A stretch of 64,000 nt of DNA from Balanoglossus misakiensis. Taxonomy: Eukaryota > Animalia > Hemichordata. The position numbers and the translations under genes were made by a program. The notes under the pieces were generated by a model. The model had not been told where the DNA came from. It did no database searches and worked only from the letters and a program-made list of their open reading frames with translations. This document shows positions 1 to 64,000 of the stretch, piece after piece. Location of the stretch: assembly GCA_040954595.2 (NCBI GenBank), contig CM082584.2, forward strand, positions 12,809,166 to 12,873,165, in the 5' to 3' direction. Each line of letters begins with the position of its first letter. Position 1 is the stretch's first letter.

Positions 1-98
1 AAGTCATTATTCATACATGAAAGATGATGCCTCCGCTCTTCACAGAAAGAACCCAGTGTTTGGAAACAAGACCTCCAAGTCTCATAACACCTACTCAC

Positions 99-3000
99 TC
101 GGTGAAATCTCAAAATACCCGGCTGGGCCAGGGCTGATTGAAATGATGGAAGGCCGGGATCTGCATTCCGGGAATTCATGTAGAAGGCTGAGCATGGAAT
201 GTACACTTGCTCTTTAGGGGGAGGTGAGATGGAGCGGTTGTTTTGATGTGTGTCTACACGTGTTGATACACAGATAACGATTACATACATGTAGTGTTTA
301 TGCACCGATGACTATAAAATAATTGGCATATTTCCTCATCTCTGGTGTTTTGGGTGATGAAGCTAATCTCAGATCTCACTGATACCTTATGTTGATATCA
401 AAATATGTTGAAGCCTTGTGGGATTAAAATAGGTATACTTGTCTCACGTAATTACTAATGACTGCGATAACTTTTCTATTTGTCAAATCTCCCAGTAACC
501 CTTGCACACTTTGATCAATTCAGCAACACAACAAAAAGTCTGCATGCTAAGAAACAGCAAATCCTTCCATACACTCACTCACTCACTCACTCGTCGGTAA
601 TACACCCAATTGGGAGAGGGAAAGGATTTTCCACAGACCATGCACATATAAATTGACAACTTTCTGCTCAAACACCAGGCCAAAGGCCAGCTATTTTCTA
701 CATCCATGAATCAAATAACAAGTTCATACGAAGAGTTCAAGTCCAGCCAGCATGTTTGACAAATGCACACACAACTCTCTTGCATCGCACACAACCTTAA
801 ATTTATCATGCTGTTGATTTGTTGGAGAGGCCTGGAAAGTCAATAATTCCATTGCCATTCAGAGAATGGCTCTGTAACTGTGCTGGTACTATTTACTGTT
901 TGTACAAGCAGTTACTCACTCCACTTCAATTTTTTTCATTTTCAAATTCCTTCGTGTGTGTTAGTAGGTTAAGTGGTGTCCTTCACAGACATTTTAATGA
1001 ACTACAAACATTTTTCTGATTAAGTTCATCACCCATGGCAACCACTTTATGTGCAAATACCAGGATTGGCAAGCAAAATGCTGAATAGAGTATACAGAAC
1101 ATCACAGGTTATATTTTGCATCTTAAAATCCAAATTGAACACTTTCAGGCCCCAAATCACATTTCAGCTTGTTCTATTTCATACACATGTACTGTAGGTG
1201 ACATCGAGCATTCAAAACCACTGGTTTATTTTATCACCAGTCTGAAGGCTACACCACCAAAGTTCAAAGGTCAGACATGAACGAAAGTTATTTTGAGGAA
1301 TGACAAGAGAAGTTTCAGAACAGCTGAATGGTATATATTCAATTTCACATGAGGACAAGGCAGTTTACACTTCTTGCACATGTTTGTAATTTCTTCAGTG
1401 AGTGTTGATATTTCCAAATTCCAACTGGTGCTTTCCTGCCCTTTGGCTCTCCAATCAACACATTATACACACACACACACTCATAGATCATTTGCCTGTT
1501 TGTATCTTGTGTAGTTTCCCTCATCTTCAATGCTACACAGGTGTATGAATGAACACATACATATATACAAAGATTAAACAAAAATGCCAACGTGACTACC
1601 CCTATCCGTGTCGGCATAGTGGAAGAGAAAGATTGTCTGTCATAGTATTTACACCAGTATGTACTATGCCCTGGTTCACTGCACACACATGATGACAACC
1701 TACCTTGAAAACACGAAGCCATCGTCTACTAGTTCTAGTACACAGCTGTCCAAACCTGGAATCCTTTAAATATCTCCCCATCTCACCAAAAGCAAATGTG
1801 CTTAATCTGAACTCAACACTCTGAAAGCAACGCTATATATACTTCACCAAGAGTTTCATACGCAATCGACAATATTTGACAAGTGTCCACACAATTCTAG
1901 GAAATACTGACATTGCACTGATCTTAAAGAATGTGTGTCGAATTCCCACTGCGTTCATTTCGCATACCCGCTGAGGTGAATTCCCATTTACGAAGAATTA
2001 TTGAAGTATTACCGCCATCTGTGTTTGTGTAAACAAAAGAAAGTGACCATGAGGGAGAATAACTGATTTTCCGTGAAGACTTAACCACTTCCTGCAAGCA
2101 GTTCATCTGGCAAAGAAACATGTGACTCCTACGTATCCAAACAATACACTTCTATTGTAGATGGTCTTACACATACACATGTGATATTTCTAAGCTGTGT
2201 AGGTGCCTTGGGGGTTTACCATTTATATTATATATAACTATTAGTGCATTCGCACCTGACATCTTGTAGTAGGTCTTAGACGAGCGTTTCCCTTACATGG
2301 CAAAAAATCTTTGGTTGAAAGTATGACTGTGATTTCAACCAATAGTCATATGTATACATCTACAGGTAAGTGGACACCAGGGTTTTCATTCTATTTCTCT
2401 GTTCTACTGTCTTAACATGCAAAATTACTTCAGTTTGCATTACCTGCATATGTTTAACAACCATTGCACAAAACGCCCAGATAGAGGCTAGTATTTTTAA
2501 CATGCTTTTATTAAAAGTTAACACTACAAATAGTTTCCATCAAAACAGTCTGTGGCAATTATGGGGTCAAAGAACCCAACTGATATCGACTATATATATT
2601 GACAAGAAGTTGCTTATATCCAACTGCCAGATCAGAGAAAGGTCAGTCCCAAATGGCAATTGACAGTGACACTGAAGTTCCCACCCATGGCTGGCTGCTT
2701 CTTGCCACTAGGTGGCGCTCCTTTCAAAAGGAAATCAACAAGCAAGGTCATTTCTGAGACACCAATCAACACACACAGGTCTGCATGTTACACGTTCAGT
2801 TTTAAGAAAGAGATGGTCAATTTTCTTGGTAAATCCTTCATCAGTAAATGGCAAATTTTCCCTAGCCAGACTCATTTTGTAACAGAGACATTCTGGATTG
2901 GCATTAATGGAAGCTGTATCAAATTAATGAGTGGGAGAAAATTCCAATATGCCAAGAGAGAGGCTGTCTGAAATTACAAACTTCAAAACTGGGACACAAG

Positions 3001-6000
3001 GATGGGAAAGTTTCTATGCTGCTGGGAAACAGATCTATATGTAGCTGAAATGCAACAGAACTAACAAACCACTGCAGCAGACAGTTTTCTCAATGCTCTC
3101 ACCATAGAATCAGCAAACTGTGTTGAAAAGTGATGTGAAATTACAATATGATTGCCTCTTGGAAAATATAAAAACACTTCTAATGTACTCTCAAAAATGT
3201 CATTTGAATCTGTGAGACCAGACACTCCTCCAAGTGGTGAAACCCAGTAACAAGTTTCGATAAGTTTTTAAATATCAGAGAACAGTCTGGAGGTGGTGGG
3301 TAGGATCAGCTACATTGTAGCAAAGCAAACAACACACAACGAAATCAAGTCATGTAGGTATCACTGGAAATCTGACTTAATAATTTATGATAGGGGAGTA
3401 ACCAGCCAAACAAGTCAGAATAATTGTTATTCTTGTGTTTTGAAAGTATGACAATAGGATTGTTATACATTTTGGTTTGCCACATTGTCTTTCAATTGTC
3501 TCTGCTTCCAACAGAGTGGTTGTTTCTGCCCCCTGAGGCTATTCACACAAATGTCATTGTTCTTTCGGAGCTGCTGAACTTTGGAATGTGAAAAATGTTG
3601 TAAGCAATTACTTGGCATCAGTAAATAACAATTAATACATGGGGGAGCCTTACTGATAGGAGAATTAAAGTATTTCTCACAGTCTCAGTGCCTCTTACAC
3701 ATTGTAAAATGTGACACCAGAAAGCAGAACAGATTAAAATTCTGTTGTCTGTGTGTGTGTTCCCCACAGCAGTTTCTTATTGATTGAAAATCCAAGCAGT
3801 CGATAAGAGTTAAAGTTAAGCCTAACCACAGATTGATCGGTTTACAATGTACATGATGTACTGCGTGTGTCTATGTGCTTTTGGATGCAAAGCATGCAAT
3901 GTCTCTGTCACAATACATAGAGTGCTCACCAACTGCAGGCAGACATGCAAGGATAGGTGAAACTGGTTATATAACATGTGAATACCTAAAGTAACTTTTC
4001 ATCAGAGACTGTTAGACCACCCATTTTTTCCCTGATCTTATTATGCTATCTTTCCACATGCAGCTTTACAAAACATCATCACACACGTCTTTTGCAAGTA
4101 ATAAAATAAATTCAGCAACCTAGCTGCCTTAAAAAGATTTCAGAGTTCAATGGGAGTGTGTTGTTCAGATCAACCTCACCCATTGTCCCAATACAAAGCA
4201 AATTGATGTAAATGCAGACAGACAGAAAAATCAGGCACGTAGCAACAACACTTCCAGTCAACATAATTTGCAGCATAAAGATCATTTTTAGCGTCATGAT
4301 AGTTGTCATATTCTCATCATTAGTAAATTTATCCATATGTACATTTTCAGGAATATTGTCTCAAAGATGCTTAACAAACCTGTAACGTCAAAGAAAGGGT
4401 ACTTTTGGGACATTAAACATCTCTAATGCACACTATTTGCTAGGATACAAACCTGCAAAGTGCTATCATACTGCTGTATTGCATTACGATCATAAACATT
4501 TGATGTCAAAGTGTACACCACGATGCCGACTTGGAGGGAAAAATAGTATTACTCACATGGACACTGTTGTCTGTAGAATGCGACATTCCTGTATGGAGTT
4601 CTGATCGAGCTGAAGCCTTATTCTCGGCTCTGTTAAATGTATAGGTGACCTTTGACCCCTTCACCTTGCAACCCTGTTTGTTGGTGAGGCCCCATCATTG
4701 ACAACAGTCGCAGTTGTCCCATATATAGCAGGTGTACATTGGAGGAGTAGTAATATGCAGTGACGTTTCAATAAGGCCATGTCAAATTTTGACAGCAGGA
4801 GGTTCTGATATGTGTGTCATTCTATCAAGGTATATATGGCAAGAAATAAGGGCTCTTCCACAGAATTCATCATTATTGATGATTTATGACCAACTACACC
4901 ACACAGATGTAGTGGGGATCGCCAGACTTAACTCAACATTATCTCAACACAACGCAGGTCATTGCCTTCCTAATGCAATTTATGGGTGCTATACAATTAA
5001 TCCTTTTATGAATAATTTAAGATATATGGACTCTACCATCCACTAGTACCACCACAACCCCAACTCTGTCTCATACCCTGCCCCAACTAGGACATACCAC
5101 AAACCTGGGATTATTCTAAATATTTGGATTTGTTTGGTATATGTGTGCCAACGATGACAGGGGTTGTAAATTCAAAACTGGATATGTAGGTCATCCTCAT
5201 TCCTCAATACACTGCCAAAATAATAACTGAAGTGAAATAAACAATTTTGACACTCTAATGTCAGTTTCGGTCATAACTGAAATGATTTTCTATTAGAACT
5301 CCTCAGCTCAACAGCTTTAAATTCTCCCTTGTATCACATCAGGGTGGGAGGTAGAGCTATTTATGGCCAGAAGTAAATGAGAACATTCAGTTCTTTTCTT
5401 CAGTGTGTCTTTTATCAGCATGATTTGAGGAGAATAGGTTTTCTGAACAAAGGGTTACAGTGCTTTAATATGTTATTACTGTTTTCAATGTCCATGTGGG
5501 ACGAGGTCATAACAATACAGGTCCATCAACATGGAGTGATAAAATGTAACCATTTGCTCCAATGCATTACATCCATATAAGCTCATTCGGTCACTTCACA
5601 ATTCGTCCCACTTAAAAAAATAACACTACTTGTTGACATATGAACACACCAAACAAAAGACCAAGCAACTAGATATAAATAGCATAGTCTGTCTTTAATC
5701 GACCATCTAAGAAATTCAATCAAACCGTCCGTCGTCCGTCTCTCTCTCTCTCCCTCTGTCTGTCTGTCTCTCTGTCTGTCTCAGTGTGTGTGTGTGTGTG
5801 TGTGTCTCTCTCTCTCTCTCCCCCCCATATAATTAACTATATATAGCTGCCTTTCCCAGCAACACTGAAATAAGTGTCCCTCTGGTTGAGAACAAGCGCG
5901 AGTGAACCCGATCAAGGTGCCAGACGGTCAGAAACCACACTCCCCCGTGGGGGTTTTCATGACTAAATGCTGTAGGGTTTACAGAATCTGCAACAGTGCC

Positions 6001-6295
6001 AGGTCTGTATTTCACGGCATTCCTTACAGCTGTCATAACTTTTCAATGGTTTCGGCTTGTCTACCAAACCTTATCGGTTTCACCCGTGTTGGCCTCCAGT
6101 GTCTTTTAAATTCATACCAAACATGACTGGTGTATGGTGGATGTACATTGCAGTGTATAGTGTACAGTTTTTTTAAGTTGTAAGACTTACCGGTGGAGAA
6201 AGGATGGTGGGACTTGTTGATCTTTCTTCAACCCGAGATGTCTTTCGATGTTTCTTACTGCCCCCGGAAAAAAGCTTCCTCCCGACGGATGACAT
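99..6295 (-). CDS. 5' coding exons of an unidentified gene continuing beyond the left edge (candidate alternative first exons)
   Basis: 6295-6191: AAAATG start, MSSVGRKLFSGGSKKHRKTSRVEERSTSPTILSPP, donor CCG|GTAAGT (phase 0), in a CpG-rich region. 1722-1704: MASCFQ+G, donor AAG|GTAGGT (phase 1), joins in frame to 253-99 (DTHQNNRSISPPPKEQVYIPCSAFYMNSRNADPGLPSFQSALAQPGILRFHR, donor CGA|GTGAGT, phase 0). Weaker phase-0 candidates: 4586-4557 and 2359-2297. No recognisable domain. Confidence 0.45.
2705..2719 (+). promoter_or_regulatory. CTCF-like binding motif
   Basis: CCACTAGGTGGCGCT closely matches the CTCF core consensus; sequence match only. Confidence 0.5.
5731..5826. repeat. compound microsatellite (TC)n/(TCTG)n/(TG)n
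   Basis: Directly visible di- and tetranucleotide runs. Confidence 0.9.
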
Positions 6296-6920
6296 TTTAT
6301 CTGACCTGTCTCTCACCAAGTTGCAACCACAACATTCGCGTTAACCATCGGAATCTGGTTAGTATAGTACAAGGAGGACCGGTCAACTATAAGCAGACTG
6401 TAACACACAACGTTCTTCGAGATCCACCAGCCAGACGCCCTTTTCTCCGTTTACAGTTTGCGCAACATTTTGGGATAAAAAACAATATTTGCGGAATATG
6501 GCAAGTTATCCTACAAAGAATGGGTGTTCACCAGGAAGGAGAACTCAAAATTTAAACGGGAAACTCCTCAGCATAAGTAATTGAATTGTTGTACACACCA
6601 AAGCAGAAGTCTTCACTTAGCACGACGGCCATCGCATCTATTCTTATGCAAATTACCAATCACTGTACACAAAAAGGGTGTCGGTCGTGTTGAGTATCAT
6701 GTGATCAATGTGTGAAATGCGCTAAGTAGCTTTCCATAGAGGACGCCCTCGCGCAACAACTCAACCGAAATTCCCTTCTCTTGCTGCCCTTTTCCCATTA
6801 ATTATGTTTGATACAAAACACCATTGATGTTTGGCTACTTTAGATTATTCATTTATTGCCGAAAATAATTCTTCATTTAGGGGGAGGGGGTCTTTTCAAA
6901 ATTGCCTTGAAATTAAGACT

Positions 6921-7005
6921 TTCAAAATGGCCGCCAAATTTGAGGTTCAAAATGGCCGCCTATATCTGTGCTTAGTCTATGGCATTCAAAATGGCCGCCA
7001 AATTT
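6921..7005. repeat. three direct copies of TTCAAAATGGCCGCC (YY1-like motif, possible repeat-element remnant)
   Basis: Copies start at about 6921, 6946 and 6985; two extend to ...GCCAAATTT. Confidence 0.75.
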
Positions 7006-7090
7006 AGTGACTTTGACAATCTCTATGGTAAACATTATGGAGAAATTTTACTCATAGTTTAACCACACATACTAGTACCTTCCATCCCAC

Positions 7091-7183
7091 TTGTAGACAC
7101 GAGAGTGAAAAACTCGCCAAAATGAATATTCGGTGTTTACCATTTATTCATTTTGGCAAGATTTTTACTCTCATATCCTACAA
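7091..7183. repeat. imperfect inverted repeat / hairpin
   Basis: GAGAGTGAAAAACTCGCCAAAATGAATA pairs with TATTCATTTTGGCAAGATTTTTACTCTC; flanking TTGTAG/CTACAA also pair. Confidence 0.75.
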
Positions 7184-8465
7184 ACGTGATGGTTTAATGT
7201 TGATTCACTATATACACATTTTCAACCCTTTTTGCTCTGTTTTTCTCTTTAAATTTGTTTCACTTCAATCTACTTTCGTTTAATATAATGTGTATAGCAA
7301 TCGTGGGTTAGCTTCGTTTAGATCATTTTGAAGAACTTTTCATGAATTGCGATGTGTATGTATTCAGTTTTTTGCGATAAAAGCACAAAAAATGATCCAC
7401 CGGTCGATCCACAGATTTCCAAAATGGCGGCACGATCGCATTCATTGTGTTCGGAGACCACAAACTTTTTGACCCTTTTTTCACGCTCTCTTTGTGTTCA
7501 CTCAGGGTTGCCATTTTTATTATTCGGATAATAAGATGTCGCACGATTCGGTAATAAACTCTAATTCTTCCAAAACCAAAAGATTTCAAAGCATATTACG
7601 TTCACATTTTGGTACCACTTTGGCAGTATGTAGCACTTGATTTTCAACCAAAGAGCGCCCCCTCGTGTTGGTTTATGATGATCTCAGCTGAACCTGTGGC
7701 TATAATGCGCCTTCAAATTAAAGTGTATCAGTAAGTGTATCACCAAATTATTTGTTCTCTTCTGGATGACTGACTGTTGTGGCAGTAAACTTGGAACTCT
7801 TTAATGGGTAGCAGAGCCCTACACACGTTCGTGTACGGCCACCCTTGCATTGATTATGGCTTTATCTGAAAATTTGCATAAACACATTAAAGCCTGTGAT
7901 TTGGTAGCCATTAAGTCTGGATTGGTGTGTTTATGCGTTTTCATCGAATCCGCGTTATATAGGGGGCTAGGTTTATGACCTGGCGACAAACGGTTGCACC
8001 GCGTCCTAGTTCGTCTGTAACCATGATAACAGAAGAATTTACTATCCCTTCTCTGCCATACTTATATTTTCAGTTCGACTGTTTTAACATCAGACAGTGG
8101 CAAACAACTTCGCCAGTGTGATTTATTCAAATAAATAAAAGGGGAAAAACCTCAGGTGTGTATATGACCACCAACATTGCGGTTTAGTGTGTGTACTGAC
8201 TGTCTCCTGACATGCTGACCTTCTTCGATGAATATGTATGAGTCACATTATTATCGTTAACGTATGTCCCTGAATAATTACATTGCCCAATCCCTGCCAC
8301 AATACGTATGTACATCCTGGGCCTGCCCTGAACAGGTAGACTGTGTCTCGCCCATCGCACACACACCCACGGCGCTCAATTGACTGTCCCCGACCACAAC
8401 GAAAACATCACCCCTTCGTCTCCCTCCGCTGTAGCTATCTTCATCGTCTCGACGCGTCGGTAACC

Positions 8466-11400
8466 ATGGCATCCCGTCCAACAGGCTATGGAATGACGGC
8501 TGAGTTGAAAGCTAAGGTACAGTTCTGTTCTAACGGGTTTTATCAGTAGATGGGGGTATGGCTAGTCAAATGGACCAGTGCTGTACTATCGGTGACAGCT
8601 TGCTTGCATGCTCTCACTATCATTCACTCTGTGAGGTCGACAGATGGGCGTTGTCTTCGTCTAACTCCCCGAGGTCAATTAACTATTAAGAGTATTTTTT
8701 TCGATGAGTTTTGTCTTTTATATGTGAAGATTTTAATGTACCAAGCCTCGGTAACCTATGCATGCATATAGTTAACGTTAACTACAAGACTCTTTTCAAA
8801 TTACCTATAGGCGAGTAGCATTGTTCGAAAATAGTTTTACTCTATAGGTAGCTTTGCTGTAAACTCCGTACAATGACGTCACCAGGTACAGCGATAACTA
8901 ATCTTTTCAAGGAGATGTTTTGCATATAGGAATTTGAGAGATGTTTATGCACAGTAATCGTTATAATATATACCAAGTTGGCCAAATACTTTTCACCATT
9001 CACGGGGAAATCTTTTTAACATAAGAAAAAATGATGCTTTTAGGACATATATCACACATGGAAACGCCTAGTTACTTTTCAGCGAAAGTCTAAATACGTT
9101 TGACCTCCATGATCTGACCTCGAAGTACAAAAGTGGTGTCACGGTCGGTCATATGTCCCTGGAAAAAAACAGAATAGAGTACATTGGTTGCATACACCTT
9201 TTATGGAGAAACTCGCGACTGTCCCAGCTCTTGTACACAATGCGATTTCTAAAGAAAGGTCTACGAATCCGTGACAAGAATTTCTCATTCAAACGCTACT
9301 GTAGAAGTTACTAAAGACCATCTTGCTTCGCCATGATTAATGCAACAAATTTCAGTGTTATCTCACAGACTCCTTATTGTGCTTACATAATACATGTACA
9401 CTCAAAACAGCGAGTATTCACCCTCTGTTGTCACGGAACATAAATTAAAACAAGATAGAAAAGGCCAAAGGGCTAAATGTTCAAAAGCCGACAGGCGATT
9501 CGTTGGATGTCACGCTTTGTAAATCCGGGAATTGTGTGCGTGTTTTCAGAGATTAACTCTCAATTCGTGAAAGTGAAGTCTTAAGTGCAATATTATGACA
9601 GTGATATTGTGAATAAGTTGGAAAAGAATGACAATCTTCAAAAAGCGGACTCCTTCCTTGTAGCCCACTCAAGGGAGCAGTACTAGTTCCGTCAAAAATT
9701 TAGATTCAGGAAAGTTATGACGCTTCGAGCTGTGGATCCGCATCATACAACGAAGCTCCAAGACAACACATACCCACTACGACCGACCACTAGACGGACA
9801 CGGGTGCCAGAATATACAAATATACAACTAGTTATCAAACCGAAAAGCGCGATTTGATGAAACACAGAGAATGCGCAAGTAAGACATTGTCCGGAAAAAA
9901 ACAAGGTCGCCAGCCACATCCTGTTTTACAAGTATATGCTTTTGCTGAAGTAGGCCGACGTAATAGACACCCGTGCACCTTTAGGAGAACTAGTCGCCAT
10001 GGAGACAGGAATGAAGTCATTATCATTCATGTCGCACACCCTTGTCCCCACCTCACCCACGTAATATTTCGTGGCGTGTTTTTGAATGAAAAGGGCAATA
10101 ATTCCGTCATTTCCGATGAGATTAAATAATTGCCAGGTTCAATGAATGTGTGTTGGCCTATGTCTGCGGAACCGCTTAATTTCCCGCCGTCCGGTAGACC
10201 TAAAATGTGTACGTTCAGATCATTTTGTCGAGAGAGCGCATCCTTTGCTCTTTGGAGTAACTAGTTTGAACGGATATAGCCTAAAGCAACAGCCTAAGTG
10301 AGACAATTTCTCAACTCTAGAAATGAGTGTACATTCTTTAAACTATGATAAATAATGTACGGTATGCGCAAGGCCCTTTCTATAAATAAATGATTCCCGT
10401 TCTTCTATATATGAACAATTTTCTGTGGGTATATATATCATAATTATATGTCCAATCCGGCGATGTTTGGGACATACAGCGCCCTCTAAGTACATAATTG
10501 GTGACGTCAAGCCTTTCAACTGATATAAAAAGTTAAGTCTTGCTAGACTATCGGAACTTGTGCACGGGACGTTGGCCAGATTATCGATCAAAACAAATAT
10601 AGTGGTATTATACCACGATTGCCTTTAATTAACTGTTTAAATTCAGTACCTCTCTGTTGAGGTGAAGGCGCGTGACATTCAGTCAAACATGGCAAACAGG
10701 GGACGTAGTTTTGGTTTATCAGCCGAGCTCAAAGCAAAGGTGAGTGCACTGATCAAATATTGTCTGTAGCAGACGGCACAATTAAGTGACAGACACTGTA
10801 ATTTGATATCGACAGTCTTTTGTTTAAACAATTGAGCATCCAAAGAATTAAAGAGAAAGTGAGATAGATCTAGCGGAAAGTGAGATAGATCTAGTGCCAA
10901 AATATGAATTTATTCTGAGAAAATATTTGATATTGACATTTGCCACTTGCATGTACAGTCATGTATGTTACACCATGTACATAGTCACTATGTTTGGTTT
11001 TCGTGAACGTATGTAACAGTTTGGTATGAAGCAAAGTGTTAACTGGTTCGTGATTAAACAATAAAGCAACAGAAATATCCACGGTTTCAGGTTTGAGTGA
11101 ACTTCAATCACAATATCGTCAGTGTTTTCAGCCACGCGTATCGGGTTACCAAACTACCCCCATAAATAGCTGCATTGTTGCAGTCCGGTTTGGCCCTCAA
11201 ACGGATATGGCTTTATGGCATGTGCGTGGGGGTGTGACGCCCTGAGAGTTGAAAAGAATGTTCCAGAACTACCTGTTGATCCCCACGCATAACTCTCCTT
11301 TTGGAGTTGTGAAGTTGGCAAATTCTGGGGTGTCGCACCCCTTGTTATTGCATTGGTGTCCCGTAAGTTCTGACACAAACTTGTTGACCCTAAGCATTTT

Positions 11401-14400
11401 CTTTAATACTCAAAAAGGATTTCTCCTTGCTACAACAATACCCTCTTGATGACTGGCAATGCCATATTTGGTCATTTGATCTCTCACCTTGACAGTCTGG
11501 GCCATTCACCTGATAAACCTAGAAAAGTTGGGAGTGTCCCGACAAATGTCATATCAAAAATGTCTATGATCAGATGTTTTCCCGATGACGTATGTTTTTT
11601 TGTCAGTTTATGTGGTTGTTTACAGCAAAAAGTGGACAGTTCAATTATTTGGGTGTGGAAGCACTTTGATGGGATTAATCACATCCGTAATTTCAAAGTA
11701 CACATATGTATGACATAGTAATTGAAATTAAATATTCATACTGGTATTTTGTTACCAAACAGTGACATGTACGTTTAACCAAGGAGTAATGGCATTAAAC
11801 TATACAGCATATGTTGGCATTCGTATTATAAATGAGATGGGTTTGCCTCCATTCACAAACTCAAAAAGTTTAACTGTCAATATTAGCCTGTTCAAAAGTA
11901 TATGTGCTATTTATTTTAGTTAAACTGTTGTTATTAAATTGTATAGTTTGACCTTAGTCCTATACCGAGTATAGTGAGATAGGCATCGGAAGGGGTTTAA
12001 ATCATGAATGGTTGGTGTCATCTCTTATCTGTTATTAGGGATGAATCTATTAAGTGTAGTGGTATTGTAGGCTAGGTAATTGTGAGTGGAAGCTGAAAAA
12101 GCGGTTAGGGCTGCATTTTTTCACATCCCAGACTATTGTGCCACTGTTCGCTTCCAGACATTCTTCAAATATTTGTCACATTAGCCATAGGAAATCAATG
12201 AATATGAATGGAAGTAGCTAGCACTACCTGTAGGTTTCAGAATAGCCTTGTTCAAGATGGTGAATGAAATGTAACATACGTGCATTTCATGTAAACTGCA
12301 GTAAAGATGGAATTGAATTGTAGCAACCACAGTACATACAATGACCCCATTGCCCTAGGTCACTTCAAACACTTAGTTTCTGTAGAAATTCAAATATGTT
12401 GTTTATTTTTTTTAGCAGTGTTATATTTGGACTGGCTGGTGCCATGCTTACCTGGAAATGTGATGGTGGTTTGTGCAGTATTAATTGACAATGCACTTTT
12501 AAGAGTTCACAGGGAAATTAGTAACGTCAGATTTCGATGTGAGAGGCAGCCTCTTTTTAAAAGGTGTATTTCAGACATTTATTTGAAATAGGTCCAACTG
12601 CTATAAACTTCAAGGGGTTGACCTTTGCTAGTGAATAGAGCTTCTGCTTGGATGTCTTTGAATATTTGTTAAGTTGGCCTTACATGTACCTGGTATTAAA
12701 GGGCTAGTTGATTGTGTGTGTCAATGGCTAATTTTGTATGTGCCTAACAGTGCATTCTTGTGGTGAATACAACAGGCCAGTAGAATCACAGATTTCATTT
12801 CAATAGCAGCAATTACGGCCTTTGTTCAATAAAAGCTGGAAAATTACAAAAGAGATGAGCTTGAAATTGGACGGTCTTTCAGGTCAAAGGTCATCACCTT
12901 GCGTTTATACAATGAAAGACAGTTGTGGAAGGTCCCTTGATACTACTTTTTAAGATGTGATACAAAATTCATGTTTTTATGTTTCTTTTTTATTTCCAGC
13001 AAAGATCAAAATATGACATAGAACGAGAACGGGAAGCCCGTCAGTGGATTGAAGCAGTTACAAAAAATGCGCTGTCAGATCAAGATTTAGGAGAAGATCA
13101 CTTTCACAAATCACTTAAAGATGGTATTGAACTTTGTCGGTAAGTATCAGAGTCTCTTGGTAAAGTTTATCATAAAGAATTTTACATCTGCCCACTCTGC
13201 AATGTCAAACACTGTCTTGCTGTACTTGACTGAATTCTACCCGCAACTTTGGACTTGGTGTTTGTTTAAAATGAACACTTGAAAAGCTCGGGTGTTTGAG
13301 TTGAAGTATACACACATACTGTCAGTATTTACATGAATGCATATCAGGACATTCCTTTTTAATCTTAATTGAGAGCAGGATCTGATTACTCAAATGTATC
13401 CAAACACAATGGTTGACAGACTGCGATAATTTTCTCCCATAACATTCATGTCATTTTCTAAATGTAAGTTCTACTTCCTCCTAAATGTTATATTTTATAT
13501 CATTAATAATTGCTATAATGTCAGTATAAGTTCCTTTGTATTGCTGTAACTGATTGGGTGTACATTAACAATAAAAATACCATGATTTGTGTATAAGAAT
13601 ATCATCATGACCTAGATATTTTGTAAATATTTAAATGTTTTGTATTTCATATGGTCCTTGTGCATTTTGACTTGTTGCCCATACAGTAGAATCTGCAAGT
13701 ATAGTGTCTATGCTCTGACTTGTTCCCTAGTTTGTTTTGTCTCCTATCAGACATACCATAGCTGGAGCAACCAATCATAATATCATTCCCGAGTGGCATC
13801 TGACCTAAATAGCTTCAAGCAGCTCTCAGGAAGAATTATGTCCCCCCCAAAAGGCACACTTTTGTCTGTGGTGTTGAGAAAATACAATCCACCAATTGTG
13901 TTCTGTGATCACATTGGCGTAAGACTCTGAATGAATTGCCACAAGACATAATAAATGAGGCTGTGGTTTTGCAGTAGTGTTTGGTTTCAATGGACAGTTC
14001 ACAGAGAGTGTCTGCAGTGTGAAGATAGCGATGCCTGCCAATCACATCGTTTAAACTCTATCTACTTCCCTTGTGAAATTACTTACAACCATTTTCACTT
14101 CGACAAACACCTTCATTTGCAGTTTGCGCCTGATTTAGATTTCGAGGATAGTGGTAAATCCATCAAACAAATTCAAATATATTCTGTATCACTGTATGAT
14201 AAATAAAATCAAAAAATTGTACTAATTTCCCTGTCTTTTGAGAATACATGTTGTGGTTATATATAGCTGCAACCGACCCTGCTTCCTGTTTTATAGCAAA
14301 CACCATCTATAATGTCACTTCCCCTTTTCCTGTGTGTGCAACTTGTGGTTTTAAATCCTCATCAGAATGCAAGTAGGAAATCTGAAAATGGTTTAACCTG

Positions 14401-15810
14401 AAGTGAAAATAACAACATGCAGCAAAGACAAGTGGCTTGTATGCTGCACTACCTTGAACAAAATACTACAAATCAATTCTTTCTCTTTTCTTTCACAGAT
14501 TAATCAATACTTTACAGCCAGGATCTGTCAAAAAGGTTAATGAAAGTAAAATGGCTTTCAAGCAGGTACGTGAGTTTCAAAATTTTGCAAGGGATGGTCA
14601 GTTTTCACCAAAAATGATATTCCTTACAATTGATCATTGCATTATGTGAGAAAGTCGCATTAATGCATATCTATATTTATTCTTAATTTCAGATGGAAAA
14701 TATCAATTCTTTCTTGCAAGGTGCAACAGCATATGGAGTTCCGTCAATGTCCCTATTCCAAACTGTAGATCTTTATGAAAAACAAAACATGGTTTCTGTA
14801 AGTTGATACTTTTAGTGTTTCCTTCAGTGTCTTGACACTTTGAACAATGCCCATATTGTTGTCCATAGCCTGGCAGTATTAAAGAGCATGAATGATGAAG
14901 TAAAAACTTATTTAAAGGCAGCCAGAATTGTCAGGTTCAAAACATGTGCACATCAAAGTGTAAAACATGTTAATTTGCATCTCTGTAATCTGAGAGGTCG
15001 AGTAATTGACTCAGTGCACCCTTGATAAAGATGTTTAGAAAATCACCTGCTGTTTCCTATAAGTTCACTTCAATGTTCCGCAGAATGCAAAAGTTGAGAT
15101 GGAGTAAAGGTGTGCCACGGGATTGCATGATCAGTTTCCAACTTCACATTGATTATAACACTCTGTTAACAACTGGCTACACCAGCAGCTTTTGTGCATT
15201 ATCCCCAGCAGGGGTTTAATTGCACCTTGCGGTCATGTTTAGATGTGTGGCCGGCAGTGAACTCTAAAATAGAAGCAAGAATTGCCGACATCAATTATCA
15301 CTTTACAGAAACTGGCCTGAGAAATACACAGGGGAAAATATTAAGTGAACCCACAATTGCTGTAGCCTGTTTAGCATCAGTGATTGAGATCTCGTCATTA
15401 TTTTGCAGGTTTTGGATTGTCTTTGGTCCTTGGCCTCAATGGTAAGTCTTAACTTTTAAATTAATATGCAGGTGTAATTCCATTACTTGTTGGAAAATCT
15501 GTCCCCAGTAGAGCAATATCTAACTGTGCATGCATTTCACTTTGTTTAGTATTGTGATCCAATATGATCAATGAATCATTCTGTGGTGATATATTGTACA
15601 ATACAAACTGATCTTTATCATTATTTTCAGGCCCAAAAGAAGGGATGGTCTGGTCCACAGTGGGGTGTCAAAGTGGCTGACAAAAACGTTCGAGAATTTG
15701 ATGAAGAAACCTTGCGTCGTGGTGAGGCTGTGCTACCACAGCAAGCAGGCTACACAGGGGGTGCCACCCAAGCTGGAATGACTGCATATGGTACATCTAG
15801 GCACATGTAA
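8466..15810 (+). CDS. myophilin/transgelin-like protein (calponin-homology domain plus one calponin repeat), isoform with first exon 1a, 191 aa
   Basis: Exons 8466-8516, 13000-13139, 14499-14565, 14693-14797, 15409-15441, 15631-15810, all GT-AG and in frame. Translation MASRPTGYGMTAELKAK-QRSKYDIEREREARQWIEAV...[39 protein letters not shown]...FQTVDLYEKQNM...GPQWGVKVADKNVREFDEETLRRGEAVLPQQAGYTGGATQAGMTAYGTSRHM*. AATAAA at 16169 and 16184. Confidence 0.95.
10380..10530 (+). promoter_or_regulatory. candidate promoter of exon 1b (MEF2-like site, CRE, TATA box)
   Basis: CTATAAATAA at 10380-10389 (MEF2 consensus YTAWWWWTAR), TGACGTCA at 10502-10509, TATAAAA at 10524-10530; motif matches only. Confidence 0.45.
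10689..10739 (+). CDS. alternative first coding exon 1b of the myophilin/transgelin-like gene
   Basis: AAACATGG start context, MANRGRSFGLSAELKAK, donor AAG|GTGAGT. Same length (51 nt) and phase (0) as exon 1a; typical transgelin-family N-terminus (MANRGPxYGLS-like). Confidence 0.9.
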
Positions 15811-18800
15811 ATTCACGTCTCAAATTGGTTACCAGGCCCAGCAGTGTAATACACTCTGAGATCCCATAGATTATCAAAATGTATTTAGTATTTCATACCA
15901 ATTTACTGTTCATTGTAGTTACATGTTTTTCTGTGTAAAAAAGTGTTTTCTGACTGTTGGTGAATGAAGACTTGTATGATGATATTCATAATCACAAGGG
16001 AATACTTCTTGCATTTCTTCGATTGTGAGAACTTGTACATTGATCTATCTGAAGAGATGTTATCAGGTACAACTAGCTATAAGCTCTGCACCAGACTTCA
16101 GTCCAAACAAAGTTTTCTGTCCACAATTACCAGTTAAAGGGAATAAGAGGTTTATTATCAGTGACTCAAATAAATGTTTGGTAAATAAAATGTATTGTTT
16201 GTGTCCTATAAAAGTATAAACCTGACATTATTATACATTTGAAACAATTTCTTGTACTCAATCAAATTGCTTGATGAGGTTGTGTTTCCTTGTGGTCCTG
16301 TAATTTTTATAGAGTACAGTAACTTTTTGCCAGTATTTGATGTTCTTCTCCTGCTTACAGTGCTACAGATTTTGCACTCTAAGTTTATACGACTTTAGGA
16401 TCATTAGAAGATGTACTACACAATTCAGGTATAAAAACACCTGGCAACTTGATATATCATTAAACTAATAAATATGTTAAGTACCTGTCATATATTCACC
16501 TCCTTGTCGCTACTGACACTGCAAATATCAACCTGCAACTGGATCAAAGTTCATGACCCTTTGACCATATATAATCCCTCAGCGTCTCTGAGTAAAATTC
16601 ATGTTTTCTTATGCTTCTTATGCAAGTTGGAAGAAATTTCACCAAATTACCTTCTCTGACACAATTGCACATTGTCAAAAACCAGCATATTCACACTTTC
16701 AACACCACGCAGAAACTAAACTATATTTTTATTTGTGAGACATTCCATATAATATACTGTTTGCATTCCTGTCAGTGCTTTTAATTGCATTCCAAGGTTA
16801 CTTTGACTTAGTGTAGAAGAATCCCAAAATCTATCAAAACATTCTTATTTTCTTCAAACTTTAGTCTTGTCAGTTCCCTTTTCGTAGTTAGTATTGAAAT
16901 ATTCACTTTTTGTTCTAAAATTTTGAGGCTTTTTGAACAAATCTCGGCTGAACTAAACGGGAACCCTTGATTACACATTTGACTGCTTGGTAGTTAAAAC
17001 AACTATGATATGTGGTCTTTGATTGGTCAATACACAGAGAGAAACATAAAGCTGTCTGGGATTGGTTGAATTAATAGCCAGCCACGCTTTGTGTTCTGTA
17101 CATGGCCAATTGAATCTTTTGATACATCAATGTTTCACTTCATCAATTTAACTGGAAATATAATAAAGATATGGACATTTTATTTTAGTTTTTGATGTTT
17201 AAACTTTTAGTCTGACAGAAAGTGACATGAACACTTTGCATTTACTGCAATTATTGATAGTACTTGATTTATAAAGTTTAACAGTAATGCCTCTTTGTTT
17301 CTGATAGAGATAGAAGCTTCTTAAATAAAAACATGAACGACAGAAAATGACAAGATGTTGTACTTTTTTCTTGGGTGTAGAAGCGCTGGGGAAGTATGTT
17401 CATTAAGAGAGAGTTATTCTAATGGATTTTCAAGTGTCCCTACAATTACACAAACTCCATATTTTCAAAATTTAAATAGACTTTGTTTTCGCTCATTACA
17501 TATGAAATGCCAAAACCTGTCTATTTTCTTGCTGCAAATTCTGACTTTATAAATCTGCAATTTGCATATTCAAACATCCGCGGACCGGAAGCCATATTGC
17601 CACGTGCTGTTTGTCATACCCGCCGTTGGTGGCGATATAAACGATTCCAGCTCAGAGAGAACAGCCCAAAGAAACCGTGTACAACAGGTGCAAATCCACG
17701 AGTTTTTAATATATATTTAAATTATTTGGCTTGGGGCCAACTCTCAGTTAATGTAAATTGTCTGGCGCCTCTATGTTTTGCACCAGGTCAAAGAGTCTGG
17801 TGGAGAGCGTAATTGACCAATCACAAGCGCTGTTTATACCTGCTTCAGGTGTGCGGAAAGTAATTGACCAATCACAATTATCGGGGTCTAAATTAGGGGT
17901 CACTGAATATCGGTCGCTTTGCCACGTGCTGGTGCATGCTATCCGAACTGTTTGTCCGAACTGCAATTTCTGATGAACGCTTTCAGTTCACAATATTGAA
18001 TAAATTGCTCACCTATTTTCTCTCGTGTGCTGCAGTCTTGAGTAATTTTCTTCGTCAGGAAAAAACACCAAACACGTTGGATATTGCTGAACCGCACAAA
18101 AGTAAAAAGAAAAAGCAAAACAAAAACGAAAATCGAGGAAATACGAGACTGTCCGCAAGCTCCGTCTGTTCTGTAATATTAAATGTCGCCACCTACGGTG
18201 GGTATACTGTAGACACTGTGCGCATATATGTCAAAGAACTTTTGCAGAACAGGTGCTTTCTGTCTAGCCGACGTACTCGTGTTTTGAATATATATTTAAA
18301 TGTTATGACTTTGTGGTTAACGAGGTGTTACATGTAAATTAACTAGGTCACCAATTGGGGCATGTACCAGACTTTGTTTAGTAAAACTTTTTTCCTATAT
18401 TGGCAGGCATGTGGTAGGTATGGTAGCTAGTTCTGGAGGATGATATTATAATGAAAGAACTAAAAAAGAAATCAAACAAAACATTTTCCTTTTCACATTA
18501 TACTGTCTTTATTACAAAACAAATCAAACTGACCTTTTTTTGTCTTTTTTGTGTTTAAGTACAAAAATGTAATTTTAAGTACATACAATGGAGAAATGAT
18601 ATAGAAATATGCAATATGGGGAAACTACTCAATAAGCATATCTCAAAAAAACATGTATTCACAGTATCGTTTGTTACAGCTTGACTACGACCCAAGAGCA
18701 ACACTGCCCTCTGGAGGCTAATTCTAACCTGCTAAGGTTCTAAGAATTACCCATAATGCTTTACTTGGTATGTACAAATTTCATTGCTAAGACAAAAAAA

Positions 18801-20373
18801 TTTAGGTGGGTTTGACAATGTATATAAAGCAACACCTGAGACCCTAGGTTACATCTGACCAAAGGGAAAAAAACACAAAACAACTTTAAAACAGAACAGA
18901 CAGACCAAAGGAGAAGAAAGAGATATGGATATGAAAAAGATACAAATGTACGTCCTCTGATGATGGCAAGTCCATGCATTGTTTGGGTTGGTTGGTTAGA
19001 CTTGTACTGGTTACAATGGCAGAGTTGGATCAATACGGAACCCAGGAGTGGAAGGTCTAAAAACTCAAACATAATCATCACTCCTTTTATACCTGTTGTT
19101 GAAACTTCCCATCATCATATCAATACATCTAATAATATGTAAGACTGTAATAATCATAACAAACACCCCAAGGACAGAAAACGTCACAAAACAATGAAAT
19201 GTACACATGGAAAATATTAGAAATAAATAAATTTTTCAATCTGTGAACCACATGACTGTTTTGAGCACTCCACTCTCCAAAATACTAAAGATAATCCTTT
19301 TCCCAGCGTTTTCATTCTGGGTATTTTGGCAAAAACAGTTATACACCCGATATGCTACGTCTCTATTGGCAATAGTACTTGGGCTTGTGGACAGTAAAAC
19401 AAGAAAATGCTAGACATATTTTACTGTCAAGGGAATAATTTGATTGCTGCACCTACCCTATTTTTTTTCCAAACTATTTTTTGATTTTGCAGAAATTTCT
19501 GCTGGGACTGTTCCTAGAAGCTGCATCTTGTGGCAAAATAAATACTGGACTTGGGGGAAAATCTTGAGTTGTTGGGAGAAACTTTTTGGACAAGAACAAA
19601 AACCATCTTAGGATGAGAAGAAAATGACCCAAATTTGTGAATATTTCTGAATAAGAACAGAACAAAAGACATTAATGGCAAATAGCATCTAAAAACTGCC
19701 ATCAACGAAAGTATAGTAAAATGAATAGGACTAAAAAAATTCTGGCACGGTCACCTCAACATGCCATGTTTCTTTGTACGTTAAAAATCTTGTAATTATG
19801 GTTCACAAATTGATAAAATCTCTTTTTTCACTTGGATTCATAAACTATTCTGATCGCAAGCAATACAAACATTGCATAAATAGTCTAAAAATAAACTATC
19901 ATCTAACTTTTGGGACAAAATCTACCCTGCAGTATAAAAAAAAACATTTCAATATCCTCTCCATATACACTATCATAATATTTACATTTCATAAGGAATC
20001 TCTGTAAGTATATTTTTATATAAATATGAAAAGCTGGATGGAAATGTGGGAGTAGAACAACATACATTAAGTAGCTTCTGTTGGTTCAAACTGGTTGGAA
20101 CTGGTTTTAACCAATAAAGAATTGTGTTTGAGAAGATTCATGCTGAAGCTGGTTCGAATCATGAGTCAATGTCACCTACCATGTGACTTTGACCAGTTAC
20201 AACCAGTCTAAACAAGTTCAATCTGCATTTACTGATGAAACAAAAAAAATGTGGGCTCATCACAACTGCATTGTAATATCAAGTATAATCTTGGCAATAA
20301 TTGAATGTTTGTTCTGGCCTCAATTTCATCCAAGCCTCACAAATTTGTATTTTGTGTGTGTCCAGTTTCTCTG

Positions 20374-23300
20374 TTAACACGATGTATCCACCATGTGAAC
20401 TTGTACTGGTGCCTGTAATTGATGACAAGCGGCGGACGATGACAGAACAGTCTGCGGTGGCGGTTGTGGGTCGATCAAACTTTTTTCCACCGACAGAGGT
20501 TCTGGTTCCACGTACTCGCTGTCTTCGTGCGGCGTCATTGTGCTGTATCCGTGATCACTCTCTGCTCCACCACCCCTCCACACTCTGGCATTTTGTCGAC
20601 GATGTTCGTGATGTGGTGCGTGTTCGATGGTGGCAATTATTATATTTGTATGACCTGTTGACATCAATGGAAAGTAAGGAAATGTATGAAATGAAAGGTA
20701 GTCTAAACACAACATGTTTCAACCCTGCTGATCACAAATGTCTTTCACTAAATATAGCAGTACTCAGGAAGAAATTTGGATAAACAGACATTATTATATT
20801 TATTCATCACAAATATCCAGCTTTGCATTAAACCTCACCTGCACCGTTGTCATCCGTGGGATCATCATCTTGGTCTCTTTCATTATCCAGGTGCGACATT
20901 CTGACCGATGTTTCCGGCGTGTGAGTGAATTCCTGTCTTCTCAATCTCTGTACATGCTGTCTGTAGACGTACATGATAAGTCCCAGCACCAGAATGCATC
21001 CCATAATACCTCCTGCAACTGGTCCTACGGGGGCGCTCTGTATGACAGCTGGTAGTTCCTCTTCGGCTGCTGCAAGGTGGAGACAGGAGGTGATGTTAGA
21101 CTTTGTTTGTACAACACTGACCATAACAACTACAACATCAGGCATCACAGCATCACTGAATGCCCTGTACTCATCCAGGAACGTAAACCAGGTAAATGAA
21201 TTTAAAGATAAAATCATCAACAGGCTAAAAAGTACATGGCTTACCTATCTGGTCAGCATAGGGTGTATTTGCACCAACAACTCCACCAAAACAAACCCTT
21301 TGACTTGCACAGTACGGTTTAGCCAAGGCAGTCTTCCTATCCTTATCCATTTCACACCATTCACAGTCAAGAACTCCAAAACAGTCACTGTCAAAACAAA
21401 AACCCATCAAACCATGTCAGCAATAAACAATGATGCACATGGAAAAACAGACAACAACTCTAGTCTTTATCCCAGATTTGCATGAAGTGAGAAAACACTG
21501 GGAAATTCTCTCACCTTTTGCTTCTTCTCTCGTGACATTTCGGATCAAAACACTGCGGCAGACCCTCCGCCAAATCAGGATCCAGCTCTGGTAGTTTCAC
21601 TGGTTCAGGCGGTATAGTACAACTTGGATTCCTGTGGTCGACAAAGGATAAAAATCAAATTATCAGACACGAATAAACATCAAATTGATTGACACGAATG
21701 GCTTATAGTGTGCTCACAGTTGACCAATGATACTGGGAAATGGTTTTCTCTATTATCCAGTATGCCCCTTCCCAAAGGTAAACCCTTCTCACCTTTCTTC
21801 ATGGTCTTTGAGATTTCCATTGCACTGGTCCATCTCCAAGGAACATTCACACGGACACTCACACTCTGTCTGTTCCATCCGATGACAATTCAGACAAAGA
21901 CGATCCACCTGTGATTGCAAAGAGTACACCACAATATCAGCTACAGTCAGAGAAGGAAGAGGGGTAGTATGGCTCTATCTTTGGAAGAATATTTCATGTT
22001 TAACAATATAAGGAATCAGAGTCCCATTTGAAATTTTTTATCAATCCACTGCTAGCTTAGATACAGGCAGCTCATAACAGACCAATCACAGAACACTTAC
22101 CATACTACAAGGGCAGAAAGCTGTGATGTCTTCACAAGTCTGGTTGACAATACCAAGGAAGGAGTTTGTACCAGGGATGTGTGTGATCTCGTACTTGGAG
22201 CAGTGTTCTCCATGCACTAAGTTTGTCAGTATTCCATTGAAAGAGGCATTAAACTGGTAGAATCTCTGAACTGTCCGGTCATTGTAACCGTTACACAGCT
22301 TCTTGCGTACAAAACCAGCGTGATTCAGAATGTCATTGGCAACCAGTGGTTCCTGTTGTGAAATTCATACACACATTTGTAAGTATGTGACATGATAGAG
22401 AAAATAAATTCATAAATGCCAAGTCCTGACACTTTATCACAGAGATTCTGCAGAAACTATAATGTGACTATATAATGTCCATACCTTGTGTGTGATGTGA
22501 GTCTGTTCAGCAGGTCCTTTGCCAGCTGGCTCAATCAGACCAGAATGTGCAATCAGGTAGCCTTTATCATCAAGAATGAAACACCTGCAACAGAATACAT
22601 GTAATCAACTTTACCCAGGCTGTTTCAGTGAACGAGAGAACAAGATGGTTGCAATACTATATTCGCTGCTGGGGTATCTGTATCAGCACTTTGTAGAAAT
22701 AGCAAATGAGTGATGGGCACGCATCTTACCTGATATTTTCCACTGTACACACTGGAAACAGTTCTGTCATCATCTTGTAGAAATATCTGATTGTGAAGTC
22801 AATACCCATGACAGACACCACACGGTCATCGTTGGAGTGTCTCTGGTCAACCCTGACGTGAGAGAAGAAAAAACGTTTGGTATACACTCTTCCTGTCCAT
22901 CACAATGTCTTGTCGTCAATGAACAGACTTACATGTATATGTATGGAGGGAAACCAAAATGCTCAGACCTTGGATAATACATACCTTCCTTCAAAGACGC
23001 TGTGACTGAGAGTCACAATATACCCAGCACCACCGACATCCAAGTATGGAGCAGACAACGTCACTTGACCTGGGTTCTCCATTGCTCTTGTGTACCTGTA
23101 ATGAAGATCAAAGAATTACACTTTTTATGGGGTTGTGTACAAGGAAGTAATGGAACCAGAAACTCTGTTTAATGTTCAAGAACATGACTCTCATAGAGCA
23201 TCTAGTTTAATACACCCTGCAGAATAATCCATTCTCACGATGAACACTTACCATGCCTGTTTAGTTGGGTCCATACTCTTATCCATGTAGGTGCCTGGAT

Positions 23301-26300
23301 ACACTCTGTATATTCCGTTCGTGGTAGCAATGTATCTCCTTACGATGTAATCTCTGATGTCACTGTTTTCAACCTGGTTCTTCCAGTGTTTGTCAATGCC
23401 ACTGGTGGCTGCTACATCATTCTTTATGGCAGGCTGTGCACAAGACAGAAAGACAGAAATATTACATAAGGTTGTGTTATTAACACATGACTATTTAGCT
23501 AGTGATGTGGCTGTCTCAATCTGTTTCTGTCTGACTAAAAGCACACTTCTTACCTTGAGTCCAGGGTTGACTATGAGTCTAGTGTTGTCATTCAGATAGG
23601 CCATGTAATGCTGGACCATTCTTTTGGTTTCATCCTGGCTGAGATGTTCAAATGGGGCTGTGAAGCTCCCAGCTGATAACATCATGGTGTTGGATTCTGC
23701 AGGTCAAAACATTCCATTCCAAGTTCAGTACATTGCAAGTCAAATATGACGTGTGTTGTTTGCTCTAAACACAGACTATATTGATATGAAAGTATTTATG
23801 TGGTGGTTAAATAACAGTCCATTTGGTATGATATACTTAAGGGGGAGAATATGAGAATGGGACACAGTAGACTTTCAGGACGTACCTTTAGTGGCAAGCT
23901 GCTTGAGATGCATACATAGAGAGTCTGTGGGCATTGTGTCTAGTCTGTGATACACAACTTTGTCATCTGTTGGTACTGTGAATAAAAGCAGAAAGAAAAT
24001 GAGATCATTGTCAGCTGACTGAACAGAAAATGTCAACACTAAATACTACTTGGTGTATGTCACAAAGTAATAATTCTGTGATTAACACGACGACGTACCA
24101 TTGATGTGTCTGAGATGTTTCATGTCAAAGTCTTGTTCCACTAACACAATGCACACAGAATAGTGAGTGTTTTCAATCTTCTTCCATGTGTACAGTGCCA
24201 TACTGGTTTCTCTGCCTTTCTTCTGTGCCAACGTTGCATTGTTTGGAACTTCCAGCATCCGGCTGCCACTCTCACCACTGTGGAAAAACACACACACAAC
24301 AAATCACATACAGACACCAAACTAAGATGCTTCCACCCCTATTTCAAAGTGACCAGACCCGGCCACATGAGTGATAAAGGTTCTGGATTCTATGCAACAG
24401 GGTAATACCAGCCCCAGAAACTTACCTGAGTAGTGACTGTCTAATTTCTGAGAAGCCTGGCACTTGCTCAAAGTGACTGATATCTGCATGCATTGGTTGA
24501 TCGTTGACAAAGCATGGTCTGGGTAGTGTTGGATGCTGCAGTGTGTAACCTAGGAAAAGAGACGAAAAACTCATTAATGAGAAAAGCATTGAACCAGAAT
24601 TGGTACAACTGGGACTGCAGTTTCTTTCACTTCAAGAAAGACAAACTTTGAAGACTTACCTTGGTTGTCCACCATGAAGGCATACGACAACTCCCCCTCT
24701 TCAAAATAAGTGACATCTTCCAAGATGTCTCCCATGTTGAGATCAATACCCACAATGCCCAGCAATCTGTTGTTATAGTAACACGTCTGTGTGATAGTCA
24801 TTATCAGACCTGCCAAGTAAACAAAGACATTGCTGATCATAATTTCGCCAGTGAAGTACAATGGTTCTCTAGAAGCAAAACATGTTCGCATGACTAAGTG
24901 GTGTCTGACAAAATTACACATGGTGATTATGGGCTTACCTTTGCCAATGCGATCCATGTATGGAAGTGTAAACACAGGTTCTGTGCTCATGTTGTTGGGC
25001 AAGATGGAATAGAACCGACCCACGGTGGATGGCAGGTTGCTGATGATGTTTAATACTGTCATGATTCCCTTCTGTAATCAAATAAACACCTTGGAAATTA
25101 ACGTGTGTGTTCAAACATACTCGTTCTTCATATGAAGAGTAGTTCATTTTTTATACATGTTCCTTGGATAGATGGAGAATAAAAGTTCTTTTTTGGAAAA
25201 CAATGTAGGTTGTGCTAACCTTTCTTGGCCGTGTGTCCAGCTGTGGTGGGATCACCTGATATTTGTCGCTGTTCTGCTCTGCCATGTCACGCAGAAATGC
25301 CAGTTCATCCAGACCAGTTTTCCCATCTGTGTTGGAAACATGTACAGACAGTGAGACTTTCAACTTTCCAGACTGCTGCATGGGCTCTCTCAGTGCATAT
25401 ATGTACTTAACACTAATACAGTGTAACACTAAAACAAGGTCTCCATCCCTTACCCACATGTCACGTCAGACTTACCTTCAACTAATGCATAAGTCATGAT
25501 GATCACTTTGTTGTTCAACTTGGCATTCTCATCCACGATTGAATTCATGACCGTTTTGACTTCGTCTGGTCCTGAGGTGTGACCTGAACTGATGTAGAGG
25601 ATCATCAGAGCATCTGAAAGAAGGTGAGAATTGTCAATTTAATTAAAACCTCCTCACAACTAAAGAAGATTGGCTGAACTGGAATGTCGTTTCATAAAAT
25701 GTCAGAACTGGAATTTTAACCACATACCCGTATTTAAGGCGTTAGCACCACGGGCCTTGATGGAATTCTTCATCAAATTGAACGTATGAAGGATGGCCTG
25801 TGTATGATTAGTTGCACCTGAATGACAGAAAAGATACATCCATAAATTTCACACAAGAAATGAATATCTGAACTGGCTAGCATAATGCAATGCAAATAAA
25901 GGTGTGTATGTATGTCATAGTCTAGTTTCCTTGTATGTGTCAAATTCTCCCCACACCTATTTGACAATACACCTTATACTCACCACTGTCTCCTTTGATT
26001 GTCTGTATAAATTTACTGAGTTGTCGCTTGGTTTCCATGGTTGCTGGTGCTAGCTGATTTGCATAGCAGTTATCATCTTTACATGTCTGCACAGTGGAGG
26101 CCACACTCAGGACGCCGATCTACGTGAAATATCAAGCAGAGACATAAAATATGAACGGCTGAAAGTAATGGGACAGTCCATCCAACTTCAATGTTTTCAA
26201 TGTTTGAATTGGTCACATTGCTGTTTTATATTACTTCAATAATAGGTACTAACCCTGTCCTTCTCTGACAAAGTGTCTAGAGCAATCCCAGCAGCCCTCT

Positions 26301-29300
26301 TGGCGATGTTCAGGAGGTCCTCGCTGACCTCTGACCCCCGATCTACCAAGACCACTAAATGTTTTGCCTGGGGTCTAATTGTAGCTGCATATATTGATCT
26401 ACAGGGAGAGAAAAGAAATACGACCAAAATTATAATTTGATACAAAGACCACACAACCAGACGTGGTGTACTTTTATTTTCGCTTGTCCACATGGCAACC
26501 CCTACAAGGAATGGAACAGTCCGTCAACAACTATGAACGCCCTCAATGTACCAAACAGAAATGCTTTTGTTTATGGTGAGCAACAAACAGTAAGCCGAGT
26601 AGAGTCTACAGTTTCTATAACTTTAAACATCAATTTTTTTCACTTACTTGCTGCGAGCATCCAAATCTTCCCCACATGAGACACTGATGTCGGCGTTGTT
26701 AAAATTTGTGGCCGGAAAGATATTGTGGACTCCTTCCTCGGCACTGAAGTACTGCCATTTCAACGACGGAAAGTCACGTAAATTTGCAGTAAAGACTACA
26801 GACAAATTGGAAACAAATTATGAGTAAAAATTACAGTTTATATTCCTTGTATTGTATTGTATTGTATGGTATTGCATGGTATGATTCTGCTTTGTACTGA
26901 GGTCAAGGCATGATAGATCATAAAATTGTGCAGCTGCCAGGCCAGCCTACTGTATTTGTAGATATTTATGGGTTGCTTACTTTGTGTTAGATTTTTCCCT
27001 GGATTAAATACTAGTGATGGCGTCACTGGTGATGTTCTGTCACAGACATGACTTCTGGATATATTGCTTTGAAATGCCGCATCATATCTGTAAGGAAATG
27101 AACATGATTATCAGAAAACATCATTTATATAATTGACAATATGGAGGCGCATCACAGAATTCAAGCCATTAGCCCTTTCACCCCAGTTCCCTCTTTAGAG
27201 GTCCAACTGTATCATAGAAAACACTGGGTTTGGACTGAACTATGGTGGTGACAGGGTTAAAATTGTACTCACTTAAGTAAATCATTGGTCATCTGGCAGC
27301 AATCACTTCTGCCAGAGAGCGGCGTGTTTCGGTGTATCCTGTACAGCTCTTCCACTGCTGCTTTGTTATTGGCTAAAATTCTTAAATAATGGCCGAATTT
27401 GGTGCGGACCCTCCTGGCCAGTTGTTGGATCTGTTGCTCTTCATTGGGCGCTCTGTCCACATAGAGCAGCGAATCATAAATTGCCTGTGAAGGAACGAAA
27501 GAAAGAAAGAGATGTCAGTGAGAGGGGCCACACTCGATGCAGACGCAGAGTCTGTCGCACTAAATTGCATTACACAGTTTGCCTGAAAAGAGGAAACTAC
27601 ACACTGATCGAGTTGTGCAAACAACACTCCAGCAGCAGAAACACTAGCTCTACATATACTCAGGCTTCTCCTCCAAAGCTGCTGGGGTTTTCTCACACCT
27701 TTTCGATGCTTCAATTGCTGCAGAGAGGTGTCAGCACTTCAGGGGATGTCTGATGCATAGGAGACAACATAGACAAACTCACGAGACATACTCTTAACAC
27801 TACATTAATTTACAAGAAGAATCTGCGCAGTTGTGTCAAACTGGAGTTTGTTTCTTGTATTTGTAAGTTTCAATTATTGCTGATACAGTTCCTGAAGAAC
27901 AGTCAACTGTCTGTGGTACAATATCATACATCAATGCAACTAAACAGTATAGTGTTCAAATGTTACATTGGTCAATATCTAATAAGTTCTGAATAATCAA
28001 TCTCCCTGAATTCATTGGCTCTGAATTCACTTGCTTTGGGTTCACTTTGGATTCATTGGTTCAGGATTTTCTCTCTTTGAATTCACTGACTCTGGCCAGC
28101 CTTGGATTCAAATTCCCAGGATTCATAGCCTTTGGATTCATTTGCCACCAACCGATCATTGACGTATTCCCTTATAAATTGCATCTCAGTTTGTGTTTTA
28201 ATGGCACCTCTTGAAAATTTACAACATACATATATACTGGGGCTACAGTATACTCTGCGCAAGGGGCCCTATTAATGTATTTCAGATACATGTACATTGT
28301 ACTCCCTCAAATCCTTGACTGCACACAGAGTTGGAATACCGCCTCTGTAACAAGAATTTAGTATCTTGGCAATGGCTGGTGACAAGGCCAAAATGCAATG
28401 TACAGACTCAGTCTCTTAGTATTTTTATGGCCAAAATATGCTGTCTTCATTTCTGTGTGTCGTGTTGGTATCCGCCTAGGTATGTACATGTATTTCTTGG
28501 ATTTCATGTCCGCCCATAAAAACCCATCAATGAAACCACTATATGGCATTGTAAAATAATCTGTTTTAATACTACACACCTACAGAGGCACAAAGGCAAA
28601 GTCAGGGTGGGTAGGGGGAAAGGGAAACGATACACGGCGACTTTTGATGTGGTGTTTCCAACCTTCATTTTGATGCCTTAGTCACCTGACCACAGCTATA
28701 AAAGAAGCTGTTACTTCTGCCAAACTGGAGCATAAAAACTGCGGCGTACAAAGCAGGCCATACACATGGGCCTTCCTCTCAATACATTCCACTCCACCAT
28801 TATTGAAAACCATAAAATAAAACTGTGTCAAACAATATAAATTTCACTATCTTTTTCATGGTAGGAAACCCTGCCGTACATAAAACGACATCACCTCATG
28901 TCGGTTTGCTTTGTCACTGGTTAGAAATTCAAAGTCTTTCTGTGTTTTTTTTTTATTTGTTGCTGATTCTAATTTTTCCCGTCAGTACACATATGCGCTG
29001 AGGCAGGTCGTCACTATGCTAATTGTTTGTACATACAAAATCCCACAAGCTGTTCAAATTTCGACATCAGCGTGCTCATCAGAGTGGAAGCTTCACTCAA
29101 CCACGGACAGACTGGTAACTAACACAATGACGAAATGATTAAAATTCCCACACGCTAAACCAACCAATCCGCCTCACTTCAAACACACTTCTCCATTTCA
29201 TTGTCACAAAAACCCCCCACATAATTTCAAATTTTACCTATGATAATCAAACCAGAAAACAAAATCAGCAAAAGAAGGGATCTGAGGACTTACATATATA

Positions 29301-32300
29301 AAGGTCAGATTTCATTTGCCGTTTTATTTTATGTTGAACTTTTTATATTCAAGGTTAGTGGTGAGTAAAACGCAGTTTCCCGCTGTGATGAGCTAAGTAT
29401 GTGTTGACCCAGAATCACAGCAACGTCAGTTACATTTTTTTCCCACTCCTGTCACAGACATGTTTTCATTTCGACATAAATACTTCCATTGAAACATACA
29501 TTTTTGTGTTAACATGTGCTTTTGCTTTTGACTACCACCAGAAAACAACTCCGGAAACCAGTTGGTTTTAAGAGAACCTGTCACATTTGTGACAAATTTC
29601 TCATGAATCGGTACTTTCTGTTTTATGGCTTGGCAGAATGCATCTCAAGGTGTATACGAGAAACACAGTCTGAGAAAATCGCTCTGGCACCAACTTGTGA
29701 ATATCACAGTGCAATTCAAAATGTCATAAACCTCACGATTTACTCAGATCCAAACTGGTGAATAAGAGTTGCATACGGGTGTCAAGAGATTCTCCCCTTT
29801 TACCACCGTTTTGAAATTACCATTTTTCCCCTGGACAACATAGTGAGAATAGGTGTACAACATGTAGTCAACTGGTGTGAAAGCATTTTCAACATTTGTG
29901 TGTCAAAACTGTCCTTCATTCCCCAGACATCGTTAAAATCTTAGCAACTGTAAACGAATCTTGAACAAGAGCCTTCTTTACTGGAGTTTGTGAAAATGGT
30001 GTCTATCAAAAGAATGCTCATTTCTATTGTCGTTTTTTTCGCCATGAGGTGGGTTGATGGCAGTGTGAGTATATCAGATGCATAAGAAAGACAGAGAGAG
30101 AGATAAAGATCTACAGTCAAAATGGTAAAATAATGCCAAGCACAGTAGGGAGAATACACATTTATGTCAAGAATGAAATACACGTACATGTACATGTATG
30201 CAATTGACAAACCAGCATCCATGCAATATTTAAAATCTTAAAGTGGGTTTTTTATGGCGTGTTGACGTGTGTAAAAGTAACAAACAGACCAACTGGCCGC
30301 GCATTTACATCTTTGAAAAGCCAAAGCCAAAACACTATAGCTACTGCTATTGAAGACAATGAAAATAGCAGGCCCCTACAATACAGTCTTTTTTAATGCA
30401 CTTTAACTGACTACGCAGTATTAGTGTCTTGGACATGCCCCCAAGGAGTTGAAGCTAATACAAATACCCAACATGGCTTCCACGCATTTTGTCTTTAAAA
30501 TTTAACACCCCAGCTTTGATGGGGTCGTTTTGGCGAATTGAATTTTTTTATGCCGTTCGCGGATATGTTCAGATTATATGTGCGTCTGTTTGAAAGTGTA
30601 GCTTTGTGGCTGCAACGCTGGGGTCTGAGGACAAGATTTCTTTTTTCTCGCTCCCATTTTTGCCGGGGAGAGCTCTGGGCGATATATGCAACAGCTCAAC
30701 AATGTTCTTGCCAATGCATTGAAACTGATTCGACCATGTGTAAACAAATGGAGAAACCATATTCAGGCAGTGAATGGAGCCTATGAATACAAAGAGCCTG
30801 GTAATTGGAACCTGTGGAGCGCAAACAAGAAAAATAATCCAATGCAGGGACTAAGAAAAAAAAACTTCGAGTCATTCACTGGCTCTATGCTAATCAGGTT
30901 TTGTCATGCAGGCGGAAAAAAAGGGGGATTTTGCCGTGCCGTTGGCTCAACCCCGGCAGACACATCGGAGTGGTTCTTTGCAAGACTGGGAAAAAACAAA
31001 CTCATTCTGTGTGGTGGAAAGATTGGTAAATCTGTGTGCCAGGCAGTGTGGGGTTTCTGTTAATGGATTTCTGAGCATATCTAGTCTGGAAGGGTGGTTC
31101 TGATGAAGTCTGAAGAGAAGACTAATGTGTTATGTAATTGGGGAGCTGCTGGCTACAAAACAGAACACTGAAGTAAAGGAAGCCTTCAGTGTGACCACAT
31201 TCACAGTAACCAACAGAGAGAGGGCAACCAACGAAGGGAGGGAATTCATGAAATGATCAGACTCAGCAAAACCAAAATGAAACCAAGCGATTGCCACACA
31301 CGGCAGTATACGAGGCACTCGCATACTAATATCACTAGTCAGCTCAGCTGTGTGTGCTTATCAGTGTTCAAGGCAAGCCTGGAATGAAATGCTCATGAAA
31401 TTAATGAATTGAGTTGCAATGTGCACTGCTTAGTGCTATACAAAGAAAACCTTTGCCCTGGAAAGAGGAACACAAGATTTCTCTGAAGTGAGAAAAAAGG
31501 GGGCTCTGTTCATACATACTGATCTGAATTGATTTCGCCCTTGGAGTGTCTTACTGCAATTTTTTTCAGATACAGAAAATTTAAATTTACACAGAGGAAT
31601 TACTGAGAGTAGCATTGTGATGCTAACAGCTTCCGTTTGTTTTCTTGCCCTTGTCATTGGTGCCCCTGGGGGCTGGGGTTGATACCCCCTAGGGGCTGGG
31701 GGAGTGCTTGGTTCTCTGCATTCATCCAGTGTGTGTGACGGTGCAATTTTATTGGATGTAGCACTGATGTTTTGAACTCACTGATATCGAATCTGCTGGC
31801 ACGATCTTGTGTACGGTACTATTGGTACATAACGCTCTGTGCACAATGCATGCTGGGAACTCAGATATCCTATATGTACTAATTACATACATATTCCTAC
31901 ACTTTTTTCAAGGTAATAACAGTGACAATTACTCAAGAATGGATATCATTTATAGGAGCCTTGGAATATTTTTTCCTTCCACTAATAAAATTTTCCTCCA
32001 TATAGAACGAAGCCCGGAAATTAAGCTCTGACACAGCATTAGCATTTTACCCCATGAAACTTACAACTGATGTTGGGTTTCGGGGTGCATGCAAATTTCA
32101 GACTGAGAAATTCAATCAACTTTACAATACATGTATACTTCCATTTTGAGTTAGATTTCAAAGCACAGCCATACTTGTTTGTCCCAACATGTATTTAATA
32201 AAATTCAAATAACTGGATATATAGCTGAGGATTAGTACATTTAAAGTCTGTACAAGAGAGATTACGTGGCTCACAAAGAACATACTACGTCCAAAACGTG

Positions 32301-35300
32301 CACATGTATAACTGTGTCAGATCAAACTAATATAAGCCCTGGTTTAATATTCTTTAAACTCGGCCCCGGTATAAATAATATTTCAGATGATATATACACT
32401 GGTGCCCCACTGTGTACAATGATAAGAAGAACGCTGGGACAATGTTCAAGGCAGTTTATTTTACAACCATCGACAGGAATGAGTGAAGCCCCCTGATACG
32501 GTGTAATATTTATAACACGAAGAATTCCATCCTTGCACAATGGGAGCTGAGATCATAGAAACACTCTCAGGTTTATGTGGGTCAAGTATTCTTGGAATAC
32601 AAACATTTCCGCTCACTGTGCAGCCTGTCAGCGATTGCCGACCTCTCTCAAAAATCCAAAATGCTTCTACGTGTAATCCAAACTCAAGTTTGCGCCACTA
32701 TTAGTAAGCCTGTAATTGTTAGACTGGTTTGTTGGCCTGGACAAATTCCCTGCCATCTCAAATATCAAAACACTCCCAGTTACCAAAGATCCAGGCAAGC
32801 TTGATTTCACATTACATACACCAGATGTGCAGGGAATTAACAAAGGCCACAGACATCAAACCCCCTTTTTCTGTTTGGACAATAAATTGCCTTAATTATA
32901 ATTCCATTTTCATCAACATGCCTGCCTCAAAATCTGCTCTATCACATCTCAATGGTTTTCCGTTGTACTGATTGGAAGGTCAACATTTTTTAAGGTCACC
33001 TTCACATCATGACCTCAAATCAGGACTGCAGTGGCATCGTATTAATATTTTATGATCACAAAATAAGTCTTTCTGTTTAATGGACATATATAAGAAACAT
33101 AATTTTGGTATGAATATAATCTTACCTTACATATTAAATTCAATGTCTGAGTTTTGATCTCTTGCACATGCTTGCTTGGATAAAATGAAATTGTATTTTT
33201 AATCTCCTCTCCTTTTCTGTTGCCAGGTGGCAATGTTTAATCAGAGTTATCAAATTATCTGTAATTATACAGTATAGCCCCCCCCCCCCCCAAGAAAGGT
33301 TCATTACCAAAGGAAGCGTAATTTTCCCTCCAACACAAGGTTTTATACCAAACAGATGAGGAACTGTGAGTGAATTAGACTGACAGAGCAAACCAGGACA
33401 TAATTTCCTCAGGAGATGCTGATAAAACTATTGTCAATTGTCACCTGCCGAATTCTGCGAATTAACCCTTGGCATCTATTGCCAAATTTGCACTTTGATA
33501 AACTGATGATTTTGTTACAATTTAACAGGCAATCACATTTCAACGACACTGCATGTCATGATTTTTTTCAAACACATGCCCAGCATATGTGTACATTTAC
33601 AGGTTTCTGCGAATTATCAAGACTTATAACTATAATACAAATATGAACCCACAAGTACCATTTGAGAACATGTGGTGTATTTTTTTACCTCTCAAGAAAT
33701 GTAAATTTACATAAGAATGTTAGTGGCTATGATAAAACCAATCTGCTTATTTCGGTAACCCCTCTATGGACAAATACTTACAGGCAACCTTATCAACATT
33801 GCCCACTCACAGTGGCTCCTATCTCTGCATGCTAGCTGTGATGGGGGTCAAAGGTCAATCCGCTGGGAAAACTTATATTTCAGATTGGGTTCAAGAGGGC
33901 AATAGATGGGATGTTTCATGTCATCAGATCACGGAACCACAAAGAGAAGTACGTTTACACAAACTCATTTTATATGCACAATGGTACAATATCTAGGCTT
34001 CTGGAAATCACTTCTGAATCGTATATACAAGAAACAATTTTCTCAGTAATCATATTCTCATATCAACGCCCACGACGCAATAAAAAAGTCTTCAAAAGGC
34101 TGGCTAACCTTTAAAATTTACAGTATTAATTATCACACATCACCCCCTAAGAGGATACTGCTTGATAAATAGGGATGAAGGATTGTGTGGGCCGAGAATA
34201 ACCAATTATGGGAGGAATGGACTGTCGTAGCTCCTGTATGTGAAAATGAATGTTAATATTTTCTGAGTTTTATTCATCTTTGGATGTTAATCTAATTTTA
34301 TTCATTCTGACAAGTCATCACTACATGGGAATACTACCGTACCATACAACTGTTTCACTCGAATTTGACTTGAGACCAATTTAATCAATTCATGAATTTG
34401 ATAATACCCTGTTGACCCATTAAAGCTATATTCACGTTCATTTGTAAGTCAAAGTGTACTGAACTACTGCCTTGAACACGCCACCCTCTTCAGTTTAACC
34501 CAGTAATTAAATCTGTCGTAGGGTTATTTCACTGGCATCAAACTGTGTTAGTGTTACTCTGTGTGTGTGTGGTTGTCTGTGTGTAGGGGTCTGTATCACA
34601 TCACACCTTCATCATTACCTGTACCTGTGCATATGTCTGTCTGTGTAATTTAGAAAATTTAGACATTTTAAACATATGATGATTATGAAACTCCAGATAA
34701 CAAACCAATCACCATATTTTGAATTTGACTGAACACAACAACCAATGTGCTGTATGCGTACAGCTTCCCTCCCTCCTTCCCACCTCAGGCTGTTCCACAA
34801 AATCTTGCTTCTCCACCGAGCTGTGAATTACGGAAAAAACTGTACGTGACAGCCTCCAAACAGCACAGACGCACAGTGACACTGTTTACGTGTGCAGAAG
34901 CCTGGGAACATTTCTACCCTCAAGGAGGACAGACTGCGATTTCACTGGTGCATTGCGAAGTCACTGATTTGAAAATAATTTCATAATAGATTGCTGCAAC
35001 CCGTAGTTCTTGCAGTTCCCATGGCAACCTCCGGTCCTCTCTGCATATGGAATCTTGTAAAGACATCACGGCATTGTGTGTAGTGCAAATAGCCCAGGCA
35101 GATTTGTGTGGCTTCGTTTCTTCATGCTTGAAATTATCTACCCTCTCTATGATCTAAGGATGAAATTTTAATCCTGTACATCGTGAAATAAAATTTCTCA
35201 CATAATAACAGGAAATGCACTACATTTTTTGTGATTTCAAAAACGATGATAATTATCATTTTTATGATTCGGTAGAAGCAAACATGAATGCAAAGCTGGT

Positions 35301-37204
35301 GGGTGTATTCAGTCATATATCTGTGGAGCAGGGAGTAAGGTGACTGCAAAGCCTGTCTTGCCAAAGACCTTTGTACAACAGAGAGAAAAAAATCAACCCA
35401 AGTATAGTGTCGGAAATTCAAAGAACTAGGACAGAGCCATTGTTAGAAGCACTGGATGAATTTCAAATCAGTCTGTAAAGGTCACCATTTCTATGGAGCT
35501 GCGATGGAGATCATTCACAATGGCAAACACACAGCACACAGGCTTTGAAATATCTACTACTGTGTGTGTTGTTTCTTTTCTCCTCTGTAAGTAAAAATCC
35601 ATGAAAAATCGACAAAGATAGCTAGTGTCTCTGTCTGTCTGTCTCTCCCCATTCTTTTCCTCGTCCTTTGCTCTCTGATATTTTTTGACTATTTGATACT
35701 GCACATAATTGGAAACAGAGGCTACCTGAATGATTACTTTATAAGTTCAGCTTCATCTTTAAATTCATAATGTAGAGATATAATACGTCATGCAAAAAGA
35801 TTGGCATGATAAATGTAAGTGTATTCTTTGTGAGATGAAAGCAGTGTTACTGGACGAGTAGCGGGCACAATATGAAAAGACGGTGACCTCGCTACACTCC
35901 AAGCTGCAATCCAATATCTGTGAATGTAAAACTGATCAAGGGTGTGAATTCAAACGTTGCCATGATGTTATAATTTTTGGAAACAATATCTATTGTATAG
36001 TAAAGAGGTGTGAGATTTGTAAATGGCTCTGAGAATATGATTTGCCATGGTAACAGTGTCACAGCTATGTGTCAAATAAGAGTACTGAATGTATGGGTTC
36101 ATTGTTGGAAAACAAAAAACGTGAAACACACACGATTTTCCCTGAGCATATTACAGACATGGAGTACATCTATAAAGTAAACCTATATACATGTATAATG
36201 GTCACCATTGTGGATCACATATACACCTATTAAAATTGAAGACAAACGTGTGTTATCTAGACTACCATAAACTGTGCCAAAGGTTTCTAGTTATACCTTT
36301 GATCTCTGGAATCTAAACCATTGAAATGGATAGATACACATGAAATTCACGTGTATCTATCCATTTCAATGATCATGATATTACTTTGATTTTATAAAGT
36401 TAAGAAAAGGATACACGTCTTTCTAAATACATTGAAAAAATACATTTCAAAAGGCTGTGTTCAAGAGTTAAGGGCACACACCATCCAAGGCCTGTCATAG
36501 TCAGTGCATTATCAATTGTAATCGTGTACCCACTGTTTTGTGCACTGTACAAACTACAATCTCAGAAATCTTGCGGATAAGCATCACTGGGAAAGACACA
36601 CTTACAAGTAAAGATGTTTTCCTTCACACAGAATATGTAACTGCAGTGAATAAATGTGGTCAAAACTCGGTGACACTGCCCTGCCTGCCTGCTGCTCCAG
36701 GTCGAGTTAGTTGAAAACAAACATGGCTCACACTGAGACTACAAATGCTAAACACGCATAGTGTAGTCGTCTTCGCAATCACACACGCTTGTTCACAGAA
36801 ATCACACTGGGGTTAAAACGCATGAATGATGTTTGTTTCAAATGTATATTTACCTGCATTGCCCTGTAACCCATTTCACGATCAGCAAGATCCCGCATTT
36901 TCCCGGCTAAAATCGAGGCATCTCGCATAATAGTCTGTGCATTTTCTGGTCGTTCTTGCTCGTACATATCCAAGAACATTTGAGGTTGGCTTTCCGAGTT
37001 CGAATAGCCGTTCGACACAAGCTCTTGCAAAAGTTCTGGGTTGTTAAAATTTATCATTCCCGTCTGTCCGTTTTTCAGACGATTCGCTCTCCTTCCGTGG
37101 TGTTCTCTCCGAGACACAGATCCTTCGTTATTCGAATCTGTTCCATGCAATCGTGAAATTAGCGATGCACAAACAACAAATAAAATGTAACGAGCGGCCG
37201 CCAT
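20374..37204 (-). CDS. CACHD1: VWFA and Cache domain-containing protein 1 (alpha2delta-like calcium-channel modulator), about 25 coding exons
   Basis: Exon 1 37204-36854 (signal peptide [21 protein letters not shown]), ~9.4 kb intron 1, then 27484-27273, 27087-26981, ~26795-26648 ([11 protein letters not shown]), ~26398-26254 ([18 protein letters not shown]) and Cache-domain exons down to ~21.2 kb. TM exon ~21069-20839 ([25 protein letters not shown]); last exon ~20654-20374 ([14 protein letters not shown]...[14 protein letters not shown]). These motifs match vertebrate CACHD1 as I recall it. Candidate polyA signal (reverse strand) at 18508-18513. Confidence 0.97.
27169..27260. mobile_element. 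short non-autonomous piggyBac-like element (MITE) in CACHD1 intron 2
   Basis: Ends TTAGCCCTTTCACC ... GGTGACAGGGTTAA are imperfect terminal inverted repeats with the TTAA|CCCT...AGGG|TTAA signature (left TTAA mutated to TTAG). Confidence 0.5.
36319..36371. repeat. 53-nt near-perfect palindrome
   Basis: CATTGAAATGGATAGATACAC / GTGTATCTATCCATTTCAATG are perfect 21-bp arms; the centre ATGAAATTCAC is partly self-complementary. Confidence 0.9.
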
Positions 37205-37881
37205 TTTCACACTAGATGGCGACTCCACCAAAGCAGTATACTCAAAGACGGTGCCGCCGCAGATCAAGTCAGTCGCTTAAATTCCACTTACAAACGACCC
37301 ACTTCTCCCCGCTGTGGACTTTCGTAAGACAGTTTTCCACAAACATAGATACCTACATCGTTCACAGAATATACCGGAAAGGCATCCCACTTGTGGGTAG
37401 AGTCGTTTCAGGCGTATTTCAGCCGCATTTGAGGTCGGCGATGGATCCGTTCGTTCGCTCTGTCACAACAAAGTGTGTGAATGTTTGCGGTAATGGGTCT
37501 GAAGTGAGTGCTGTAATAGCAGTACCACAGTACGTTATGCCCAAGGGTTATTTTTCACTCAGAAAAATGCGACACTGTCCACATTGTCTATACAAAATGA
37601 TTAAATATTTAGAAATCACTTGATTTTAGAAGTTTTATATCCAGAACTCCACAAATTATTGAAGTAGAATTTGCTGCAAAATATAACACACATTGTTCAT
37701 GTACTAATCGCTTATTCTCCTCAAAAATATCTTCTCAGTCTGCAATTTCTTGCCGCATAATACTTGTTTTTAATTTTTGAAAATCATAAGAGCTTAAGAA
37801 TATTTTATTTTTAATATTCTGGCAAAGTTGGTGTGTGACGAACAGACAGTCTACAAATGTCCGGACGACCAGGGTTTCAAA
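37205..37881. promoter_or_regulatory. putative bidirectional promoter of CACHD1 and FDX2
   Basis: Divergent start codons 677 bp apart, CpG-rich flanks; both ATGs sit in an AAAATGGCG (YY1-like/Kozak) context. Confidence 0.7.
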
Positions 37882-40025
<2,144 letters not shown>

Positions 40026-43000
40026 TCTGGATACTGTGGTGGCAATTTTTACTTTCAAGAGGCATTTTATTCATTATAGACATTATGACAACTCTTGTAC
40101 AGCATCAAGTGTGATACACTGGTATAATGTGTGTATTAAGTTATTTGCCAAGTTGTGTGACAGAATCAGTCATGTACAAATGCTATTTATCATTTGCAAA
40201 CAGATGACATACATGTATATAATATAGGCAATTCGTGTAGCAAAACATCAAATTTTCATAACTTCTAGAAATAAAGGTTTTGAAAATGTATTTGATATCT
40301 CTGTGTTTAAATTTTGTAAGCAGCGTGCCAGATATATTTTTTCTGAGAAGGAGAAAAATTCCACAGAATTGCAGCTCTGTGGTTCTAAATCATTCAGTTT
40401 CGCATTTATTCTCTACACTTCACACATAATCCGATTGCGTGTTGCCAAGCAGCTTTGAGACAGTGCAGTTACGTTATCGTGTTCACCTGGGTATTGAGCG
40501 GCGCCATGCTTAACGGCTTTCCCTTCAGTAAACGATAACCAAGGGTGTCGGTGACCCTTCAAACGATCCATCATTCCGTGGAGACATCAAACACAGCTTG
40601 GGATGTGGATATGGCGGGCGTTGTTGTACATCTATACAAGCGCGTCACATCGATTTGAGACGGTGTTATAGTGTGAGGTAAAAACGCCTTCCTTCCAAGA
40701 ACAAATCAATCGGACAGAGCATGTGATAAAACGCAACAGAAAAGAAAGAAAACTGCCGACACAGCACCTCCCCCGTATTTTCGATCACATCATATAAAAT
40801 ATGTACACCATACCAATATAAATTGAATACCACCATTAGATTGACATAAAGACAGGCCTCGCAGGCGTGACTGGTACAAACAGCAGGGCCCGCTTTCCAA
40901 TTTAATAACGATCCTGCAACAGTAACACCATGCATCATTTATACAAAGAATAATTAGGATCCCACAAATCGCCGGGATGAACGCTAGAAGGGATTTTTCA
41001 AGTTATTTCGAGATTACGATCATCAACATTTCCGTGCGCAGAATCGCGAAATCGGACGATGATTGCTTTTAAATATCCGATGATGTGATACGGACCAAAC
41101 ACTGGATGAGACTAATTCACCGTATCGCACACGACATCAGGACAGACGACAGCCATCATGTCAAATATGCTGTAAGCTATCAAATACAATACCAACAGGG
41201 AAAAATAAATTGAAAATTCAATATAGACTCGTAATATATAACTCGAACTCATGCTGATTCTTGGATGGAAAAATACGGAGGTATATCCACCGCCCTAGTT
41301 CACAATGTTTGAACAAAGAACACATCACAGTGAACTACTGTGATGTGTTCTTTGTAAGATGGATTGCGTACCCTGGCCTAGTTCGACAAGCAAATGAGTT
41401 TGAAGTGAGACGCATCAACATCAGTGATAAATTGGATGCTTGGAAAAGTATTATATAGATTTCTAAAGTTATTACTTTTACAGAACAAAGCGTCTCAGAC
41501 ATCCTTCACCTGCTCTGTGTACTTTTGCCAGTGGGTGACACTTCCTTGTTGCTTATCGAGACTGAATAAAATGATCGGAAAAGCTGGCTATACTAGACGC
41601 ACACATGATGTGTATGTCATGTCTCCCGGGGAAGGGGGCCTTCTCGAGTCTGATCGGGGTGTCCGTTGATGTGAAGAGACGGGAACACGGTGACTTTATT
41701 TGGAAAGGACCATCCATGGGACATGACGCTACAGGTGTCGTCGTTTGGCCAAAATTTGATGGGGTCTGCGAATAATTGTCATTCCTCATCGAAACCAGTG
41801 ACAAAGGTCAGGTGAATCATGACGCACAAAGTAGGAGAAAATGCGACAGTATACTTTAATAATGGAGAAAAAATGCCGAGGACGTATTATTAGTTTAATC
41901 ACGGGACTATAAATTACTTTTGTTGTACGCGGTATTTTAACGTCGACGGTATGAAATGCGCACCACAGGGAAATATGATTAACAGATGCGTCGATTTGCA
42001 ATTACCGTCCTTTTTGCAATTTCCAAGATAATGATGAGTTGTGCCTCGTATATACGACAGAGCATGAGAGGAATGCTTGTCATCACCAAGCGATGCAAAG
42101 CGAAACGCCTAGGCAACTAGAAGCGCCACCTGTTGGCGTGTTGACGCCCATAGGCCATAACGTTTTAACTTGCTCCCAGCATATACTCCTCCTTTTCTCT
42201 GCAGTGTCAATGGGTGGCTGGGTATATGATGTCATGTGTGAAATTCACTGAAGACAGATAAAATTTGTTCATGCATTCATGTCAGATCCTGAAGCTTAGT
42301 ACATTAAAATAAGGTCGCAATGACTTGACATCCATTAATAAACAGCCAGCACTGCACTGACCCGTTGCTTTGCATTTCTGATGCAACATGGGCTGTCAGC
42401 CTTCAGGGAATACTTTTCTACGAATCGTATGCTTGAAGAACATTCAACATTGCTGATAAAGATTTGCATTCGACCGTTGCCAAGGGAGATTCGCGTATAC
42501 GGTTGAAGAAACTCTTAATGTTGTCATCATACGGTGGCATGAAAATACGTTTAATATAACATTCTTGGCTTTCTGGTTTCTCATCCTGTATAACATCAAT
42601 GATATTTCTACTCCCCATGTACACCTGGGAATGTGTTATTCGCCTATCGTACGCATCACATGACCCCATTTCAACTGACTGACTTTTCACTCGCGGTAAA
42701 ATGAAATGAAATATTCATCACCACGTCGCCAAAGATCAACAGGGTTATTCAAGACTGTTCAAATGGGGCTAAGAATTCTTGTTTTGTTCGAACGCCGCCA
42801 TTGCACCGAGCGACATGCCGAGACTGGAGATAGACGTTATTGTCCAAGCTGTCATTCCTTGTGCCGACAGTGAAGCAATGTTATCGCGTATCCGTGCCCA
42901 TGGAAACGCCTTAAAGAGCCAGCGTGTCGGAAAAGGGAAGAAAAGAAAACCAACCAGATTAAATTTGCCTCCGGATGGGAGTACGTATACGTGTTGTGCG

Positions 43001-43361
43001 TTTGCTACGTGGATTGACTTCAAAAACCATACAAGAAAACGCCTGAATCGCTAGAATCAATTCACCTCACCCTGGTGCATTTGCAACAAAAGTAGATTGA
43101 ATGATAAAGACTCCCATGTTTTGCACTCAACCTTTCCAAAACTGCGATAGCATAACAATGGTCAATACTTTGTATTTTAAACATATTCTTTTCGTTCTTG
43201 CATATTCGGTAATGTGGGAGCTAAATATGCTATACGTGTAATAGGATGCCGAAAATTGTTCCTGCTTATTACGATGTTTCTGCTTATTATAGCTTTTCTT
43301 TTTTGGCTCATATATCCCATGAATCGACAGGTAAATGTGCTCAAGGCACTTCACAATTATA

Positions 43362-43530
43362 ACTCCTGGTCACTGGACCTAATTTAATTCCACTCAACTC
43401 CCTGGGGAGCAAACAGCAGCTCGCGTGAGTACGCAGCCGTAATCAGTGCAGCTAAGATAAACGCATTTCAATCTCATTACAATATCTGTCCTACCAGGCA
43501 CCATTTACTCCTGAGTTTGGGAGATGGACC
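43362..43530 (-). mobile_element. possible decayed SINE fragment
   Basis: Segments CCTGGTCACTGGA..CCACTCAACTCCCTGGGGAGCA and CCTACCAGGCACCATTTACTCCTGAG resemble, from memory, the antisense of tRNA-derived SINEs of marine invertebrates; no database check done. Confidence 0.35.
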
Positions 43531-46043
43531 GGACAACCTACATATACCCTGGTTAAAGAATCCCAAGATGCAACAACACGCATGTTATCCTATGACGTAG
43601 ACAAATGATGTTGCTTCAGTGGACACGTGATTTCGCGTCAGCATATACGTGGTCTTGTGTGTTAATGGGGAACTAGTCATCTTGAAAGCATTGGTGAGTT
43701 TAGTGCGCCGGAAGTTCCTAACAAAGTCGGAGTGGCAGACCTAAAATGAGCAAACAAAGCGAGACGTGACACGAATACAGGGACCCTTGCTGTAGTACAA
43801 TGCTGTCAGTTAACGCTGCGAGCGTGCCAGGTGTATGCACACATCACGATCTTTTTGTTATGCAAACATTTGACGGGTTGGATGTGTTCGCTTCCAACAC
43901 GTATTGTTCGCTGTGTAGAGACGGTTCAATGAACAGACCAGACAAGACAAGACCAACAGCTAAACTTAAAAACCAAGTTTTATTGAGACAAAATTATTTT
44001 TATTTAAAAAATCGATATTGTTTTTAACCCATTGAATGTGATATAATACAGCAAACATGGCATTGCTATATCATTTACCCTTAAACCTGATACTACAATA
44101 AACAAACAAATAAACACTGGCACCAGTTTTAAACACCTTGGACCAAATCTATACATGAACAATAACTAGCATTTACTACAGCCAACCCGATGAACAATTA
44201 CATGTTGTATTTATAAAAAGGAGAGTTAAATGTTCCCTAAAACTAGACCTTTCCTGCCCCTGTACTTCCATATTCCCCACTACTTGTACGTCTTCGATAT
44301 AACAATAGAAAGCGACTGTTTAAAGATAAAAATGTTTTCAAAGCAGCATAAGTATAAGGTGATTGTCCATGGAAGTGCTAGATTAATCTGAGTTCCAGTT
44401 TGTTGTCAGTCAAAGTTGCAATCAAAGATAATATATACAATTGCGTGAAAGAGACAATATTGAAACCAAACTTCAACCCATAGTAATTAAGTTTTCAAGA
44501 AATTATTGTTTAGAGAAAGAACTTATTAATGTAAATCATTGGACAATGGGTTGAGATACAGCATATGTTGGTACACACCTCGCCATAAAATGACACGTTA
44601 CTTGTAAGTTATGTACAATGATCGTTTTCCGAGAAAATTTACTTAGAAAAGATTAATGTGATCGCTTAAGCAATTTCTAAGGATATTCGTGATAGTTTTA
44701 AAGTCATGGAGGAAACCTTCTAACATAAACAAGTAAACAAGTATCCTAGTGATTCGTTGCCAATCAAATTACTTTTAGGCCTATATATCCTCATCCCATT
44801 CCCTTAGGCAATTTATTCAAACTAATCCATAAACTAGAGCGATCATTCAAGGTTTATCAACTGATAAGCAATAGGGCGCATATATCTTCATCATATTTTC
44901 CCACAGGAAATACAAACGTCACTGAAGTGGAATTAAAGGCGTGAACTCGATTCGGGGACATCTATAACAAGGGGCCCACCGGAATTGCGATCGATAACAG
45001 AATTTACGCCTTTGTGACGTTAATTAAACAAGTCCAGCGACGCTGTGACGTCGACGGAAGATTTTCGGTAAACTAATTATCGGGTGCAATAACACATACT
45101 TTAGTAGCTCGTGAATTGTTTAATCGAACTTATGGTTGCATGTCTGAACGCGAGTTGTTTCGAACTTGCTCAGGGAATACGTCATCGTAATATTCGTGCT
45201 ATGTGCATTGAACTTAAGCGTGTCATTCACGTCAACAGTGAAAAAGGGTCGTAAAGCTTTGGAAAGTGTTGATGAATTGACGAACTGCATTTTAAATCTC
45301 ATTTTAAAGACATTTTATGACACCTATTAGGCCCATCGGCACTGGGTGACTCATTCTGCTCATTCTTCCTGTTCGGTCTGTCGTCATCGCGACACTAAGA
45401 TTCGATTTGGTCGGGCAGGCCTGGTTTGCGATCTAATAACTTTGCAATGAAAACCAATACACTATACACTGATTTATGATCGTAGGGTCCGGTGGTTCCA
45501 GCTTCTTTTCCTGATTCGAACTGTCAGATTCCATGTACTCGTCCAGGTGCCAAAGATACCGGATGTGACGTAATTCCTGTCATCATGCCTTTCTCTGCTG
45601 GGGCATTATGGTGACGAATGCAGACTCTGTACAGCGTTTGCCCCAGGTAGAGTGAGTGTATTGGGGCATATCCTTCTACTTTTGTCCTGGCCCTATCTGC
45701 CCATGAAACTGTTCTTTGAATCCACAACAGCAGCTGGCCAATTTGCAGGGGTACACCACAAAAAAGATACCACACCCGCTGCCGATACACAGAAGACTTA
45801 ATATTAAAATTTTACCAATGAAATCACCAAATAGTTTATTCATATCAAATACTTCATCCATATCGAATCGAGTAATTAATCTTCGGTTATTTCCTGTCAC
45901 ATAGGGTTTGTCAACCGTGAGTCAGCATCTCCCTTGAGTTATATTTTCCGGTAGATTCATTAGCAAAGAAGTGCGGAAATTACTGTGAATTATGCCAACA
46001 TGTTGATATGACAGGTGCCTTTTGCGCATCACTCTTGGGGGTG

Positions 46044-46484
46044 CTAATGGGCCATGAATACACACACACATAAACTCACGATGAGCGGAATGAATAAAGC
46101 GCTCGGTGAAGCTACGACGGCGGTGCTCTTCACGAGTGGTATATTTGTGTCCGGGGTATCGCCGCGTACCCGGTAAGAACACGACTTCAGGCGGCATATA
46201 CATTTGCTTTCATCTCGGTCCCAAAGACAAACGTTCCTTCTGCAATCAGCATACTCGCATTTACAGGCAACATCAGATCTTCTCATACAGAGGATTTCTT
46301 TAGGCTGGAGCACCTTCGACGTTGGCGGCGGCTGTGGGGGTGATTCTTTCTCCGGTGCCGGGGTAGCCTCTCCGCCTCCTCCTCCTCCTGGAGGGACAGT
46401 CAATGCTGCTGCCTCCGTTACTACGGAAAGCGTTGCCAGGTGCAGCAAAATTGCAGCAGTGGCGAATAATATCTTCGAAAGCAT
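46044..46484 (-). CDS. uncharacterised secreted, probably GPI-anchored, Pro-rich/8-Cys protein (main coding exon, 146 aa)
   Basis: Acceptor TTTCAG immediately precedes ATG. Signal peptide MLSKILFATAAILLHLATLSVVTEA, Gly/Pro-rich linker, Cys module CMRRSDVACKCEYADCRRNVCLWDRDESKCICRLKSC, hydrophobic C-terminus SPSALFIPLIVSLCVCVFMAH* with no cytoplasmic tail. Candidate polyA signal (reverse strand) at 43979-43984. Confidence 0.8.
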   Translation of the reverse strand: MLSKILFATAAILLHLATLSVVTEAAALTVPPGGGGGGEATPAPEKESPPQPPPTSKVLQPKEILCMRRSDVACKCEYADCRRNVCLWDRDESKCICRLKSCSYRVRGDTPDTNIPLVKSTAVVASPSALFIPLIVSLCVCVFMAH

Positions 46485-46674
46485 CTGAAATACAAGTGGA
46501 ATGTATATGTTACGAGAGCACACACAGACAAAAAGATGGCAAGCGTCTTCTTATAAGGAGAGTGGCACATTAGAGAGTTAGAAGCTCAAGGAATCACCAT
46601 ATATAATTCATTCATCATCATCATCAACTCATTCGTTCATCATTAATTCATTCAGTCTTAGGTCAAAATCGTTG

Positions 46675-46751
<77 letters not shown>
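46675..46751. repeat. (TCA)n microsatellite, about 25 units
   Basis: Perfect trinucleotide run, directly visible. Confidence 0.97.
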
Positions 46752-46752
<1 letters not shown>

Positions 46753-49700
46753 GCACTCCCCATCTTACATCTAACTAATTCAATTTGCAATGAGGTCACA
46801 CTATACGTTTTTCGAGATACTTTAAATCGAGGGCACGGTACACCTGTTTTTCTTCCTTAGACAAACATCTCACCATAATGGACATTTATTGTCCTGAATC
46901 CGAATTGTGACACCAAGAGCTTTCAATTAACTCCGGAATGGCAGAAAAACACCTGAGCCAAGACAAGCTTGCCAAGAAAAGACTTTTAGTGACGGGAGAG
47001 TCACAATCGTGTTCGCCGATTTCACTTAAATTACATAACCATAAGTTGGATAATCGAACAAAGAAAATCAGACGAAACACCTGTTATAAGAAGGTACTAG
47101 GAACGGATGGGTGTTACGACGAACGAGACATCAGCTGAAGGATCTCGTAAGATAACATCTTTATTACGTTCAATAGACCGACAAGTTCCAATGTTAGCCA
47201 GCGGAGCCATAAAATCCCTAATTTGCCAGAAAGCTTAACCAAGGCGAAACGAGAGAAATGAGATTGTCCCCAGACAATCTCAGAATATGTTATAGCCGAT
47301 GGGCTGTACCTAAAAATGACAACCGCGAAATGTTGCCTCGATGTTCCACCTGAAGACGAATACAGACAGGATAATATTTCACGCAAAAACTACTACGTCA
47401 TATAGCAGGTATACCTTTAATTGATCAATTATGTAGCCAATTCCCGAGGCCTCGCCATTCGGATCGTGACGTATAATATGATTAAGACACGAACCCAAGA
47501 CAACTGGATGAGCAACGGGATAATCTAAGCAGATTAGTAATTTTACGACTCTCCATACCGTATTATTAAATCGGCTTATGCCACGTAAGCTGTGTAAATT
47601 AACTAGCGTTCTCTTGTAAGGCCAATAAAGGGATTTACCTTCGACGACATAGATTGGGTCCACTTTACATCCGTCACATGTACGTAATATAATAAAATAG
47701 ACTGCACTTTGGCCAATGAAATATCTTACTTTAAATTAAAAATCATTGATGAATATCAAGTTTTATGATATCGCATTTGATCAATGATGGTGTACCATAG
47801 AATGACGAGAATGTAGCCTAATATGTCGATATTTCCAGACCGTCCCTTCTTTGAGAGGTTTGTTATTCCGGTGTTAATTTTTAAATAATGAAATTTAACC
47901 GCAGTAATTACCCACTTGCCATCTGAGACAATCGATGTAATTGCAAATCTACCATTTACATAATTGACTCGAACACAAGGTAAACCACAGTCATATATGT
48001 TTGACAGTTACGTCTCTCCTCCACTCATTTCCCGCATCATGCACTAAACTTATCAGAGCTTCCGAGCGCGACCCAGCAAATGCAATTGCCTTCGTGTTTT
48101 GAACATATGTAGTGTTGCGAGAGTCTCGCCCCGGAAAATCCAATTACATCTCAATCTCCACGATGTTTTCAAAGGCCAAAATATTCGTGATTGCATTAAA
48201 GAATTTCAAAGGAATTCACTCGAGGAACAAAGGTGAACTGATTTCGCACGTTGAATTTATTCCGCGTCTTACAATTTACGACATATTCCAAATCTCATTC
48301 GTAACGCATGTCATAAAATATCATGAATAAAGGAAGTGGCCTGATCGAATTCAACCCGCGTCCCTTCACGACACGGTGACACGTGACTCGCATGGTCGCC
48401 ATCTTGAAATTCGCATGTGACTGTTCTTCCGGAAGTTGCATTACACGTACTGCTTTTTCTGATTGTACAACTATACGTTTTTAAAGAAAACGCTTGCAGA
48501 CATTTTCATTAACATACCAAGCCCACTCTAAAGAGAATCACTACTTTCGGTTTCCTGGGAATTTTGACATTTTCGTAACCTGATGTTTCACTTCCTTTGG
48601 GCACATCAGTTGTCACTTTGGGATCTTCAAAGACAAACTGTGAATATCTTCGCCGAATCAGTGTCTCTTGCGACGCCCTGAAACGCCAACCTTGAGCCTT
48701 AAACGTATTAAACCATTAAAACCGAAGTACTGTCTGTGTGGACGGGGAAACCAATTCAATTTGCTGGAGGCTGTTAACTCTGATGGAAATGGAAGCTCAT
48801 AGACTTATCATTTTCGTAACGAGGTATGATCCTCAATCGAATGGAGTCTGCGTGGTACCTGCAGATATCATAATGATATTTGGTTACCATGGATAATGTA
48901 ATTGCTGAGATCATGTGGATGTATCTCGGAGCAGGAAGTGACCTTTATGATATAATGGAATGATACACCAACATTAATATCTCTTACCAATTATTATACA
49001 ATACGTGCATATTTGCACACTGTCTGATGCGATTAAGGTATCGTAACGATGGTAGTGATGATGTGACATTTAATTTCAACTCCGTCTTTGTTACGATTGC
49101 CAACCTCTGAAAGGAAGGCGATATTGAGAAGAACTATTCTTTTGACGGGCATTTCACATTCTGCAACATTTGCACAAAATATCTTCATATTCGAAGACTA
49201 AGACACGCCTTCATGTACATATATGCGCCTAAGTAAATTAGAGGTGACTGTGATCCTTCAAGGAACCTGCAGGGGAAATGACCCCTTTCAAACGCAGAAC
49301 TATCCACACAACACTGAGCTGGAACCTCTTTCAGTTTTGAAAAGCCCGGATGTCAGCGAATACATGCAGCTGCATAAAGAACACGTGACAAAGGCGACAC
49401 CTGGAATTTGAGTGACCCATGCTGCAGATAAGAAACGTAGATATGCACACACATTCCTCTATTTGTGTGTTCATCCACCACCTTCACCATCTTTTTTGCA
49501 GCGTTAACATTGTGAATTAATCAAGCGACCATTTTGAGTTCCTCATGTTACCAAACTTGAAACCTCATCTCCCCTCATCCAGAACTTTCCTAATGAGCCC
49601 CTATTAAACGAGGATTTGAAGTAAATTGAGTGGCTATATTCTTTTCCAATATGGCTACTAGCACATTCAAGGGTTGCAAATAAGTCGTCTGTCAGTGAAA

Positions 49701-52700
49701 AAAAAAACATACTGGCGAAGACAGTTCATTAGTGTGAGAAGCGACTGCATTTATGCGTGTACACGTCTCTCTATAATATACGAGGTTCACGTGACCTTGC
49801 GTGAAATGGCGATAACGAGGCGCTTCTCTGGTGCCATCTTGTCAGACGACATAATATGGCAAAACAGTTGATATAGCAGCGGTGGGAATTGAGCAAACAA
49901 AAACTCACAAACAGCCGCACCTTTCTCTTATACAGTCATTTAAAATTGCCCGTGAAATTATCGACTCGTTCCCCTGTGTATTCGAATGGGGTAATAAAAT
50001 CCAGTTCCGACGGGTGATGATTTGTGCCATCGGACAAAATTGACACAACGCGGTATTTTTTGCTCGCACGAGTGCTCATCATGTTTAGCAGGGGCTATTG
50101 CACAGGAATACTGAATTTGAAGGCGGGCGTTGTCAATCGCACACACTGTGTACTTCTCATGCTCCCCACTACTGTCTGTGCTTCCAGGAACGAACTAAAT
50201 CCATCATAACTCTGATTATTGAACGGGCAAGAATTAATTGGATATATTTTGGGAACACAAAGTTTTAATTACCGATACTATATTAAACATGGTCTGATAC
50301 GGTCCAATCGCCACCTTCAGCCTAATCATCAACAAATGAACAAAGACAGTGTCCCTTTCTGCATCGGCTGTAAATCATTTGTCTACTCAAGCAAGGAAAA
50401 TTCATTATTTCTACGGAGATAGCCATAGATACACGAACACAACTGCGCAGATTCTATCGTATCGCAAAGGATGATGGGACACGGCGCCATCGTACTCACT
50501 GTGTATGTATTCCGTGTCTATGATTGAACGTAGAATGACCGAGCGACCCGTAAATGAAAATAAGGTCAATGCTTTTACATGATAAATGTTCTTGGATGAT
50601 AAACGTTCTTGCGCTATCTTATAGGACGAAATCGGTTTAGGGGCCGGATGTGCTCATGACTGGTGGCAGCCATCTTGTTCCTTGTCTGAGCAAGATGGCG
50701 GAGCATTGAACGCTAGAATTTCGTGCCGGCTATCTCGTGTACATACACGTATTTTCAAAACGTCGGATACTAAATAGATAGATCGTATCCGTATATTGTC
50801 TTAAACATTTGACCCTAGCCATCGCTTATGTCGCTGCTAATCTCAAGCTCTTTATCGTCATGGCAACTGAGTTTGCCGGGATAAGTCTCGTTGCAAAGCC
50901 CAGTACCGGCTAGCGGCTAAGCTCACTGGCTTATCATACCACTTAATGTATTTGGTATTAGTAATTGTGATGGCAGATAAAATATTATACGTGTAAATAA
51001 ACCGGTTGCCAATATGGACGGAGCCCGAAGTCGATCACGTTTCATCAGACTTCTTCTTACGCGGATTAACACAACGGCTGCCAGACAGCCTTATCTCCGA
51101 CGGGCATCGTGGTCACTGCGCGTATTGATTCTGAAGAGCAGTTTAGTCACCGGGAACAGGAAAGAGCCATTGCTTCAGATACGTGACGCCATTTAAAGGG
51201 GAGGTCGATGAATTTTTGATGGAGATGCATCGGGGTGTGTGATGAATGATAAAAAAGTACAGGTGTCACCTGCAGACTTAAAGGCCGGTTCAGGAAAAAT
51301 GGCCGTTACTAAAGAACAAGAATCGCGTCCGGCATCATCTTGAGATGCCAGTTAGTTTGCAGAAACATCATCATGATCATACACACATGTTGCGTTTCGT
51401 TTAGTGACGAAATTCACCAGGGAACAGCCATTCTAAAATTCGCTTTCAACTGAGACACACGATTATCATTCATCTTATATACGCCAAAAATAAAATAATT
51501 ATGCCATTAATTCTGCAGAAGCAATTACAGAACGATACTGTTAAATATTCAATCCTATTTCTCTGTTCAAGCAGAACTATTTGATGTCAAGTTATTGTCG
51601 GAGAATCAGTTAGACGTCGGTGATCCGCCGAATGAATTGCCGCGTTTGATCACCGACGTGTAAAATAGGGTCGTTCCGCATGCATGAGATGACTCCTACC
51701 ATCGCCCTGCTTTATCATGTTGGGATTTCGGAGCGGTGACGTAAATCACGGAACTATTTGAATCTCGAGTAGCATTTTGTTCGATCGCATGCAGCTGTAC
51801 TGCATCGATTTTTAACACCGATTTCATTTGCAAGCAAACCACGAATCTGCGCGAAATTTTACGATAAAAGTTGAAGGAAAATATCCCATTATTACTTTTG
51901 AACCAGGAGTTATTATCGAGAGATAGAAGCTCAGTATAAGTGGCCTATGACCAGGTTTTACACGGTCAACCTGTCGTCTGAATCTTGAGGTCACCGTCAG
52001 TTCTTGAGATCCGATCTGCGTTCACTGATACCGGTTTGGAGCAATAATTCTGTCTATTAAAATCTCGACTTGCATCATAAATTATGGCCAATGGAAATAG
52101 CATCTCTCGTTTCCTGATGAATATTCAAAAGCGGTGAAAATGGCTCGTGCATCAAAAGGCGCTGTCATCAGAAATATAACGATAAAATTGGCATTCTGGG
52201 TAATCTAAATCCTGCGCAATGATACTCTGCCGTGTAATGTATCTTGTGTGGGAAATGCGCAGTTCCGTCAAACGAGGTGCCACTTAACCTTTCAGCTAAC
52301 TCATCTAGTCCATTAACAACGATGTGTCTGCGCATTCTGGCTGACGGCAAAAAAAGAAGACAATTTTCGTTCTCATTAAAAAGGCGATGCCACTGGAACC
52401 ATCTGCATTCATTATCACACAAATTATGTCATATTGACACCGTTGGCGTTGTTTTGCAAAGAAATCTAGTGACGCGGTGGACGCCTGGTGAGAATTGAAT
52501 TCTTTATCGTCTGCTGGCAGTGAGACTTTTGAGAAAAGGGAGAAGATAATAGTGAAAAGGATGTGGAATGGATTTGATAGGAAATGCAAATCTACGCTGG
52601 ATGCGGGGCTATCCTTTAATTCGATTTGCGCAATCAATTAACTGCGTTATCAAGCATCTGGGAGACATGGCGAAATCCTCATTGTATCGATCGGGCATTA

Positions 52701-55684
52701 TAAAACACGAAACATTACCGTAACGCCGAGAGCATACAATTCTCATAAAATCCTCTGCCTTCAGACTAGGGGTTTTCTTGTGAAATATAATCTGAACAAT
52801 GTTTCCTAGACTTATTACCGGATTGATAATACATCCGCTATAGTTTTTAACACGCAGTACAAATGCAGGTTAGTTCAAAAGGCTACCAGGATCGCCAAAT
52901 CGCTCCTTCCACCGACAGACATACATCAGAAATAATCATAGCTCGTTCTCATTGTGATCGCATTGACTCTGTCTCAGATCATTGATGTCTGGCCATCTAA
53001 CAAGGTTCTTCTGTTTCACTCGCTTTCGGCTTATTAGCTTTACCAGACAGTGCCTGCCAGTGAAGTATTCGTGCTTTTGAAATCTCACCTGGTGATACTG
53101 TAACTTCTAAGCAGGAGCATAATATGCTGTCGAGGATCAAGTTTTTAATCGCGTTATTCCACTGATGGTATAATTTTTTGTCAGATGTTCCCTGACCTCT
53201 CACCTGCACAGCGATGTTTACTTTTTTTTAAATAACTGAACCATTTTACTGTGCCACAATATGCTAAGTGAAAAAATAATCGTACCCTGACCTCGGACTG
53301 TTCGTTTTGATATATGGCTCTTTTATTATAGGTTTTCAATATTCATGAATTCGCCAGCCTTGTCACGGATATCTGGCAAATGTTGATGGCGCACGGCGAT
53401 TAAGCTTTACGACCAAAACTGAAAACAGACGTTAAAGGATCAGACATAGCCTGATATCATTTGTTTCCCTGTGAAAATGATGGAATTTTATCAATAATAT
53501 AATAACCCTCTTTTCCCTCATTGACAAGCATGTGCATATCCTTAGTTAGGATGGTGTTTGGTATGCTTTCATTTACCTTAGAGTGAAAATGTAAAATTAT
53601 GTACATAGTGATCACAGCTGTGAGGAACAGTCTTATGGGTTTAGTGAATGTTGTCACCCATGCAGTTATATATTTATAGGTAGTGTCAGTTTTCATGACG
53701 AGTACAATAACATCCCGCGAGATGCCACTGGGGTTAGGTGTGCGCATAACAGTCAGGGCGTATGAGGTCGCTATGGGTAACAGCAGACGAATTGGTGTTA
53801 TATGGAAACAGTGGCAAGTTGGAAATGTTTTAAACCTATAAGCTGCATTTACAGCTGATATTGACGGATGTGGCGAGGGAAGTATACCGCCGGGATGAAG
53901 AAAATTTATCATCGCAATTAAATCTCTTTGGTGAGATAACTGGCTTTATCTGTTCATGGATATATCTCACATTGAAATATGGGAAACGTCAAGAATGCCA
54001 TTGCGTCCAATTTAAAGGTGTGCGGTCATCTATGCAAATTTCCCCACTGTTGCCAAACGTCTCGTCTGATTTGCATAGATTAATTTGCATATTACTACTG
54101 TTCGATGTAGTTGTCCGACTTCCACCAATCAGTGCCCTTGTCTCCGGCGAAAAGCAGGACGTCTTTTTTCTCGAGAGACAGGACGGAGTCTCGGGGCAAA
54201 TCAAGAAATCCGGACGAGTGGTTTCAAGATAAATGGCAAGCGGCGATTTAATTAAGGGAAAGCCTTTCTTTCCAGTGAATTTCTGCTAGATTGAACAGGT
54301 TGCTCAATATGAGGAATTGCGTTTCCATTTTCAATGCGCAAGGGTTGAGTTAAGTGAATAGCTTGGAGAATAGGCAAAACGCTCCGAAGATAATGGTATT
54401 CAAACTGCTAACATTCACTCACGAACGACACTTGTATTATTATATCGAACGCACCGAATATTTAAGACACTGAATAAGGTTTGAACATTTCAATATTTTG
54501 CTAGAACGACTTCTCAACTGGGAATTCACGAATGACAATTCAATATTTCACTCTATCGAACGATTTTCAATAATGTTGACCCTTTAAACAAAATAGGACC
54601 AAACAATTTTTAATTTACGCAAGCAGAAGCGTGGGTTTCAATCGAGCATGATAATATCGTGCGGCTAGACAGGAAAGTGTTTCCCATTTGTTGGTATAGC
54701 GAGTAATGAATTTTCGAGTTTTCACTGCGACTGGCTGTTTAATGGAATGAATTTGCTTTTCAAATAAGATCATTTGTAAATAGCCCTGACGTTTATTATC
54801 AAAAGGCAGGAATGAATGGCACGTTGTGTTATGTGATTATACTTAGCTCATTAACCGCTATCAATATACCATTCCCTTTGCAGCAAAATTTGTTTTATTT
54901 TTAGAACAAAAGACAACTCTTCATTGTCGGGTACAATTTCATCCGAACCATCGAATACAACCACAGGAACGCAACGACGTTTCCCGTTATCCATACATTA
55001 CATCAAACTTCAACCAAAGTGAATGCCAGGTGGTCTACAACTTAAATATATTTTGGAAACATGTGTTTTGTAATTCTGTCTGTATTGTATGCAAATATTC
55101 GGTACGGAGTCAGCAATATGCCGTTCAATCCGTAACCTTTGACCAACAAACCGACCGTATATCATGCATTGCTCTTGTCAGTACCGGGGGGTTGATTGAT
55201 CGTGTCACCCAAACGTGACCGTGGAAAATAGTAAAGGTTCACATTGTATATCTAAATTAATTTAAACTGATCATTTTCAGCCATGCAGCAAACTGTTGGA
55301 CAATACCTGTGCCAATTGGCGTTCCTAAATGGTGAAGCGCGCGTTTACGGGTGTGGTGGCAAAACTGAGCTTTTCAGAGTAATGATACGACTCAAATTAG
55401 AAGCTACTACCGTACCCGCATATTTGATAGTAACAGCAATCGCCATAGTTCAAATTTCATACAGTCCTCTAGGGAAATACACCTGTGGTTAGAAGACTCG
55501 CTTAAATTTCTCCCTGTAATGTCTCTCTCTCTCTCATACCCGTGCATCACGCTCTCACAGCGAGTTTTGTACAAAGGCAATTTACGTTTTTCCATGCGTA
55601 TTTTAGCCTCTCCGACACACACGCCTTGTACGGCAGATATGGGCCGGGCAAATGCAGGGCAAATGTACGTATACATGTACTTAC

Positions 55685-55711
55685 CATCATTTGTCCGGGT
55701 GAACAGTACAT
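55685..55711 (-). CDS. candidate first coding exon of the 8-Cys GPI-like gene (MYCSPGQMM)
   Basis: Consensus donor ATG|GTAAGT at 55685 in phase 0, compatible with the acceptor at 46484 (9.2 kb intron). In-frame TAG two codons upstream of the ATG; CpG-rich surroundings; TATA-like and ATGACGTAAT elements near 56140-56165. Confidence 0.5.
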
Positions 55712-58684
55712 CCGCTACCACCTTGTTGAGGCAAACAGGCCGTGTAAAATAACCGACATGGCTGGCATATCGCGGTCACTCGTTAGTACAAGCTGCTCGC
55801 CATTCGACACCTAGCCTGAGTGCGAGGGCTGCTCTCTCTCTCGCTCTTCAGGCAATTAGTATTCACCACACGCCACCAGAGCCCAGTGCAGAAAGCTTCG
55901 AGTGATCAGGCACAGGACGTCATATACACACGACTGATAAACTACCCGGTAAATTAAAGCTTCGGGGTCGGAGTTGCGCGAGACACAGGCAAAGGGAAAC
56001 TTACAAAAGCATTCATCAAGCCCGCTTCTCATTGACCCTGTCAGACGGTTTCTATGGCAACAATAATCTGTCTCCCAAAGTGGGCAGGCCGAAAACAATA
56101 TTGCTGAACCAATATGGGCGCGTGCTCTAGCTCGCGTTCATAAATATATAATTCCATTACGTCATGGTTTAAAAAAAATAATATTCGCCAACTGTTCAAT
56201 GATGTTAATTGTTGTCATACAGACTGTTTCAATGTGCGACAAAAATAAATTTAGTTTTCCCTGGTGTTTGTTTTAAGTGTCGGGCTTTGCTCTTCTTGTA
56301 TGCCTGCGTATGCCTGTGTGTGTGCACGCGCGCGCACTCATGCACGCACGCATACATACACGATGGTCAATTTATATTTAAATCTATACATTGCCTTAGA
56401 CATAATTAATTAATATCGTTGATTGCTCATCATACCGCGCTGAATATTCATAAAACTGTGACAAATATTCATAGGCGAATATTTTGTCAGACTAACCGTC
56501 ATTTAGATTCGTTCCCTTCATCCATTTCCACGGTGACTTTTTCCGGGTGCGCTCTTCATGCAGTTCTACAAAGGACGAGACATTCAAATGAAGTGGTCAA
56601 ATTTGAATGCAAAAACGACACCAACAACGTGCTATACAAAAAGGTAGCAAAATATAGTTTCACATAGGGGAACATGATAAAGACAGCAAAGAAAAGAAAA
56701 CCCAACTCTCTAGGGCACCATGAGATTGATAATTAACCCCATCCATTAATTAGAAGAATACCTGTTCTGGTTTGAGTGGAATTGCCTCGTGGAGTCTCCG
56801 ACAAGGCTGATGTAGTTAGTGACCCGTGTCTGTTTAACCCCATGACAATTTGAATTGTACACTTTATGCATATGCTAATGTATTTGCATGATCATACAAT
56901 AACACCTGGTAATGGCACATCCTGGTGTCTTGTGTGTGCGCATGCTCTGAACACTACATCTACATGTACTAGTATATTGTGTTTTAGCCTGTCGAAAAGC
57001 GAGTATTGGGCATTAGGTTGAGTGTATCGAAAAAATAAACGAAATTAAAAAAATAACTTGTGTCTATCTCTGCCTAGTCGTTGATATTATTCGTGTTGCA
57101 TTAGCCCCTCCCCACGTTTTCTAGAAGTGCTTTCAAGGTAGTTTTTCTCGTCAAATTAATTCTACCTGCGTACAAAATAACAAAGGAGGCGATCGATTAT
57201 CCCCTCTAGCGCGAAATTGCCGAAGCAAAAACTCTACGTTTTATTGACTTAAAAATTATCTGTGATCTGGTGACTGCTACTGCTTCATTCTGGTCACCAT
57301 GGGAGAGCGCGGGAAAAGGTTAAGCACACAGAAGGCGATCGTTAGCGCCTTTTGTATCCTTCATACTTTGGATCGATTGTGACGTTTTAGCTGGGACCAA
57401 GGAAGTGGAAAGCAGAGTTTGAAAATTGTGTCATGACATTCCCCGACTGTGTTCAGAATTGTCCATTCATCAGTTGTATTCACCGGTTATTGGTTGCATG
57501 GAGGGAAGAGTTTATTTGACAGTTACACAAAGAGAAGGGGGCGTAGCCGCCTTATCTTCTCGGAACAGATAATCGTTTTCCCCTCCAACGATCATTCAGC
57601 TGTCGTATATGGCGCCATCTTCAGAAGCTGAAATCTGTGATGTAATCCATCAAACCTGTTTACAAACATGATTGTCTGCATGCATTATGTTTATTCAGCA
57701 ACAGAGATCTCACCTCGCATCGCATAGCAAACTTAACGACAAAAAAGTAAAGATAAATACAAGTACTCTTTACCAAGCCATCGAAGAGGGCGCCATGCCG
57801 GCATAGGCCAGGAGAGGGGGGAGAGGGGGAGATCAATTTTTTACAAATAAAGCATTTGGAATTTTTAATTATTTAGAAAACAACCATATATTCATTTAGT
57901 ATTCTTTATATGATACAAAACGTATTATTTACATTTCATTTCAGTAAAGGAAAACCGGAAAGTACATGTACATACACACCGCGGCAATTGTTGTCTGTTT
58001 GTCAGCTGTCTGTTTGGAAAAGTATATTTATAATGTAATTATAATGGTCCTATCACCATCTTCAAAAATCAAAAACTACATTTATGATTATTTTATTCAA
58101 ATAAAAGGAAAACGATGAAAACTAAGATTATGAATTTTGCATCAGTTGTGACAATTTAATATTTCAATTGATAATTACTACCAGATTCATTCACACACAG
58201 GCCGAATGGATTCATATAAGTGCTAACTCTTATAAAGCGAGATCGTTAAGCTCTGAGACTTGAAATGTAGACCAAATATGTTTGCACGTACAAAAAATAT
58301 ACAGGAAATCTATAAACATGATTTTTTTTTTTACAATACGAGTGAAAGGCAAGCAATTGTTCAAGCACATTACCTTGAGGATATTTACAAATAAGACTAT
58401 ATACAAGTAAAGCTATTTATTGTAAATCATCTCAGTTGCAGAAGATGTATAAACAACTTCCTGGAATTCATATATAATGATAAAGTACAGAACTTTTGTG
58501 GTAACCATGCAAGTGACACTGTGTGTAGTGTCGGCCATCTAGACGAACATGATACTGAAGTGTTGGTCGATATGTCTGCAATACTTCTTGACAAGAAAAA
58601 CACAATTGTGATCATCCAAAATGTCTATAGTACGCAAGCAACTTGTAAATGTCTGTCTGCGCGCGCACACGCGTGTTATCACAA

Positions 58685-61600
58685 CTACTCCATCTCGGCT
58701 GTGGAAGAGACACCACCGCGATGCGCGTCGGGCATATCAGTGACGCTGCTGTCACCATCCGGGTTCGCTTGCTGAGTGTTGTATGAGTCAGACCTGTCTG
58801 TCCGTCGCTTGAAGAATGAATTTTGAATTCTGCCCACAAGCAGAACGATGAGACTTTTGATAAAAACGCACAGCTCACATATTGTTATGACTGACACCCC
58901 AATATAGAGTCCGAGAAGACCTCCCATGTCGCTCATTAGATCATCGTCCTGAGGGAGAGATTTAATGAGTGAGTGTGTGAGTGTGTGTGATGTGGTTTTA
59001 TGAAAGTATGTAATCGAGGGTTCGCTGCTGCATTTCCCCTTCCGAACGCTGACCGAAGATTCATGCGCTCTCTGACGCGGCTGCGCATGGTACAATTATC
59101 CCTGGCCATTTCCTTGACAATGTTCCAACTGATTCTGGGAAGTTGGAATGAAGGGAGATTTGAAACATTTTTTGCCTGTTAAAAAAATGCTAATTTAGGC
59201 ACTTACCGTATATGCCACATTTTCTCTGATATACTGGACACTTAAACTGTCAAAATACACTTCTATGTAAGCAAGGTTCTTTCTGAAATAACAAAATAAG
59301 CATGTTACTCATCGACAATGAGTTGCCTGGGTAACCTCATCCACACAGAGCAGTTTCCTTTAATCCCATTTAAGTCTTTTGGTGCAATATGCCATGGATT
59401 ACATTTAACACAACTCCTACTTTATTTGGGTGTTATTCGATATACAAGGCCTAAGATAAACTGTGTACTTACTGTGCCGACTCAGCATCAGATAATATTT
59501 TTGTCTTCGGGTTTATGGCATATATGCTTTTTAGAAGTTGTCTCTGTTGGAATTTGAATCAGAAGATTTGAAGATGAAATTCACGATGGAAAAAAACATG
59601 TCATGATGTTTAGAGTCATAACATTGTTTGCGTGACCAACGATATACGAATGCGAGACCTCAAACCACAAACAAACACGCAAACACGTTTGTGTGGGCAT
59701 TACACCACTGATTAAAATGAAGGTACGGAATGAAAAGAGAGAAATCTTACCAAGTAACTCTCCGAAGGCCACGATGCCAAGGATGTTGTTTTACTGAAAC
59801 CATCCTCCCTGTGAACAAAGAAGTGTATTTTCTGTTAATTTCTGAAACATGTTCCCTTGTCTCATTACAACACACTTTATCTACATAGCCTCCCCCAAAT
59901 TGATGTCGTTGAAAAAGATTACCCATGTCCATACCCTTTCTTTGCAATTAATGGAAACAGTACAAATTGACTTCGTGCTGACCATGTCACGTTAACTTAG
60001 CAAGTACAGCAGACACTTGTTCCCTTGTAAAATTAAATAAAAAAACTTACTCGCAAGGTGGATAACAATCACATGGAAGAACTTGGTTTTGTTGAAAATA
60101 GTGTATCAGCTGACGACATGCCTCTGTGAAAGTAAATGTTTTGGATTTGAGAGAATTGCTATTTATGGTGCTGAAATCGTTTAGTAGTCATGAAAAATTA
60201 TGGTTTTTAGCTCGTTATTGCTCAAGTTGAATTTCAATGAACTCAAATGAAACCCAAGAGAACCACATTAGGAACCTAATTGTGTGGAGTACCTACCTTG
60301 GCGTTTGTCGAGTATTTTACAATTTCCACCGCCATAAAATGGGACGTCCATACACCCGCAGTATTCTTGCATCCGTTCTTGCAAACACATATGTTTACAG
60401 GCCTTTAAAGAAATACACAGAAAACAAAAATGTCACGACTTTAATATTGACAGAATTTTGAAATAAATAACACATGGATTTCAACGATTGAATCAACAGA
60501 GATATAACATACACTGCGTGTACCGGTATATGCACATGAATGTTAAGGGCAACTGTGGTCGTGAATGTCACAGTGAATTTCCTCTCTATTCTTTTCCATG
60601 CGAATTTCTCTGCTCCTTTTGTACATAACTCACGTGACGCCTTGATATTTACACCTACCAGTGTTGAGTATCTGAAATGCAGACCTTCAAAGATGGGATC
60701 ATTTGTTTTCGTACAGCGACCATATGGTGGCCCCTTTCGCTCGTATGTGTTCTGTAAAGAGAAGAGTAATCACACTGTTTGATTCATTTGTCACTTCCCA
60801 CCCACGTTGTGATACAAAACCATCTGACTCAGTGAACAAACACCATCCTGGTGTCAAACTGCAGGTAGACACATCACTTTATGAATGTAGTGTCCTTTTG
60901 AAAAGCATCATTCCAAGCCAAGGCGACTCACAAGTGGAATGTTTCGGAAGTGAGACCTCTATGGACCGGGCAAGCTTTATTCCAAGAGAGGGCGCACCAT
61001 GGTATGGCATCTATTTTCACCCAGGCTACTAATACACGGCACACACACTTACCTGCCTAATGGCAAATGACGTAGCGGCACCCGTCTTTGCAGTCAGTCC
61101 ATTATCTGCTGGCATGGGCATGTGTTGTGGGTTGTGTATGCTGACACGTACACCTGACTCCTGGCCGTAAATTCCTAAATATTCGTGCTGCTCGGTGAAC
61201 AGGGTTAGTTTCAACCCTACAAGTAGAAGAAACAAAATATCTCAGCGATTTAAAGGAAATACTTTGTATCTACTATCTACAGAGATGTCGCAGTTTTGTC
61301 ATAATTGCCGAGGTTACTCTGGTGAAATGTGTTTTGATTTTATTCACTTGTGATCTTATACTGACTGTCACAGTGGGACCACAGTGACTGGATGGAATAG
61401 GTAACAGATGACTTACCGTATTGCGCTCCAGACTTGGTAGCATTTCTGATTACATCACCGTCGGTGCCATGGTTGAAAGTATAGCAATTGCCGTACACTT
61501 TGTCTTGGAAAGGTTTGAAATGGCTGGAGACAAAAGCAAAAGATGGGGGATTGAGCTGTCAGAGATGTCTATAATAAATGTGTGCTCATTATAAAAAAAA

Positions 61601-64000
61601 AACCACCTTGGTTAGGAAAAACAGCTAACATTAAGGGATGACTTGAGCGGGTACCTGTGATCACATGGACGTTCATTGTAACTGCACTGCAGAATAAAAT
61701 CCTCAGCTTGGTGTCCGTACTCCTGTATTTCCTCAGCGCTGAGTTGTAACACGTGCTTCAGGTCGCTGAAATCAGGGGTGGAACTGAATGTGATGAAACC
61801 ATTCCAGTCGGGCGGGTCCTCTCTCCGGACCCGGTCGAATCCTGGGTCTTTGTAATAATACTTCATGAAGTTCTCAAACAGCTCCTGATTGTCCGTGATG
61901 GCCGAGAATTTTTGCCACCATCCTTCTTCAAACACTTCGTCATTATTGCCAAAATCTGAATCATAGAAAAACGACAAAATATTATTTCACAGTCTTATGC
62001 TCTAAAACTTTGTCACAAATGTGACTTAGGATTAGGTATAGGCCATAACAAATTGTTGTCATTGTTATAAAAATAAATGAGAACTTGGATTTACCCTGAT
62101 ATATGCAGTTTGGCCATTTTTCGTCTTCAGAGTTGGGACATTCACCAACGATATCACACACCAGAATATCATCGATGCACATTTCATCGTTGCACTTGAA
62201 AAATCCTCGCGGACAGTTTCCAGTGTCGTCTGGTACAACTGGATTATAATGAAAGTGCAGGTTATTAGAAATGGGAGAGAGAGAGGGAGAGACAGACAGA
62301 CAGATTGATAATGAATGATGGAACAGCAGAAAAATGTCTGTGCCAGAAAAGTAAACGGCAAACATAAACTATGGGCAGATGGAACGCTGAAGGAGAAAAC
62401 GTCACACGACGAAATCACTTACCATTTTCACCCTCGCAAATCCTACAACTCAGAGGGCAGTATTTCTTCATGTAAGCTGGATTCTGCGCACACTCTCCAT
62501 TTTCAGCCCAAAACTCACAGTTGACGTTGCTGTCCGAGCATACTGTACAGAAACAACCCGTTAATATTTTGATGGAAATTTCCTTTGTAATGGAAGTCCC
62601 AAGTGATATCATATATAACATTCTTGATGTAAACAACTATACTTACATAGACTGGTACAGTTCTGTAATTCATCACTACCATCTGGACAATCGTTGTAAT
62701 TGTTGCAAACTTTCCAGGATTTGATACATTTGCCGTTGGTGCATTTAAATTCGTCTCGTCCACATAAAGCTGGAAGGTGGGAAAACAGTTATTAGATTTC
62801 AGGAAGTCATGTGGGGCGTGACTGTTGAAAAATGACTTGTCCTGGTAGTAGTTTACTGCCAAAATGGCGGACGTTATCATTGACCAACGGGAAATGACGT
62901 CACAAATAGACTCACCGTATTCACAATCCCTTTCGTCACTTCCGTCACCACAGTCATCAATCCAGTCACAAAGCTTTTCAATCTGTACACATTTCCTATT
63001 TTCACACGTAAATTCCCATTCTTGGCACAACCCTGCGAATGTAATTCAAAGCAACATTTCGGCAATTAGGCAGTTGGTGAATTTGAGCACAGAGACTACA
63101 GAAGATGAGAACGCATACTCACTATATTTACAGCCTTCTTCATCAGATCCGTCACGGCAGTCGATTTTGTAGTTACACTTATCCGTATAAGGATGACAGA
63201 AATTCACATCGCAGAAGAACCCATCGCATTCACGGCCAGGTATATCTGTGGATGTCAAGAAAGACGCATTTTACAAGAACATTTTGAATATCACATAGTT
63301 TACAATCACAATTCAGCTACGAAGCATGGCAATTGTATTTTCTTTGGTGGGGTCTCATCATCGTAGTCATCATCACCACCAGCACCACAAACAACAACAC
63401 AATGAAAACCTTACTGCAGTTCTTTTCATCCTCGCTCTCATTGCAGTCTTCAATGCCATCACACTTTCTCTCACCCGGAATGCAAACCCCGGACAATCCG
63501 CCTTTGGAACATTTGAACTGGTCTGCACCGCACACATAACTGGCTGTAAATGGTTGAATGTGGAAGAAATTTCGAAGTTTAATGACTGTATCATTTCATA
63601 GTATGAAGACACTAATACAGCTAGAACATATAACTACGGCCGGGCGTCATTCAGGAATACTCACTGAAGTCGCAGCCGAACTCATCGCTTCCATCCGGAC
63701 AGTTTCTCATTCCGTCGCAAACCAGATAAGCTTTGACGCAGTGAATGCCATCATTACAAAGACTGTCCCCAGGAAGACATGGCACTGAAAGGAAAATAAA
63801 CGGTAGTGGTAAGATTTATCACCAACCTTGGAAATAATTTCGCATGATTTTCGATGCTTTTTTGCTCCGAGAACTGGTACTCACCATAGTAGGCTTGGAC
63901 CTTGATGTTCAACATCATATTGACGAATGCATAGTGGTTGCTGTCTAATAACGCTGATGCTCGTACTTTATTGGTGTTGCATATCGTCACAGCCGGGAAC
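58685..64000 (-). CDS. DEG/ENaC (amiloride-sensitive sodium channel family) subunit with six LDLa repeats and one ShKT domain in the ectodomain; 5'-partial (N-terminus and TM1 beyond the window)
   Basis: 18 in-frame GT-AG exons: 64000-63885 ([10 protein letters not shown]), 63784-63665, 63543-63415, 63245-63123, 63032-62916, 62769-62647 (five LDLa), 62542-62423 (ShKT), 62238-62095 (LDLa), 61955-61655 ([13 protein letters not shown]), 61523-61417 (YGNCYTFN), 61216-61053 (GLKLTL..EQHEY..GVRVSIH), 60751-60659, 60402-60297, 60123-60051 (Cys-rich thumb, CDCYPPCE), 59808-59751 (WPS), 59543-59473, 59282-59207, 58948-58685 (TM2 [22 protein letters not shown]...STAEME*). About 767 aa lie within the window. 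Confidence 0.95.

Follow-up and report, generated by a model that had tools for sequence, protein, structure and literature searches.

Known stimuli that open channels of the DEG/ENaC family are protons, peptides, proteolysis and mechanical force. To our knowledge, no member has been shown to be opened by the binding of a folded endogenous protein, and we know of no channel in which the tether of the mechanical tether model belongs to the subunit itself. In other systems, LDLa modules regulate membrane proteins that signal or determine where they sit, as in the GPCRs RXFP1/2 and snail GRL101 and in NETO and LEV-10, the last two being LDLa/CUB auxiliary subunits that position other channels; modules of this type are often used for localisation or adhesion, not gating. 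According to the main text of PMC6197857, the GRIP domain of ENaC lies between finger helices α1 and α2, and residue W251 contacts the inhibitory P1 strand. The ligand of FaNaC is described as binding distally (main text of PMC11750451), a matrix tether model has been proposed for MEC-4 (main text of PMC10148893), and the main text of PMC9478639 presents the EGAS channels of C. elegans as putative mechanoreceptors in IL2 neurons.

We analysed a 64,000-nucleotide stretch of Balanoglossus misakiensis DNA (the window), whose minus strand carries, from 63999 to 58685, a channel gene of 18 exons with GT..AG introns throughout, whose open frame runs unbroken for 767 residues up to the stop (all exon coordinates below refer to this strand). 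The readable portion of the gene begins at the window edge, one base ahead of the FPAVTICN motif, with TM1 and the N-terminus beyond it. The first exon (63885-64000, 5' end off the window; Pfam ASC 22.7 bits) encodes FPAVTICN and finger helix α1, assigned from the helix order of an orthologue model. It is followed by a cassette of seven exons (63784-62095, 876 nt, 292 residues), measuring in order 120, 129, 123, 117, 123, 120 and 144 nt. All seven lengths are divisible by three, which chance would produce about once in 2,000 cases ((1/3)^7), and all seven exons are phase 1-1. The introns bordering the cassette, 100 and 139 nt long, leave no room for the start or end of a separate gene. A finger exon (61655-61955) contains an RVRR site (61833-61822), the Trp of a PPDW motif (61806-61804) with which an α2-like helix begins, and the GHQ motif (61716-61708), the last separated from the cassette by about 80 finger residues. 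Palm, β-ball, thumb and knuckle are assigned to eight exons within 59207-61523 (61523-61417, 61216-61053, 60751-60659, 60402-60297, 60123-60051, 59808-59751, 59543-59473 and 59282-59207). The last exon (58685-58948) encodes TM2, a G-V-S motif (58900-58892) that matches the G-x-S filter of DEG/ENaC channels, the cytosolic tail and the stop; the first AATAAA past the stop is at 58421. The core motifs are intact in the encoded protein, including the thumb cysteines and TM2 with its filter. We confirm, with predicted junctions, that a cassette of five LDLa repeats, a ShKT domain and a further LDLa repeat is inserted in frame in the finger of an intact DEG/ENaC reading frame, as a preliminary description of this locus had reported.

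By per-exon Pfam scans, Ldl_recept_a scored 26.0-52.2 bits in five of the six LDLa exons (cut-off, 24.1 bits): repeat 1 (63665-63784), repeat 2 (63415-63543), repeat 4 (62916-63032), repeat 5 (62647-62769) and repeat 6 (62095-62238, the seventh cassette exon). Repeat 3 (63123-63245) fell slightly below the cut-off, at 23.6 bits (E 6e-5), yet it has the six cysteines and terminal DE motif found in all six repeats. An all-Asp Ca2+ cage occurs only in repeats 2 and 4, where the acidic set is complete; together with the cysteines and terminal DE motif of every repeat, these two cages make Ca2+-dependent folding of the LDLa modules likely. The sixth cassette exon (62423-62542) encodes a ShKT domain, judged by Pfam (ShK 45.6 bits against a cut-off of 20.9, E 1e-11), by the six-Cys ShK pattern and by PDB matches to 2mcr (E 3.5e-7) and MMP-23 (2k72, E 0.0012). 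Regulation of a neighbouring K+ channel by the ShKT module, conceivable by analogy with MMP-23, was set aside. ASC (PF00858) was matched by five of the eight flanking exons scanned, with no match in the other three, and at 186-282 bits in orthologues. The HG motif and TM1 are found in all six aligned relatives, in a segment that lies beyond the window for this gene; just after TM1, these relatives have no counterpart of the ASIC wrist histidine, given as H73 in the main text of PMC10507113. No YWTD propeller was matched by Pfam in the orthologues, and no NPxY motif occurs in the tail encoded in the window. A constitutively open, degenerin-type channel was set aside; what we take to be the degenerin position holds a small Ser in the relatives.

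Below 58600, tblastn with 68 relatives (507 matches) detected no second channel gene. An open frame of ~146 residues (46484-46044, minus strand), 12 kb downstream of the channel gene, has no Pfam or PDB match. Its product would begin with a sequence resembling a signal peptide, continue through a Pro/Gly linker into an eight-Cys region and end in a hydrophobic tail, the layout of a small GPI-anchored protein. A multi-exon gene similar to CACHD1 (VWFA and cache domain protein 1) occupies ~37200-20400 on the minus strand, its extent judged from open frames, and its exon at 25077-24577 matches PDB 8s7c (E 2e-24).

Searching with the exon that follows the cassette returned 36 proteins among 122 candidates. 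Of the 36, 24 combine LDLa with ASC, and hemichordate records (Ptychodera, Saccoglossus, Glandiceps) account for 25. The closest relatives are P0001 (83% over 659 columns), P0006 from Ptychodera (91% in the core) and P0003 from Glandiceps (70%). The set was enlarged by further searches (18 hits among 3,350 candidates and 32 among 683) and by the best 150 of 5,105 hits of a HMMER scan, giving 209 proteins with isoforms and near-copies included. A phylogeny of the channel core, as the preliminary description had proposed, was built as trees of 163 rows (FastTree; 170 of the 208 sequences covered the core sufficiently, and near-copies among them were removed), 60 rows and 32 rows with bootstrap; none contains a named vertebrate sequence. 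The gene in the window is subunit A of three paralogues: A comprises this gene, P0006, P0003 and P0002; B comprises P0007 and P0038; C comprises P0005 and P0208. Support for A, B and C in the 32-row bootstrap tree is 100/99, 99/99 and 100/100, each starred, and that for A+B+C as a single clade is 85/99, not starred. Each paralogue has one Saccoglossus and one Ptychodera gene, and among the Glandiceps matches only A was found, B and C not being among the hits. Within each species the A, B and C records lie on contigs of equal size, and the B and C accessions are consecutive, which suggests that the three genes are clustered.

Across three acorn-worm genera, all six full relatives keep the order of five LDLa repeats, ShKT and LDLa, with the fifth repeat part-duplicated in P0003. 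Mean identity between these six and the gene in the window is 79% in repeat 1, 56-64% in the other modules and 42-78% in the core exons, the cassette modules (56-79%) thus being about as conserved as the core. Public databases contain only incomplete models of subunit A: P0002 and P0006 begin inside or just ahead of the cassette, P0006 without repeat 1, and the P0001 model is without TM2. An artefactual chimera, with cassette exons that are part of a different gene or are never spliced in, would be in keeping with the splitting of some public models, the symmetry of all cassette exons and the 476-codon frame that stays open when the flanks are joined without them. We consider it highly improbable and rank it last among the readings weighed here, given the short bordering introns, the same continuous order in every full relative, the recurrence of LDLa at this slot described next, and the confident fold predicted for a continuous orthologue. 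The assignment of these exons to the channel gene in the preliminary description stands.

That description had also proposed a check of the architecture across animals. Both flanking motifs are present in 119 of the 209 proteins, and an LDLa motif lies between them in 55 of the 119. The first module cysteine falls 36-50 residues past FPAVT in 52 of 56 LDLa-bearing sequences (the window model included), in which the insert spans 209-1,314 residues to the GNC motif. The median span in 55 module-free relatives is 165; many of these are close relatives, including sea urchin and one Ptychodera gene, so the channel core does not need the cassette. Pfam scans covering part of the set (11, 14, 48 and 10 proteins) found LDLa with CUB, TSP1, kringle, PAN or F5/8 in hemichordate relatives, and LDLa with SRCR in two starfish and with HYR in one brittle star; in a crinoid, two acoels and snails of three genera, LDLa has no partner module. 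Lancelet relatives have kringle, F5/8 and Link without LDLa. The gene in the window is therefore a member of a large invertebrate family with exchangeable finger cassettes, as well as one of three conserved paralogues.

Several members of the wider set have unusual inserts. The snail proteins P0134, P0161 and P0199 have two LDLa repeats at the slot and, after them, basic sites and a region rich in Ser and Thr. Snail and deuterostome inserts branch apart in the trees, and a single origin was set aside; the snail insert is possibly an independent gain, although deep support between the two branches is weak (59/88) and gain and loss are indistinguishable there. The lancelet-type proteins P0042-P0044, P0091 and P0097 have finger inserts of 800-1,150 residues with Link, F5/8 and kringle and no LDLa. 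P0037 and P0112 contain two channel units per chain and may be fused tandem genes.

RefSeq already holds the architecture as automated models, labelled 'uncharacterized', 'degenerin-like' or 'LRP2-like', as the preliminary description had anticipated. In agreement with that description, the literature searched, largely open-access main texts, yielded no account, functional or otherwise, of LDLa or any other module within the DEG/ENaC finger. The term 'LDL' is absent from the main texts of PMC9822975, PMC10507113, PMC10148893, PMC6827283, PMC8791634 and PMC11750451, and from those of PMC9949801 and PMC9234716, two DEG/ENaC phylogenies that sample Ptychodera (the former with variable termini trimmed) and whose main texts mention no LDL modules. 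A passing mention of the architecture in earlier literature is possible.

To place the cassette in the channel fold, we used an AlphaFold model of P0007 (paralogue B; residues 491-1285, 70-sequence alignment) as a stand-in for the window protein; the ESM Atlas returned no usable hit for P0007. The model has a pLDDT of 86.8 and a pTM of 0.73, with the ShKT segment below pLDDT 50, and adopts the hand-shaped DEG/ENaC fold, matching FaNaC, ENaC and ASIC structures at Z 33.6-29. Aplysia FaNaC is the top match (Z 33.6, rmsd 4.2, 395 aligned), with ENaC γ at Z 32.4 (rmsd 2.9, 348 aligned) and ASIC1 at Z ~30. Helix 96-104 immediately precedes the repeats, and the remaining finger helices follow them. 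When a family profile was compared with the PDB, ENaC gave the best score (362-355 bits over the whole length; ASIC1, 337). In this alignment, which is gappy around α2, the α1-α2 insert of ENaC is aligned with the LDLa-bearing positions and the PPDW Trp with W251 of α-ENaC. The fold model, the profile alignment and the placement of GRIP and W251 in ENaC together indicate that the cassette likely occupies the GRIP slot between finger helices α1 and α2.

The N-terminal region, outside the window for this gene, is known from gene models of relatives. All six genes with a modelled N-terminus encode EGF-like repeats, a hydrophobic helix, a basic cluster and a cytosolic linker ahead of HG and TM1, and five of the six begin with what resembles a signal peptide and include an FN3-like segment. 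EGF-like motifs number five to eight in five full orthologues or paralogues and three in P0001; on the stalk, Pfam detects FN3 clearly in two records and EGF weakly, at or below the cut-off. The stalk segments are colinear across paralogues and species, which argues against a chance fusion of gene models, and within the relative set an HG motif past residue 200 is otherwise confined to one tandem double-channel model. From the sequences of P0001 and P0003, we infer that the gene in the window also carries an EGF/FN3 stalk and an extra membrane helix. The comparison with the C. elegans EGAS channels drawn in the preliminary description is closer than was proposed, the orthologues having N-terminal EGF repeats as well. 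In paralogue C, one or two extra Cys-rich repeats precede FN3 (P0005 residues ~25-140; N-terminus of P0208 and P0039); they look like hevein/chitin-binding modules and have no Pfam hit.

We tentatively favour, as the first-ranked of five readings and one that still falls short of probable, a heterotrimeric Na+ channel whose gating is controlled by a tethered cap that binds proteins. The three conserved paralogues A, B and C are predicted to form the trimer. The cassette would start right after α1 and end before α2 in the modelled fold, where ENaC has its inhibitory GRIP wedge, and the α2 Trp that cradles this wedge in ENaC appears to be kept. Stiffened by Ca2+, the cassette would act as a cap; an extracellular protein that binds to it, probably one of the matrix or of a cell surface, would shift the finger and so gate the channel. 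The third membrane helix and the FN3/EGF stalk, as seen in orthologues, would anchor the channel to the matrix. One cleavage at RVRR, of the furin type, may ready the cap while leaving it attached. From this arrangement we infer that A, B and C would co-assemble, that the channel would be selective for Na+, which kind of ligand would bind, and that binding or tension would be transmitted to the gate, just as we infer gating by the cap itself. We count against it that EGAS subunits gave no current in oocytes, as stated in the main text of PMC10424705.

Alternatively, the cassette and stalk may only position the channel, by clustering, anchoring or secretory passage; pH or a small ligand would then gate the channel, or it would leak constitutively. 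The variation of the finger inserts fits such a role, as module-free relatives occur within the same wider clade and the kind and number of modules vary freely among subfamilies; the repeats also lack a lysine-docking aromatic. The insertion point, however, is fixed beside the gating helices, and repeat 1 equals the best core exon in conservation (79% versus 78%), which suggests contact with the core. We rank this reading second and consider it possible but unlikely.

The basic site in the finger raises the possibility of protease gating as in ENaC, with the cassette serving as both inhibitory cap and bait, furin cutting at RVRR and a second extracellular protease effecting release. LDLa, CUB, SRCR, kringle, PAN and ShKT, which recur in these inserts, are typical protease accessory modules. 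R-x-x-R stands just before the α2-like helix in 8/8 subfamily records as opposed to 1/25 other alignable relatives, is the sole such site between FPAVT and GHQ in 7/7, and falls in a loop in the P0007 model; basic R-x-K/R-R sites are found in the finger of 64 of the 119 relatives. In ENaC, however, two cuts within one subunit are required to free the tract (main text of PMC8791634), and here no second site lies ahead of the cassette, so a single cut would not free it. The site may instead be structural, since only five of eight sites fit the strict R-x-K/R-R pattern, acidic residues follow, and the loop is well ordered (pLDDT ~90). We place protease gating third and regard it as rather unlikely.

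The preliminary description had included lipoproteins among the candidate ligands, and the cassette might form a cargo site of the LDL-receptor type, with a lipoprotein or RAP-like lysine ligand opening the channel. The six LDLa repeats are genuine, keep their terminal DE motifs and have a negative net charge, and the top PDB matches, as for repeat 4, are repeats of megalin, VLDLR and LDLR. In LDL-family receptors, an aromatic residue two positions before the fourth cysteine docks ligand lysines. Of the megalin repeats compared, the first two have W at this position, the third has Y and a fourth has Q, whereas W, F or Y is found there in none of the six window repeats and in 0/55 repeats of ten subfamily records, against 79/317 repeats in other relatives. 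Without the usual lysine-docking aromatic in any repeat, and with the all-Asp cage confined to two of them, a lipoprotein-type ligand is improbable; the claim is weakened, and we rank it fourth, ahead of the artefactual chimera alone.

Taking the tethered cap as the preferred reading, a broader and more doubtful proposal is that of a bilaterian class of ionotropic protein receptors, in which shuffled cassettes in the GRIP slot of an ENaC-like pore, built from LDLa, CUB, kringle, PAN, SRCR, TSP1, F5/8, Link and ShKT exons, would set the opener. The conserved acorn-worm form, built from three subunits that each cross the membrane with three helices, and equipped with its own EGF tether, would then be a self-contained matrix or force sensor. 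Since each module is a symmetrical exon, the family offers protein-ligand and built-in-tether gating as simple deletion and swap experiments. The GRIP slot is perhaps an old plug-in site for regulatory domains, as the exchange of modules suggests, which bears on the origin of protease gating in vertebrate ENaC.

Among known systems, vertebrate ENaC (SCNN1 α/β/γ) is the best PDB profile match and shares a regulatory insert between α1 and α2, the conserved α2 Trp, a basic finger site and three co-existing paralogues. It differs in that its slot holds the β-strands of GRIP, whereas no GRIP β-strand domain is found here and 292 residues of disulphide-bonded LDLa and ShKT receptor modules fill the slot. 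A single R-x-x-R, downstream of the cassette, replaces the two polybasic sites that bracket the inhibitory tract, the translated tail has no PPxY, and the orthologues add a third membrane helix and an ectodomain. Lancelet ENaC-like proteins form a separate clade according to the main text of PMC8791634. FaNaC and related peptide-gated channels provide the top fold match, close to ENaC γ, but their ligands are small peptides and they lack a modular insert. C. elegans EGAS-1 to -4, proposed mechanoreceptors, resemble the orthologues, by their published description, in fusing EGF repeats to a DEG/ENaC channel; the accounts consulted report no LDLa/ShKT finger cassette in them. MEC-4 and UNC-105 offer Cys-rich finger inserts (38 Cys in nematode P0150) and a proposed matrix tether, although the nematode inserts (P0150, P0196) have no LDLa match, these channels branch apart in the trees, and their tether proteins are separate gene products. 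RXFP1/2, GRL101, NETO and LEV-10 carry or supply LDLa modules on signalling membrane proteins, and the LDLa of RXFP2 is among our PDB hits; in the channel described here, in contrast, the modules reside inside the pore-forming subunit, between what are likely two of its gating helices.
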